A stretch of DNA of 64,000 nt, taken from contig CAVQBA010000004.1 of NCBI GenBank assembly GCA_963710605.1, positions 1,056,001 through 1,120,000 of the forward strand. The letters are read 5' to 3'. This document shows positions 1-64,000 of this stretch, in pieces; within the stretch, counting starts at the first letter, position 1; each line of letters opens with the position of its first letter. Below the pieces are notes generated by a model. That model was not told the DNA's origin. It saw only the letters and a list, made by a program, of their open reading frames with translations, and searched no databases. This DNA comes from an uncultured cyanobacterium (lineage in GTDB: Bacteria > Cyanobacteriota > Cyanobacteriia > Cyanobacteriales > Cyanobacteriaceae). The position numbers and the translations under genes were made by a program.

Positions 1-1518
1 TCTTTGACGAGAAATACACCAATCATTTCGCTCTTTCACCATTGGCGTAATCCGATTTTTTCCTTGGGAAGGAATCCAGTTAACTTCTTCGATCGATTTT
101 AATGCTTGATCACGGAAACCATCAACAGAAGCAAACCACTGCTCAGTCGCCCGAAAAATTGTCGGTTTTTTGGTACGCCAATCATAAGGATATTTGTGAG
201 CGTATTCTTCGTGTTTTAATAAAGCATTTTTAGCCGTTAAAGCGTCGATAATAGCTTGATTACCTTGACTGACTTTTTCATCACCTTTTGCAACTACCTG
301 TAAACCAGCAAATTCTCCCGCTTCTTCGGTAAATTTACCTCCATTATCAACAGGAGAAAGAATGGGTAAATCATATTTTTGTCCAGTGATATAATCTTCT
401 TGCCCATGCCCAGGGGCGGTATGTACCAAACCTGTACCCGATTCGGTGGTGATGTAATCTCCTCCTGCAACCACAGGGCTTTCTCTGTCAAATAAAGGAT
501 GTTGATATTTACAATATTCTAATACTTCACCTTTGAAGGTAGTTTTAACAGTCAAATTTAAACCTAATGTTTGGCTAAGACTTTCAACCAAATCTTCAGC
601 CACAATCAGGAATTTAGCCCCCCTTTCAAAGGGGGGTTTGGGGGGATTATTCTTATCGTCGGATTGTGAAGGAGGGTTAGAGGAATTATTCTCTTCTTCG
701 GTTGGGGGGATAACTTCTACGACTGCATAAGTCAAATCAGGATTAATCGCCACAGCCAAATTAGCTGGTATTGTCCAAGGAGTAGTCGTCCAAATCGCTA
801 CGGCTAAATCTGGGAAAAATTCTTGTAGTTGCTCTTTGGCTTTGTCTCCTAGTTTAGTTAAAGTGAAAGCAACATAGATACTAGGAGAAGTATGTCCTTC
901 AGGATATTCTAACTCAGCTTCTGCCAAAGCAGTACGAGAGCTTGGACTCCAGTGGACGGGTTTTAAACCACGATAGATATATCCGTTTAGTGCCATCTGC
1001 CCGAATACTTCGATTTGAGCGGCTTCGTATTCTGGTTGTAGAGTTAGATAAGGATGTTCCCAATCGCCCCAAACACCAAACCTTTTAAATCCTTCGGCTT
1101 GTTTTTGCTGAGTTTCGATCGCAAAATCACGGGCTTTGTAACGCAATTCGATCGGTGTTAATCCTTTTCTTTCTTTTGATTTGAGACTTTGTAATACTTT
1201 AAGTTCGATCGGTAATCCGTGACAATCCCAACCCGGTACATAGTGGACGCGATGTCCTTGTAATAATTTATATTTATTAATAATATCTTTGAGAACTTTA
1301 TTTAAAGCATGACCCATATGCAAATCGCCGTTAGCATAAGGAGGTCCATCGTGGAGAACAAATAATTCTTTGGGGTTATTTTGACCTAATTTCTCATAAA
1401 TCTCTTCTTTTGCCCAATATTCCTGTAATTCTGGCTCTTTTTGGACTGCATTAGCTCTCATATTAAAGCTAGTCTGCGGCAAATTAACTGTATCTTTGTA
1501 ACTTTTATTCTCGCTCAC
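1..1518 (-). CDS. ileS: Isoleucyl-tRNA synthetase, 5' part (runs off the window start)
   Basis: Absent from the ORF track because no stop is in the window. Manual translation from GTG at 1518 gives [40 protein letters not shown] (HIGH motif), WTTTPWTIP and DWCISRQR in one frame. Confidence 0.97.
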
Positions 1519-1762
1519 GGCTATTTTATTTTTTCTAAATCGATTAGCTCTTTTGTGACAATTGTATCGTGAAGCAGGAAACAATGAGAATTGTTCAGTG
1601 CAAGAATTAAAAGTTGTAGTCAAGACTTTAATCCTTCTAGGAAAATGAACACTCTCGATCGTAATGATACAAAAGTTCACAATACTTATGAAAATATAAT
1701 ATAATTAGTAGGTAGTATTATATTTTTCTTACATAAACTAATTACAAATAAAGAGGTGTTTA

Positions 1763-2308
1763 ATGGTATCTTCAGAAATGACAAATAAACTTAACGAACA
1801 AATTGGCGTCGAAATATATTCCTCTCATATGTACTTACAAATGGGAGCTTGGTGTTCATACAAGTCATTAGACGGTTGTGCTAGTTTTTTGACTGCCCAT
1901 GCTGATGAGGAAGTTAATCATATGAAACGATTTTTAAACTACGTAAAAGAGATAGGCGGTTTGGCTAATATTGGTCAAATAAAATCTCCACCAGCTGAGT
2001 TTGATTCGATTGTAACTGTATTTGAAAAAATTTACAACCACGAGCAGTTTGTTACTAGTAAAATTAATGAATTAGTGACTTTAGCTGATAAAGAGTCTGA
2101 TTATTCAACACTTCAATTTTTGCAGTGGTATGTAGCCGAACAGCATGAAGAAGAAGCTCTGTTTAAAGGTGTCTTAGACAAAATCAAATTAATTGGTACA
2201 GAAGGACAAGGACTATTTTTTATTGACCAAGAAGTTGGTAAATTAGTAAAAAAAACAGACGAATCAGAAGTCGCTGAAAGCTTTGCCGTTGCTGAGGAAG
2301 TTAGTTAG
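1763..2308 (+). CDS. ftnA: Non-heme ferritin
   Basis: LNEQIGVEIYSSHMYLQM, HADEEVNH and FLQWYVAEQHEEE ferroxidase motifs; GAGG RBS. Confidence 0.93.
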   Translation: MVSSEMTNKLNEQIGVEIYSSHMYLQMGAWCSYKSLDGCASFLTAHADEEVNHMKRFLNYVKEIGGLANIGQIKSPPAEFDSIVTVFEKIYNHEQFVTSKINELVTLADKESDYSTLQFLQWYVAEQHEEEALFKGVLDKIKLIGTEGQGLFFIDQEVGKLVKKTDESEVAESFAVAEEVS

Positions 2309-2394
2309 TTCATAGTTAATAGTTAATAGTTGACGGTTAAGAGTGAAGGATAAAAAATATTTAATCGTCAATTGTTAATTATTAACTTAGTTTT

Positions 2395-3270
2395 TCAAAG
2401 ATATTTTTTCAGGATAACTTCTAAGTCTTTTTTAGTTTGTACTGGTGCTTTGTCTAAAGGTGTAAAAACAGAGCTTTTAAGGGCTTGATGAGCCTCACTT
2501 ACAAAGTAATCGCTATTGATTAATTTGACTGTCTCTTGAATGATGTCTTGAGCATTTGCCGCATTTTTATGTAGGTTTTGGATAACTTGCTCAACGGTAA
2601 CATGATCGTGAGCTGGATTCCAACAATCGTAATCAGTAACAAGGGCAAGAGTTGCATAAGCTATTTCTGCTTCTCGTGCTAATTTGGCTTCGGTTAGGTT
2701 TGTCATGCCGATAATACTTGCTCCCCAACTACGATATAAGTTAGATTCAGCGATCGTGGAAAATGCAGGTCCTTCCATACAAAGATAAGTACCACCTTGA
2801 TGTAAGTCAATCTCTGGTAAATTAAGATTTTTGATTCCTTGTGCTAAAACATCAGCTAATTGCCCACAGACAGGATTACCAAAGGCAATATGAGCGACGA
2901 TACCGTTACCAAAAAAAGTAGCATCTCTATTTTTAGTCCGATCGATAAATTGGTCGGGGATAACTAAGTCTAAGGGTTTAATTTCTGCTTGTAATGAGCC
3001 TACTGCGGAGGCGGAAATGATATATTCTACTCCTAACTGTTTAAACCCGTGAATATTAGCTTTGAAGGGTAATTCTGAAGGTAAAAGATGATGGTTTCTA
3101 CCATGACGAGCTAAGAATACTACTTTTATATCATTTAGTTTACCAACAATAAAGCTATCGGATGGTTTACCAAAAGGAGTATCAAGAGCAATCTCTTCAA
3201 CTTCTTGTAATGCTTCCATTTTATAAAGTCCGCTACCACCGATGATACCTATTTTTATTGCTTCCATCAT
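2395..3270 (-). CDS. mtnP: S-methyl-5'-thioadenosine phosphorylase
   Basis: [28 protein letters not shown] and VTDYDCW motifs. Confidence 0.95.
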
Positions 3271-3339
3271 TTATAGTTAAGAGTTAAGAGTTAAGAATTA
3301 AAAGTTGATAATTATTAATTGTTCATTACTAAGCATTTT

Positions 3340-4602
3340 TTATGGTGAATAATTAGGCGGAAATGATAAGGTGAATTTTGTCCCGTTTTTTTCTTGATTA
3401 TCAAGCCAACGATAAGGACTATCAACGTTAATTTCAAGGTTTATTTGTTCACATAATTGTTTGACTATTGCTAAACCTAAACCGCTACCATCTATATCAG
3501 AGTATTTTTGTTGACCTCGATAATGCCTGTCAAAAATCTTGCTTTGATCTTCAGGTGGAATACCATAACCTGTGTCGGCAACAGTAATTTGAGGAGAATG
3601 ATCTCGATCGTTATTAATTTCAATCAAAATACTACCATTTTTCGGAGTATATTTAACTGCATTTTCCATTAAATTATAGACAATCTCAGTCAAAGCTTTA
3701 GCGTTACTCATCACAGGAAATAAGTTCGGTTTAATTCGATCGTAAACAGTAATATTTTTTTCACTAGCAATAGTTTTGATCGTCTCGATGATGGGTGTGA
3801 CGACTTCTATTGTATTTGTGGGTGTTAAAGATTCGACATTTTCAGTTAAGAAAAAACTAGTAGATTGACTATCAGCTAAAGTATATGTTTGATAATCCTG
3901 TTTTTGCCACTGTTGATTAAAATCATTAATCAATTCTTTTAATCGATCGCCTTGTCTAATGATACTTTCACTTGTCTGATAATTAGAATCTTCAGGAACA
4001 ATTTTTCTTAATAAAACTTTAGCAAAAGTACCGATCGCTGTTAAAGGATTTTTAAGTTGATGAAGAAAATCATCTAAATGTTCATCTTTTAATTGTTGTA
4101 ATTTTTGAATTTGAGTATATTTTGTTTCTAAATGCTGTTGTTTTTGTTCTAAAAGACGAGCAATAGCAATAGTTTGAGCAACTTCTTTAATTTCAATTAT
4201 TTCATGAGACTGCCAAGACTCACTTCTACGAGTAGTTGCGAGTAAACCAAAAACCATATCTTGGTATAAAAGCGGTAATACTAACTGATTCGGACTAGTA
4301 TCATTAATCCGCTTTCGTTCTTGTTTGTCTGTCAGTAATTCTTCTTCTATAACATCGTCTAAAACATAACTCACCTTTTCATCGACAACAGTATCGAAAA
4401 AAGAAGGTAATAAATTTTGTTTGGAGATAGGAGATGAGTTAGGATAAACCACAACAGGAATCAATTTAGGTTCTTGGTGATAGTTTTTGGTTAAATAAAT
4501 CGCACTTTCTTGGACGAGAAAGTTTTGGAATAATAAACTAAGTTGAGATTCGCAAAGATCGATAAATTCATCACTAACCCTAATATCTTCATATTGAGGC
4601 AT
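3340..4602 (-). CDS. hik2: GAF-domain sensor histidine kinase, Hik2/CSK-like
   Basis: N-terminal FIDLCESQL with conserved Cys, GAF-like region, H-box LHQLKNPLTA, N-box NLMENAVKY, DTGYGI and GSGLGL. Confidence 0.8.
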   Translation of the reverse strand: MPQYEDIRVSDEFIDLCESQLSLLFQNFLVQESAIYLTKNYHQEPKLIPVVVYPNSSPISKQNLLPSFFDTVVDEKVSYVLDDVIEEELLTDKQERKRINDTSPNQLVLPLLYQDMVFGLLATTRRSESWQSHEIIEIKEVAQTIAIARLLEQKQQHLETKYTQIQKLQQLKDEHLDDFLHQLKNPLTAIGTFAKVLLRKIVPEDSNYQTSESIIRQGDRLKELINDFNQQWQKQDYQTYTLADSQSTSFFLTENVESLTPTNTIEVVTPIIETIKTIASEKNITVYDRIKPNLFPVMSNAKALTEIVYNLMENAVKYTPKNGSILIEINNDRDHSPQITVADTGYGIPPEDQSKIFDRHYRGQQKYSDIDGSGLGLAIVKQLCEQINLEINVDSPYRWLDNQEKNGTKFTLSFPPNYSP

Positions 4603-4648
4603 AGTATTGACTGACTAATTGATAATTATTTGAATTGTTTATCTATTA

Positions 4649-4685
4649 TAGGTTGGGTTGGGTGTGGTTTCCTCTACCCAACTAC
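4649..4685. repeat. GTAG-type REP-like palindromic repeat
   Basis: Reads GTAGTTGGGTAGAGG...ACCCAACC on the minus strand; similar elements at 40562-40585 and 57376-57400. Confidence 0.5.
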
Positions 4686-4705
4686 AGAATTTGAGATTAT
4701 TTGCT

Positions 4706-5806
4706 TTATTGATGAGCTATACAAGCGGTTAATTGTTGTTTAATCTTCTCTTCATCAAGATTTTGACCGATAAAAACCAATTTATTTTGTTTAGGTTGTT
4801 GGGGTTTCCACAAATCATCTTCGATCGTGAAACGTTTACCACTCAAATGAAATATATGTCTTTCGGGGCTTTCAATAAACCACAAAATACCCTTAGCTCG
4901 AAATACATCAGCCGATAACTGATTATCTAAAAAGTTTTGTAATTTACGAATATAAAATGGTTTGTCACTGACAAAAGAAACTGAGATAAAACCATCATTT
5001 TCTAAATGTGCCGAATGATGATGATGTTCGTGGTCATGATTATGATCGTGATCGTGATGAGCTTTTTCATCGTGGTGATGATGTTCGTGGTCATGGTTAT
5101 GATCATGATCATGATCGTGGTTATGTTCGTCTTCATTACTATCATAATACTTATCAGACTCAAACAAACCAACACTAAGAATTAAAGGTAAAGAAACTTG
5201 TGACTTTTTAGTTCGTATAATTCTCGCATCTGCTTTGATGTCTCTTAATCTTGTTTCTAATAAATCAACATCAGCGGTATCAACTAAATCAGTTTTATTA
5301 ATTAAAATAATATCACCATAGGCAATTTGGTTATAAGCGGCTTCACTGTTGAATAAATCAATACTAAAGTTTTCGCTATCGACTAAAGTAACGATCGAAT
5401 CTAGCCTTGTCATCTCTCTCAATTCTGTGCCTAAAAAAGTTAAAGCAACGGGTAAAGGATCGGCTATACCGGTTGTTTCTACTACCAAATAATCTACTTT
5501 ATCTTCTCTTTCTAAAATTTTATAAACCGCATCAACTAAGTCGGTGTTGATAGTACAACAAATACAACCATTACTTAATTCCACCATTGTTTCATCGGCA
5601 GAAACGATCAAATCATTATCAATACCAATCTCACCAAATTCATTAACTAAAACTGCTGTTTTGATTCCCTGTTGATTTTGCAATATATGATTGAGTAACG
5701 TGGTTTTACCACTACCTAAAAATCCAGTAATGATTGTAACAGGTAAACCATATTTAGGTACATCCATCCCTTCGACTGTTGGGGTTACTGATTTTACTTG
5801 AGCCAT
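4706..5806 (-). CDS. COG0523/CobW family G3E metallochaperone GTPase with His-rich insert
   Basis: GFLGSGKTT, NEFG, GCICC, ETTG and NKTD motifs, long HDH-rich stretch, CobW_C-like tail. Confidence 0.93.
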   Translation of the reverse strand: MAQVKSVTPTVEGMDVPKYGLPVTIITGFLGSGKTTLLNHILQNQQGIKTAVLVNEFGEIGIDNDLIVSADETMVELSNGCICCTINTDLVDAVYKILEREDKVDYLVVETTGIADPLPVALTFLGTELREMTRLDSIVTLVDSENFSIDLFNSEAAYNQIAYGDIILINKTDLVDTADVDLLETRLRDIKADARIIRTKKSQVSLPLILSVGLFESDKYYDSNEDEHNHDHDHDHNHDHEHHHHDEKAHHDHDHNHDHEHHHHSAHLENDGFISVSFVSDKPFYIRKLQNFLDNQLSADVFRAKGILWFIESPERHIFHLSGKRFTIEDDLWKPQQPKQNKLVFIGQNLDEEKIKQQLTACIAHQ

Positions 5807-6044
5807 AATAATTGCTATTTATTTTTTGTAACTATGCTATTTTTTGATCTTCAATCTTTATCATATCGTTCAATAATTAATAATTAATCATTAATAGTTA
5901 ATAATACTTCGATAATTCCATTAACTTGTTATGACAAGTACGAATAAACCTCAGTTTTTTTATTTTTAAGCAAGAATAACCAGTTTATTTGCTAATCATT
6001 AGTTAATAATTTCAGCTAAAATTTCTAAATTGACGAAAATATTT

Positions 6045-6216
6045 GGTATCCTTGCCCCGTCGTTCACGACGGCTTTTTAGTTTTGTTTGCTATAATTTGA
6101 TACTATGTTAACTAATATCAAATTAATCCTGTGTTTGTTGTATAATATAAGGTCAGGGCAAGTAACTTCAATAAACCAAGAATCCCCCTTTTTCTTCTAG
6201 GGCGGGTAAGCGTCAA
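6045..6216 (+). mobile_element. Non-autonomous IS200/IS605-derived miniature element (PATE-like)
   Basis: Left hairpin CCGTCG-TTCA-CGACGG; right end AAGAATCCCCC...TAGGGCGGG...GTCAA ending in TCAA; no ORF. Confidence 0.6.
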
Positions 6217-6284
6217 GAAGCCTTCTTCGGAAGTTTGCTCTACATTATTTTCCGTTCGATTGCCCAAGTGCGATCTAGATAAAT

Positions 6285-6776
6285 ATGAAAACAGATTTTA
6301 ATAGTTTGAATCGTCAACCTTTAATAATTGCAGGTATATTACTCGGCTTAGGACAGGCGGGCTTTTTTGATGGAATTGTTTTTCATCAACTGCTGCAATG
6401 GCATCATATGTTTAGTAACGTTGAAACTACTAATACTGTTTTAGGCTTAGAATTAAATACTTTAGGTGATGGTTTATTCCATTTAGTGGACTGGCTATTG
6501 ACTTTGTCTGGCTTGATAGTATTATGGTTGACTATTAAAAGAAATGATGTAAATCTTTCTACTGCTGTTTTTATTGGTGCTTTTTGTATTGGTGCAGGAA
6601 TGTTTAACATCACCGAAGGTATATTAAGTCATCATATTCTTCAAATTCATCATGTCAAACCAGGAGAGCATCAGCTTGCATGGGATTTAAGCTTTATTGG
6701 CGGGGGGATTTTATCGGCAATTATTGGCGGGATAATTCTCAACCGCCCGACCAATCTTAATCTACCAAACGAGTAA
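6285..6776 (+). CDS. DUF2243 family membrane protein
   Basis: GFFDGIVFHQLLQWHHM, DGLFH and HHILQIHHV motifs; hydrophobic helices. Confidence 0.85.
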   Translation: MKTDFNSLNRQPLIIAGILLGLGQAGFFDGIVFHQLLQWHHMFSNVETTNTVLGLELNTLGDGLFHLVDWLLTLSGLIVLWLTIKRNDVNLSTAVFIGAFCIGAGMFNITEGILSHHILQIHHVKPGEHQLAWDLSFIGGGILSAIIGGIILNRPTNLNLPNE

Positions 6777-6922
6777 AATAAGTCTATCTCGAGTGAGTCT
6801 AAATTTATTGAAAATAAACTTTAATCACACCTGAAATAGTCTCAGTCAACAACCAAGCGACTAAAATTCATCTTGTATAAGCATTATATCGAATTTTATC
6901 TTTTTATTTTGTTTAAGTACCG

Positions 6923-9097
6923 CTAACTTTGAGAAAGCAAATTTTCTTTTTTCAAACTAAGTAATTTTTGCATCAACTCCAGCCATTGTTTTTCTTCTGC
7001 GGTAACTTTTTCATCAGCAAAAGCATTTTCTAACCATTGCTCATCTTCGGTTGTAATTGTCATCAGCGGAATTTGAGCTAGACGAGATAAATCCCAACGC
7101 CATAATTTAATTGTACAATCAGCACTGGCACTAACCAAAGTATTACCATTAGGGCTAAATTTGACCACAGAAATGCTTTTTTGATGTCCTGTTAAAGTAT
7201 TAACTAATTCACCATTACTCAAATTCCATAGTTTAACAATACCATCAGTACTTCCTGTTGCTAGTAACTGACTATCATGACTAATATCGATCGAAACGAT
7301 CGCACTATCATTATCTGTCAAATCATATTTTAGTTCGTTTTTTTGTAAACACCAAACTTTAACTGTTTTATCTTCACTGGCACTAACTAAGGTATTACCA
7401 TCAGTACTAATCTTTAAACACCATATCGGTTGTTGATGCCCTGTTAAAGTAGTAATTTCTTGACCATCAATTAATGACCATAACTTAATTTGAGCATCTT
7501 TTCCTGCACTAGCAACGATCGTATCATCGGGATTAATAACCAAATCCCAAATCCCTTTCGTATGACCTTTAAAAGTATATTTTTCCTCTCCATCAGGTAA
7601 AGTATAGACTCTCACCGTATTATCGTTACTACCACCTGCACTAATTAATAGATTTTCATCATGACTAATAATTAGCTTTTGTACTTCTCTTTGATGCCCT
7701 TCTAAAACTTGATCTAATGTGCCCGGAGGATATTTCCAGAGGCGAACTTCTCGATAACCAGCACTAGCAATCACTTTCAAATCATCCGTCATCGCTAATG
7801 ACCAAACAGAGGAATTATTCCGAGATAAATTAGCAATCAAATTACCTTCTGGTAAACGCCATAAACTAATTGTTTGATCACGACTACCACTGGCTAACAT
7901 CGAACCATCATTATTTAGACAAAGACTAGTAACCCCTTTTAAATGACCTTTAAAAGTATCAATCAAACTTCCTTGATCAAGACTCCAATAATTGATAACT
8001 TCGCCTCCTGCACTAAGTAAAACTTGGCTATCAGCACTTATTACTAAAGACTCGATCGATTGAGAATGTTCATCTAAAGTATGAAGTAAACGGACTAATT
8101 TACCTTGAGGTGGAGTTTTCTGAGAAACTTTTTTCCACAATTGATCAAATTCTCCTAGTTGCATTTTTAGCTCAGGATTTTTAATCACCATACGTTTAGT
8201 TTTAAGTTTACTAACTATTTTTTGTGACCAGATAAGAGGAAAATAAGGTAGTAATGACCAAACTAATTGCCAATGCTGTCCTTGGAAAAGAACTTGTAAA
8301 AAAGTCTCCCATTCGTCATCTTTAATCTGATTTAATCTTCTTCCTTCTTTACCACCAAAACGCATCCATAACCATTCTAGACGACGTAATTTTTGTCCAT
8401 GTTCATCGATTCTCGTTTGTAAATTTGATGAACCTGTATAATAAGTTTCTTCTAAAAGTTTGTATTCAGAATCTGTATTACGATACTCATCCCATTGCTG
8501 AGTTAGATAATAAAATAAAGCGGCTTGCTCTGGCTTTGTCGGAATATAACCATTTTTAGTCGCTACTTCTAATGCTGTTTGATTATTTTCTTCTGTTGCT
8601 AAACGACAAACTTCTGCTTGTAATTCCTCGGTATCAAAAGAAGCTGACCATTCATTAGCTGTGTTTTTAATCCAACTTTGTTCATCATCAAGATAAGACA
8701 AAAGAGGTTTGACTACACTAACACCTTTTTCGGTGATAATTCCTTGCCAATTTAAATTCAGAGCAGTTAAAACTCGCAAGTGAAGGGGACGAGAGGCAAC
8801 CCAACCTTTTAACTTGAGCAGTGTACTTAATTCTGAATCTCTTTTTTCTGCCCAAACCTGACATACAGCATTAATTAATTCTTTTTCCTGAATTTTTAAT
8901 TGGCTTAATGCAGTATAAATTTGTTTACCAAACTTAGAATTTTGATGAAAAACTAATGCCTCAGCGAGTATTTTGATAGTGGAGAAATCTTTGGTTTCAA
9001 TAAGTTCTTTAAAAGCTTGTTGTTTGATGCGATCGCCTAAAAAAGGAGTTTCATTGTATAGTTTCTCTTCTAGTTTTTTGAGCTTACCCTCGTCCAT
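6923..9097 (-). CDS. WD40-repeat protein with helical N-terminal region
   Basis: Multiple GH...W repeats (e.g. LTGHQKSISVVKFSPNGNTLVSASADCTIKLW) in the C-terminal half. Confidence 0.9.
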   Translation of the reverse strand: MDEGKLKKLEEKLYNETPFLGDRIKQQAFKELIETKDFSTIKILAEALVFHQNSKFGKQIYTALSQLKIQEKELINAVCQVWAEKRDSELSTLLKLKGWVASRPLHLRVLTALNLNWQGIITEKGVSVVKPLLSYLDDEQSWIKNTANEWSASFDTEELQAEVCRLATEENNQTALEVATKNGYIPTKPEQAALFYYLTQQWDEYRNTDSEYKLLEETYYTGSSNLQTRIDEHGQKLRRLEWLWMRFGGKEGRRLNQIKDDEWETFLQVLFQGQHWQLVWSLLPYFPLIWSQKIVSKLKTKRMVIKNPELKMQLGEFDQLWKKVSQKTPPQGKLVRLLHTLDEHSQSIESLVISADSQVLLSAGGEVINYWSLDQGSLIDTFKGHLKGVTSLCLNNDGSMLASGSRDQTISLWRLPEGNLIANLSRNNSSVWSLAMTDDLKVIASAGYREVRLWKYPPGTLDQVLEGHQREVQKLIISHDENLLISAGGSNDNTVRVYTLPDGEEKYTFKGHTKGIWDLVINPDDTIVASAGKDAQIKLWSLIDGQEITTLTGHQQPIWCLKISTDGNTLVSASEDKTVKVWCLQKNELKYDLTDNDSAIVSIDISHDSQLLATGSTDGIVKLWNLSNGELVNTLTGHQKSISVVKFSPNGNTLVSASADCTIKLWRWDLSRLAQIPLMTITTEDEQWLENAFADEKVTAEEKQWLELMQKLLSLKKENLLSQS

Positions 9098-9218
9098 ATT
9101 GATTAATAATTGGTAATTGGTAATTGATAATTGATAATTGCGATAGAAATTTATTTAAATAATAAGCATCTACAGTCATATAATAGCTACTCAGACAGAC
9201 TCATTGGTTATATTATAT

Positions 9219-9698
9219 TCAATTTTTTTTAATTAATAACACGACTGCATAAGCACAAATAGCTTCTTCTCTACCAACCGGGCCAAGTTTTTCATTGGTA
9301 GTAGCTTTAATACTAATTTGATCTGACTCAATAGTGAGTTTGTTTGCAATTGAATCGATCATCTTTGGTAAATGAGGTTTTAGTTTAGGGCGTTCGGCAA
9401 CTACTGTACTATCAATATTACCAATACTCCAACCTTTGTCGGTAATCAGATTATGAACTTGCTCCAATAACATCATACTATCTGCTCCTGCCCACTGAGG
9501 ATCAGTAGGAGGAAAATAATGACCGATATCACCTAAACTTAAAGCACCCAGCATGGCATCCATGATGGCGTGAGTTAAAACATCAGCATCACTATGACCG
9601 AGTAAACCTTTACTGTGTTCTATTTTTATCCCACCTAAAATCAAAGAACGATTTTCTACTAATTGGTGTAAATCATAACCGTTACCGATTCTAATCAT
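9219..9698 (-). CDS. ispF: 2-C-methyl-D-erythritol 2,4-cyclodiphosphate synthase
   Basis: [20 protein letters not shown] and KATTNEKLG motifs; start moved to MIRIG at 9698. Confidence 0.95.
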
Positions 9699-9969
9699 TA
9701 TTTTTATTTTATTGGTTGATTTGAAACAAGTCACCGATCGTTATTTTATCTTATTGGTTTACACTCCTCAATATCTAAAAGCAAATAATTATTGATGGAA
9801 AAGTAATTAACGATCGAGAGAAAAGTTAGTATCATAGAGTCATTATTAACAAAGAATTATCGAGTCACTAAGTAAGAATCAAGTAAAAAGTACTCATTAT
9901 TTACGATTCATTGCTATTATTTTTGTTTCTATATTTTTATTATTGCCGAAAAAATCAATTTGTATTATT

Positions 9970-10221
9970 GTGAACGACGAAAACAAGCCAGAAAAAGAAC
10001 AATATCTTTATCCTAAAAGCTCATATCGAGGAAAATTCACCCCGGAAAATTTGGTACTTAATGCTAATCTTCAAGAATTTACTCAAAAAATCAGCTATAT
10101 TTGTAATTTAGAAACCAACGGTAAAATATCTCCTCAAGAAGCATATCGACAAATTAAAGATTTGTGGAAAAATTTTCATAATAGTGCTAAAAATTTAGGT
10201 ATCAACGACGAACAAAAATAA
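9970..10221 (+). CDS. Small conserved cyanobacterial protein
   Basis: YLYP..Y.G.FTPENL..NANLQEF.Q....IC.LET.GKISP..AY..IK.LW pattern recognised in cyanobacterial hypothetical proteins; GTG start at 9970 is a guess. Confidence 0.75.
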   Translation: MNDENKPEKEQYLYPKSSYRGKFTPENLVLNANLQEFTQKISYICNLETNGKISPQEAYRQIKDLWKNFHNSAKNLGINDEQK

Positions 10222-10256
10222 TCTACAATTCAAATTGTTATCCTAATAGTTAAATT

Positions 10257-11282
10257 ATGTCTCGTGCTAAATCATTACAGTCTTATATAATTGCTCGTTT
10301 ACTGCTCGCTCCTCTCATGTTATGGATGATCGTCACGATCGTTTTTTTGTTATTAAGAGCAACCCCCGGAGACCCTGCTGATGCTATTTTAGGGACAAGA
10401 GCTCCTGAATCCGCAAAACAAGCATTAAGAGAAGAATTAGGTTTAGATGCTCCTTTAATCGTGCAGTATGGTACTTATTTAGCTCAAGTATTAAGGTTCG
10501 ATTTAGGTTCTTCTTTAACTAGTCGAGGACAAAATGTTTGGGACGTAATACAACAATATTTCCCTGCCACTGTCGAATTAGCTTTAATCGGTATCCTAAT
10601 TGCATTAACCATTGGGATGACTGTAGGTATTATTTCGGCAATGAATCCGAATAGCGGTTGGGATTTGGGCGGACGACTTTTTGGGATTATTACTTATGCT
10701 TTACCTTTGTTTTGGGTAGGTATGATTATGCAATTAATTTTTTCTGTGCAACTGAGGTGGTTTCCTTTAGGTACACGTTTTCCTGTGGGGATAGAAACAC
10801 CAAATACTATTACAGGTTTGTACACGATCGATAGTTTATTAACTTTTAATCTACCCCAGTTTTTTACTTCTGTCTATTATCTGACATTACCTTGTTTTAC
10901 TTTAGGGTTATTATTGAGTGGTATTTTTGAGCGGATTGTGCGAGTTAATTTGAGGATGACATTACAATCAGAATATGTCGAAGCCGCCAGAGCGAGGGGT
11001 ATTCAAGAAAGAAAAATTTTGTTTTCTCATGCTTTAAAAAATGCGATGATTCCTGTTATTACGGTGATGGGTTTAACTTTTGCCGCCTTATTAGGAGGTG
11101 CTGTTTTAACTGAGGTGACTTTTTCTTGGCCGGGTTTAGGTAATCGTTTGTATGAAGCGATTTCGTTACGTGATTATCCGACTGTACAAGGTATTATGGT
11201 CTTTTTTGGTTCGATCGTTGTTTTTGCTAGTATTTTGATTGATATCATTAATGCTTTAATCGATCCTAGAATACGCTACTAA
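10257..11282 (+). CDS. Peptide/nickel ABC transporter permease (DppB/OppB family)
   Basis: PGDPA, DLGSS, EAA loop (YVEAARARG), HALKNA and C-terminal DPRIRY. Confidence 0.93.
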   Translation: MSRAKSLQSYIIARLLLAPLMLWMIVTIVFLLLRATPGDPADAILGTRAPESAKQALREELGLDAPLIVQYGTYLAQVLRFDLGSSLTSRGQNVWDVIQQYFPATVELALIGILIALTIGMTVGIISAMNPNSGWDLGGRLFGIITYALPLFWVGMIMQLIFSVQLRWFPLGTRFPVGIETPNTITGLYTIDSLLTFNLPQFFTSVYYLTLPCFTLGLLLSGIFERIVRVNLRMTLQSEYVEAARARGIQERKILFSHALKNAMIPVITVMGLTFAALLGGAVLTEVTFSWPGLGNRLYEAISLRDYPTVQGIMVFFGSIVVFASILIDIINALIDPRIRY

Positions 11283-11394
11283 TCAATTGAGAATAAATAA
11301 TTAAACTACCTATTTACTCTAGAGACTATTATCTATTCGATCGTTTTGTTGGTTGTATAATTAAATTAATCATACTTATATAAACTTTAGAGTA

Positions 11395-12060
11395 ATGAAA
11401 AAAAAATCCTTGTCTTGGTTGTTAAAAACTGTTGGTTACTTAGAAGTTAGTCTTTTAACAGCAGTAACGATCGTAATTTCTAGTGAAGCAGTTATGGCAA
11501 AACCTCTTTGCTACTTAGTCGATGCTTATGGGCGTAGTATTAACCTTAGTTATATCTGTGCTATCAAACCTAATAATAACGCTAACTCTCAATCTTCATC
11601 ACCATCAACAAACTCTAATTCAAATCAAAATTCTACACAAACGACTCCAAATAACTCTCCGCAATCTTCCCCGAATAACAATGTCAACGTAAATAACCAA
11701 AATCTGAATAATCAAAACGTTGGTAACCAAAACCTCAATAACCAAAATAATAACAGCAACCCGAATGTCGATAATCGAAATATTGATAACCAGAATAACA
11801 ATTATCAAAATGTAGATAATCAAAATAATAATTATCAAAATGTAGATAATCAAAATAATAACAATCAAAACGTTGACAATCCGAATATTGATAATTCTAG
11901 TATTGATAACAATAGTCAGAATAACCGAAATGTTAATAATACTAATATGAATAATCAAAATATGAATAATCAAAATATGAATAATCAAAATATGAATAAT
12001 CAAAATATGAATAATAACCAGCGACAACCTACTAGACAGGTTCCTATTTTACCTAGATAA
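11395..12060 (+). CDS. Secreted Asn/Gln-rich low-complexity protein
   Basis: Signal-peptide-like N-terminus, CYLVDAYGRSINLSYIC two-Cys motif, then NQNNN and NMNNQ repeats. Confidence 0.75.
   Translation: MKKKSLSWLLKTVGYLEVSLLTAVTIVISSEAVMAKPLCYLVDAYGRSINLSYICAIKPNNNANSQSSSPSTNSNSNQNSTQTTPNNSPQSSPNNNVNVNNQNLNNQNVGNQNLNNQNNNSNPNVDNRNIDNQNNNYQNVDNQNNNYQNVDNQNNNNQNVDNPNIDNSSIDNNSQNNRNVNNTNMNNQNMNNQNMNNQNMNNQNMNNNQRQPTRQVPILPR
11944..12015 (+). repeat. 15-bp tandem repeat (AATATGAATAATCAA), about 5 copies, coding NMNNQ
   Basis: Seen directly; 30-bp repeats also occur at about 11785-11870. Confidence 0.9.
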
Positions 12061-12154
12061 GTTATTGATTTAATTATTAATTAATGACAGATTCTTTCAA
12101 TTATCAACTATTAATTTTACTACCTAATTATTATTTAAATTAAAAAATAAAATA

Positions 12155-12799
12155 TTGCTTAATCTGCCTAATTCTATATCTTTTGTTATTCAAAATAATG
12201 CGGTTGATAATTTACCAAGTTTACTAACTTCTTTAACCGAACAAAAACAAACTTTAAATTGTCAAATAAACTCGATCGTTTTATCATCAGAAAAATTCGT
12301 AAAACAAGATAATTTTTTAACAAATATAGTCGATAAATTACAATCTATTATTAATAATAAAATAGGCTTATTTAATAATGAAAATAATGTAACTTATGCA
12401 GATTATCAAGATTTAAAAGCCATGATCAAAAGCGATCTTACTATTTTTATTCAAACTAAGTATCTTCCTCAACAACTGTGGTTAAAATCGATCGTTTCTG
12501 AATTTACTAATCCTGATGTAAACATTGTCGCAGGTAATGTAATCGAAGCAAACGATCGTGGTGAGACAATAGCTAACAATATGTTCGATAATTTATGCTT
12601 AGATACTCCTCAACAATATCTACAAGCATGGCAAAAACAGACGGCTAATTTAGCAGTAAGAACAGAATTTCTACACAAACTAAATAACTACAATTTAGTA
12701 ACCAATAATCAAAATCGTAATGCTTGTTTTTGTCGTATCTTAAGAGAATTAGAAAGCGAAATAGTTTATAATCCTAACGCTAAGGTGGTCATAAATTAA
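12155..12799 (+). CDS. Hypothetical protein, possibly a degenerate GT-A glycosyltransferase fold
   Basis: WLKSIVSEFTNPDVNIVAG and QTANLAVR resemble GT2 segments; no clear DxD; start uncertain. Confidence 0.5.
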   Translation: MLNLPNSISFVIQNNAVDNLPSLLTSLTEQKQTLNCQINSIVLSSEKFVKQDNFLTNIVDKLQSIINNKIGLFNNENNVTYADYQDLKAMIKSDLTIFIQTKYLPQQLWLKSIVSEFTNPDVNIVAGNVIEANDRGETIANNMFDNLCLDTPQQYLQAWQKQTANLAVRTEFLHKLNNYNLVTNNQNRNACFCRILRELESEIVYNPNAKVVIN

Positions 12800-12838
12800 T
12801 TCTCAATTCTCAATTCTCAATTCTCAATTCTCAATTCT
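12797..12838. repeat. Heptamer tandem repeat (STRR-like) AATTCTC, about 5-6 copies, between convergent genes
   Basis: Seen directly. Other heptamer arrays at about 3275-3300, 9108-9140, 18305-18368, 20070-20101, 20920-20942, 21000-21068, 33356-33385 and 39307-39333. Confidence 0.85.
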
Positions 12839-14033
12839 TAGATGTGCTTCGCCAACTCAATTTAAGATTAATCCAATAATTCCAAATAGTAACAATCGCA
12901 ATAGCTAACAAATTAGCGAAATAACGATTAAAATCAAAAAGATTAAAGCAAATATTTAACAACACAACATTCATAATTAAGCCAGCCAAACAAACTAAAT
13001 TAAACTTGATTAATCGTTTTAACTTTTGTTTTTTACTCGGTTGCTTTTTCGCAATATCTCCAAAAGTCCAAATGTCATTCCAGAGAAAATTGTTGATAAT
13101 AGCAAATTCAGCCGCCATGATTTTACTACGAGTTAAAGGTAAAGCCAAAGTAGAAGGATCGCTTAGAAGATATAAAATAGTCATATCCACAAATACACCA
13201 CTCAAACCCACCAAACCAAAACGAATAAATCGACCAAATTCGCCGACAGACAGACGTAAACGAATCAAATGACGAATATATTCCCAATAATGTTGAATAG
13301 TTACCTTACTTTTACCACCTTTTCTTTCCTGAAAAACATAACCCACTTCACCAATCCAAGCAATTTTTCCCTTAGCTAAAACCTCAATCAAAATTTTGTA
13401 GCCTAAAGGATTGAGTCTAGATTCAGTTAAACAACGACGACGGACGAAAAAATAACCACTCATTGGATCGGATATTTTGCCAACAATACCGGGTAAAATA
13501 ATTAAACCCAGAATTTGTGCACCACGAGAGAAAAAACGACGAAAAATACTCCATTCACTTACTCCACCACCATCAACATTACGACTAGCGACAGCTAAAT
13601 CAGCACCTCTTTCTATTTCACGCCATAAGCCTTTTAAAGTTTCAGGAGGATGTTGTAAATCCGCATCAATTACCCCCAATACTTCGCCGTGAGATGTTTG
13701 CCAACCACGGATAACGGCTGTGGATAAACCTTTTTCTTGTTGACGATGAACAACTTTAAGTTGAGGATAAACGACTGTCAAATCTTGAGCTATTTTTCCT
13801 GTAAAATCTGGACTGTTGTCATCAACAATAATTAATTCATATTGCTGAGGTATTAATGAATTGAGAATTTGAGTTAGTTGAGCGATTAGGGTAGTAATAT
13901 TTTCGGCTTCATTATATGTAGGAATAACTAAGGATAATTTAATCGTCTGTTTTTCGGCTTTGGTGCTAGAGTCAATTAACAATGGTGATGGTTTCTGTTT
14001 GAGATATAAATTACGACATATAATTATAGCCAA
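12831..14033 (-). CDS. Polyprenol-phosphate mannosyltransferase-like GT2 fused to a GtrA domain
   Basis: VIPTYNE, VDDNSPD, DADLQHPPE and SDPMSG motifs; C-terminal RFIRFGLVG...NF.WN GtrA domain; start uncertain. Confidence 0.9.
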   Translation of the reverse strand: MAIIICRNLYLKQKPSPLLIDSSTKAEKQTIKLSLVIPTYNEAENITTLIAQLTQILNSLIPQQYELIIVDDNSPDFTGKIAQDLTVVYPQLKVVHRQQEKGLSTAVIRGWQTSHGEVLGVIDADLQHPPETLKGLWREIERGADLAVASRNVDGGGVSEWSIFRRFFSRGAQILGLIILPGIVGKISDPMSGYFFVRRRCLTESRLNPLGYKILIEVLAKGKIAWIGEVGYVFQERKGGKSKVTIQHYWEYIRHLIRLRLSVGEFGRFIRFGLVGLSGVFVDMTILYLLSDPSTLALPLTRSKIMAAEFAIINNFLWNDIWTFGDIAKKQPSKKQKLKRLIKFNLVCLAGLIMNVVLLNICFNLFDFNRYFANLLAIAIVTIWNYWINLKLSWRSTSKN

Positions 14034-14382
14034 ATAAATCGATCGATAACCAAATCAATCCGAATACCTATTCTGTTTTTGGTATTGATTAAATATATTA
14101 GCAAACCCAGAGTCTTTGTTTTTGGTAAATAAATATTCTGACGAATACAAACAATCAAAGATAACAGTAAAATAAACATCGCTTATTTTCAAATTTCTCC
14201 TCCTCAAAAATTTGTGAGTTAAAACTAGTAAGTCTCTGTCTTTCCCTCTTTCCCCCTTTCTCTTTTTCTGTAAGTTATCAGCGTTCTCGGTGGTTGTTTA
14301 ATCAAGCAAAAATAACTCAAAAAAACGATTTTTAAATTGAATAATTGAAGGATTCAAACAAGTAGCGAAAACCTCAAAAAAG

Positions 14383-14485
14383 TGATATGCTAGTAGGGTT
14401 GTCAAAAATCGCACATCTGAGCGATCGTCGGGTGTTTCTTGTACTCAAGAAATAAAACTGACTCAGATGGAGGATTAACCCGAAA
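14383..14485 (+). promoter_or_regulatory. rpsB extended -10 promoter and S2 autoregulatory leader (pseudoknot)
   Basis: TGaTATGCT at 14383-14391; stem CATCTGAG (14414-21)/CTCAGATG (14462-69); inner hairpin TTTCTTG/CAAGAAA; CGGGT (14429-33) pairs with ACCCG (14478-82). Confidence 0.75.
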
Positions 14486-14500
14486 AAAGGAGAAAAATTC

Positions 14501-15358
14501 ATGCCAGTAGTTAGCTTAAAAGAGCTGTTAGATTCTGGTGTCCACTTTGGGCATCAAACACGCCGTTGGAATCCAAAAATGGATCCTTATATCTACACAG
14601 CTAGAAATGGGGTTCATATTATTGATTTAGTGCAAACTGCACAATTGCTTGACGAAGCATTCGATTACTTGAAAAAAGCCGCTGAAAACGGTAAAAAAGT
14701 ATTGTTTGTCGGAACAAAACGTCAAGCCGCCGCTATTATTGCCGCTGAAGCCGCTCGTTGTGGTGGTTTTTATATCAACCAACGTTGGTTAGGTGGAATG
14801 CTCACTAACTGGGAAACTATTAAATCTCGTGTTAGTAGATTAAAAGAATTAGAAGAATTAGAAGATAGCGGTGCTTTAGATAGAAGACCAAAAAAAGAAG
14901 CTTCTGTCCTACGTCGTGAATTAAATAAATTACAGAAATATCTCGGCGGTATCAAAGATATGCGTCGCATACCAGATATTGTGGTAATTATTGATATTCG
15001 TCGTGAACACAACGCAATTAAAGAATGTGAAAAACTTAATTTGCCTGTAATCTCGATGTTGGATACTAATTGTAATCCTGATGTAGTTGATTATCCGATT
15101 CCTGCTAACGATGATGCTATTCGATTGATTAAATTAATTATCGGTAAACTAGCTGATGCAATTTATGAAGGTCGTTATGGTAAAGCCGCGGCAGAAGGAA
15201 CGATTGACGAATTAGAACAACAACTAGAACAATCTCTAGCTAATTACGACGAATCTCAAGCTAATTACGACGACGACGAACCTCAAACAGAAGATGACGA
15301 GAATGAGGCAGTTGTAGTAGCAGAAGAAGAAGAAAATACCCAATCAGAAGAAGAGTAA
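14501..15358 (+). CDS. rpsB: 30S ribosomal protein S2
   Basis: [24 protein letters not shown] and IPANDDAIR motifs; acidic C-terminal tail. Confidence 0.98.
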
Positions 15359-15670
15359 TTATATTTTGGGTTTTACTGACCTAAAGTAATCTCAATAACT
15401 CTCAATTTTCTGAGCTTAGGAACAGATAATTTAACGACTAATAAATAATTAATAAGTACAAACTTAAATACTAGTTAATTGTGAATTAGTGATAGTGAAT
15501 TATTTTGTTCCTAAAAATTTTGAGAAAGTGAAAATTTTGCTCTTAACAGATAACTTTTTCAGTTAAATTTGAAATCAAGTTAATATTGTTGAATTCGTAA
15601 TTCGATTCAATCAGCTTCAATTCATGTCATCATAATTGAGGATAAATTTTATCAAACTAAAATAAATATC

Positions 15671-16330
15671 ATGGGAACTATATCGGCGAAATTAGTCAAA
15701 GAATTAAGAGATAAAACTAATGCTGGGATGATGGATTGTAAAAAAGCCCTAGCAGAAAACGATGGCGACATGACTAAAGCCACAGAATGGTTACGTAAAA
15801 AAGGAATTGCTTCTGCTGATAAAAAATCAGGTAGAGTAGCGGCTGAAGGTATTGTTGAAAGCTATATTCACACAGGCGGACGTATTGGTGTTTTAGTTGA
15901 AGTTAACTGCGAAACAGATTTTGTTGCTCGTAGAGAAGATTTCCAAGACTTAGCTAAGAATATTGCGATGCAAATTGCGGCTTGCCCTAATGTCGAATTT
16001 ATTAAAATTAGCGATATTGATCCCCAAGTTATCGAAAAAGAAAAACAAATTGAAATGGGTAGAGAAGATTTAGCTAACAAACCTGAAAATATTCGTGAAA
16101 AAATTGTTGAAGGTAGAGTACAAAAACGTTTAGGTGAAATGTGCTTGTTAAGTCAACCTTATATTCGTGAGCAAGGTATGACAGTAGAAGAGCTAATTAT
16201 TCAACAAGTTGCTAAAGTTGGTGAGAATATTCAAGTTCGTCGTTTTACTCGTTTTATTTTAGGCGATGGAATTGAAAAAGAATAAACTAATTTTGCGGAT
16301 GAAGTAGCGGCACAAACCGGCGTACAGTAA
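15671..16330 (+). CDS. tsf: Elongation factor Ts, with an in-frame TAA at 16283-16285 before the conserved C-terminal helix
   Basis: [14 protein letters not shown] and [10 protein letters not shown] motifs. Reading through the TAA gives [19 protein letters not shown] ending at 16330. Confidence 0.95.
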
Positions 16331-16605
16331 CGTTTATTAAGACAAATAGTTAATAATTATTAGTCAATATAATTAATTATAAATAGTTAGTTGATCTAAT
16401 TTTTATTGGCTATTTCTTAAACTAACAAAACTATAAATTTGGTTTAATATCTAATTAAAGAAGAACAATTATTTATGACTAAATATCAATTGTTGAGTAT
16501 CTAGTGATTTTTTTCAACTATTGATAATCTAATGCGTGTTTTGGTTAATAGTTAATTTGACATTATCAAGAGCAAACGCTAGTAAACTATAATGCGATCG
16601 CTAAA

Positions 16606-17529
16606 ATGACTAAATCGATTAAGCAAATAGATAAGAATTTAAAGGCTTTAAATATTCAAGTACAAGATTTAGCCAAAATTTTAGAGGGTTTAAATCGAGA
16701 TTATTTACGTTACTTAATTACAGTTGTCAAAAAACAATTAATGGTTGCGAGTTATCAAATTTGTACCCAGAAATACCCTGAAAGTTTTTTAAATTTAAGT
16801 TATTCTCAAAGAACAAAGTTACAAGAAAAAATCAAAGATTTAGCAGGTAACTTTTCAAAGAAATTAACTGAAGATTGGCAAAAAATAGATGATTTGTCTG
16901 ATAATCCAATTGTACAACAGCTACATCAAAATATTTTAACGATTGTCTCATCTTCAGAAAAAAAGCAAAACCTGACACAGACGATAACATCAGCCGATGG
17001 TAGTAATGATATTCAGCCCACAGCCGAAGAAGAAAACGTAACTTCTCCAGTTAATTTTGCTCAAGACGACATTGATGAGTTACAACCAGAATATTTAATT
17101 GAATTACAAATAGAATTTGATAATTGTTTAGAACAAGGTTTAATTGATTTGTCTAATAGTGTGAATCAATCTTTGCAAGAAGCAGAAATTATTTCTAACA
17201 AAATTCCTAACCAGATTTTAGCGATTGCATTACAAGCCGAAGATAATACTTCTATTGTAAGTGGTTCTCCTAATTTAGTTAGTATTTTAATTGAAAAAGA
17301 TACCCCATCTGAACAAGAGCAAATTGATATTACTCCAGTCATCGCTGTTTGCTTAAGAATAAATGATTCTGAATTTCATGATCCAAAATTAAATTTGCTC
17401 AAACAAAAAATCAATAAAGTTCTCGCTCAACTTAATTCTTTTGCTCAGAGGTATCAAGAGTTACAACAAAAATATACGATCGCTCAAGCAGAATCAGCAT
17501 GGCGTACAAGTTGGTATGAAGAAGAATAG
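16606..17529 (+). CDS. Conserved cyanobacterial coiled-coil hypothetical protein
   Basis: YQICTQ.YP..FL.LS and C-terminal AE.AWR.SWY motifs; 307 aa. Confidence 0.75.
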   Translation: MTKSIKQIDKNLKALNIQVQDLAKILEGLNRDYLRYLITVVKKQLMVASYQICTQKYPESFLNLSYSQRTKLQEKIKDLAGNFSKKLTEDWQKIDDLSDNPIVQQLHQNILTIVSSSEKKQNLTQTITSADGSNDIQPTAEEENVTSPVNFAQDDIDELQPEYLIELQIEFDNCLEQGLIDLSNSVNQSLQEAEIISNKIPNQILAIALQAEDNTSIVSGSPNLVSILIEKDTPSEQEQIDITPVIAVCLRINDSEFHDPKLNLLKQKINKVLAQLNSFAQRYQELQQKYTIAQAESAWRTSWYEEE

Positions 17530-17550
17530 AATAATCAATTTATTATAATC

Positions 17551-18153
17551 ATGGATAAGTCGCAAAAAATAGTTCCTCAATTGCTGATTGGTTTAGGAAA
17601 CCCCGAAGCAAAATATGATAATACTAGACATAATATCGGATTTGAAGTTTTAGATTATCTCGCCGACAAATGGGGATTTAGTTGGCAAAAAAATACTAAG
17701 TTTAATGCTTTATTCACTGAAGGTATTGCTCCTAATCGACGTAAAATTAGATTAGTTAAACCTTTAACTTACATGAATAATTCAGGGCAGTCGGTAAGAG
17801 CGGTTTTAAACTGGTATAAGTTAGAGGCAGATGATTTACTGGTGATTTATGATGATATGGATTTGCCCTTTGGTAGATTAAGATTAAGATTATCAGGCTC
17901 AGCAGGTGGGCATAACGGGATGAAATCGATTATTAGTCATGTAGGCGGACAAAATTTTCCTCGTTTGCGTTTAGGTATTGGTAAATCTGGAGGTAAAAAA
18001 TCTACAGTAGGTCATGTTTTAGGTAAGTTTTCATCAGCGGAAACAAAAGCGTTGAATGAGTTGATGAAGCTAACCCAAGAAACAATCAACATGAGTTTAT
18101 CTGATGGTGTGGAAAAGGCAATGAGTCTTTATAACCAAAAATCGATCGTTTAA
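17551..18153 (+). CDS. pth: Peptidyl-tRNA hydrolase
   Basis: GLGNP..Y..TRHNIG, KPLTYMNNSG and GSAGGHNG motifs. Confidence 0.97.
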   Translation: MDKSQKIVPQLLIGLGNPEAKYDNTRHNIGFEVLDYLADKWGFSWQKNTKFNALFTEGIAPNRRKIRLVKPLTYMNNSGQSVRAVLNWYKLEADDLLVIYDDMDLPFGRLRLRLSGSAGGHNGMKSIISHVGGQNFPRLRLGIGKSGGKKSTVGHVLGKFSSAETKALNELMKLTQETINMSLSDGVEKAMSLYNQKSIV

Positions 18154-18185
18154 GCTATTATTTAATACCAAATTTAAAATATGAA

Positions 18186-18226
18186 AATCCCCCTCTATCC
18201 CCCTCTATCCCCCTTTGAAAGGGGGG
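18186..18226 (+). repeat. C-rich hairpin dispersed repeat (ATCCCCC...CCCCCTTTGAAAGGGGG)
   Basis: Same family at 617-648 (minus strand), about 25945-26045, 33527-33557, 39436-39470, 47826-47862 and 62646-62902. Confidence 0.8.
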
Positions 18227-18372
18227 AGGAAGTGCGGATGCTTCGCTTTTGCTTTTGGGGACTTGTTGAAAATAACTGTTCCAAATTTTATTGGAATTAG
18301 TATTATTACTCATTACTTCTTACTCATTACTTCTTACTCCTTACTCCTTACTCCTTACTCCTTACTTCAATT

Positions 18373-20082
18373 ATGCAAAGTGTTGACTATACAACTTTAA
18401 TCGCAATTTGTAGCTCTTTAAACGATAGTTATGTACCTTCTCGGTTAGAGCAAGTATATCAAATCGATCGTTATACCATTAGTCTGTGTTTACGCACGGT
18501 ACAAAAAAAACACTGGTTAACTATATCTTGGCATCCCCAAGCCGCTAGAATTTGTTTAGGGAATCCTCCTCCTCGTGGTAAGGATACTTTTACTTTTAGT
18601 GAACAACTAAGGCATTTGATTAATGGTTATGCTCTTATTGGTATCAAAATGGTAGGTAATTGGGAGAGAGTCATTGATTTACAATTTTCTGGACGCCCGA
18701 ATGAAGAGCCATTAAATCATCTGTATGTAGAAATTATTGGTAAATATAGTAACGTTATTTTAACTAATGCTGATAATCAAATTATTACTCTCGCGCGTCA
18801 AGTTACGGCGAATAAATCTACTGTACGCACAGTAGAAACATCTCAGATTTATCAGTTACCACCTTCATTAACAGGTAATACACCTAAACTAAAAGAAGAT
18901 CAAGAACAATGGCAAGAAAAAGTTAGTTTGATACCCGGTAGGATCGATAAACAGTTAGTAAAAGCGTATCAAGGTGTAAGTCCTGTTTTAGCCAGAGAAT
19001 TATTACAACAAGCAGAAATTGAATCTACTCGCTCCAATCAAGAATTAAGTGAGCAAGAATGGCAGAAGTTGTATGGTAGCTGGCGTTATTGGTTAGAGAC
19101 GATCGATAAAAAACAATTTTCACCTCATTTAACCGCTCAAGGTTATAACGTAATTAGTCGTCAGCCATCATCACATAATCTACACGAATTAATTAATAAC
19201 TACTATAACCGACAACTTTACCTCGAAAATTTTACTCAGTTAAAACAACAGCTACAACAAAAGATCAAGAATATTTTAGGTAAATTAATCGTTAAGCAAA
19301 ATAAATATCAAGATCGATTAAATGAGTCTGATGATTGCGAAATATATAGTCAAAAAGCTGATATGTTAATCTCTTATTCCCATCAATGGCAACCAGGGAT
19401 GACAGAAATAGAATTACCATGTTTTGATACTCAAGAAAAAATAAAAATACAATTAGCACCCGACAAAAATATGGTGCAAAATGCTCAAAAATTATATAAA
19501 CAGTATCAAAAATTAAAACGAGCGAAAGTAATAGTTCAACCTTTACTCGAAGAAGTAACTGCTGAGATAAACTATTTACAACAAAATGCAACTACTATCA
19601 CTCAGTTAGATTACCAAGAAGCAGATGACTTAACTACCTTGCACGAAATCAAAGCTGAATTAATTAATCAGAAATATATTGAAGATAGTCAATATCGAGG
19701 TTTAAATAATCAATCAGAATCTCAACCTCGTAGTTATCAATCACCTTCAGGTTATCAGGTATTAGTAGGTAGAAATAACCGTCAAAATGATATTCTCTCT
19801 TTTCGTACTGTTACCGACTACGATTTATGGTTTCACGCTCAAGAAATATCAGGCTCTCATGTTTTGTTACGTTTAAATGCCGGTGATGTACCAGACGATC
19901 GAGATTTACAATTTACAGCTGATATTACTGCTTATTATAGTCAAGGTAGAGAAAGTGAACAAGTACCTGTTATTTATACCAAACCCGAATTTGTTTATAA
20001 ACCTAAAGGTGCAAAGCCGGGTATGGTTGTTTATGTTAAAGAAACGGTTATTTGGGGTAAACCTTTAACAGTTAAGAGTTAA
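18373..20082 (+). CDS. rqcH: NFACT/RqcH (FbpA-like) ribosome quality control protein
   Basis: EIIGKYSNVIL, VGRNNRQND, WFHAQEISGSHV and KPKGAKPGMV motifs. Confidence 0.92.
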   Translation: MQSVDYTTLIAICSSLNDSYVPSRLEQVYQIDRYTISLCLRTVQKKHWLTISWHPQAARICLGNPPPRGKDTFTFSEQLRHLINGYALIGIKMVGNWERVIDLQFSGRPNEEPLNHLYVEIIGKYSNVILTNADNQIITLARQVTANKSTVRTVETSQIYQLPPSLTGNTPKLKEDQEQWQEKVSLIPGRIDKQLVKAYQGVSPVLARELLQQAEIESTRSNQELSEQEWQKLYGSWRYWLETIDKKQFSPHLTAQGYNVISRQPSSHNLHELINNYYNRQLYLENFTQLKQQLQQKIKNILGKLIVKQNKYQDRLNESDDCEIYSQKADMLISYSHQWQPGMTEIELPCFDTQEKIKIQLAPDKNMVQNAQKLYKQYQKLKRAKVIVQPLLEEVTAEINYLQQNATTITQLDYQEADDLTTLHEIKAELINQKYIEDSQYRGLNNQSESQPRSYQSPSGYQVLVGRNNRQNDILSFRTVTDYDLWFHAQEISGSHVLLRLNAGDVPDDRDLQFTADITAYYSQGRESEQVPVIYTKPEFVYKPKGAKPGMVVYVKETVIWGKPLTVKS

Positions 20083-20373
20083 GAGTTAAGAGTTAAGAGT
20101 TACAGTTCCAATATTATCAAAAGAAGAACTAATTTGATTTGAGTTTAATTTATTAAATGGTATCTATTAGCCTTAAATAATATAGTTGTTTCAAATAAAA
20201 ATGAGACACGAGTGATGAATCTAAATTTCAGTTTAATTTATTAAACGAACAGGATATTAGCCTTGCACGATAGTTCAAGGCGGTTTTAATACTTTGGTTT
20301 CAGTATTGTTCTTACTGTCTTAATCTTAATTGAAATGACTAGAATTCAAGGCTAGGAAAATAATTATTTATTA

Positions 20374-20845
20374 TTAATTAAATAACAAAGCATCGAATCG
20401 AATATGCACCTGCACCCCATGTGATCAATATCATCAAAACTAAGATATAAATAAAAGCTTTCTCTTGAGAGGGTGGCTCACCTTTTCCATTTGGTCCATC
20501 ATACTCTCCTTTTGGTATCAAATAAGGATCGTCGGCTACAAAAGGTAAGTTTTGAGTAATTTCTAAAACCAAGGCAAATACCATTGAGCCTAATAAAGAA
20601 ATACTAACTAAAGGAGTTAGAAAACCAACAATTAGTAAAAAGCCGCCGAAAAACATTGATACAGCCGATAAAAAACATAAATAAATTGGCATTTTTAATG
20701 CTTGCGACCATTGTTGTAGATGAGTTATTTTAGGATAGCCATGTAAAACAAATAAAATTCCGAAGCCGACTCTTAAAGCGAATAAAGTCCAACCTTGAAT
20801 TCCATCGGGAAAGTTAAGATAAAATAAATTTAAAAACTCGACCAT
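20374..20845 (-). CDS. DoxX family membrane protein, probable +1 base at 20396/7 near the C-terminus
   Basis: LRVGFG..F..HG..K and GAGAYS motifs; removing one base gives the typical GAGAYSIDALLFN* ending. Confidence 0.85.
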
Positions 20846-21080
20846 TAATAATAATTTAGTTATTTTAATAAACTGTTACAATCTTACCAGAAATTTTATT
20901 TCAAAGAACACAGAACAATTAACCATTAACCATTAACCATTAATTTTATAATAATCTTGCCTCAAACCCTTAAACAAAATAGTTAAAACAATTATTGATT
21001 TACTTCTTACTCCTTACTCCTTACTTGTTACTCCTTACTTGTTACTTCTTACTCCTTACTCCTTACTTAATCCCTAACAT

Positions 21081-22640
21081 CTAATCTTTACTAACTAAAT
21101 GATGAGGTGCAATTTGAAATTGATTACGACCTAATTTTTTAGCTAAATACAATGCTTTATCAGCTTGCTCAACTAATATTTTAGGTGATTGGTTAATATC
21201 AGGAGTCAAACCACTAATACCGATACTGACAGTAATACAAGATTTAACTGATGAAGTGAGATGAGATATTTGTAAATTATCAATATTGCGTTGTATTCTT
21301 TTTGCTACTGTTATCGCACCTTTAATGTCAGTATTAGGTAATAAAATAGTAAATTCTTCTCCGCCATAACGAGTCACTAAATCAGACGATCGCATACATG
21401 AAATAGTAAAAGCTTGAGCAATTTCAATTAAACATTGATCACCTTGCTGATGACCATAGGTATCATTATATAATTTGAAATAATCAACATCAATTAATAG
21501 TAAACACAACTGCTTTTTCGATCGATAAAGTCTTGTCCATTCTTTAGCTAACTGTTGATCAAAACAACGACGATTAGCAATTTTAGTCAACCCATCAGTA
21601 TTAACCATCTGAGCTAAACTATGGTTAAGTTGTTCTAAATCTATTTGAGTTTGTTGTAATTGTTTTGTTCTTTCAAAAACTTTACTCTCTACTGTTTCTA
21701 ATGTTTCTTTTAATGACAATTGAGTTTGTTCTTTTTCACTTAATATAGCTGTCAAAATCAAGGTAGTAATTGATAAAATGGCGATAAAAGATTGTAAAAA
21801 CAACAAAGATTCATCAACTGTCTTTTGATTGATAAAAACGCCGTAGCCGTTACTTGTATTAATTATTATACTTAAAGCGATAATAACGACAAGCAAACTA
21901 GAATAAAAACGAGAAAGACGAAATACACCCCAAATCAAAACCGCTAACAACAGATATTCAACCGACCATGATAACCAAAAAATGAAAATATCAACAAAAT
22001 AAACCAAAAAGCCAACTAGTATTATTTCCGCAAAACTAGCTGTAATTTTCAGAATATCTTTCTCACGATAAATGAGCCAACAAGGAGTAAAAATTAAATG
22101 GGCTACCGCACTAGCTAACCACCATCTAGAAATAAAAATAATAGTTTGGGAAAAGTCAATAACTTCTACATACCATAAAACTATCACACCAACTACAGCA
22201 CAAATAAGAGGTGAAAATATCGCCGCTACGATAAACACCCATACCGAATCAAGATTGGTAAAAATGTTAGTATATCTAGCGTATTTTTGTAGTAAATATA
22301 AACTTATTAAAGGTTGCAAACAATTAACCACAGCATAGACAACACAAATTAGGAAATAAGTCAACAACGATAATGAAGGTTCTGTCTTATTTAAATAGGG
22401 TATTATGCTGATTATAGAAGCGATCGTTATGCCGACCAAAACTTGATTTTGATAGATAATTACCATCACTAAACTAACGGCAGAAGCAAACCAGACTGAA
22501 GGTATATCATCAGGTAAAGTAGTTAATTGAAAACTTAACTCAACAGCTATCAAATATAAAACCGCCATTAAGATATTTAATATTATCCAGCGAGTTAATC
22601 CCTTGTTATTGTGCTGTGCAGAAGATAATATTTTAATCAA
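21081..22640 (-). CDS. MASE1-GGDEF diguanylate cyclase
   Basis: Multi-TM MASE1-like N-terminus; DGLT..NRR, DVDYFK..ND.YGH, RSSD I-site and GGEEF. Confidence 0.92.
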   Translation of the reverse strand: MIKILSSAQHNNKGLTRWIILNILMAVLYLIAVELSFQLTTLPDDIPSVWFASAVSLVMVIIYQNQVLVGITIASIISIIPYLNKTEPSLSLLTYFLICVVYAVVNCLQPLISLYLLQKYARYTNIFTNLDSVWVFIVAAIFSPLICAVVGVIVLWYVEVIDFSQTIIFISRWWLASAVAHLIFTPCWLIYREKDILKITASFAEIILVGFLVYFVDIFIFWLSWSVEYLLLAVLIWGVFRLSRFYSSLLVVIIALSIIINTSNGYGVFINQKTVDESLLFLQSFIAILSITTLILTAILSEKEQTQLSLKETLETVESKVFERTKQLQQTQIDLEQLNHSLAQMVNTDGLTKIANRRCFDQQLAKEWTRLYRSKKQLCLLLIDVDYFKLYNDTYGHQQGDQCLIEIAQAFTISCMRSSDLVTRYGGEEFTILLPNTDIKGAITVAKRIQRNIDNLQISHLTSSVKSCITVSIGISGLTPDINQSPKILVEQADKALYLAKKLGRNQFQIAPHHLVSKD

Positions 22641-22809
22641 TTAACTAAATTTATGATGGTGATTATGAAAGTGTGAATAGTACACTAAAAAATATTATAA
22701 TACTTACTCACTCCGAATTAATCAGCAATAAGTTCTATTTAGATCGGATGATTAAGTTAATTCAAACTGAAATAATTCAACTATACTCATTAAGAAAAAA
22801 ATAGTTTAC

Positions 22810-23601
22810 TTATATTTTGTTTTCCAAATGAGACCATTGATTTTGCTCAAGAAACTGCTCAAACGATTCAGGCTCAGTTAAAAACCAAATTAAAATCCCG
22901 ACTAAAAACAACGCACCTAAAGCCAAGATACCAGAAATAAAATTAGGAATTAGGTTAAATTGATTGGCTGTTACTTTTTTTATTTTCTGTTTAGTAACAG
23001 TTTTATTACTAGTTTTTAGTATTTGATTTTTTTGTGGTTTGGCTACCATCTCGATTGAAGGATTAATCGATTGAGTTGTTGGATTTAAATTAGAATTAGT
23101 GAGTTGCTCGATTGTTTCAATGACTACAGTTGGTTTTTGTTGTGTTCTCAACCAGAGATTAAATTGAGCTAAAGTAAGAGTAATTAAGTTTTGAGTTTGA
23201 GTTTGAGCAAGGTTAGTTCGTAGATTTTGATTGTTAGTAACTAAAATAATTAGTTTTAAAGGAAGTTGAAGACTTAAATCATATACTGATTGAGCAATAC
23301 AATATTGTAATCGAGCTTTTTTGCTCAAGTTTTCTCCTTCAGCACGAACAAAAGTTTGGTGAGATGATAAACCTTTGTGTATCTGCCAATGAGAATTAGG
23401 AAAAAAACGCATAAATTCTCGTGCCGCTTTTTCTTCTTCAGGTAACACAGCCCGATTAGTTAAAAACTCTAACTCAGTTAAAGCTATTTGAGGTAGATAT
23501 GTTTCACCAAGACGATGATATTGACTCCAATCTTTTTCTTGATGGTTTAAAATTGTGCTTGGTTCAAAAACTAAGACGATCGTAATGTTATACTCAGACA
23601 T
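22810..23601 (-). CDS. PIN-like domain protein with C-terminal TM helix
   Basis: Cyanobacterial family pattern W....LG...LP....EL.FL..RA....EE..AREF.RF; C-terminal hydrophobic helix. Confidence 0.6.
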   Translation of the reverse strand: MSEYNITIVLVFEPSTILNHQEKDWSQYHRLGETYLPQIALTELEFLTNRAVLPEEEKAAREFMRFFPNSHWQIHKGLSSHQTFVRAEGENLSKKARLQYCIAQSVYDLSLQLPLKLIILVTNNQNLRTNLAQTQTQNLITLTLAQFNLWLRTQQKPTVVIETIEQLTNSNLNPTTQSINPSIEMVAKPQKNQILKTSNKTVTKQKIKKVTANQFNLIPNFISGILALGALFLVGILIWFLTEPESFEQFLEQNQWSHLENKI

Positions 23602-24100
23602 GATAGTTAGTTAGTTTTCACGGGTAAAAATTAATTTTCAATCATGATTGATATATGATCATTAGAATCTTTTTTTTCTTTTTCGATGAAGATATTCAGC
23701 GTCTTAAATTTCCCACAAAATTAAGCTAATTTCTGTTTAATTCGCAATCAAAAGAGGTAAAATTAATTTATATTGTATCGTAAACAATTAATAATGACTT
23801 GTACTTTGTGTAGTTAAAATAATTGTTGACTAGATTAATTATAAATCATCTTTAGTTAACCTCCCCAGATTAATTGAGAGTATCATAATTATCTTTATTA
23901 GAGAAAGTACGATCGTATCCTATCAAAACTTTCAATATTTTTAGCGAGAATCTCACAGGCAAAAAAAATAGTGACGACATTTATCGCACGAAAACAATTG
24001 AGAGTGTAATTATTGACGAATATTTATATTCAGCTATATTTTATATATTATCATCATTATTATTGTTATTATTATTAACTTTGAAGCATTTAATTAAATA

Positions 24101-24739
24101 ATGTCTATTAATACTTTATCAACAAAAAATCTTGAATCATTAGCAGTAGTTTCTCGTATTGCATCTGTTTCTCGTACCACCAAAGAAACCGAAATTAATG
24201 TGACGGTTAATCTTGATGGAGAAGGAAAATGTAATGTTAATACGGGTGTTCCGTTCCTTGATCATATGTTACATCAACTATGTTCTCATGGTTTACTTGA
24301 TTTAGATATTCAAGCCACTGGAGACATTGAAATTGATGATCATCACACTAACGAAGATGTTGGTATTACCTTAGGAATGGCGATCGCTAAAGCTATTGGT
24401 AATCGCAAAGGAATCAATCGTTTTGGTCACTTTGTCGCTCCTTTAGATGAAGCTTTAATCCAAATTGCCCTTGATTTTTCTGGTCGTCCTCATTTAACCT
24501 ATGGTTTAGATATTCCGACTCAACGGGTAGGTAACTACGATACTCAGTTAGTGAGAGAGTTTTTTGTGGCGTTAGTTAATCATAGTCAAATTACTCTACA
24601 TATCCGTCAATTAGATGGCTTAAATTCCCATCATATTATTGAAGCTACCTTTAAAGCTTTTGCTAGAGCGATGCGTATGGCTTTGGAAATTGATTCTCGT
24701 CGTATTCACGAAATACCTAGTTCTAAGGGAGTTTTATAA
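24101..24739 (+). CDS. hisB: Imidazoleglycerol-phosphate dehydratase
   Basis: [28 protein letters not shown] and PSSKGVL motifs. Confidence 0.98.
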
Positions 24740-24835
24740 TCTTTGATATTTAATAATCGATATCTATTAATTTAAAGTTAATATTTATTATTTGTTATTT
24801 ATTCATTATTAATTATTAATCACTAATTATTTTTT

Positions 24836-25897
24836 ATGTCTAATTCTAAATGTTTGTTAATCGCCTCTAGTGAGCCATATACAGGTAAATCAGCTACAAT
24901 TTTAGGAATTGCTCATCAGTTACAAAAAAAAGGAATTCAGTTAGGTTATGGTAAACCCATTGGTACTTATTTTAAAGCTGATGATACGATTCAAGATGAG
25001 CAAGATTTAAATTTTATTTCCCAAATTTTAGATTTACCTTCTACACGAGCAAAAGCACCTTTATTATTATTAAATGAAAAAACAATAATCGATGCACTAG
25101 CTCAAGAAACTAATTATCAGAGTCAATTGAAAGAATATTTTAATTCGATCGAAGGTGATTTAATTTTGTTAGAAGGAGGTGGTACTTTAACTCAAGGAAA
25201 TTTATTTCATCTTAGTGTACCTGAAATTGCTGAGCAATTAGATATACCTGTTTTATTAGTGGTTAAGTATGAGTCTTTACTAATTATCGGTCAAATTCTC
25301 CACGCTAAACAACTTTTAGGCGATCGTCTTACAGGTGTCTTAATTAATAATGTACCAACAGATAGTCTAGATACGATCGAAAATAATATTAAGCCTTTTA
25401 TGAAGAAAAAAGGGATCGATATTTTGGGTGTGATGCCAACTGATAGATTATTGCAAAGTGTCAGTGTACGTGAATTAGCTTCTCAACTTAACGCTGATAT
25501 ATTGTGTCGTGAAGATAGATTAGATTTAATGGTAGAAAGTCTGACAGTAGGAGCGATGAATGTCAACTCAGCATTAGAATATTTCCGTCGTGGTACAAAT
25601 ATGGCGGTAGTAACAGGAAGCGATCGTACCGATTTACAATTAGCGGCTTTAGAAAGCTCAACTAACTGCTTAATTTTGACAGGACATACTCCACCTCAAG
25701 AATTGATTTTAGCCCGTGCTAAAGATCTAGAAATACCTATTCTCAGCGTTAATATTGATACTTTAAGTACTGTAGAAATCGTTGATAAAGCTTTTGGTAC
25801 TGTGAGATTACACGAAACAATTAAAGTAGAATGTGTGCAAAATTTGATTGAAGAACATTTTCAAATCGATCGGCTTTTAGAAAAAATTAACTCTTAG
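24836..25897 (+). CDS. Phosphotransacetylase-family protein (BioD-like N-terminus plus DRTGG domain)
   Basis: TGKS, GYGKP, LLEGG, VGAM and VTGSDRTD motifs. Confidence 0.85.
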   Translation: MSNSKCLLIASSEPYTGKSATILGIAHQLQKKGIQLGYGKPIGTYFKADDTIQDEQDLNFISQILDLPSTRAKAPLLLLNEKTIIDALAQETNYQSQLKEYFNSIEGDLILLEGGGTLTQGNLFHLSVPEIAEQLDIPVLLVVKYESLLIIGQILHAKQLLGDRLTGVLINNVPTDSLDTIENNIKPFMKKKGIDILGVMPTDRLLQSVSVRELASQLNADILCREDRLDLMVESLTVGAMNVNSALEYFRRGTNMAVVTGSDRTDLQLAALESSTNCLILTGHTPPQELILARAKDLEIPILSVNIDTLSTVEIVDKAFGTVRLHETIKVECVQNLIEEHFQIDRLLEKINS

Positions 25898-25911
25898 CAT
25901 TAATTTGTAAA

Positions 25912-26086
25912 TACAGCAATTAACTAATTAATTTATAATTTGTAACCACTCCTAACCCCTCCTTAACCCCATCTCTCTCTGCCTTTTGGCATCTCCCCTA
26001 TCCCCCCAAACGTCCCCAGAAAAAAAGGGGACAAAAGACTGGGGAATTCAATTTAGATGTCCTAACTACAGACGTTAACTGCTATA
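25912..26086. mobile_element. TATAGC-ended miniature element containing C-rich hairpin repeats
   Basis: TACAGCAATTAAC (25912-24) matches the reverse complement of GTTAACTGCTATA (26074-86) at 11/13 positions. Confidence 0.5.
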
Positions 26087-26313
26087 TAAGTAGTTGGGTT
26101 AAAATCACAAAACCTAAGGATTCCAACTTAAGTAATAAGATAAAATTAGACCAAAATGGTTTGAGAACAGTTTTTTTTGTTTTCAGTTGCGATATATTTT
26201 GAAATTAGCCCTTGCTTTTGCTTTAAATTTTTAATTTTGATTTCTAAGTTCAAGAAAATGCTAGTATATTTTTAAATTAAACGAAATCTTTATATTTTAT
26301 CAATATTTTATTT

Positions 26314-26892
26314 ATGTTGAATACACTTAATATTAGTAAGTTTTTAAGTATTGTTGTAGCTGTGTCTAGTATTTCATTACCTTGTTTAGCACAGTCGTCA
26401 CCGACGATGATTATTAGTCAAAGTACTGATGATGACACGATTAATGAAGAAATTGAAAATACTGTAACACCAGTCAATCAAACAGAAAGTTTGTTAAGTA
26501 TTGAAGGCGGGAAAAAACTAATGTCAGAAGCGACTGAAGCGATCGCACAAGAAAATTATGACTTAGCCTCAACTAAATTGCAACAAGCAAGAAAAATCTT
26601 TAATCAGCTATCTAATTTTTATGTGCAGTTAGGACAAAGTTTTTCGGGGATAGATAATAGACTAGCTGAAGGGCAAAGAGTTGATGCGTTAGAAACTGCA
26701 AGTCTTAGAGATGAAGCTACTTATCAGCTTGCTTTAGTACATAGGGCACAAAATAAACCAGAATTATCTGTACCTCTTTTAATTCAAATTATTCGTTCTC
26801 AAAATCCGACTAGTGAATTAGGCAAAAAATCTTATCAACAATTGTACGAAATTGGTTTTGTGAATAATCCTTTTGAAAGTGCCAATAATTAG
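26314..26892 (+). CDS. Conserved cyanobacterial exported TPR-like protein
   Basis: Signal peptide; RDEATYQLALVHRAQN.PELSVPLL.QI..SQ.PT motif. Confidence 0.75.
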   Translation: MLNTLNISKFLSIVVAVSSISLPCLAQSSPTMIISQSTDDDTINEEIENTVTPVNQTESLLSIEGGKKLMSEATEAIAQENYDLASTKLQQARKIFNQLSNFYVQLGQSFSGIDNRLAEGQRVDALETASLRDEATYQLALVHRAQNKPELSVPLLIQIIRSQNPTSELGKKSYQQLYEIGFVNNPFESANN

Positions 26893-27168
26893 TAAACAAA
26901 AAGGTAAATTATTATAAAATAAGTTATTCGATGGGTGAAAGTAATTTTTGTTTTTAAAGTATTTAAATGATTGATAATTTTAGATTTATTTAATTATGTT
27001 ATTACTACTAAATAATTAAACAAATTGTTAGTAACCTGTTGTGATTTAAAAAAGCAAAAAATTGGAAACAAACTGATTATCTGCTTCCAAATTTAGTTGC
27101 TTAATTTCAGCAATAGATAAAAACGATCGCTAACTATGTCTTTGATTTATTCAAAGATAAACTAACTT

Positions 27169-28971
27169 TTAATAAGGTTTGGCTGGTAAATTTAAACCAC
27201 GATCGCGTAAATACTCACCTGTTTCACGAGAAGGATTGTAGTTATAACCAAAACCACTATTAGCATCACTATCATTAAGTATTTGAGGAGTAAGAATAAT
27301 GACAACTTCTGAGCGATCACGAGAAGTAGATGTGGAACGAAACAAACTCCCAATTAAAGGTAAATCACCTAAGATAGGAACTTTAGAAACTTGTGTTCTT
27401 TCATTGTCACTAATAATTCCAGAGAGAATTAAAGTTTGTCCATCTCGTAAACGAATTAAACCAGAAGTAACATTTCGCTCAACTAATGGTTGAATAAAGT
27501 TAATCGCTCCACCACTATCAAATTGTTGTCTATCACCAGGAAAAGTAACAGAAGGATTAACATTCAAACTAACAAAACCATTATCGTCAATTTTACTAAC
27601 GGCTAAATTAAGAATTAAACCAGCAGGTTCAATTTCAGGAGTAATAGTTCTCACACCACTCTCTACGTCAACTTCAGTTGTAATGCTAGTAACAACATTT
27701 TCAACTAATTCAACAGAGCCAACTTGACCTTCTTGAACAACTAAGGTAGGGTCAGTAAGTATTTTGGCATTTCCCGAACTAACATTAGCCCTGATTTGAG
27801 CGAGGAAAGCATTGGGTACATTAAAGTTTAAATTACCCGTAGTGTTAACATCACGTTGAAGAGCACCTGGCTGTGCGGCATCTAATACATCAACACCAGA
27901 AGGTGATACTTGACCTGAATCAGGGATAATCGAATTTATATTTCCATTATTAGTACCGAAGTTAATAACTCCAATCCCACCATCTTGAACAACACCAGTA
28001 TCGTCGATTCCAAAAGAAAAACTACTTCCAAAACTTTCATTTTGATCTAAGTTGATATCAACAACTTTAACATTCACCGCTACTTGACGACGACGAACAT
28101 CTAATTGGGTGAGAAAAGACGTAGCAGTTTGAATTAAGTGAGCTTCGCCAACTAATGTGATCGTATCATTAAGAGGATCAGCATGAACGGTTAAACCTTC
28201 TAATACCAAGTATTCGTTATCTTTAGGCGCACTATCTAAAGGCTTAACAGTGAATGTTCTTCTTCCTGTTTCTTCATCATCTTCGACTTCAACAATATTA
28301 CCTTTTGCCCCTTGGCTATTAAGGAATGTTGCCGCACCGATCGCACTATACTGATTTAAACGAATACTACGGGTAATTGTGCTTTTGACTGTAGGTGGTA
28401 ATTTATTACCAACAAAAACTGTGTTACCTTGACGATTAGCTTTTAATCCAGAAATCAATAAAACGCTATCAAAGACATCTTGTATTGGTTCGTTTTCTAA
28501 ATCTAAAGAAACTGTCGCATTAGTTTGACCTTCAACATTTGATTCAGTGAAAATAATATTTAAACCTGCCGCTCTAGTTAGTAAAGCTAAAACTTCAGTC
28601 GCAGGTGCATCCCGTAATACTAAACGAGGTACTAAGGCTGTTGTGCCTAAATTAATTGTCGGTACATTGTTACCAACATTAGAAACCGACATATCGCCTA
28701 CAGGTGGTGCAACCGCACGAGGGATAAAAGGTGGTGGTGTTTGTTGTCCACTAATGGGTTTACCATCTATTTTGAGGGTTGGATTAGGGATTAAAACATC
28801 TTGTTCTTGTTGAGCAAACATTTGAGCGATCGTCAACGGGGTTTCTTTTAGTTTAATTTTTGATTCAATCGTACTAGAGCCAGCGATTGCGATCGATTGC
28901 CAAGAAAGCAAAGCGACACTTGTAGCACTAAAAAATTTGATTTGATTTTGATTAAGAGAAAATTTAATCAT
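27169..28971 (-). CDS. pilQ: Type IV pilus secretin
   Basis: AKILTDP, DGQTLILSG and KVPILGDLPLIGSLFR secretin motifs; last gene of pilMNOQ; start at MIKFS preferred. Confidence 0.93.
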   Translation of the reverse strand: MIKFSLNQNQIKFFSATSVALLSWQSIAIAGSSTIESKIKLKETPLTIAQMFAQQEQDVLIPNPTLKIDGKPISGQQTPPPFIPRAVAPPVGDMSVSNVGNNVPTINLGTTALVPRLVLRDAPATEVLALLTRAAGLNIIFTESNVEGQTNATVSLDLENEPIQDVFDSVLLISGLKANRQGNTVFVGNKLPPTVKSTITRSIRLNQYSAIGAATFLNSQGAKGNIVEVEDDEETGRRTFTVKPLDSAPKDNEYLVLEGLTVHADPLNDTITLVGEAHLIQTATSFLTQLDVRRRQVAVNVKVVDINLDQNESFGSSFSFGIDDTGVVQDGGIGVINFGTNNGNINSIIPDSGQVSPSGVDVLDAAQPGALQRDVNTTGNLNFNVPNAFLAQIRANVSSGNAKILTDPTLVVQEGQVGSVELVENVVTSITTEVDVESGVRTITPEIEPAGLILNLAVSKIDDNGFVSLNVNPSVTFPGDRQQFDSGGAINFIQPLVERNVTSGLIRLRDGQTLILSGIISDNERTQVSKVPILGDLPLIGSLFRSTSTSRDRSEVVIILTPQILNDSDANSGFGYNYNPSRETGEYLRDRGLNLPAKPY

Positions 28972-29127
28972 TTGTTTAACTCCTTCACACAAATAATAAA
29001 AAACAAAGTTTGTCAACGAAAATAAATAATTACGACTTCGGTCAGATATTCAATTAACTATATAATCAAACAAGTGAAATCTTGATAAAAATAAAATTTG
29101 AGTCTAAGTCAAATTAAATAATTACGA

Positions 29128-29874
29128 TTATGGTGTTTCTCCCTCAACAGGTGGCTGTTCAGCTACAGGTGGTTTGACATCAGCAAAAACTGCTTGGAAA
29201 GTAACCGTTGTTTTCAAAGTTGGTTGCCCTACTGCTGATAGCTGATTATTTTGCAATAAGTATTTAGGTGGTTCAACTGTATCTGCATTCAAGTTTTTAA
29301 CTATCAGTAAAGGTTGTAAACGTTCTAAATCTTGCAAAAATGATTGTAATTCAGAAAAAGTTCCTTCCAAATCAAGATTGTATGTTTTTACTTGAACATT
29401 ATTAGTTGCTAAACTACCTAAAGATTCATCCGTTAAAGGTTCTTTTTCGCCTGTAGGTACATAACTATTGATAGTTACGTTAGTTAGTTCAGCAAAATTA
29501 CTCACATCTAAGAGTAATGTTTCTAACTCATTATCGCTAGAAAATAATTGAATTACCTCTTGTTTTAGATTTTGTGTTTGCTCTAACTCTGCACGTTTTT
29601 GAGCAATAATTACTTCTAATTGGTTAGAATTTAATTGGTTAAGTTGTCCTTCTTTTTCTTGTCTTTGAATTTTTAGCTCGGATAACTCTTTCCAAGCTGG
29701 AAGAACTTGATTAGAGATTAAATAAGCGGCAATTAATGTCCCAAGTACACCTAGTATAATACCAATAATTTTCGGTGTAAAAGTGACACCAAAGGCTTCG
29801 GGATAATCGGGTTCGCCGTCAAAACCGCCGCCTTGAGGATCAAATTCATCAGAAGTAGTAAAAGATGTGGTCAT
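29128..29874 (-). CDS. pilO: Type IV pilus assembly protein PilO
   Basis: N-terminal TM, coiled coil, G.F..LQSF..DLERLQPLL motif; operon position. Confidence 0.88.
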   Translation of the reverse strand: MTTSFTTSDEFDPQGGGFDGEPDYPEAFGVTFTPKIIGIILGVLGTLIAAYLISNQVLPAWKELSELKIQRQEKEGQLNQLNSNQLEVIIAQKRAELEQTQNLKQEVIQLFSSDNELETLLLDVSNFAELTNVTINSYVPTGEKEPLTDESLGSLATNNVQVKTYNLDLEGTFSELQSFLQDLERLQPLLIVKNLNADTVEPPKYLLQNNQLSAVGQPTLKTTVTFQAVFADVKPPVAEQPPVEGETP

Positions 29875-30695
29875 GGTTGAGTCTCTCCTTCAGATATTGG
29901 TTCGGTAACGTATATATCAGGAACTTGTAAGTCTAAAGCCCCTTTTCTTCTTAAAGTAGTAATTCGAGAAACTAAACCTGTTGCCCCTTGACGGTTAAGC
30001 TGGTTTAGATACTGAATCGAGGATTCTTCGGTGATTGCTGTGGTTATAGTATAAGATACTACCTTTGGTAATTCAACCTGTACTCCTGTTGGTTGACCAT
30101 TTTGTTGGTCGTTGTTTGTATTTAATTGTGAAAGATTAAATATAATTTGATTGGGATTGTCAACTAGACTAGTCGTATCTAATTTGGTAAATTCGGCATC
30201 TAATAAAGGAGAATTTTTTAAAGTTAATAATAAATCATTAACACGATCGTAAGAATCAGCATACCCATTAATTGATAATGTTTTGCTATCAACTTGAGAA
30301 ATGGCACTAATTTGCATATCTGAAGGTGTAACACTAGCAATTTCTGAGAGCATAGCTGACCAAGGTTTAAGTTGCTCAAAAACACTAACTAAAATCGCAA
30401 CTTCTCGGTTAGCATTGTCAATTTCAGCTTGAATTTGTTGTACTTCTGCTGTTTTACCTTGTAACCGTTGAATTTCACTATCTAGTTGGGCGATTTGTTT
30501 ATTTTGACTAGATTTTTGGGCATTTAAAAGTAATAATGCACCACCAGCAATTCCAATTAAAGCTACTGCTATCCCACCACCGATAAAAAGAGGTAGTTTT
30601 TCTTCGTTAGATACCGATTTTTTTCTATATGCGGTAGGGCTACTTAATGCATCTAGTTTACGGTCTTTTAAAAAATTAATATCAATATCATACAT
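29871..30695 (-). CDS. pilN: Type IV pilus assembly protein PilN
   Basis: N-terminal INFLKDR motif, TM, coiled coil, KPWSA.L; operon position. Confidence 0.9.
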   Translation of the reverse strand: MYDIDINFLKDRKLDALSSPTAYRKKSVSNEEKLPLFIGGGIAVALIGIAGGALLLLNAQKSSQNKQIAQLDSEIQRLQGKTAEVQQIQAEIDNANREVAILVSVFEQLKPWSAMLSEIASVTPSDMQISAISQVDSKTLSINGYADSYDRVNDLLLTLKNSPLLDAEFTKLDTTSLVDNPNQIIFNLSQLNTNNDQQNGQPTGVQVELPKVVSYTITTAITEESSIQYLNQLNRQGATGLVSRITTLRRKGALDLQVPDIYVTEPISEGETQP

Positions 30696-30697
30696 AA

Positions 30698-31813
30698 TTA
30701 ACTTATTCTCATCCCTAAGCCTAAAACTGTACCTAATCCTGCTCTTTGCATAGCAGATAAATCATCTTTCATAGTCAAAGAAAGTGCCGAGATAGGATCA
30801 ATTCTCATAGTTGGTAAACTCACTTTTTTCGTGAAATATTCATCAATTTGAGCAAGTCCAGCACCCGGTCCTGCCAAGAACATCTGCACTACTTCAACAT
30901 CACCACTTTGGTTAAGATAAAAATTAATCGATCGACGTAATTCATCAACTAATTCACCCAAAACTCTTAAAAGCGAATCCATCCCTGGATTAATAAAAGT
31001 CTGACTATTAGTAGTACTTGTACTGGTTTTTTCTGATGGATTACTAGGAATAGTGATTTCTTGTAATATTTCTGTATTTTTAGAAGTAGGTAAATTCATA
31101 GCTTGTGCTAGGGCAGTTTGCATCTGATAAGTACCAATTGGAATTGTCCGAGTAAATTGAGGTACACCTTCAACAATAATAGCAATTTCGGTCGTATCAA
31201 ATTCAATATCAACTAAAACTACCGCCTCAGAAGGTGAAAACTGTTTTAATTGTTCTTTAATAGTTCTAATTAAAGCAAAGCTATTAATTTCGAGAACATT
31301 AACCTTTAAACCTGCTTGTTGAAAAGTTTCTAAATACAAATCAGTCACTTCTCGACGAGTTGCCACTAATAATACTTGTACTTTTTCAATTCCATCTTCA
31401 TCTACAAAATAACCTAATTTTTGATAGTCGATATCGACTTCTTCTCTAGGATAAGGTAGATAAAGAGCGGCTTCATGATTTAAAACCATGTCTTTCAACT
31501 CGGTATCATTTAATTCGGCAGGAATTGGAATCAGTCGTAGCACCGATTCTTTCATCGGTACTGCGGTAGCTACTTGTTTGGGTTTAACTTTTGCTTCTTT
31601 AACTAATTGGTCAATTAGCTCAGCTAAAGCCGAAGAATCAATTATTTGACCTTCTTCAAATATTTCATCAGGCACATCTAATGCCAAATATTTTAATAAT
31701 TTGTACTGTTGTCCTTTCTTTGTCAGTTGAACTAAAGTAATTTTATCGGGGTTTATTTCTATTCCCACACCATTACTGTTACCACCCAACATATTATCTA
31801 AAAAACTGGCCAT
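30698..31813 (-). CDS. pilM: Type IV pilus assembly protein PilM
   Basis: GIEI, EAALYLPYPREE, LRRSINFY, LAGPG and VLGLGMR motifs. Confidence 0.95.
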   Translation of the reverse strand: MASFLDNMLGGNSNGVGIEINPDKITLVQLTKKGQQYKLLKYLALDVPDEIFEEGQIIDSSALAELIDQLVKEAKVKPKQVATAVPMKESVLRLIPIPAELNDTELKDMVLNHEAALYLPYPREEVDIDYQKLGYFVDEDGIEKVQVLLVATRREVTDLYLETFQQAGLKVNVLEINSFALIRTIKEQLKQFSPSEAVVLVDIEFDTTEIAIIVEGVPQFTRTIPIGTYQMQTALAQAMNLPTSKNTEILQEITIPSNPSEKTSTSTTNSQTFINPGMDSLLRVLGELVDELRRSINFYLNQSGDVEVVQMFLAGPGAGLAQIDEYFTKKVSLPTMRIDPISALSLTMKDDLSAMQRAGLGTVLGLGMRIS

Positions 31814-32033
31814 TTCTTAACTCCTTATCCGTAATTTTACGTAGGAAATATGAAGTCTTTATAAACTTATATTATCTTACCCAATTTAAACGATTTTGAC
31901 GATAAATTTATGGATATTTACAAACAAAGTATAATCTAAGATTGTCTAGTCTGGATCATAATGATAAAGTACCTGATTATTACATCTAGTCTGGTTGTTA
32001 TTAAAATTTATTAACAAAATTAAATTATCGATT

Positions 32034-33359
32034 ATGTTTTTTCCTAACTTAAATTACCGTCAAAATAGGTGGCGTATTTGTATAACTTGGTTTCTTACAG
32101 GTTTACTAACAGCTTTATTAATTAGTTGTGGTACTTCTACATCCTCAAATAGTAACGAAGTTGAGTTTTGGACGATGCAACTTCAACCAAAATTTAACAG
32201 TTATTTTCAGTCATTAAATGAAGATTTTGAAACGAGTAATGCAGAAAGTAAAGTACGTTGGGTTGATGTACCTTGGAATGCGATGGAAAGTAAAATATTA
32301 ACGGCAGTATCAGCTAAAACTGCTCCTGATGTGGTTAATCTCAATCCTACTTTTGCCACTCAATTAGCTACTCGTAATGCTTGGTTAAACTTAAACACAG
32401 AAATTCCGCCTGAAGTACAAGAGCAATATTTACCCAAAATTTGGCAAGCGAATAAATTAGAAGTTTGTCAAAGTGAAACACAATGTGAAGAGACGACTTT
32501 TGGCATTCCTTGGTATCTAACCACAACAATAACTGTTTATAATCAAGAATTATTTAATCAAGCTGGTATAAATCAACCACCACAAACTTACCAAGATTTG
32601 GCAATTGTAGCTAAGGAGATGAAAGAAAAAACGGGTAAATACGCTTTTTTTGTTCCTTTAGTAACGAATGATTCTAGTGAAGTTTTACAATCTTTTGTGC
32701 AGATGGGAGCGAGTTTGGTTGATGAAGCGGGCAAGGCGGCATTTAATTCACCAGAAGGTATTGAAGTATATAATTATTGGGTAAATCTCTACAAACAGGG
32801 TTTATTGCCCCCTGAGGTGATGACACAAGGGCATCGTCATGCGATCGAATTATATCAAGCAGGGGAGTTAGCTTTACTTGGCACAGGGGCGGAATTTTTA
32901 AAAACTATTGCTAACAATGCACCGACTATTTATGAGCAATCCGCAGTCAGCCAACAAATTACAGGGGAAACAGGTAAAAGAAATGTGGCTGTGATGAATC
33001 TAGTTATTCCTCGTGATACTGATAAAGCTAATGAAGCAATTAAATATGCTTTGTTTGTCACTAATTCAGAAAATCAATTGAATTTTTCAACTGAAGCTAA
33101 TGTTTTACCTTCCCATACTCAGGCGGTAGCTCAATATATTAGTAATCTAGAAGCTGATGATAGTCAAGATTTGTTGACAGAAGCCAGAAAAATTAGTGCT
33201 TTGCAATTAGATAGTGCTGAAGTTTTAATTCCACCGATGAAAGATATTAATCAACTTAAAAAAATTATCTATGAAAGTTTACAAGAAGCGATGTTAGATG
33301 AAAAAACTGTCTCTGAAGCGATCGCGCAAGCTGAGCAAAAATGGAACGAGAATAATTGA
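32034..33359 (+). CDS. Sugar ABC transporter substrate-binding lipoprotein
   Basis: Lipobox LISC; FWTMQL, WVDVPW, APDVVNLN and GIPWY motifs; start uncertain. Confidence 0.88.
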   Translation: MFFPNLNYRQNRWRICITWFLTGLLTALLISCGTSTSSNSNEVEFWTMQLQPKFNSYFQSLNEDFETSNAESKVRWVDVPWNAMESKILTAVSAKTAPDVVNLNPTFATQLATRNAWLNLNTEIPPEVQEQYLPKIWQANKLEVCQSETQCEETTFGIPWYLTTTITVYNQELFNQAGINQPPQTYQDLAIVAKEMKEKTGKYAFFVPLVTNDSSEVLQSFVQMGASLVDEAGKAAFNSPEGIEVYNYWVNLYKQGLLPPEVMTQGHRHAIELYQAGELALLGTGAEFLKTIANNAPTIYEQSAVSQQITGETGKRNVAVMNLVIPRDTDKANEAIKYALFVTNSENQLNFSTEANVLPSHTQAVAQYISNLEADDSQDLLTEARKISALQLDSAEVLIPPMKDINQLKKIIYESLQEAMLDEKTVSEAIAQAEQKWNENN

Positions 33360-33494
33360 TAATGGACAATTGACAATTGACAATTACGATCGAAATGACT
33401 AGTTTTTTTCTTACACCTCATCTTCAGTATCAGGATTTAGAGGATTTAGTGATTACAGGATTTTGATATTTTTGATTCAATTGTCGATTAGTAT

Positions 33495-33779
33495 ATAGCA
33501 ATTATCAGTATCATGAAACACAGACTAATCCCCCGCACATCCCCCTTAGAAAAGGGGAGGGCTGTTTCATTCTCGTTAGCCGTAAATAGCTAGAAGCTAT
33601 TACTACAAAACGATCGATTGATTTGGTTACATTGTATTTTTACTATTAGGAAAAAACTGCGATCCATTTACTGCTATTTCTTAGTTCTAAAAATGACAAA
33701 ATTTAAGAATGAATCAGCCCGGCTTAGAAAAGGGGACTTACTAATCTTAACTGTACTTCTTAACGATGATAAACGCTAT
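33495..33779. mobile_element. Outer ATAGC-ended miniature element (imperfect TIRs) carrying a hairpin repeat and a nested MITE
   Basis: ATAGCAATTATCA at the left end versus reverse complement ATAGCGTTTATCA at the right end. Confidence 0.45.
33557..33722. mobile_element. MITE with ISAs1-type terminal inverted repeats, copy 1
   Basis: TIRs GAGGGCTGTTTCATTC / GAATGAATCAGCCCGG; 12-bp target duplication CTTAGAAAAGGG; interior homologous to 62676-62883. Confidence 0.85.
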
Positions 33780-33823
33780 GAATTTATTATCAATTTTTTA
33801 ATTTGAGTAAGAAATATCAATGA

Positions 33824-34477
33824 TTAATTAGCAAATAATTGATCCCAGTTTTTCTGGGGGGCATCTGGTTGAGCAACTATCTCTAAAATTTGGTTATTAG
33901 TTTCGGGATGAAAAAGAGATTCCACACAAACTTGAGCGACTTTAGTACGAGGAATTGAGCCTTCAAACAACGTATCTGCACTACTAACAACTATGGGATA
34001 TTGATTGTCTTCGTTTTTCAAACCCGCAGGGCGAACAATTGTATAATTTAAACCACTACTTAGTAAATATTCTTCTGCTTGTTTTTTCCAAAACAAAATT
34101 AAACCAAATAAGTTGAGCGGATGAAAAAACTTAGATACACATAAGGAAGTTACAAAGACAAATTTATCAATTTGCTTATCTTTAGCGACGTTAATTAAAT
34201 TTTTTGTTCCTTCACAATCTACTTTATAGGGGGCGGTCAAATCTATACTAGGAGTTGCTCCTGTTGCACAAATTACAATATTGCAATCGGCGATCGCACT
34301 TGATAAAGATTGAGGTTGCAACACATCCCCTATCACTAATTCGACTTGAGTTGGTAAAACTTCCTTTGCTTTGGTTTCGTCTCTGACTAATGCTCTTACT
34401 TCTATATTACGATCGACTAATTCAGTTACAATCCTTCTTCCTGTTTGCCCCGTTGCACCTGCTACAAATACTTTCAT
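33824..34477 (-). CDS. NAD(P)H-binding atypical SDR/NmrA-like protein
   Basis: VFVAGATGQTG, VTSLCVS..FHPLNLF and YTIVRP motifs. Confidence 0.9.
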   Translation of the reverse strand: MKVFVAGATGQTGRRIVTELVDRNIEVRALVRDETKAKEVLPTQVELVIGDVLQPQSLSSAIADCNIVICATGATPSIDLTAPYKVDCEGTKNLINVAKDKQIDKFVFVTSLCVSKFFHPLNLFGLILFWKKQAEEYLLSSGLNYTIVRPAGLKNEDNQYPIVVSSADTLFEGSIPRTKVAQVCVESLFHPETNNQILEIVAQPDAPQKNWDQLFAN

Positions 34478-34511
34478 TTTTTTGATTAGATTTATTACTG
34501 TATCTCTTTAT

Positions 34512-34529
34512 TTTACAAAACTTTACAAT
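34512..34529. promoter_or_regulatory. HLR1 (RpaB-binding) direct repeat
   Basis: TTTACAAA-ac-TTTACAAT fits (G/T)TTACA(T/A)(T/A)-N2 repeat; lies between divergent genes. Confidence 0.55.
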
Positions 34530-34671
34530 AATTTTACGAAGAGAATAATTACCGATTGTTTACCAATTAGTATTGAATACATAGATATATCTAATTATTA
34601 ATTATTCATTATTCATTATTGATTGTTCGTTATACTGATACAAAAACAAAAACGATATATTTCACCAACTA

Positions 34672-37260
34672 TTGACGATGAACCAAAACTACTATCTTGA
34701 TGCAGAGCCGAAAAAAAGTTTTGAATTACCTGGTGCTACACCTCATTATAATCCCGATCGTTACGGACAGGTTAAACACATCTGTCTTGATTTAGAGTTA
34801 GACATCAAAAAGCAAAGTTTTCAAGGTAGTTGTGCCATTACTCTCACTCCAGTCAGAAAAGATATTAGCAAATTAATATTAGATGCAGTCGATTTAGAAA
34901 TTGAATCGATATTAGTTGACAATATCAGTCAGCCTTTTACTTATGATGGAAATATATTAACGATTAATCTGCTTCAACCTACAACCACAGAAGATATTAC
35001 GATCGATATTTCTTATAGTAAAGAAAATCCTCAAAGAGGTTTATATTTTATCGCCCCTGATGAGAATTATCCTAACAAACCGACTCAAGTATGGACGCAA
35101 GGAGAAGATGAAGACTCTCGTTATTGGTTTCCTTGTTTTGATTACCCTGGGCAATTAGCTACTTCCGAAATTAAAGTAAAAGTACCTTCAGAATATACCG
35201 CTATTTCTAACGGTAGATTAGTAGAAGTAAAAAAAGGCAAACATAACAATACTTACCATTGGTTACAACCTCAAGTACATCCTACTTATTTGATGACTTT
35301 AGCTGTGGGTAAATTTGCGGTGATTGAAGACGAATGGAATGATATACCCGTGACTTATTATGTGGAAAAAGGTAAAGAAACCGAAGCTCAAATTAGTATG
35401 GGCAAAACACCACAAATGATCGAGTTTTTTAGCGAAAAATATGGTTATGCATATCCTTACCCTAAATACGCTCAAGTTTGTGTTGATGATTTTATTTTCG
35501 GTGGGATGGAGAACACTTCTACTACGTTGTTAACCGATCGTTGTTTGTTAGACGAAAAGGCTTCTATTGATAATCGTACAACCGAGAGTTTAGTAGCTCA
35601 TGAGTTAGCCCATCAATGGTTTGGTGATTTAGTAGTTATTAAACATTGGAGTCATGCTTGGATAAAAGAAGGTGCGGCTTCTTATGCTGAGGTACAATGG
35701 ACTGAGCATGAATATGGCGAAGATGAGGCGGCTTATTATTTACTAAGGGAAGCCAGAAGTTATTTACTGGAAGATTCTTCTCGTTATCGTCGTCCGATTG
35801 TAACTAATATTTACCGAGAAGCGATCGAATTATACGATCGACATTTATACGAAAAAGGTGCTTGTGTTTATCACATGATGCGGGGTATCTTAGGTGATGA
35901 GTTATTTGACAAAGCGATTCATACTTTTGTCAATGAGAATGCTCATAAAACCGTTGAGACAATTGATTTATTAAGAGCGATCGAAAAAAGTACTGGTTAT
36001 AATTTATCTCCTTTATTTGACCAATATGTCTTCCGTGGCGGACATCCTGATTTTAGCATTAGTTACAGTTGGGATGCTGATTCTAATCTAGCTTGTGTCA
36101 AAGTTAAACAAACTCAAGCCCAAGAAGAAGACGGTAAATTTAAAGATTTATTTAATCTCAAAGCACCTTTAGGTTTTGGTTATGTCAAAAAAGATAAAAA
36201 AGCGAAGCTAAATACAGTAACCTTAAAACTAAATCAACCTGAGCAAACATTTTATTTTTCCTTAGAAGAAAAACCAGACTTTATTAGTTTTGATGTCGGT
36301 AATTATTGTTTAAAAACTGTAAAATTAGAATACGGTTTTAGTGAATTAAAATCTCAACTTATACATGATCCTGACCCTATATCTCGTATTTATGCGGCGA
36401 TCGCCCTTGGGAAAAAAGGTAACTTAGAAACAATTAAAACCTTTAAAAAAGCTCTCAAAAAAGAAAAATTTTGGGGTGTAAAAGTAGAGATAATTAAACA
36501 GTTAGGAAAAATAAAACTTAATCAAGCAAAAGACGTTTTAATCGCTAATCTCAAAGACAAAAATCATACTGTCAGAAGGGCGGTTGTGGAAGCTTTAACT
36601 AACCACAAAACTATTGAGACTTATGAGGCATTGCACAAAATAGTAACAGATGGTGATGATAGTTATTATGTAGAAGCATCTGCTATCAGAGGTTTGACTA
36701 AAGTTATCACTTCTAATTTAGAAGAAAAGAAAACAGAAACGATCGAATTATTAGCCAAAATTTTAGAGGAAAAAAGTGGTTGGAATGAAATGATTCGCTC
36801 AGGTGCATTACAAGGGTTGAGTCAACTCAAAACCTCACCTGAAGCCGCAGAAATTATCATTAAATACACAAAAGTAGGCACTCCTCAACCATTACGCTTA
36901 AATGCAATTCGTTGTTTAGGTGCAGTGAGTCAAGGGCAAAAACCAGAGCAGTTAACTACCATTCTAGATACTTTCAATTCTTTCCTACCCGAAACTTTCT
37001 TTTTGACTCAAATTTCATTTATTGGCGGTGTATCGCAAATAGAAGACGCTAGAGCGATCGCTCTATTACAAAATTTAGCCGATACCACCCCCGATGGTAG
37101 AGTTAAACGTCGTGCCGAGGAAGCGGTTAATAAAGTCAGAAAGAAACTTAATAAAAATGGTAATTTAGAGGAATTGCAAACCCAACTTGATAAACTAAAA
37201 CAAGAAAATCAAGATTTACAAAGTCGGATTGCGAAGTTAGAAGAAACAGATTCAGGCTAA
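34672..37260 (+). CDS. pepN: M1 family aminopeptidase with HEAT-repeat C-terminus
   Basis: GGMEN, HELAHQWFG...W.KEG zinc motif and YEKG; HEAT-like repeats and terminal coiled coil. Confidence 0.9.
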   Translation: MTMNQNYYLDAEPKKSFELPGATPHYNPDRYGQVKHICLDLELDIKKQSFQGSCAITLTPVRKDISKLILDAVDLEIESILVDNISQPFTYDGNILTINLLQPTTTEDITIDISYSKENPQRGLYFIAPDENYPNKPTQVWTQGEDEDSRYWFPCFDYPGQLATSEIKVKVPSEYTAISNGRLVEVKKGKHNNTYHWLQPQVHPTYLMTLAVGKFAVIEDEWNDIPVTYYVEKGKETEAQISMGKTPQMIEFFSEKYGYAYPYPKYAQVCVDDFIFGGMENTSTTLLTDRCLLDEKASIDNRTTESLVAHELAHQWFGDLVVIKHWSHAWIKEGAASYAEVQWTEHEYGEDEAAYYLLREARSYLLEDSSRYRRPIVTNIYREAIELYDRHLYEKGACVYHMMRGILGDELFDKAIHTFVNENAHKTVETIDLLRAIEKSTGYNLSPLFDQYVFRGGHPDFSISYSWDADSNLACVKVKQTQAQEEDGKFKDLFNLKAPLGFGYVKKDKKAKLNTVTLKLNQPEQTFYFSLEEKPDFISFDVGNYCLKTVKLEYGFSELKSQLIHDPDPISRIYAAIALGKKGNLETIKTFKKALKKEKFWGVKVEIIKQLGKIKLNQAKDVLIANLKDKNHTVRRAVVEALTNHKTIETYEALHKIVTDGDDSYYVEASAIRGLTKVITSNLEEKKTETIELLAKILEEKSGWNEMIRSGALQGLSQLKTSPEAAEIIIKYTKVGTPQPLRLNAIRCLGAVSQGQKPEQLTTILDTFNSFLPETFFLTQISFIGGVSQIEDARAIALLQNLADTTPDGRVKRRAEEAVNKVRKKLNKNGNLEELQTQLDKLKQENQDLQSRIAKLEETDSG

Positions 37261-37553
37261 CTCATCTGACAATTAGCTATTTTTTTAGAGTTATCTTCAA
37301 TTAATTCTCTGTGATTGAGCCATAGTTGATTTAATTCAGATTGATTTTTTAAAATATAGCTAAATGAATTTATAACTGCACTTTTTATGTCGATTGAATT
37401 CTCCTCTTTGTAAGGGGAGATGCAAGAGGGGTTGGCGAAAGTAGAAGTAATCACAAATTCATTCGGCTATCGCTATTACCTCTAAGATTGTGGTGAAGCA
37501 TAACTAATCACTAAAATACTCAAAATCTTCCATTTTCCGAAGATAAAATCACC

Positions 37554-37568
37554 ATGCGATAATTGCAT
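37554..37568 (+). promoter_or_regulatory. NtcB (LysR-type) binding site
   Basis: ATGC-gataatt-GCAT (ATGC-N7-GCAT) upstream of the NtcA site of nirA. Confidence 0.7.
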
Positions 37569-37605
37569 CATCCTGATGTATATTATTAACGAAAATTGAA
37601 CTTTA

Positions 37606-37646
37606 GTAGTCCAAGTTACAAAAAATTAGCCTAAGCACTTTATAGT
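37606..37646 (+). promoter_or_regulatory. NtcA-activated promoter of nirA
   Basis: GTA-gtccaagt-TAC (37606-19), then 21 nt, then -10 box TATAGT (37641-46). Confidence 0.85.
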
Positions 37647-37757
37647 CTTAATGGTATGTAGGTAAATCGATCGTTACATATTTACTAAAAAATTAATATT
37701 GAGACATTAATATTCATATAGTTAATTTATTAAAAAAATCAAGAGGTTAGAGAGAGT

Positions 37758-39308
37758 ATGACCGTCGCCAGTGATCAAAAAAAATTTAAAATTAATAAAA
37801 TTGAAAAAATAAAACAAGCCAAACATGGCTTAGATGTCAAAGAAGAAATAGAAAAATTTGCTGAAATTGGTTGGGAAGCGATGGATGAAGATGATTTAGT
37901 TCATCGTTTAAAATGGTTAGGTGTTTTTCATCGCCCTGTAACTCCCGGACAATTTATGTTACGTTTGCGTACACCCAATGGAATATTAAGTAGTGAGCAA
38001 TTACGTGCTTTTGCTGATATCATTCAACGTTACGGTGATGATGGTGCGGCGGATATTACCACACGTCAAAACATTCAATTAAGAGGGATTCACATTGAAG
38101 ATGTTCCCGAAATTTTTGCCAAACTAGACACAGTTGGTATGACTTCGATTCAGTCAGGAATGGATAACGTTCGTAATTTAACAGGTTCTCCAGTAGCAGG
38201 AATTGACCCTGAAGAGTATTTTGATACTAGAGAATTGAATTACAAGTTACAAGACTTGATCACTAATAATGGCAAAGGCAACTACAAATTAAGTGATTTA
38301 CCTCGTAAGTTTAATATAGCGATCGATGGAGCGCCAGACAACTCTATCCATGCTGAATTAAATGACATTGCTTTTATTCCTGCATTTAAAGATGGTGAAT
38401 TTGGTTTTAATGTACTTGTAGGTGGTTTTCTCTCTGCCCAACGTTGTGCTGAAGCAATTCCGATGGGTGTTTGGGTAAATGCTAATGATGAAGTAGTGGA
38501 ATTAGGTTTAGCTATTCTAAAAGTTTATACTGAAAATGGCTTAACTGAAGGATTAAGAGCGAATCGAGGCAAATCTCGTCTGATGTGGTTGATTGATACA
38601 TGGGGAATCGAAAAATTCCGTGATGAGATTGCAACTGAATTAGGATATGAGTTGAAATCGGCGGCAACTAAACACGCCATGACTATGGATAAACGTGATC
38701 ATTTAGGTGTTTATCCTCAAATACAAGACGGTTATAGTTATGTTGGTATTCATGTGCCAGTAGGACATTTACAAGCTGAAGACTTATTTGAAGTAGCTCG
38801 TTTAGCTGAAGTTTATGGTACAAGTGAAATTAGGGCTACCGTTGAGCAGAATTTTATTATTCCTCATGTTGCTAATGATAAAATTGAGGCATTATTAGCT
38901 GAACCTTTATTAGAACGTTTTACGATCGCACCTAATACTTTAAATCGTTCTTTAATCTCTTGTACAGGCTCTCGTTATTGTAATTTTGCCTTAATTGAAA
39001 CCAAACAAAGAGCCGAAAAACTAGCAAGAGAATTAGATGCGGAGTTGAATATACCCGATCGAGTACGTATTCACTGGACAGGTTGCCCAAACTCTTGCGG
39101 ACAGGCTCAAGCAGGTGATATTGGTTTGATGGGTACAAAAGCCAAAAAAGATGGTAAAGTCACCGAAGGGGTAAAACTATTCACAGGTGGAAAAGTTGGT
39201 AAAGAAGCTAGTTTAGGTACTCTCAAAGAAAAAAGTATTGCCTGTGATGATCTTAAACCAATTTTGAAAGATTTACTTATTTCTGAATACGGTGCAACAG
39301 CTAGATAG
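37758..39308 (+). CDS. nirA: Ferredoxin-nitrite reductase
   Basis: NKIEKIK, FMLRLR, ITTRQNIQ, SGMDNVRN, LPRKFN, SCTG..YC and HWTGCPNSC siroheme/4Fe-4S motifs. Confidence 0.97.
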   Translation: MTVASDQKKFKINKIEKIKQAKHGLDVKEEIEKFAEIGWEAMDEDDLVHRLKWLGVFHRPVTPGQFMLRLRTPNGILSSEQLRAFADIIQRYGDDGAADITTRQNIQLRGIHIEDVPEIFAKLDTVGMTSIQSGMDNVRNLTGSPVAGIDPEEYFDTRELNYKLQDLITNNGKGNYKLSDLPRKFNIAIDGAPDNSIHAELNDIAFIPAFKDGEFGFNVLVGGFLSAQRCAEAIPMGVWVNANDEVVELGLAILKVYTENGLTEGLRANRGKSRLMWLIDTWGIEKFRDEIATELGYELKSAATKHAMTMDKRDHLGVYPQIQDGYSYVGIHVPVGHLQAEDLFEVARLAEVYGTSEIRATVEQNFIIPHVANDKIEALLAEPLLERFTIAPNTLNRSLISCTGSRYCNFALIETKQRAEKLARELDAELNIPDRVRIHWTGCPNSCGQAQAGDIGLMGTKAKKDGKVTEGVKLFTGGKVGKEASLGTLKEKSIACDDLKPILKDLLISEYGATAR

Positions 39309-39574
39309 TTAAGAGTTAAGAGTTAAGAGTTAAGATTTTAGTTTTTCTTTCTCTTTATCTGTTTAAACCACCCCTAACCCGTTTTTTTAAATACCTTTAC
39401 CTGAGTGAAGACTGAAGTCTTTCTTCATCGGTTTAAACCACCCCTAACCCCTCCTTTAAAGGAGGGGAATTTATTTCGGGAATGTTTTATTTAATAAGCT
39501 TATTATCTGTTATTTGTATAAGTACCGATCGCTATATAATGAGAAGATTAATCAGACCTTTAAGTTAATTATTT

Positions 39575-40510
39575 ATGCGTATTTTGATAATGGGGGGGAC
39601 TCGTTTTATAGGTGTTTCTCTAACTAAAATTTTAGTTGCTCAAGGACACGATGTCGTTCTTTTTAATCGTGGTAACAAATCAGCACCCGTAGAAGGAATT
39701 AGCCAAATACATGGCGATCGAAAAAACGCATCTGAGTTAAAACAGAAGTTAGCAAAAGAAAACTTTGACGTTATCTTTGATAATAATGGTCGAGAATTAG
39801 CCGATACGCAACCATTAGTTGAATTATTTAACGGTAAAATTAAACATTTTGTCTATGTTAGCTCAGCAGGAGTCTATTTACCTTCAGCTCAAATGCCCCA
39901 TATAGAAGGAGATAAAGTCGATCCAAATAGTCGTCATAAAGGTAAATTTGCCACTGAAGATTATTTAAAAGAGCAAAACGTACCATTTACTTCCATTCGC
40001 CCTGTTTATATTTATGGTGCGGGGAATTATAATGATTTAGAAGCGTGGTTTTTCGATCGATTAGTTAGAGATAAACCTATTTTAATCCCTTCAGGTGGTA
40101 TGCACTTTACTCAACTTGGTCATGTTGAAGATTTAGCCCAAGCGATGGCGGCAGTAATTGGTAATGAAAAAGCGATCGGACAAATTTATAACATATCAGG
40201 CGATCGTTATGTTACATTTACCGGATTAGCAAAGTCTTGTGCCGAGGCTGTCGGTAAAAATCCAGACGAGATTGAGATAAAATATTATGAGCCTAAATCC
40301 TTTGATTTTGGTAAGAAAAAAGCCTTCCCCATGAGAGTACAACACTTTTTTGCCGATATAAATAAAGCGAAAAATGAATTAGATTGGCAACCAAAATATG
40401 ATTTAGTTTCTGGCTTAAAAGATTCCTATCAAAATGGTTATCTAGTTGAAGGCGGAGATAAAAAAGAAATTGACTTTAGTTTAGATGAAGAAATTTTAAC
40501 TAAAATATAA
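39575..40510 (+). CDS. NAD-dependent epimerase/dehydratase (CSP41b-like)
   Basis: MGGTRFIG, FNRG, DNNGRE, SSAGVY and GKKKAFPMR motifs. Confidence 0.9.
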   Translation: MRILIMGGTRFIGVSLTKILVAQGHDVVLFNRGNKSAPVEGISQIHGDRKNASELKQKLAKENFDVIFDNNGRELADTQPLVELFNGKIKHFVYVSSAGVYLPSAQMPHIEGDKVDPNSRHKGKFATEDYLKEQNVPFTSIRPVYIYGAGNYNDLEAWFFDRLVRDKPILIPSGGMHFTQLGHVEDLAQAMAAVIGNEKAIGQIYNISGDRYVTFTGLAKSCAEAVGKNPDEIEIKYYEPKSFDFGKKKAFPMRVQHFFADINKAKNELDWQPKYDLVSGLKDSYQNGYLVEGGDKKEIDFSLDEEILTKI

Positions 40511-40790
40511 TTGAGACATCGCCTTATATAGTAATTTCAAATAAAAACCAAGCATTTTAATGTAGGGGTGCAAGGTTTGCACCCGTTGGTATAGTCATTT
40601 AAGAAAAGAATTGAGACAGTAATAATAATCTTAAAAATATCACTCAAAAACCCGTCTTAGGTATAAATTACATAACAATAACAATTATCAACTTTCATGG
40701 CTAAATAGGGAACAAGATTGACCTTTTGTTGTTCAATAGAAGTTATAAGCCTGATCAAATTGATTTTTTTATTTAAAAATTATTATCCCC

Positions 40791-42650
40791 ATGAAACTGA
40801 ATACACCATTTAAGTTATTCTTGTTGTGCTTTTTTTTTGCATCCTTTAATGTGGTGATGGAAACGAATTATCCTCAAATAATGGCTCAATCACAGGAAAA
40901 AACGATCGCCTCAAATACTGAATTAAAAATCATTAATCAAGGCAAACAAGTTTTAGTGAATGGTAAAAAAGAAAATTTAGCTTGGATACAGTGGCAAGAA
41001 GGAAAAACTATCCGCACAGGTGTTAGTGACATGGGGGCAGAAGAAGTATTAGGGATTGAGTTACTTGGCTCGATTGTACCTAATGAGCAATCTGTACGTT
41101 GGTTTAATTATAGTAGTACTTTAGATACTAAATTTGCTAATCCTTATCGTTATCTAGATTTAACTAATCTAATTCAAAGCACATCATTACAAGCGGTTGT
41201 AGAAGGGCAATTTTTGAATTTAGATATGCCCTCAACTCAAGTAACCCAAGTTTATGAGCAAAAGTCTTTTGATGGTAATAAAAAAGTTGTTATTGAATTA
41301 GATCAACCTAGTTTCTTTAAAGTCAGTCAAGGAAGAAAACAAGGATATATTATTATTAAAGGTAAATATAACCAACCTGTTTTAGATAATTTATTAGATT
41401 TTAATGATCCTGTCAATAATACTCCTTTAGCTGAAGATGAAGAAGGAGATAAAATTATTGGTAATGAAGAAGAAAATATATCTTTATTTAAAGTTACTCC
41501 TAAAGGTGATGAGGAAACAGTAGTAACCGTTAATTTGCCTTTAGGTAGTAATATGAAAGTCACTTCAACTCATCCTAATTTACTGGTAGTTGATTTAAAA
41601 CTTGATGTTGTTACGCCTAGAGAAATTAGTTGGCATGATGATATTCTTCTTAGTCGTCAATATATTCGCCCACTCAATAATCCTGATATTTTTTTAGTTT
41701 CCGCACTTACTTTAAATACACCAAAAAACAATCTTATTCTCCGTCCAATTTTACCTAATTCAGATACAGTAATTGGTGCTTCGCCACTTAAAACGATGGG
41801 TAGTGATTTAAATATTATTGCTGGAATAAATGGTGGTTTTTTTAATCGTAATAATCGCTTACCTTTGGGTAGTATTAAAGATAATAATAATTGGTTATCA
41901 GGACCTATTTTAAATCGTGGAGTGATTGCTTGGGACGATCAAGGTAATTTTAAAATCGATCGTTTACAGTTAGAAGAAGTAGTTACTATCAATAATTCTC
42001 AACGTTTATTTAATAACTATCTCAATAGCGGTTATGTCCAAAAAGGTACAGCTCGTTATACTTCTGCTTGGGGTGAAAATTACACTAGTTTAAGCGATCG
42101 AGAAACAATTTTAGTCATTAAAAATAATCGAGTATTTGATAAAATTATTAGTAATAAAGCTGGAGATACTTCTGTTCAAATTGAACCAAATAGCTATTTA
42201 TTAGTATTAAGAAAAACGCCTGAATTAGCAGAGACAATTAATATTCAAGACCAAATTGAACTAAATAGTTTTACTTTTCCTCGTGAATTTGCCGATTATC
42301 CTTATATGATGGGTGCAGGACCATTACTGGTGTTAAACCGTCAAGTTGTGTTAGATGGAGAAGCCGAAAAATTTAGTAAGGCTTTTAATCAACAAAAAGC
42401 ATCTCGTAGTGCGATCGCAATTAATCAGCAAGGAGAAGTATTATTAGTAGCTGTTCATAATCGAGTTGGTGGTGCAGGACCTAGTTTAAATGAATTAGCT
42501 AATATACTCTTAGAAATGGGAGCAGTTTCGGCTTTAAATTTAGATGGCGGTAGTTCTACACAAATTTATTTAGGTGGGGAGATAATCGATCGTGCTTCGG
42601 CTACGGCGGCAAGGGTAAACAACGGGATAGGTGTGTTTTTGAAAGAATAA
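40791..42650 (+). CDS. Phosphodiester glycosidase (NAGPA-like) family exported protein
   Basis: INGGFFNR, GAGPLL, SRSAI and ALNLDGGSST motifs; signal peptide. Confidence 0.85.
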   Translation: MKLNTPFKLFLLCFFFASFNVVMETNYPQIMAQSQEKTIASNTELKIINQGKQVLVNGKKENLAWIQWQEGKTIRTGVSDMGAEEVLGIELLGSIVPNEQSVRWFNYSSTLDTKFANPYRYLDLTNLIQSTSLQAVVEGQFLNLDMPSTQVTQVYEQKSFDGNKKVVIELDQPSFFKVSQGRKQGYIIIKGKYNQPVLDNLLDFNDPVNNTPLAEDEEGDKIIGNEEENISLFKVTPKGDEETVVTVNLPLGSNMKVTSTHPNLLVVDLKLDVVTPREISWHDDILLSRQYIRPLNNPDIFLVSALTLNTPKNNLILRPILPNSDTVIGASPLKTMGSDLNIIAGINGGFFNRNNRLPLGSIKDNNNWLSGPILNRGVIAWDDQGNFKIDRLQLEEVVTINNSQRLFNNYLNSGYVQKGTARYTSAWGENYTSLSDRETILVIKNNRVFDKIISNKAGDTSVQIEPNSYLLVLRKTPELAETINIQDQIELNSFTFPREFADYPYMMGAGPLLVLNRQVVLDGEAEKFSKAFNQQKASRSAIAINQQGEVLLVAVHNRVGGAGPSLNELANILLEMGAVSALNLDGGSSTQIYLGGEIIDRASATAARVNNGIGVFLKE

Positions 42651-42689
42651 AAGTCAAAATTTAAGAACATGACGATCGAGAATATTACC

Positions 42690-42887
42690 TTACAAACAGT
42701 CATAGCTGACCGAACATGACCAATAATCGGCAAGATTACCTGTTAATTTATGGGATTTTAAAGAAGGAGTAAAAGGGTAATTTTCTAATAAGTCTAATAC
42801 TGCTAGTATCCTATTCTTCAACTGAGAATTCTTTTTTATTACACGTTTAAAAGCCTTTTTGAACTTCTTTTCAACTATTAACTTCAT
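42690..42887 (-). pseudogene. Truncated YafQ/RelE-superfamily toxin
   Basis: FKKAFKR..., L..HKL.G.L...WSCSV.YDC, then a stop; the usual RI.F...IG.H..VY C-terminus is missing. Confidence 0.7.
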
Positions 42888-43108
42888 TCTTCTTCATCTG
42901 CTAATAAATAAGCTTTTACTTCTTCAGCAGTTTTTGGTTTTATCTTACCTTCTTGAAATTATTTAATAGTAGCTTGAGCGTTATTTGCTATTTCTAAACG
43001 TCGTTTTTCAATTCGTCTTTTTTTGATCAAATCAAATAAATAATCTTGATCTTCTAGAGGTAAATTCTCAATAGATTCTATAATTTCCTGAAAAGAGACG
43101 ATCGTCAT
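42884..43108 (-). pseudogene. Cognate antitoxin with internal TAA (codon 50, 42959-42961)
   Basis: Manual translation MTIVSFQEIIESIENLPLEDQDYLFDLIKKRRIEKRRLEIANNAQATIK*FQEGKIKPKTAEEVKAYLLADEEE*; the final TGA overlaps the toxin ATG (ATGA). Confidence 0.75.
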
Positions 43109-43223
43109 TTTATTGTATCTCCATTTTTAAATAATTTTAATAATTTATTTATTGTTTAGACAAGTTTCACCCAAATCGTTCTTTTAATTATAAATTTGAT
43201 TCTTTTATTTTTACTTAACTAAC

Positions 43224-43406
43224 TTATAATTCGGTTACTTTTTTAATTCCAAAGATAAAATTATCAGAAAACTCTTGATACAAATTCTTCAGATGTTCTT
43301 TTAAATCTTCTAAATCTTCTCCTTGAGTCCAATGTTCGGGATATTTATTCAAATAGCCTAAATATTTCCCATCTTCTTCTTGCCAAAAAGTATATTGTAT
43401 TTTCAT
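43224..43406 (-). CDS. HicB-like antitoxin, orphan (no hicA seen)
   Basis: Y..W.EEDG.YLGYL..YP..WTQGE.LEDL..HL pattern. Confidence 0.65.
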   Translation of the reverse strand: MKIQYTFWQEEDGKYLGYLNKYPEHWTQGEDLEDLKEHLKNLYQEFSDNFIFGIKKVTEL

Positions 43407-43463
43407 TATTAACCTAACATTTTCTAATTTAAATAAAATAGACATTACTACTTACCATAAATT

Positions 43464-43509
43464 TATTTTAACGTTTGGTTAGTTTAGTTAAAACTTGAAA
43501 ACGATCGTA
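43464..43509. repeat. Copy 1 of the htpG 3'-end repeat plus CGATCG
   Basis: 45/46 identical to 44123-44168; core 43468-43498 is 29/31 identical to htpG 44801-44831. Confidence 0.95.
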
Positions 43510-43556
43510 AGTTATAATCAAAGCATTGAATCAAATCAAGCTACATAGTTCTAAAA

Positions 43557-43760
43557 ATGGACACCGTAACATTAAAAGCCCTGATCAAAGAAAGTGTTAG
43601 AGAAGTTTTAAGAGAAGAAAAATTACTTTTAATACAATCTCTGATTCCTCCTGTTAAGCAAGAAGAGATGGAAGAGATAATTAATAAATTAGGAAGCCCT
43701 AAAGATTTTAATGAGGAAGACTTTGTTGATATGACTGATTGGTTAAACAATGAAGATTAG
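43557..43760 (+). CDS. Putative type II antitoxin
   Basis: 67-aa acidic protein (LKALIKESVREVLREE) overlapping the downstream RelE gene. Confidence 0.75.
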   Translation: MDTVTLKALIKESVREVLREEKLLLIQSLIPPVKQEEMEEIINKLGSPKDFNEEDFVDMTDWLNNED

Positions 43761-44034
43761 ATTTAGTAAACGTGCAGTTAAATTTTTAAACAAATTATCA
43801 ACAAAAGAACAAGCAAAAATTAAACAGAAACTAAGAGATTTAATTTCTGAAATTAACAACAATAACAATATACCTTTTCAAAAATTAAATATCAAAACTC
43901 TTAGTGGAGAATGGAAAGACTATTTGAGAATGAGAATCGGAAAAATGAGAATTATCTTTAAAGTCTATTCTGTTGAGAATGAAATATTTATATATGACAT
44001 AGACTATCGAGGAAATATTTATCAAAAGAATTAA
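43750..44034 (+). CDS. RelE/ParE family toxin
   Basis: I.FSKRAVKFL.KL, IK.L.G, RMRIGK.RIIF and ID.RG.IY motifs. Confidence 0.88.
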   Translation: MKIRFSKRAVKFLNKLSTKEQAKIKQKLRDLISEINNNNNIPFQKLNIKTLSGEWKDYLRMRIGKMRIIFKVYSVENEIFIYDIDYRGNIYQKN

Positions 44035-44122
44035 ATTTGTATATAGTAAAAGGGCAAGAAAATTCTTACCCTTACTATTATTTTTGAAGTCTATTAAACT
44101 GAAACACAACCTACTCTGAAAG

Positions 44123-44168
44123 TATTTTAACGTTTGGTTAGTTTAGTTAATACTTGAAAACGATCGTA
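44123..44168. repeat. Copy 2 of the htpG 3'-end repeat plus CGATCG
   Basis: Core 44127-44157 is 30/31 identical to htpG 44801-44831. Confidence 0.95.
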
Positions 44169-44232
44169 CCTATGATAGTAAGAAGAAAATAATTACGATT
44201 AGAATATACTTAATATCTCAACGAATACTATT

Positions 44233-44436
44233 ATGAATATATCAGTGGAAAACGATCGTCTCAAACAAACCATAAAACAGGCAATGCTAGAGCTATTTCA
44301 AGAAAACAAAGAAGAATTTTCTACATTACTAGCAGAAATTATAGAAGATATTGCCTTATCAAAAGCGATCGTACAGGGAGAAGAAACAGAATTAGTAGAT
44401 AAAGAAACTGTTTTTTCTATCTTGGATAAAGAATAA
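44233..44436 (+). CDS. Putative type II antitoxin
   Basis: 67-aa acidic protein (EIIEDIAL.KAI..G); stop overlaps the toxin start (TAATG). Confidence 0.78.
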   Translation: MNISVENDRLKQTIKQAMLELFQENKEEFSTLLAEIIEDIALSKAIVQGEETELVDKETVFSILDKE

Positions 44437-44702
44437 TGAAAGTAGAATTTAGAAAAAGTTTTGTCAAAGACTTAAAAAAGATCAAAAACTTCAAATTACA
44501 ACGAAAGATAAAATCAATCATTGAAGAAGTGGAAAATGCAGATAATCTTAAACAAATTAGCAATCTTAAATTTCTCAAAGGAGAAAATAATCATTATCGT
44601 ATTAGAATTGGAGACTACAGAATCGGCATAATTATAGAAAATGATGTTGTTAGATTTGTAAGGTTTTTACATCGCCAAAAAATTTATAAATTTTTTCCCT
44701 AA
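44436..44702 (+). CDS. RelE/ParE family toxin
   Basis: V.F.KSF.KDLKK, YRIRIGDYRIG and RFLHR..IY..FP motifs. Confidence 0.9.
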   Translation: MKVEFRKSFVKDLKKIKNFKLQRKIKSIIEEVENADNLKQISNLKFLKGENNHYRIRIGDYRIGIIIENDVVRFVRFLHRQKIYKFFP

Positions 44703-44770
44703 CTGTCTTTAAATATGATAAAGACGTAGCACATTGACTACGCCTTTAAAAAAATAGTTAAATTACGATC

Positions 44771-44797
44771 ACGCAGTGCCAGCCTTCGGCTGATCGT
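44771..44797. repeat. SDR5-like small hairpin inserted in a HIP1-like site
   Basis: ACG|CAGTGCCAGCCTTCGGCTG|ATCGT; removing the 19-nt insert restores ACGATCGT. Confidence 0.55.
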
Positions 44798-44800
44798 TAA

Positions 44801-46771
44801 TTAACGCTTGGTTAGTTTAGTTAATACTTGATTAGAGCGTTCGACAAAAGCATTCATCCCTTCAGCATCAAAAGCACGTTGTGCCATCAAAGCTAAATCA
44901 TAAACATATTGACACATCATGCCTACTGTTTCTTGAGTAGAAGATTCGCCACCATCTTGAATAATCGCACCCTTATTAAGATTGTAAATATTTTCAATCA
45001 AAGGATGAGCTGTATTAATCATCAAAATATGTTCTTCAGGAAACTGCATCTGTGTTTGTTGCATCATCGCTGTCATCTCTTGGAAACGACGCATCGCCTC
45101 AGGTAACAATACCATCGCCGGAGGTGTTTGTTCTTGCTTATCAGCTTTAAGTGACTGAGTTTTGATATTTACTTTAGGTTTACCGATCGCTTTTTCAAAG
45201 ATGTCTTTAATCTCTTCTGCACGGGTTTTATTCGTGGTAGGATCGACTATTTCACTACTTTTATCTTCTTGAACTAAGTTATCATCTAACTCAGAATCGA
45301 CTCTAGAGAATTTAACATCGGTGTATTCTCTTTCAAGGAAAGGAATGAAGTAGTTAGTATCAATGAATGAATCCATATACAATACTTCGATACCTTGATT
45401 TTTGTATAAATCAACATAAGTACTTTGAGTTTGAGCATTATTACAATAGAAAACTCTGTTTTCGTGGTTTTCTTTGTTACGCTCTAAATACTCATTTAAG
45501 GTAGTATAAGGCTCGGTAATGCTATCTTCGTTATTCACATCTTTCCAAGCGTCATCATCATCAGTTTGTACTTCAACTTTAGGTTTTTCTTCTGTCGCTG
45601 TTTCTGGTTGATAAGTACTACGGAAGATGATTAAGTCTTCTACTTGTTTTTTGAATTTGTCGTCTCTTAAAGAGCCATATTTGACAAATGTACCGACATC
45701 TTCCCAAGAATCGATATATTTCTTCTTATCTTCTTTATACAAAGATTTTAGACGATCGCCTATTTTTTTACTAATGAAATCAGAAATACGACGTACGGTA
45801 CGATGATTTGTTAAAGCACTACGAGAAACATTTAAAGGAATATCAGGGCTATCAATCACACCACGAAGAGGCATCAAAAACTCAGGAATAATCTCTTCAC
45901 AATGATCACTTACAAACACCTGATTACAGAAAAGTTTGATTTGCCCTTTATTAACATCAACATCAGGTTTTAGTTTAGGGAAATATAAAATTCCGTTAAG
46001 TAAAAAAGGATAATCTGTGTTTAAATGTACCCATAGTAAAGGATCTTCTTGAAATGGATAAAGATAACGATAAAACTCTAAATAATCTTCATCAGTCAAA
46101 TCACGAGGAGATTGTTTCCAAGGTGCTTTCTGACGATTAACTTGCTCTTCACCCATCTTGATAGCGACAGGAATAAAATCAGAATATTTTTTGACTAAGC
46201 CTTTAATTCTAGCTTCCTCGGCATATTCTGTTTCCTCATCCATTAAAGTAAGAGTAACAGTTGTGCCAGGAGTAGTACGAGTAGATTCGCTTAATTCAAA
46301 TTCAGGTGAGCCATCACAAGACCAATGAACAGCAGTTGCACCTTCACGATAAGATAAGGTATCAATCTCTACTTGAGTCGCTACCATAAAGGCAGAATAG
46401 AAACCTAAACCGAAGTGTCCGATTAAATCATTAGGTGATTTGCTATATTGAGTGATGAAGTCTTCGGCACTAGAAAAAGCAACTTGGTTGATATATTTTT
46501 TGATTTCGTCGGTTGTCATACCGATACCATTATCAGTAATGGCGAGAGTTTTTTTCTCTTTATCTACAGCGACGGTAATTTCAGGCTCAGGTAAATCTCC
46601 TGTTATTTCTCCGGCTAATGATGCCATCTTCGCTTTGGATATAGCATCGACGGAGTTAGAGATTAATTCTCTTAAAAAGATTTCGTGGTCGGTGTAGAGG
46701 GATTTTTTGATGATGGGAAATATATTTTCAGTATGAATACTAATATTTCCTTTCTCTAAAACGTTGCTCAT
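44801..46771 (-). CDS. htpG: Molecular chaperone HtpG (Hsp90)
   Basis: IFLRELISN, DNGIGM, IGHFGLGFYSAF and DIPLNVSR motifs. Confidence 0.98.
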   Translation of the reverse strand: MSNVLEKGNISIHTENIFPIIKKSLYTDHEIFLRELISNSVDAISKAKMASLAGEITGDLPEPEITVAVDKEKKTLAITDNGIGMTTDEIKKYINQVAFSSAEDFITQYSKSPNDLIGHFGLGFYSAFMVATQVEIDTLSYREGATAVHWSCDGSPEFELSESTRTTPGTTVTLTLMDEETEYAEEARIKGLVKKYSDFIPVAIKMGEEQVNRQKAPWKQSPRDLTDEDYLEFYRYLYPFQEDPLLWVHLNTDYPFLLNGILYFPKLKPDVDVNKGQIKLFCNQVFVSDHCEEIIPEFLMPLRGVIDSPDIPLNVSRSALTNHRTVRRISDFISKKIGDRLKSLYKEDKKKYIDSWEDVGTFVKYGSLRDDKFKKQVEDLIIFRSTYQPETATEEKPKVEVQTDDDDAWKDVNNEDSITEPYTTLNEYLERNKENHENRVFYCNNAQTQSTYVDLYKNQGIEVLYMDSFIDTNYFIPFLEREYTDVKFSRVDSELDDNLVQEDKSSEIVDPTTNKTRAEEIKDIFEKAIGKPKVNIKTQSLKADKQEQTPPAMVLLPEAMRRFQEMTAMMQQTQMQFPEEHILMINTAHPLIENIYNLNKGAIIQDGGESSTQETVGMMCQYVYDLALMAQRAFDAEGMNAFVERSNQVLTKLTKR

Positions 46772-46969
46772 AATTTGTATTTTAAGTTATTTATTCTCTT
46801 ATTGACTGTAGGTTAATATTGGAGATTTTACGCTTTTACCATCAATGTCAAATGGGTGCTATCCACATCTAAAATTAATAGTAGTGTTTTTATTCTAATT
46901 TGGCGTAATTTCTCTGAGTTTTTGATTGTTTAACTTTAATGATGTCACATCTAATCTGATGGTATCAAG

Positions 46970-46985
46970 ATGTGGTTTACCGAAT
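46970..46985 (-). promoter_or_regulatory. K-box-like element upstream of htpG
   Basis: Minus-strand ATTCGG-TAAA-CCACAT versus K-box consensus GTTCGG-NNAN-CCNNAC (2 mismatches). Confidence 0.3.
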
Positions 46986-47068
46986 TATTATAACTAGTGT
47001 GAAATTAGTTTGAAATTAGTCGTATTTGAGTTTTGGGAATCCTTTTTCTAAAACCTAAAACTTAAAAC

Positions 47069-47551
47069 CTAAGTAATCGCATTAGTTAAACCACAATAAG
47101 CACTGTAGGCTATACCGATCGCATCTACACTATCATCGATCGGTAAATCTGGTAAATCAAATATTTGTTGTAAAACCGTAGCTACTTCTTCTTTATCTGC
47201 TCTACCATTACCCAGATGAGCTTTCCAACTAGCTTGATGAAGAAAAATAGGCGTTAGATTCGCTTCACGATAACAGACTAAACTGATCACTCCCAAAGCT
47301 TGTAAAACGCCTCCTGCGGCTTTGATTTTACGGCTAAAAAAGGGCATTTCGATCGCAACTCGATCGGGTTTAAACTCATCGACGATCGTGATTAAATCTG
47401 TCTCTAACTCCACTAGACGCTTACCTGTAGAATCTTTTTTCTCAGTTTGAATAATGCCATAATCAACCAGACTAGGCGTTTGCGTCTCATCTCCTAATAA
47501 AATCGACCAACCAATAATAGCAAGTCCTGGATCTATTCCTAACCAAATCAT
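47069..47551 (-). CDS. ruvC: Holliday junction resolvase RuvC
   Basis: LGIDPG, VAIE, G.G.A.K.EV and DD..DA catalytic motifs. Confidence 0.9.
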   Translation of the reverse strand: MIWLGIDPGLAIIGWSILLGDETQTPSLVDYGIIQTEKKDSTGKRLVELETDLITIVDEFKPDRVAIEMPFFSRKIKAAGGVLQALGVISLVCYREANLTPIFLHQASWKAHLGNGRADKEEVATVLQQIFDLPDLPIDDSVDAIGIAYSAYCGLTNAIT

Positions 47552-47725
47552 ATATAACAATTAATTCTGTGATAGTTGTCACTTTTTTTTCCTTTGAGAT
47601 TTGATCCGTTTTTTACTTGACAAACCCTAGGTATAGTTAGTTATAATATGTTACTGGTGAGCAATTATTTTGTTGTTGAACATAACATACCCAATAATGC
47701 GTCCCAATAGTATATCTTTACTGTT

Positions 47726-47798
47726 GCCATCTTAGCTCAGTTGGTAGAGCACTTGATTTGTAATCATGAGGTCATCGGTTCGAATCCGATAGATGGCT
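47726..47798 (+). tRNA. trnT: tRNA-Thr(UGU)
   Basis: Acceptor stem GCCATCT/AGATGGC, D-arm GCTC/GAGC, anticodon loop TT-TGT-AA, T-loop TTCGAAT; CCA not encoded. TTGACA (47617) and TATAAT (47642) lie upstream. Confidence 0.93.
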
Positions 47799-48272
47799 TA
47801 TATTTATCGAAAAATCACGAATTTAAAACCCCGAATATCCCCCCTTTCAAAGGGGAAGGGCTGTCACCTGAATTCATTTGCTGGTGAATGGAATACGCCC
47901 CGTCTTTGCACGAGTGCCCCTTGCCCTTTTGATATAATTCCTAATTGACACTGGTTGATAGTTGTTATTGAACTATTATTCACAAATAATACTTTTAGAA
48001 TATTAGTATTGTTCACTTATGAACTTACTTGACTTTCAGGCAATATTACAAAAAAGTTTTCTAGTTTTGAAAAAATTGACCAGAATAAAAATTATTAAAG
48101 TTTTACTATAGTAGAAAATCAATAGGTTAGGATATTTCAAACCGTTTGAATTAAAAAAGGCAGTTGCACTACAATTTTTAGACTAACCCTCTATTTGCTA
48201 TACAACAAAGGATAAAATTTGTTGAGTATGTCAATATAATATCAAGAAAACCTTCTCCAAAGTTTGAATCAA

Positions 48273-48812
48273 ATGTCACAAAAGCCTCAACCAGACAATG
48301 AAAAACAATTAGAAAATTTCTTTGCCGTATTAGCTGGTAATAATAGCGATTCTTCACCACAAGAGCAAAAAAAAGCAAATGAGATATCTAATTCTAATGA
48401 GTCCTCATCTAATAACTCACAGAGTCAATCTAAAAAAGAAATACAGACGAATAAAAAAGAAAAAAATAAAGATGTAGAGTTTGAAGTTTTACAACAATTG
48501 TTCGGTAAGTCAGATGTTGATAAATTAAAAGATAGGGTATCTGATTTAGAAATAGAATCAGCAGAGTTAACTAAAGAAAAAGACGAATTAAAAAAGAAAT
48601 ATCAACAATTAAAAAAAGATGTGGAGCAACAAAATCAACTTCTTCAAGAACAAAATAAAGTTTTTGAGCAAGTACTTAAAAACAATTTAACTCAACTTAA
48701 GCAAGATTTGCTGATTGATTTTAATTTAATTCTCGACAAATTTGTCACAGAAAATATCGAAAACGATCAAAAATTCTCGATTAAAGTTGTTGGGCTACGT
48801 AACAAGAATTGA
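48273..48812 (+). CDS. Coiled-coil hypothetical protein
   Basis: Ser/Asn linker followed by heptad-rich region; ATG at 48273 preferred over TTG at 48264. Confidence 0.7.
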   Translation: MSQKPQPDNEKQLENFFAVLAGNNSDSSPQEQKKANEISNSNESSSNNSQSQSKKEIQTNKKEKNKDVEFEVLQQLFGKSDVDKLKDRVSDLEIESAELTKEKDELKKKYQQLKKDVEQQNQLLQEQNKVFEQVLKNNLTQLKQDLLIDFNLILDKFVTENIENDQKFSIKVVGLRNKN

Positions 48813-48859
48813 GATAGAAAAGAATTATGGTGGCTAAGCAATTATTCGGACAGAATTGA

Positions 48860-50878
48860 CTACTTTAACTCAAAAACTACTGCTTGATTCAACCACTGTT
48901 CTTGATTTGGTTTTACATCAGGTGGCACACCTTTACCATCTTCTATTCTAATACGACGACGATCGATTCCTAAGTCTTCTAAACTAGTTTGTACACTTTG
49001 AGCTCTTTTTAAGGATATATTACGAGATTCATTTCTAGAGCGATAACCGAAAATAGTTAATTGTGTATTAGGGAATAATTCCATCTCATCTTTTATCGGA
49101 ATTAGTTTTCCTTCTACATCTCTAGCTGAAACATTAGCTGTATTACGTGAAAAATAAAGTCTTAAAGGTATTTGTACAGGTTTGAAATCGATTTGATTAT
49201 TAATTTGTTTGATACCGTTGATTCTAGCAAAAGAAGCAGTAATATCTTCTAATTCAGTTAGTTGTAATGCTTTTCCTGTTAAGGTTAAAACACCTTTATT
49301 AAAATAAGTTTTAATATCGATACCGTCTATTTGATTAAAAATTTTTAAAACTTCCTCTATTTCTTTTTCTATATCACCTTGATTGAGTGGTAAATCTACA
49401 ACTGATACTTGATTATCAATCGGTAAATCACTAGGATATTTTTGAACAACGGAAGTTAATTTTTGTTTTAAATATTCATTTGGTAATCTACCTAATAAAT
49501 TTATTTTTCCTTCAGTAATATCAACATCTAAGTTATAAACTTTTAAGTCTTCATCTTCTGAAACATTAGCGATTATTTCTTGCTCTACTCTGTAATTTCT
49601 GTATTGCCAATATTGATAAATACCTAATGGTAAACCAATTAATAATAAACCAATTAAAGAGCCACCAACTAACCGACGATTTCTGCGTTTTATTTCTTTA
49701 TTAACTTCAAATTCTAATATTGGTTGTAGCTTATTAGTTAAAGATTCAGGAATAATTGTTTGATCACCTTGAAACATTTTGATTGAAGTTTCGTATTCTT
49801 TTTCTAACTCATCTAATATCTTAGCTAATAATTGTAAAAAATTAGTCGGTGCTTCTCCTTGAGCCATTACAGCTAAATAAGCATTTTCTCCTGAATAAAT
49901 ATTAATTTTATTTTCGTTATATTCGATCGATAAAAATTGTGATTTACGAGTTAATTTATAACTTAAATTACGAATAGAAGATAACATACTTGTGATAACT
50001 TCACTACTTAAAACTTTATGGCTTATATGCTGTTTTTCAGTAATAATTAAATGAGATTTTTTATGAATTAAAAAAACATTATTAACTCGAAAATAATTTG
50101 ATGTTTGTTCTTCTAATTCTTCTGGTGTTAGACTAGTAATTTTTAAATTTTGATTCCCTGTACTCGAATTATCGATTGCATCAGATACTTGACTATTAAC
50201 TTTACGAATAGTACTTGCAATATAATCACCGATGGTTACACCAATTACAGGATAAAGGGCTTCCATTAAGACTTCTGTTTCTTGCTCTATTTGTTCTGTA
50301 ATCGTCTTTCCTTCACCCGGTTTGAATATATTTGCAATCGCACCTTCTCTTTGAGTAATTTTGTCTCTAATCGTTTCTGTCACCGTAGGTAAGAGTAAAT
50401 TAATCAATTCTTGATGATTATAAACTCTTGATTCTAAATCAACTAAAAGCCCTCGTAAACCTTGTATTTCAGTTTCTAAAAATTTGTTTTGAGCATAAGA
50501 TTTCGGCTCAGGTTTGACTAAAGGAATAAAACCTTTACTTTCATTTTGATATAAAGAAGTAGAAACATTATGAGTAGTTTGAATGATACGACTACTATCA
50601 TCTGTATTTGGAGGAGAAATATCAACAGTTTTTATCTCCTCCTTGTAATATACTTCGCCGTTTTCTCCTGTTTCTGTCGGCGAATTTATCACTATTTCTT
50701 GGTTTTGATTTTGAGATTTATTACTCTTTTTGACAGATAAAGATAATTCGGTTTCTTCACTATTTTCTGTGACTAACATATTGGTTAACAAATCAGCTAA
50801 ACCTTGTATTTCTTTTGCTGATTCAGGATTAAAATCACTCTGGGGATGACTATAGTTATCTTCACTCATATGTTGCAT
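48860..50878 (-). CDS. Membrane protein: coiled coil, roadblock/longin-like domain, TM, BON-like domains, OmpA-like domain
   Basis: ALYPVIG.TI; FRV..VFLIHK.S.L...SMLSSIR...IEY....I....G....LAV...G; TM after RRNRR; C-terminal LYF...ISLKRAQSV...L...GI. Confidence 0.8.
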   Translation of the reverse strand: MQHMSEDNYSHPQSDFNPESAKEIQGLADLLTNMLVTENSEETELSLSVKKSNKSQNQNQEIVINSPTETGENGEVYYKEEIKTVDISPPNTDDSSRIIQTTHNVSTSLYQNESKGFIPLVKPEPKSYAQNKFLETEIQGLRGLLVDLESRVYNHQELINLLLPTVTETIRDKITQREGAIANIFKPGEGKTITEQIEQETEVLMEALYPVIGVTIGDYIASTIRKVNSQVSDAIDNSSTGNQNLKITSLTPEELEEQTSNYFRVNNVFLIHKKSHLIITEKQHISHKVLSSEVITSMLSSIRNLSYKLTRKSQFLSIEYNENKINIYSGENAYLAVMAQGEAPTNFLQLLAKILDELEKEYETSIKMFQGDQTIIPESLTNKLQPILEFEVNKEIKRRNRRLVGGSLIGLLLIGLPLGIYQYWQYRNYRVEQEIIANVSEDEDLKVYNLDVDITEGKINLLGRLPNEYLKQKLTSVVQKYPSDLPIDNQVSVVDLPLNQGDIEKEIEEVLKIFNQIDGIDIKTYFNKGVLTLTGKALQLTELEDITASFARINGIKQINNQIDFKPVQIPLRLYFSRNTANVSARDVEGKLIPIKDEMELFPNTQLTIFGYRSRNESRNISLKRAQSVQTSLEDLGIDRRRIRIEDGKGVPPDVKPNQEQWLNQAVVFELK

Positions 50879-51028
50879 TTCATCCTTACTAATTAAATTT
50901 AAATAGACTAAAAGTATTTAACCAAACACCTAATTAACTAACTAAAAGTATTTTCATTAATTAATAATTAATATTTCAAATAGCTAATAGTTTTTTAACT
51001 TTAAAACCATCTGTCAAAAAATATTTAT

Positions 51029-51853
51029 TTATTTATTATCTTCTTGCGTTACTGTATCTGATAAAAAACTTAAACCAGATGAGTTATCATCGTCGCTATC
51101 ATCAGAATTAGAAAAAGAAGAATAACTATTGCTAGCAGTCGAGCTAGTTACTTCTTTTAATTGAGGTACAAATTCTGTTCCTTTTAATCTTAAACCTAAT
51201 TCAAATAAAAATTCAGCTAAATCATCTCTAGCTACTTTACTTTCTGTGAGTAATGAAAAACGAGTATCTAATTCCGAAAAAATTTGCTCTCTCAAACTTA
51301 AAATATCTTCTTGTAATTTTTCTCGACTAGAAAATAAATCATCTCTTAATGTGTCCGTTTTACTTTCAAAATTTTGTTCAATAGAATCAAAAGTTGTACT
51401 TGCTTTTCTGTTTAATCGCTCAATTTGTTGACGAATATCAATTTTTTCTTCATCATTTTTTTGGTTTAAAGATCTAACTTTACTATCTAAACTACTAACT
51501 TCTATTTGTAATTGTTTAAATAGATCAGTTTTGACTTCTTCAGTAGCATTAGAAATACGTTTATTTAACATTTCCATCTTTTGTTGAAGATCAAATTTAT
51601 CTTGCTCATCTTTAAGACTAATCGACTTAATTTTTTTTTCGACATTATCAACAGAGGCGGCAAAATCGCTAGACAAAACTTGCTTTAATTCATCAGTACG
51701 CTCACGAATTTCTTGTTGGGTGACAGATAAATTTTTCTCTAGTTGTTCTAAACGATGCCCCCACTCTCTTAGATAAGAACCAAATAAAATATCTCTAATT
51801 TGATCTACATTACCTAACCGTTCTCTAAGATCGCTATTATTAGTATCATTCAT
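51029..51853 (-). CDS. Coiled-coil (apolipoprotein-like) protein
   Basis: N-terminal RERLGNVDQIRDILFG and C-terminal KVARDDLAE.LFELGLRLK flank a long heptad region. Confidence 0.8.
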   Translation of the reverse strand: MNDTNNSDLRERLGNVDQIRDILFGSYLREWGHRLEQLEKNLSVTQQEIRERTDELKQVLSSDFAASVDNVEKKIKSISLKDEQDKFDLQQKMEMLNKRISNATEEVKTDLFKQLQIEVSSLDSKVRSLNQKNDEEKIDIRQQIERLNRKASTTFDSIEQNFESKTDTLRDDLFSSREKLQEDILSLREQIFSELDTRFSLLTESKVARDDLAEFLFELGLRLKGTEFVPQLKEVTSSTASNSYSSFSNSDDSDDDNSSGLSFLSDTVTQEDNK

Positions 51854-52282
51854 AATTATTGTCTAGTAAAATGTAAATTTAGATACAATTTTCGGGTTAT
51901 TTGTACCTTTTCATTTAATCATAAATGAGAATTTGCATAATAACAATTCTCATTTTTAGCTTGATCAATTTCTTTGATAATTACTTGTGTAGTATCATAA
52001 TCGTCACTTTTTTTTGTTAAATATAATACAAAATTGTCAATAAAATATCTTAAATATCTTTTAAAATTCTGATAATAATTTGTTTTAATTATAATTTTTA
52101 CAATATATACAGTAGGTAATAAGATTAATTTTGTCGAAGGCTTCATTATTATTCTGTGACTTAATTGATTGTTATAGTTAGAGAAAAATTAGCAATTTTT
52201 TAGTAAAGTAGATTGACAAATATGTGATTGTGATTGTGATGTTAATATAGTACTTACGCAAAATCAACTCTTAAAAAATAGA

Positions 52283-52846
52283 ATGGTTCAACCAAGTTTG
52301 CATAAGTTAGTTTTTCAAGCGGCTAAAGAAATTTTAGCGGAGGGAAAGTATCCGACAATGGATTTAATTTGTGACAGGTTAAATTTAAATCCTCAACAAA
52401 TAAATGATGGTTTAGATATTTCATCATCGCCAAATAGTAATGAATCAAGTGAGATTCCAAATGCTGAGATTGAAATTTTAGAAGCATTAACTTTAATCAA
52501 TCGCTTACAAGAAGAAGAGATAAATCAAAATACCCAGCAGATAATAGATGAAGTGGAAGTGGAGGTTGAAGAAGAAGAAAACTTTGAGCAACCAAATCAT
52601 AATGAAGAATCGATTGAAGAATTAGTTGAGAAAGTCGATCGAAAAGCTCAGTATATGGCGGCGGCTGAAGCTGTTTTAACTCAAGAACTTTATCGCTATT
52701 ATCGTAATACCCACAAGTTTTCGGTAGCCGATGTCAAACACCAAGTAGAAAATGCTTTACTTGAAACGCAAAGCGATTGGGAAGATGATATCCAAAATTT
52801 TTCACCCGCAGTCATACTCAAAAAATACGGCAAGTCGAGTCGTTAA
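52283..52846 (+). CDS. Acidic protein with KfrA_N-like helix-turn-helix
   Basis: VFQAAKEILAEGKYPTMDLICDRL fits the V..AA..L...G..PT...V...L pattern. Confidence 0.6.
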   Translation: MVQPSLHKLVFQAAKEILAEGKYPTMDLICDRLNLNPQQINDGLDISSSPNSNESSEIPNAEIEILEALTLINRLQEEEINQNTQQIIDEVEVEVEEEENFEQPNHNEESIEELVEKVDRKAQYMAAAEAVLTQELYRYYRNTHKFSVADVKHQVENALLETQSDWEDDIQNFSPAVILKKYGKSSR

Positions 52847-52851
52847 AGTTA

Positions 52852-53034
52852 TTGTCTAAGGGGGCAACCCTAGAAAGACAAATACTTTTTCATTTATGGC
52901 TTGTTTTTTGTTTAAGTACGGCTGCGACTATGATGATGACTTTAGGGGTGCAAAATCTGCAAAATATTTTCATAATTTCTGTGACATCAAGTAGTTTAGG
53001 ATTAGCTGTTTATGTCAAGACACTAAAAAATTAG
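52852..53034 (+). CDS. Small two-TM protein
   Basis: Two hydrophobic segments; tightly packed between co-oriented ORFs; TTG start. Confidence 0.5.
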   Translation: MSKGATLERQILFHLWLVFCLSTAATMMMTLGVQNLQNIFIISVTSSSLGLAVYVKTLKN

Positions 53035-53077
53035 AGATTCAGATCAAAAAGTTTTTTATTTACTAGGAGAAAAATTA

Positions 53078-53599
53078 ATGTTATTTGACAAGAAGTTAAC
53101 CACCGTTGGTAATAAAATAAAATCTAATACATCAGAAATTAATCAGTTATTAGCTACAGTCGAAAATTTACAAGAAGAAAATAAACTTTCTCAAGAGTAT
53201 TTACAGAAATTAGGGGCGGCAGAAAAGGCATCAGAATCTGCTTTAGAACAGCTTAAAACAGCTTTGCTAATGTTGAAGAATATAGATCCTCGTTTGATGG
53301 ATATTGTTAAGCAAGAAGTGGAAAATATTTGTTTACAAGTAGAAAATTCTTCCTCATCTGCCAAAAAATTGAGTAGTAATAGTAATTCTAAAATGAGTAG
53401 TCACAATGCTCAACAAAATTCTAATCAGGAAACAAAGACTAATAAAAAGACCAAAAATAATTCAGTTAAAGATTCGACTCCAATACAGTCAGATAAAAAT
53501 ACGGCTAAAGTTGTTGAGGTAGAGATTCTTGAACCTGATGAAGATTTTAATAGTAAATCTCATTATGAAGCGGTTATGAAAATTCAACAATTACTTTAA
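53078..53599 (+). CDS. Coiled-coil hypothetical protein
   Basis: AGGAG RBS; heptad N-terminus with LGAAEKASESALEQLKTALLM; low-complexity C-terminus. Confidence 0.75.
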   Translation: MLFDKKLTTVGNKIKSNTSEINQLLATVENLQEENKLSQEYLQKLGAAEKASESALEQLKTALLMLKNIDPRLMDIVKQEVENICLQVENSSSSAKKLSSNSNSKMSSHNAQQNSNQETKTNKKTKNNSVKDSTPIQSDKNTAKVVEVEILEPDEDFNSKSHYEAVMKIQQLL

Positions 53600-53684
53600 A
53601 CATTTAAGAGATTAGGTTTTAGGAATTAGGGATTAGCAATTAGTAATTAGCAATGAATAGTTAAAACTGCTTACTCATTACTTC

Positions 53685-55400
53685 TTACTTCTTGTTTGGG
53701 GTAACATCAAGATCGATTTGAAATAGATTACCGATCGGATTTACTAAAAAACCCTCGGGGGCATAATTTTTAGGTAAATATGTTTCAGGAATTGTACTCG
53801 TGTTACCATCTCTCACTGCTGAATAAGTAGGCGAGAGAATTTCTATATCTGCTTCGTTACATTTGTCTTGCATATTTTGATGTAATTCAGAATAGATTAA
53901 TTCCATTTTAGTCGGGTAATTGGTATATACTTTCAATTCATAAGTTACCGAAAAGTCTCCTAAGCCAGTTTGCAACACGAATGGTAAAGGATTTTCTAAA
54001 ACATACTGGGTATTCAAGGCTGAAGTGATTAATGTTTCGTAAACGTTTTCCCAAGGTACATCATATCCTAAGGTGATCACCGCCGTTAAAATGACAGGTC
54101 TTCTCGTTTCTCTAATTGAGGCACTATAGTTGATTATTTCATTGTTTAATAAATTTGAATTAGGAATTGTAATTAAAATATTTTCAAAAGTACGTATCCG
54201 AGTAACTAAAAGTGATTTTTCTTCTATATCACCTAAATGATGAGATAATTTAACTCGATCGCCTATTTGAAAAGCACGAGTATAAATTAAAATAATTCCT
54301 GAGACGGCATTAGAAACTGCATTTGTTGAACCTAAAGAAACTAAAACACCTAATAAAATTGAAATATTTTGAAAAGCGGCTGAGCCAAATCCCGGTAAAT
54401 AAGGAAAAATCATAATCCCACTGACGGCAAAAATTAATAACTCCACGATGATATAAGTTGGTTGAGCCCATTCTGCATAAAACCCGGGAAAAAAAAGTGA
54501 GCCTTTTTCTATCTCATCAAATATAGGTTTGATAAAACGCAAGAAGTAATATGTGATTGCAATAATTATCACAATGATAAATAAATTAGGCAAATAATTG
54601 AGTAAAGCCTGAGCAATTAATGTCAATGAATTCAAACAATAAGCCCAAACTCTCAAGCCGATGTTTTTGGTAGCGGGAAAGAAACCCAAAATTAAAGTAA
54701 TCGCAATAATCACAGAAGTTAAATGTAAAACAAATGTTATATTTTTAGTCGTAATTTGTAAAACATGGATTAACCTTTTAGCACTTAATATTTCTATACC
54801 ACGAATACTAATACCTGAAAGAGTGGGATAAATATTGCTCAGAAAGTTATAAACAAAATTAATGGCAAAGAAAATAATTATCCAAACTAATATCGTGATA
54901 ATTGTATAAACTATTCCTTGTAAGATATTACTTGATTCTCTACTTTGTTGGTAATTTTCAATTCCTTCTTCAATCGTTATTAAATAGTTTTGAATTAAAT
55001 CTTCTTTATCTAATTGAGACGATTCAATATCTTTATCTGTTACCGTCATAATTACCGTTTCTACCGTCAGCCTATCAGCAGAAATAAAAGAAAGATTACC
55101 TTCACTCGTCACTTGAAGTGCATCTACGGTAAATAAAGGATTTTGAGCTAAATTTTGTAATCTTTCACTAATATTTTTAGCTCTTTGTTGGGCAGAAACA
55201 GGACCAAAACCGTTTTCGATTGAAAATAATTCTCGTCCATCTAATATTACAGGATACGATCGATTAGTAATTTCTTCTTCTTGGTTTTGAGATGTATCGT
55301 CAATTGGTGTATCTATTTGTTGAGCAATTGTCTGATGCGAAAATAAGACAAGACAAATAGTAAGTAAAAAAAGTATTAGAATTCGTCTAATTTGTTTCAT
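53685..55400 (-). CDS. MscS family mechanosensitive channel with periplasmic N-domain
   Basis: SN.VSG.IL...R.F.IGD.V, IPNS.L, NYS and IEILSP motifs. Confidence 0.92.
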   Translation of the reverse strand: MKQIRRILILFLLTICLVLFSHQTIAQQIDTPIDDTSQNQEEEITNRSYPVILDGRELFSIENGFGPVSAQQRAKNISERLQNLAQNPLFTVDALQVTSEGNLSFISADRLTVETVIMTVTDKDIESSQLDKEDLIQNYLITIEEGIENYQQSRESSNILQGIVYTIITILVWIIIFFAINFVYNFLSNIYPTLSGISIRGIEILSAKRLIHVLQITTKNITFVLHLTSVIIAITLILGFFPATKNIGLRVWAYCLNSLTLIAQALLNYLPNLFIIVIIIAITYYFLRFIKPIFDEIEKGSLFFPGFYAEWAQPTYIIVELLIFAVSGIMIFPYLPGFGSAAFQNISILLGVLVSLGSTNAVSNAVSGIILIYTRAFQIGDRVKLSHHLGDIEEKSLLVTRIRTFENILITIPNSNLLNNEIINYSASIRETRRPVILTAVITLGYDVPWENVYETLITSALNTQYVLENPLPFVLQTGLGDFSVTYELKVYTNYPTKMELIYSELHQNMQDKCNEADIEILSPTYSAVRDGNTSTIPETYLPKNYAPEGFLVNPIGNLFQIDLDVTPNKK

Positions 55401-55613
55401 CTTTTTTTCTAACTAATACAAGTATTGAGAGAAGGACTAATTTTAATGTCCTTGTTAGGGTTATTCTATGAGCATTAAGAAGGGCTGAAGTTCTCATTAC
55501 GAACAAATTTCCCCAAAAGCTAAATAAATAATTGATGATGATTTTAACAGATTGGTTATCAATCAAAATTTATCTGTTTTGGGGAGGTTTTATTAATTAG
55601 TTAAGATTGTGAG

Positions 55614-56823
55614 TTAAGAAACGGTTGTGTTTAAAGCCGCAATACCAGGTAGCACTTTACCTTCGAGTAATTCTAAACTAGCACCACCACCAGTAGAAAT
55701 ATGACTCATTTTATCGGCAACACCAACTTTTTCGACGGCGGAAACTGAATCACCACCACCAATAATGGTTATTGTGCCTTTGTCGGTTAATTGTGCTAAG
55801 GTGTTAGCGATTGCTTCTGTTCCTTTAGCAAATTTTTCAAATTCAAATACACCCATAGCGACCATTCCAAATCACTGTACCACAACCATCAAGAGCATCT
55901 TGGAAGGTTTTGACTGAATCAGGACCAATATCTAAACCCATCCAACCATCAGGAATTTCTTCAACGCTAACAGTTTTGGCATTAGCGTCAGGGGCAAAAT
56001 TATCAGCAACAATTACATCAGTAGGAAGTAAAAATTCAACGCCTTTTTCTTCTGCTTTTTTCATTAATTCTTTAGCTAAATCTAATTTATCTTCTTCAAC
56101 TAAAGATTTACCAACACTTAAACCTTTGGCTTTATAGAATGTAAAAATCATTCCGCCACCAAGAATTAATTTGTCGCATTTTTCTAGTAATGCTTCAATG
56201 ACACCAATTTTACTAGAAACTTTAGAACCACCAATAATAGAGATTAAAGGCTTTTTAGGAGATTCGATCGCTTTTTGTAAGAATTCTAATTCTTTTTCAA
56301 TTAACAAACCAGCAACAGCAGTAGAAAGGTATTTAGTTACCCCTTCAGTAGAAGCATGGGCGCGGTGAGCAGTACCAAAGGCATCATTAACATACAAGTC
56401 GGCATTGCTAGCTAATTTTTTGGCAAATTCAGCATCATTAGCTTCTTCTTCATTATAAAAACGGAGATTTTCGAGTAAAACAACATCGCCATTACTCATT
56501 GCATTAACCGTACTGGTTACTTCATCACCGATACAATCGTCACACTTAACGACTTTTTGCTCTAATAATTCACCTAAACGCTTACCAACAGCAGTTAAAC
56601 GTAATTCTTCTTTTACTTGACCTTTAGGACGACCCATATGGCTACATAAAATTACTTTAGCACCATTTGAGGTTAATTCTTTGATTGTAGGTAACGCCGC
56701 TTTGATACGTGTATCGTCTGAAATAGTACCACTATCCATCGGTACATTGAAATCCACACGCATTAATACTTTTTTACCTTCAAAGTCAGTTTTCTTTAAA
56801 TTGTTAATACTTTTTTTGGTCAT
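55614..56823 (-). CDS. pgk: Phosphoglycerate kinase, split by an apparent 1-bp insertion at about 55859
   Basis: RVDFNVP, LLENLRF and [11 protein letters not shown] in one frame, GVFE...GGGDS...[11 protein letters not shown] in the next; deleting 55859 restores WNGPMGVFE. Confidence 0.95.
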
Positions 56824-56923
56824 GATGATATATCTTGCTATTTGTTAGATAATAAAAATAGGTAAGTAAATTTTTTTACTCTTTTGCCGATTTTACCCGA
56901 CAATGTAACGAGAGGTAAATGTT

Positions 56924-57322
56924 ATGTTCAAAAACGTTCTTTTTCCCATCGATCCGAGTCGAGAAACACAAGATGCGATCGCTATTGTTAGTAGTATCGT
57001 AAAAACTTATAATAGTACGTTATATTTATTGTCTGTAGTTGAACAATCACAAGATAATTCCTCTATGATGACCGATGAAGATAAAGTAGCAAAATTATTA
57101 GCTAGTGCGAAAAATATGTTTGCCGATGAAGAAATTATCGCCGAAACGATCGAACAAGAAGGAATGCCTCCTTTTGTTATCTGTGATGTGGCAGAACAAA
57201 TACAAGCTAATTTGATTATTATGGGTTGTCGAGGCTTAGGTTTAACCCACGAAGGTGTTGATGATAGCGTCACTAATCGTGTTATTAATCTTGCTCCTTG
57301 TCCTGTTTTAGTTGTACCTTAA
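56924..57322 (+). CDS. Universal stress protein (UspA family)
   Basis: FK.VLFPID.S, LIIMGCRG and SV...V....PCPVLVVP motifs. Confidence 0.93.
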   Translation: MFKNVLFPIDPSRETQDAIAIVSSIVKTYNSTLYLLSVVEQSQDNSSMMTDEDKVAKLLASAKNMFADEEIIAETIEQEGMPPFVICDVAEQIQANLIIMGCRGLGLTHEGVDDSVTNRVINLAPCPVLVVP

Positions 57323-57435
57323 TGATTAATAATTAATAATTAAATACATTTAAGCGATCGCTCGAATTACAAATAGTAGGGTGGGTATAACAGCTCACCT
57401 TAGCTCTAATAATAAGTCAATAACTGTCTTGAAGT

Positions 57436-58788
57436 ATGCAAAAAATTCTTGGTTTATTTTCATTGCCTAAAAAATTTTTTTTTCCTCTGGTAATTACTAG
57501 TGCCTTTATTTTTGTAAGTACACCTGTTGTTTTAAGCCAAGAAGTTTTACCTGTACAACAGTCAGATACTCCTGAGCAAACAACGATTAACGACGCTGAA
57601 AATGGACTTTATTTTGCCGATGTTTTAGTTAGAGGCAGACCAATTTTCCAAATAGGTAGTTTATCCTCAGTTAATGCAAGCGATCGAGCTGATATAATTA
57701 ACCGACGTATAGCAGGAATATTAGCACAACCTGATCCTCCCGAACAAGTTGTTGTTAAAACAGATAATCCTCGTAAAATTGCTACTTTGCAAATTAATAA
57801 TCGAGTGATTATGACGGTTACCCAGCAAGATGCAGATGACTTTGGTGTGGAGATAGAAGAGTTAGCTCAAACATGGGCAACACGTCTAGAAAAAGCATTA
57901 CAACGACCACCTTTAGCTGTTGATGTTGGGCAAAGACTTTATGGTACAGTTAGACAATTTATTAATCAAACGATCGATCAATTACCCTCCGTTATTGGTG
58001 CATTTATCGTGGTTATCTTTACTTGGACGACCGCAATTGGTGTTAAAATTGCTGTTTCTACTTGGGCTAAACAAACTGAAGGAGATACCAATACTGAAAT
58101 ATTGATCGCTAGGCTAAGCTATGGCGGTGTCTGGATAGTTGGTGCAGTAATTGCTTTAGGAGTGCTAGGTTTAGATTTTGGGGCTTTATTAGGAGCTTTA
58201 GGTTTGACTAGTGTAGCGATCGGTTTTAGCCTTAAAGATGTCTTAAGTAACTACATCTCTGGGGTTATTTTACTCGCCGCTCGACCATTTAGAATTGATG
58301 ATCAAGTTGTTATTGGTGATTATGAAGGCACAATTACTCAAATACAACTACGAGCCACTACCTTAAAAACTTATGATGGTAGATTAGTTTATATTCCTAA
58401 TCAAGAAATATTTCAAGCTAGTATCACCAACAATACGGCTTCTCCTCGTCGTCGTAGTTCGATCATGGTGGGGATAGACTACGCTGAAGAAATTGATCAA
58501 GCCAAAGAGGTGATTTTAGAAACTTTATACTCGATCGAATTAGTCGAAAAAAAACCCCTTACAGAAGTTTTAGTGACGGAATTAGGAGCAAGTACAGTTA
58601 ATTTAGAAGTGCGTTTTTGGGTTGATTCTCGTCGAGCAGGATTTTTAACCACAACTTCATTAGTTGCTCAAAGAATTAAAGAAGCCTTAGAAAGAGAAAA
58701 TATCGATATGCCAACAGATATTTATACTCTGGTATTACGAGATTCTTCTCTAGTCATCGAACCGAAAACAGAAAACGATGAACAGTGA
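57436..58788 (+). CDS. MscS family channel with periplasmic N-domain
   Basis: GALGL..VAIGFSLKD..SN..SG, RPFRI.D and IPN motifs. Confidence 0.92.
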   Translation: MQKILGLFSLPKKFFFPLVITSAFIFVSTPVVLSQEVLPVQQSDTPEQTTINDAENGLYFADVLVRGRPIFQIGSLSSVNASDRADIINRRIAGILAQPDPPEQVVVKTDNPRKIATLQINNRVIMTVTQQDADDFGVEIEELAQTWATRLEKALQRPPLAVDVGQRLYGTVRQFINQTIDQLPSVIGAFIVVIFTWTTAIGVKIAVSTWAKQTEGDTNTEILIARLSYGGVWIVGAVIALGVLGLDFGALLGALGLTSVAIGFSLKDVLSNYISGVILLAARPFRIDDQVVIGDYEGTITQIQLRATTLKTYDGRLVYIPNQEIFQASITNNTASPRRRSSIMVGIDYAEEIDQAKEVILETLYSIELVEKKPLTEVLVTELGASTVNLEVRFWVDSRRAGFLTTTSLVAQRIKEALERENIDMPTDIYTLVLRDSSLVIEPKTENDEQ

Positions 58789-58879
58789 ATAATTGTCAAC
58801 TATTCCTAATGATAGATGTCTTTATTATCTATCTGGATCAAGATATACCAAGTAAATATTTACAATTATTAATAGAATA

Positions 58880-59968
58880 GTGATTAATTCTGTGCTGTTA
58901 ACATTTTTAAATACAGAATATTTGAGTAATAGAATTCTTGATTATCTAATTGCACTCGGAATTATTTTGGGTGGTATTTTAGGAATTAAAATTTTAAGAA
59001 GATTTATTCTCAAGAGTTTGAAAAAATGGACTAAAAAAACTGTCAGTGGATTAGATGATTCTTTAATTAGAATTTTTGAGCAAACTTTTATTCCTGCTTT
59101 TTATTTAGGCAGTTTTTATTTAGCGATTTCTAATCTTAGTTTACATCCTATATTCAAAGAAACTTTTAATGTTTTCGGGGTTATTATTGCGACTATCATC
59201 GGTATTCGCTTTTTCATCTCTTTAGCCGAATATTTTTTACGTGTTTATGTGGTTAGTCGTGAAAGTAAAAATGATGATTTAGCTCAAAGTATTCATTCTT
59301 TTATCCCTGCGATTAGAACGATTATTTGGGCAATTGGTTTAGTTTTTATTCTCGATAACCTCGGCTTTGATGTTTCTTCGGTTATTGCTACTTTGGGAAT
59401 TGGGGGGGTAGCGATTGCTTTAGCGTCACAAGGTGTATTACAAGATCTGTTTAGTTATTTCTCAATTTTATTTGACCGTCCTTTTGAGTTAGGTGATTTT
59501 ATCATTGTTAGTGATTTTGTCGGTACAGTTGAACACGTTGGTATCAAAACAACTCGTCTCACAAGTTTGGATGGAGAAGCGATTGTCATTGCTAATTCAG
59601 ATTTAATTAATTCTCGGATTCGTAATTATAAACGAATGAAAAAAAGAAGAATAGTTTTTAAAATTGGTGTTACATATCAAACAGATGTTAATCAATTAAA
59701 GAGTATTCCTATTATTATTCAAAATATTGTTGAAAATACTAATAATACAACTTTCGATCGAACTCATTTTAGTACTTATAATGAATTTAGTTTAGATTTT
59801 GAAATAGTCTATTACGTAACAACAAATGACTATAATAAATACATGGATGCACAACAAGAAATTAATCTTAAAATCAAACAAGAATTCGATCGACACAATA
59901 TCAAATTTGCTTATCCTACTCAAGTTAATTATCTTAATAGTTCTTCCTTAGCAAAATCTTTAAATTAA
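58880..59968 (+). CDS. MscS family channel
   Basis: LGIGGVAIALA.Q, DRPFELGDFI and I.FAYPTQ motifs. Confidence 0.92.
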   Translation: MINSVLLTFLNTEYLSNRILDYLIALGIILGGILGIKILRRFILKSLKKWTKKTVSGLDDSLIRIFEQTFIPAFYLGSFYLAISNLSLHPIFKETFNVFGVIIATIIGIRFFISLAEYFLRVYVVSRESKNDDLAQSIHSFIPAIRTIIWAIGLVFILDNLGFDVSSVIATLGIGGVAIALASQGVLQDLFSYFSILFDRPFELGDFIIVSDFVGTVEHVGIKTTRLTSLDGEAIVIANSDLINSRIRNYKRMKKRRIVFKIGVTYQTDVNQLKSIPIIIQNIVENTNNTTFDRTHFSTYNEFSLDFEIVYYVTTNDYNKYMDAQQEINLKIKQEFDRHNIKFAYPTQVNYLNSSSLAKSLN

Positions 59969-60381
59969 AATATATATAGTATTTAAATATTAATTATTTA
60001 GATAGTTTATTTTTATTTATAGTTAGTTAAAATAAATACGATTACAATTAACCATCATATTTTGTAGTTAAATTTATTCAATAATATTTATTACTTTTAT
60101 CAGTGATTGCGATCATTAAATCAAGCTCAGATTTTTTATCTAGATTTGAATGAGTATGCTTATTTTTTTTGTCTAAAATAATTGAAATATTCGGCGATCG
60201 CTTTTTGAGAATAACTATTAAAAAAATGTTAAGATAATGTTTAATTATGAACCTTTCATTTTAGTTGCAGTTAATTAAAATATATTGATAGTTTAAATAA
60301 CAAAGTTTTACTAAGCTAGCCTTTACTTTCTTTCCAAATAAATACAATTTATAAATGATAATTCTTCTCAAAAAATAGAAC

Positions 60382-60666
60382 ATGACAAATAATTTTAATA
60401 AAGCCCCGAAAAAATCTAATTTAACACCTAAAAAATATGCCTATTTAAAAGCCGAGGCACAAGCACCATATAAAGGTTTACGTAAATTTATTTATTTTGG
60501 AATAGGTGCTTCTGGTGCAATAGGTGCTTTCATTTTTTTCATCCAAATTCTTGCTCAAAAAACTACTAGTGAAACAATAGGCAACTTTTTTATTCAAATA
60601 GCTGTTATTTCATTAATGGTTTTTTTGTACCGTTTAGAAGATTGGAAAAAAACTGATAAAAATTGA
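60382..60666 (+). CDS. DUF3493 (LPA1-like) two-TM protein
   Basis: LKAEA.APY.GLR.F.Y...GASG.IG motif. Confidence 0.8.
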   Translation: MTNNFNKAPKKSNLTPKKYAYLKAEAQAPYKGLRKFIYFGIGASGAIGAFIFFIQILAQKTTSETIGNFFIQIAVISLMVFLYRLEDWKKTDKN

Positions 60667-61119
60667 GTGGATTTTTTTTATTGATGGTAATAATCACAAT
60701 GATGTTTTTTTTTAAGCTTAATCACCTGCAAGCCTTTCTAGATATAGATTAAGTAGATAAAACATCAATAATTATTCTTCATGTTATCTCTCAAATATAA
60801 AAAAAATAGGAAATTAATTTAAAATTGTTGTACATTTATATCAGAATTAGTAACACAAATTATCTAATCACAATCTAATTTTTGAGATAATTGCTAGATT
60901 AGTTAGTAATTTTTAACTATTGATTCGAGTAACTTTAAACAAGAATTAGTTGATTTTTTTGTAGTTAATGTCAAAATCGGTAGATAATAACGATTGATTA
61001 ATTCAATCAATTGTATAGTATTAGAGATTTAAGCAAATCAAAGATACAGAAAAGATTGAGACTAAAAACACAATTTGTGTAAACTTTGTTTGTAAAGAAT
61101 AGACAATAAGGAAAAATAA

Positions 61120-62433
<1,314 letters not shown>

Positions 62434-62528
62434 TTAAGATAAATAATCATAGCGGACAGATAACAGCAAATAGCGGACTATATTATTTGTTTGCTCCTTA
62501 ATTTCTCACACTTTTACTCGATATAATT

Positions 62529-62573
62529 AATCCCTCTATTTTATTTAATCCAATTTAATAAATAGGGGGATTT
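62529..62573 (+). terminator. Hairpin downstream of eno
   Basis: AATCCCTCTATTT...AAATAGGGGGATT inverted repeat. Confidence 0.45.
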
Positions 62574-62675
62574 GCTGTTGAAAAAAATTGGGATTGCTGA
62601 GTTGAGAGTATTAATTATATAGCAGAGAACGAGTTTGTTAAGACACCCAACCACCCTTAACCCTTCCTTAGCAAG

Positions 62676-62883
62676 CAGGGCTTTTTCATTCAAAGGAAGA
62701 AGAAAATAGTTAGAAGCTCAAAATAAATAGCTATAACCTCAAAATAAATAGCTAGAAGCTATTACTACTGGATCGATCGAGAGTGGTTACATTATGTTTT
62801 TACGAAAGCGAAAAAAACTGCGATCCATTTAATGCTATTTCTGGCGTTGTCTAATTTAAAAATTTTACAATGAAACAGCCCTG
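62676..62883. mobile_element. MITE with ISAs1-type terminal inverted repeats, copy 2
   Basis: TIRs CAGGGCTTTTTCATTC / CAATGAAACAGCCCTG; target duplication (T/C)TCCTTAGCAAG; internal tandem duplication of the AAATAG.TA.AA.CT unit. Confidence 0.85.
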
Positions 62884-62938
62884 CTCCTTAGCAAGGAGAG
62901 GAACTTGATTCAACTGTTAAGAGCTAACTTATTTACGA

Positions 62939-64000
62939 CTATAATTCTGCTGTGCGACCTTTTTGAGGGAAAATACCAGAAGGTTTGACCTGCAAAAAAG
63001 CGATAATCAAGATAAATACAAGTACTTTCGCCATACTAGTCGTCGCAAAAAAGTTAATTATATCTAGTACAGGTGTCAAAGATTCTTGAGACATAACCAT
63101 TAAACCCAAAGTACCAGAACCGATTAAGTAAGTCAAAATACCGATCGCTAGAGCGGCAATAACAGAACCTAAAAGATTACCCACACCACCTACTACAACT
63201 ACCATAAAAGCATCTACAATGTAGTTTTGACCAGTATTTGGACCAACTGAACCAAGTAAACTAATCGCCACTCCAGCCACGCCTGCTAACCCCGAACCTA
63301 GAGCAAAAGTCAAAGCATCAACTGTCGCTGTGGGAATACCCAAACAAGAACTCATCGTTCGGTTTTGAGTTACAGCACGAATTTTCAAACCCCAATTTGT
63401 ACCATTGAAAAACCAATAAACACCACCCATACAAATCAAGGTTAAAACAATGATAAATATACGAGCAGTGGGAAATTGAAATGCTCCTAGGGGGACTCCT
63501 CCTCTGAGCCATTCAGGGGCGGTAACATCAACGTTTCTGGCACTAAACCAAGGTTTTGTTAACGCTTCATTATTAGATTGATTAAGTAAAACACCTGTAA
63601 CGATCGCAATTAAACTAGCTAAAGGAAGACAAATTGAGATAAATAAATTTTTGATTTGTAACCAATTAGGGCGACGAGAAAAGAACCACATCGCACCAAA
63701 AAAGAAAGCGGCAAAAACAACAAGTGCGATCGTCATCGACAAATTTACACTACGTACAAACTGACGTAAAATTAAACTAACTCCCCATGTAGCCAAAAGA
63801 GTTTCTAACGGTCTGCCATAAAGAAAACGAATTACCCCTCTTTCTAAAATTATTCCCACGATCGCACCGACGATAAAAGCACAAGGAATAGCGACAATAA
63901 TATAAAGACTAAACCAAGGCTCACCTAAAGGTTTAAATATATTTTGGACGACAAAAGTGGTGTATGCCCCAATCATCATCAATTCTCCGTGAGCAAGATT
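62939..64000 (-). CDS. urtB: Urea ABC transporter permease UrtB, 3' part (5' end off window)
   Basis: NLAHGELMMIGAY at the edge, LYGRPLETLLATWGVSL, RAVTQNR, YIVDAFMVVV.GGVG and P.G.FPQKGR motifs. Confidence 0.92.
   Translation of the reverse strand, partial: NLAHGELMMIGAYTTFVVQNIFKPLGEPWFSLYIIVAIPCAFIVGAIVGIILERGVIRFLYGRPLETLLATWGVSLILRQFVRSVNLSMTIALVVFAAFFFGAMWFFSRRPNWLQIKNLFISICLPLASLIAIVTGVLLNQSNNEALTKPWFSARNVDVTAPEWLRGGVPLGAFQFPTARIFIIVLTLICMGGVYWFFNGTNWGLKIRAVTQNRTMSSCLGIPTATVDALTFALGSGLAGVAGVAISLLGSVGPNTGQNYIVDAFMVVVVGGVGNLLGSVIAALAIGILTYLIGSGTLGLMVMSQESLTPVLDIINFFATTSMAKVLVFILIIAFLQVKPSGIFPQKGRTAEL

Follow-up and report, generated by a model that had tools for sequence, protein, structure and literature searches.

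The gene htpG, which codes for an Hsp90 chaperone, is followed in the 64,000-nt stretch of DNA that was analysed (the window) by an array of small gene cassettes punctuated by copies of its own 3' end. The genes and features of the array are listed in Table 1, where all coordinates are positions within the window. The repeated core comprises the final 31 nucleotides of htpG, including the stop codon. Its positions, identities, and spacings (674 and 659 nucleotides) agree with the preliminary description of this DNA, as does the match of 45 out of 46 nucleotides between copies 1 and 2.

Table 1. Features of the htpG array (positions within the 64,000-nt window).
Feature	Position	Strand	Basis or remark
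htpG, Hsp90 chaperone, 656 aa, anchor gene	44801..46771	-	NCBIfam HtpG equivalog
Repeated core, final 31 nt of htpG including stop, codes QVLTKLTKR*	44801..44831	-	
HIP1-like ACGATCGT site broken by 21-nt insert (44771-44791), GATC duplicated	44765..44797	.	
Terminator-like hairpin between htpG and cassette A	44719..44748	-	predicted
Cassette A toxin, ParE/RelE family, 88 aa	44436..44702	+	E=1.7e-10
Cassette A antitoxin, RelB-like, 67 aa	44233..44436	+	PF25734, E=3e-15
Cassette-side flank, 11 nt, contains ACGATCGT, same beside both copies	44158..44168	.	
htpG-end copy 1, 30/31	44127..44157	-	sequence match
Cassette B toxin, ParE/RelE family, 94 aa	43750..44034	+	
Cassette B antitoxin, 67 aa	43557..43760	+	RelB_like_antitoxin E=0.012
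Likely -10 box of cassette B, TATAAT	43513-43518		after second 11-nt flank
11-nt flank, second occurrence	43499..43509	.	
htpG-end copy 2, 29/31	43468..43498	-	sequence match
Cassette H, 60-aa orphan gene, weak HicB/UPF0150 likeness	43224..43406	-	E=0.019, below cut-off
Cassette Y antitoxin, in-frame stop inside	42884..43108	-	
Cassette Y YafQ-type toxin, truncated to 65 aa	42690..42887	-	
Convergent NAGPA-domain gene, closes array	40791..42650	+	

Within the source genome, which is 85% complete, the repeats are restricted to this locus. Allowing up to seven mismatches, the 31-mer has exactly three matches in 3.93 Mb, all of them here, which rules out the dispersed repeat that the preliminary description had proposed to look for. 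A weight matrix for the family scores the three window sites at 40.5-43.1 bits, and the next best site in the genome at 13.9. Both copies share a junction at -31 relative to the stop codon, an identical 11-nt flank, and an identity that stops exactly at the stop codon. Over 31 nucleotides they carry one or two mismatches to their own htpG end and at least four to any of 20 others. The core in the window also contains an inverted repeat, TTAAC-N14-GTTAA.

Each interval between the repeats holds one antitoxin gene and one gene for a ParE/RelE-family toxin, facing htpG, as had been claimed. Toxins A and B both exceed the Pfam cut-off for ParE_toxin, and antitoxin A, unlike antitoxin B, exceeds that for RelB_like_antitoxin. 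In both cassettes the small antitoxin gene overlaps the RelE/ParE-family toxin gene downstream of it, which is the layout of a type II module. Cassettes A and B are predicted type II RelE/ParE toxin-antitoxin modules. The two toxins share 40% identity over 68 amino acids. Aligned end to end, units A and B agree at 57%, compared with 56% for 30 shuffles (maximum 59%), and this shuffle-level value rules out the plain tandem duplication that had already been doubted.

Beyond copy 2, the gene described earlier as HicB-like is present as cassette H, although its family identity is weak. A YafQ-type module follows, the third rather than the fourth toxin module; it has decayed, its antitoxin gene being interrupted by an in-frame stop and its toxin shortened. 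Cassette Y matches a module on metagenome contig L070 at 82%, and the homology stops at about position 42692, where L070 runs into another htpG-end copy. Not all of the cargo is of the toxin-antitoxin type, and not every cassette is flanked by an htpG-end copy. In one low-depth sequencing run, two short pieces of the array were covered at full identity, most of it was uncovered, and no joints were listed.

A scan of the window ORFs and RNA folding bear out the earlier statement that no integrase, transposase, or attC-like hairpin lies nearby. No integrase or transposase family matches any of the 40 window ORFs of at least 100 amino acids at E<=1e-15; several of these ORFs have no family assignment. 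The genome encodes eight tyrosine-recombinase matches, the closest on this contig about 460 kb away. The repeats fold no better than shuffled sequences (z from -0.78 to +0.65 in six folds of three regions) and their regions have no Rfam match, leaving an attC site or structured RNA unsupported.

Same-strand copies of the htpG end occur behind htpG in five of 17 relatives from the same cyanobacterial family (6/18 genomes with the source genome) and on three metagenome contigs (L070, with three copies, L072, and L073), which upholds the description of the gene end as a repeated attachment point. The weight matrix tallies 14 copies across these six genomes and three contigs. Within 4 kb of 21 htpG gene ends there are 13 same-strand copies and no opposite-strand copy. 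No htpG-end copies were found in genomes of other families (0/21 and 0/40, 61 in total). The other 12 of the 18 family genomes lack a copy, several nevertheless carrying small cassettes behind htpG.

Cassettes at the htpG locus are common to several genomes of the family while their rank changes, so that content and order are not invariant across relatives. Cassette B is second in the window, and its homologue lies first, directly behind htpG, in genomes G004 and G009; in G009 this homologue has no intact toxin ORF listed. Cassette H, third in the window, has one homologue that immediately follows htpG in G005 and another after the third htpG-end copy on L070. Cassette C comes first in G015 and G017 and is located behind an htpG-end copy in G004, G009, L070, and L073. 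Homologues of cassette A occupy 19 other loci, all without the htpG core; one of these, L104, has self-repeats involving an adjacent long ORF (by inspection).

The copies have variable boundaries, between -30 and -274 upstream of the stop codon and between 0 and +78 beyond it. We group them into about 10 independent junctions with a floor near -30 and a cluster from -30 to -38, and a stop-anchored scan at a score of at least 11 found no copies below about 23-30 nucleotides. One junction is the same in G017 and L072, and another in G009 and L073. The DNA between htpG and a copy does not recur after the copy. The G004 copy lacks an internal stretch from about -110 to -57, deleted within it, and on L070 a promoter adjoining an htpG-end copy is duplicated, with an internal deletion. 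For several older copies (G017 at d=636, G018, the second copy of L070, and L073), tracking of the host's own gene is weak or absent. When the htpG 3' end was tested for cross-species mosaics, its nearest neighbours mostly stayed the same, and a foreign allele as the source of the G004 copy was dropped after a four-way tie. Later deletion could also produce variable joints at the copies.

A similar arrangement is found at other genes of the source genome. For example, behind a response-regulator gene lie a MazEF-like pair and then a 90%-identical copy of the gene's last 255 nucleotides. An initial genome scan keyed to stop codons alone yielded non-coding copies for four genes, compared with 5, 3, 3, and 1 in internal controls. 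Because this does not clearly exceed the controls, side and orientation were tested instead. Non-coding fragment copies within 8 kb of the gene are direct for 38 genes and inverted for five, in a list that is based on crude ORF calls and takes in paralogue remnants and IS-related cases. Copies of 3' halves lie downstream in 17 of 22 cases and copies of 5' halves upstream in 13 of 16 (Fisher p=0.0007), a polarity that any duplication leaving the gene intact would also generate.

We consider it probable that the array is additive and integrase-free, formed by homology-anchored insertions that displace the old htpG end, with the displaced copies later reused as short arms and eroded. DNA from a relative, carrying the 3' part of htpG, its stop codon, and a cassette, would recombine by homology within htpG. 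The far end of the donor might then be linked to the chromosome by an illegitimate joint, placed variably upstream of the stop codon of the resident gene; alternatively, the piece could circularise and integrate by one crossover, with an identical product. Either route would leave htpG intact with a new cassette adjoining it and the old end pushed downstream as a same-strand copy, which is the structure seen here. A far-end copy could next serve as a short second homology arm, independent of the gene further downstream. Units bearing such a copy might thus be moved, duplicated, or deleted again, shuffling cassettes and propagating particular junctions, and duplication and deletion scars that fit this reuse are present in relatives. 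Copies would erode by deletion toward the last 30 or so base pairs, about the reported lower limit for RecA, while distal cassettes decay. Toxin-antitoxin modules may be common as cargo because they are small, self-promoted, and resistant to loss.

One-sided anchoring and a threshold of about 30 bp for RecA-dependent recombination are described in the available extract of PMC2884548. In the same extract, homology-facilitated illegitimate recombination in competent bacteria likewise combines one homologous anchor with one illegitimate joint and involves no dedicated enzyme. That process is a single event defined in the laboratory, as far as the extract goes, whereas arrays built by its iteration, each round duplicating a gene end, are our inference. 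The source genome encodes ComEC, DprA, PilM, and a PilQ-like secretin, but these genes alone do not equal competence. The primary papers on such recombination reportedly describe mostly insertion-deletions rather than duplications. Counting against homology-anchored insertion, neither an insertion event nor a donor nor an empty allele of the same species was observed. The -31 junction and flank shared by the copies beside units A and B, which are unrelated there, also call for an extra step, in which one junction was reused.

A related but doubtful proposal is that the last 30 or so base pairs of htpG act as an active, reusable attachment unit, either a minimal RecA arm maintained at threshold length or a site for a trans-acting recombinase, with small toxin-antitoxin cassettes portable across species of the family regardless of the downstream DNA. 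The end of a housekeeping gene would then be an integron-like platform that works without an integrase gene.

Insertion of foreign DNA need not be invoked if unequal recombination between chromosome copies duplicated the gene end together with downstream DNA, followed by trimming. Toxin-antitoxin modules would then have entered a tolerant spot separately and the copies would be debris. The scars in L070 and G004, the match of most copies to the htpG end of their own host, the coreless homologues of cassette A with the self-repeats in L104, and the copyless genomes with small cassettes behind htpG are all consistent with such a history. However, what lies between gene and copy does not occur a second time beyond the copy, identical junctions occur on different contigs, and cassettes C, B, and H begin right at the htpG end in several genera at different ranks. 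We regard this explanation as unlikely. Quite unlikely, in our judgement, is a trans-acting site-specific recombinase that uses the last 30 or so base pairs of htpG as the attachment site for small non-autonomous circles and leaves longer copies by imprecise excision. Its appeal lies in the junction floor and cluster with no shorter copies, the identical junction and flank of both window copies, the restriction to one family, the tyrosine recombinases encoded elsewhere in the genome, and the inverted repeat in the core. That repeat is nevertheless imperfect in five copy-carrying genomes (G004, G006, G009, G017, and G018), and boundaries vary on both sides. Inspection of ORF lists for the first 5 kb behind htpG at 18 family loci reveals no evident cargo of recombinase size, and the same architecture recurs at unrelated genes and at 5' ends. 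Viral contigs gave no match to a single degenerate exact pattern representing a phage-borne attP, a weak negative because the pattern is strict (five stretches in the genome collection). By the usual marks of an integrative element, the array has a direct repeat of the target 3' end that restores the gene, but no linked integrase among the 40 window ORFs and, despite the floor near -30, no fixed crossover or constant identity block.

Large integrons typically contain toxin-antitoxin cassettes that have promoters of their own and lie in inverse orientation, a point in favour of an integron origin. It is nevertheless very improbable that the array is integron-derived (a CALIN) with attI/attC sites overlapping the htpG end. 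An integrase may be missing from a CALIN, and the same-genus genome G001 does carry a partial IntI-like gene (222 bits, under the cut-off of 265). On the other hand, TIGR02249 exceeds the cut-off in none of 21 genomes, the best score in the source genome being 38.5 of 265 bits, the repeat is a protein-coding sequence that folds at shuffle level, and cassette orientation is mixed. Like the htpG array, integrons and CALINs have small cassettes in shuffled order, many of them toxin-antitoxin modules, and older units that decay distally, but the array has no attC hairpin, IntI, or fixed crossover. Of the mechanisms in the preliminary description, anchor-assisted recombination fits, whereas an integron-like process or trans-acting recombinase fits poorly, given the variable boundaries and the lack of a hairpin or an above-threshold IntI. 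The siteless cassette homologues elsewhere and the same layout at unrelated genes, mirrored at 5' ends, speak further against the latter option.

The htpG array probably works like an additive genomic island or an orphan-toxin array, but on a protein-coding anchor. In additive flexible genomic islands of Alteromonas, located at tRNA or tmRNA genes, one fixed site gathers cassettes whose number and order differ, each addition leaving a direct repeat of part of the target gene downstream of the cassette (PMC4898812, available extract). The htpG array likewise has varying cassettes at one site and a partial target repeat. Its target is not a tRNA or tmRNA gene, which according to that extract is usual (6/8) and not obligatory. 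The array further differs in having units of about 0.1-2 kb, a tenfold variation in repeat length, and no linked integrase. The available part of PMC4927057 describes orphan cdiA-CT/cdiI and rhs-CT/rhsI modules that enter the 3' region of a gene and displace the old end, generating tandem arrays homologous to the upstream gene. Those arrays are often accompanied by integrase or transposase genes, unlike the htpG array. What is displaced at htpG is the unchanging C-terminus of a housekeeping protein, to which the cargo is never fused.

Among papers listed by literature searches, largely from outside subscription journals, none describes this array in its title or the opening of its abstract. 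The locus suggests that small addiction and defence genes can accumulate and change order next to a core protein-coding gene without an enzyme from a mobile element, the displaced gene end serving as a scorable scar. The mirrored pattern, with 3' copies downstream and 5' copies upstream, would provide a sequence-only readout in the wild of one-sided homology-anchored acquisition, so far known mainly from laboratory transformation. The htpG locus is small enough to be rebuilt in a model cyanobacterium.

Retention of the copies as promoters is unsupported, since 12 sigma-70-like sites were found against 11.5 expected, one overlapping copy 1. The interrupted HIP1-like site behind htpG resembles SDR5 as portrayed in the available part of its description, and there are four near copies in the genome, three of them adjoining CGATC. 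Genome-wide, a junction preference for HIP1/GATC is unsupported, as GATC lies no more than 12 nucleotides from five of 30 edges, against 7.9% expected (p=0.08). At htpG alone such a preference is suggestive: CGATCG occupies -38..-33 in 12 of 21 htpG gene ends, and the junction shared by G009 and L073 falls there.

The displaced ends of htpG mark a real, family-restricted and shuffled cassette array. On contig C4 of the window's own genome (3.93 Mb, 33% G+C), two same-strand copies of the last 31 nucleotides lie downstream of the gene. The successive ends are spaced 674 and 659 nucleotides apart. Between the two copies, 45 of 46 positions are identical, an 11-nucleotide cassette-side flank among them. 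The spacings and this agreement reproduce those of the preliminary description, as do the identities listed in the table. Its concern that the 31-mer might be a dispersed repeat is answered by a genome-wide search allowing up to 7 mismatches, which found the sequence only in the array. The array has a G+C content of 26-29%, versus 33-36% in the flanking genes.

Each inter-copy interval carries one antitoxin and one ParE/RelE-family toxin facing htpG (units A and B). Their DNA aligns at 57% identity against a shuffle mean of 56%, which rules out plain duplication of one unit from the other; the preliminary description had likewise held that a simple recent tandem duplication does not explain the pattern. 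The two elements previously noted past copy 2 are present, namely a 60-amino-acid gene (unit H) and a YafQ-type module (unit Y), but the HicB likeness of the former is weak and the latter is decayed.

Features of the htpG array and related loci (window coordinates unless a contig or locus is named; C2, C4 and C6 are contigs of the window's genome, G000)
Feature	Location	Strand	Remarks
htpG	46771-44801	-	anchor gene
Copy 1 of htpG last 31 nt	44127-44157		identity 30/31
Copy 2 of htpG last 31 nt	43468-43498		identity 29/31
HIP1-like ACGATCGT site with 21-nt insert	44765-44797		insert carries a GATC duplication
Type IV pilus gene run	27169-31813		pilM to pilQ-like
Response regulator (closest parallel)	C2:201131-201829		design spans G000:C2:201131-204667; MazEF-like pair, further gene, then copy
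Mirror case	C4:927522-928037		locus to 931800; five-gene block between gene and copy of its start
Further mirror case	C4:832754-834135		5' part copied upstream
Further mirror case	C4:300682-302520		5' part copied upstream
Further mirror case	C4:404867-406719		5' part copied upstream
Further mirror case	C6:353752-356516		5' part copied upstream
Tandem 153-aa genes	G000:C2:237944-240322		DUF29-like by inspection
Repeat pair, locus L104 (G092)	1336-1367 and 1920-1951		32-nt copy of gene's -100..-68 region
Integron-integrase-like ORF	L080:1489-2115		truncated, 208 aa

An htpG match was found in 38 of the 40 relatives searched, with downstream DNA retrieved for all 38. Same-strand copies occur in 6 of 18 genomes of the family, the window's own included: two each in the window's genome, G009 and G017, and one each in G004, G006 and, in degenerate form, G018. 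By genus, copies are carried by 1/1 genomes of g1, 2/3 of g4 and 3/7 of g6, and by 0/4, 0/2 and 0/1 of g2, g3 and g5. Because kin are not independent, we report counts and apply no statistical test. Outside the family, a search of 21 genomes (a few with under 4 kb of downstream DNA) and of another 40 selected from the best htpG matches of 301 (36 with at least 1.5 kb downstream) detected no copies. In the genome collection, the pattern appears in Geminocystis and Cyanobacterium records. A metagenome scan recovered six stretches on five contigs: L070 has three copies, L073 one, L072 one (htpG is absent from this contig) and L074 none, and the other equals G015 over the compared stretch.

The comparison suggested in the preliminary description shows that both cassette order and repeat presence vary among relatives, and the same units are found in differing order across family loci. 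Unit B is second in the window and first in G004 and G009 (74% DNA identity), and unit H takes third place in the window, the leading place in G005 and the final one on L070. Unit C, an addiction-module antitoxin with a ParE toxin, occupies first position in G015 and G017 and lies behind a copy in G004, G009, L070 and L073. A DUF4926 gene leads on L073 and sits behind unit C in G004 and G009. Unit Y, last and truncated in the window, is internal on L070 with a copy after it. Further cargo includes DUF6887/DUF6888, HicB and proteins without a Pfam family, and most genomes of the family have a different core gene past the array. The htpG core was found at none of 19 unit A homologue loci in other genomes or six unit B loci away from htpG (best score 2.9 bits), and thus these units are general cargo rather than dedicated att-bearing cassettes. 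In G092, from another family, a unit A homologue has a gene end on one side and, on the other, the 32-nucleotide copy from that gene listed in the table. Locus L099 of G026 carries a run of several toxin-antitoxin modules with 80-227-nucleotide direct repeats between them, unrelated to htpG.

Copy edges, approximate because they derive from gapped local alignments, span -31..0 (twice), -30..+1, -33..+37, -38..+18, -40..+3, -49..+38, -56..+78, -57..+36, -59..+75, -68..+3 and -274..+44 relative to the stop, plus -57..+62 with a separate -137..-110 piece. A stop-anchored scan of 21 gene ends gave 13 same-strand versus no opposite-strand copies, and none shorter than 23-30 nucleotides. The G004 copy is a longer copy with an internal deletion. 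On L070, a duplicated 78-nucleotide promoter region runs directly into the third copy, which has one derived base in common with the second; this promoter repeat reads as a duplication followed by a deletion. Junctions recur on different contigs, in G017 and L072 (at the toxin stop codon) and in G009 and L073. In 6 of 14 htpG-end copies (G006, G009, G017, G018, L072 and L073), the final Arg codon has its CG changed to TG or CA, as might be expected if the cytosine were methylated and deaminated once coding constraint was gone. A GGGTGGG...CCCACC-type hairpin follows the htpG stop in most of the relatives comprising g4, g5, g6, G011 and L070, and accompanies several copies; it is absent from the window.

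Displaced gene fragments are not confined to htpG. Among 2508 ORFs of at least 150 amino acids (our own calls), a scan for low-copy gene fragments that recur in non-coding sequence no more than 8 kb from the gene listed 38 genes with direct and 5 with inverted copies, still including paralogue remnants and IS-related cases. Of the 22 genes with downstream copies, 17 have them derived from the 3' half; of the 16 with upstream copies, 13 have them derived from the 5' half (Fisher p=0.0007; rank test p=0.0004). A stop-anchored version was not above internal controls, and only 3 of 23 ParE and PIN places fall within listed gene-copy intervals, two of them being the htpG array. In the closest parallel, a 90%-identical copy of the last 255 nucleotides of a response-regulator gene lies behind the MazEF-like pair (named by inspection of translations) and the further gene. 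Most mirror cases have small accessory genes between, by inspection restriction-modification-like, HicAB-like and HigAB-like. Any duplication that leaves the gene intact would produce such polarity too. The pattern places htpG among other genes of the same kind and is no proof of transformation. Separately, the tandem 153-amino-acid genes have conserved 3' ends about 540 nucleotides apart.

What the array itself displays is that the gene is intact and the cargo unique, that the displaced gene end lies on the same strand and has variable edges, that units are shuffled, and that there is erosion as well as decay of distal units. We consider it reasonably probable that cassettes arrived by homology-anchored insertion and that the copies were later reused as short arms, which corresponds to the anchor-assisted route of the preliminary description and agrees with the variable edges. 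Entry would proceed either through homologous recombination inside htpG, the far end being joined illegitimately, or through a single crossover of a circularised piece. The copies may then serve as short recombination arms, and the floor in copy length would lie near the RecA threshold, quoted as about 30 bp in PMC2884548. For the identical 11-nucleotide flank of both copies in the window, the best explanation is a single junction that arose once and was used again, one cassette having been exchanged at the ACGATCGT palindrome. This palindrome has 896 genome copies, above canonical HIP1 GCGATCGC at 708, and CGATCG occurs 8449 times. PMC13756078 mentions both HIP1-flanked illegitimate deletion and HIP1-stimulated transformation, but GATC was not significantly enriched at the edges of the copies. 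The 21-nucleotide insert near the htpG stop resembles, by description, SDR5 of heterocystous cyanobacteria; it has four near copies in the window's genome, and the stretch is matched in G041, G082, G093, G173 and G203.

Debris of intragenomic duplication is a distinctly less probable origin. Somewhat more doubtful still is a recombinase acting in trans. The genome has eight tyrosine-recombinase matches, none near the array, and being 85% complete it makes enzyme absence no proof. The array was previously called integrase-free and lacking attC-like hairpins, and within that limit a profile search of 40 window ORFs found no integrase or transposase family; the remaining seven of at least 100 amino acids were in the family search of the array, read by eye or overlapped another ORF. 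The repeats fold no better than shuffled sequence and have no Rfam match. With no IntI over the cut-off in 21 genomes either, the integron-like part of the earlier proposal loses ground, and an integron remnant is very improbable.

The array classifies neither as an integron nor as an integrative element by the tests for each. It is likened to an additive flexible island (PMC4898812), whose descriptive features it shares except for the usual tRNA target, and to orphan toxin-immunity arrays (PMC4927057). Titles and abstract openings of the literature searched disclosed no cyanobacterial toxin-antitoxin arrays anchored on htpG or located at gene ends. Likely, a known recombination route has left an unusually legible record.

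The window's genome encodes ComEC, DprA and type IV pilus genes, and the pilus gene run within the window is relevant to DNA uptake. In G001, the only same-genus genome, the integron-integrase-like ORF of L080 scores 222 bits against TIGR02249, and an IS-like ORF lies near it.
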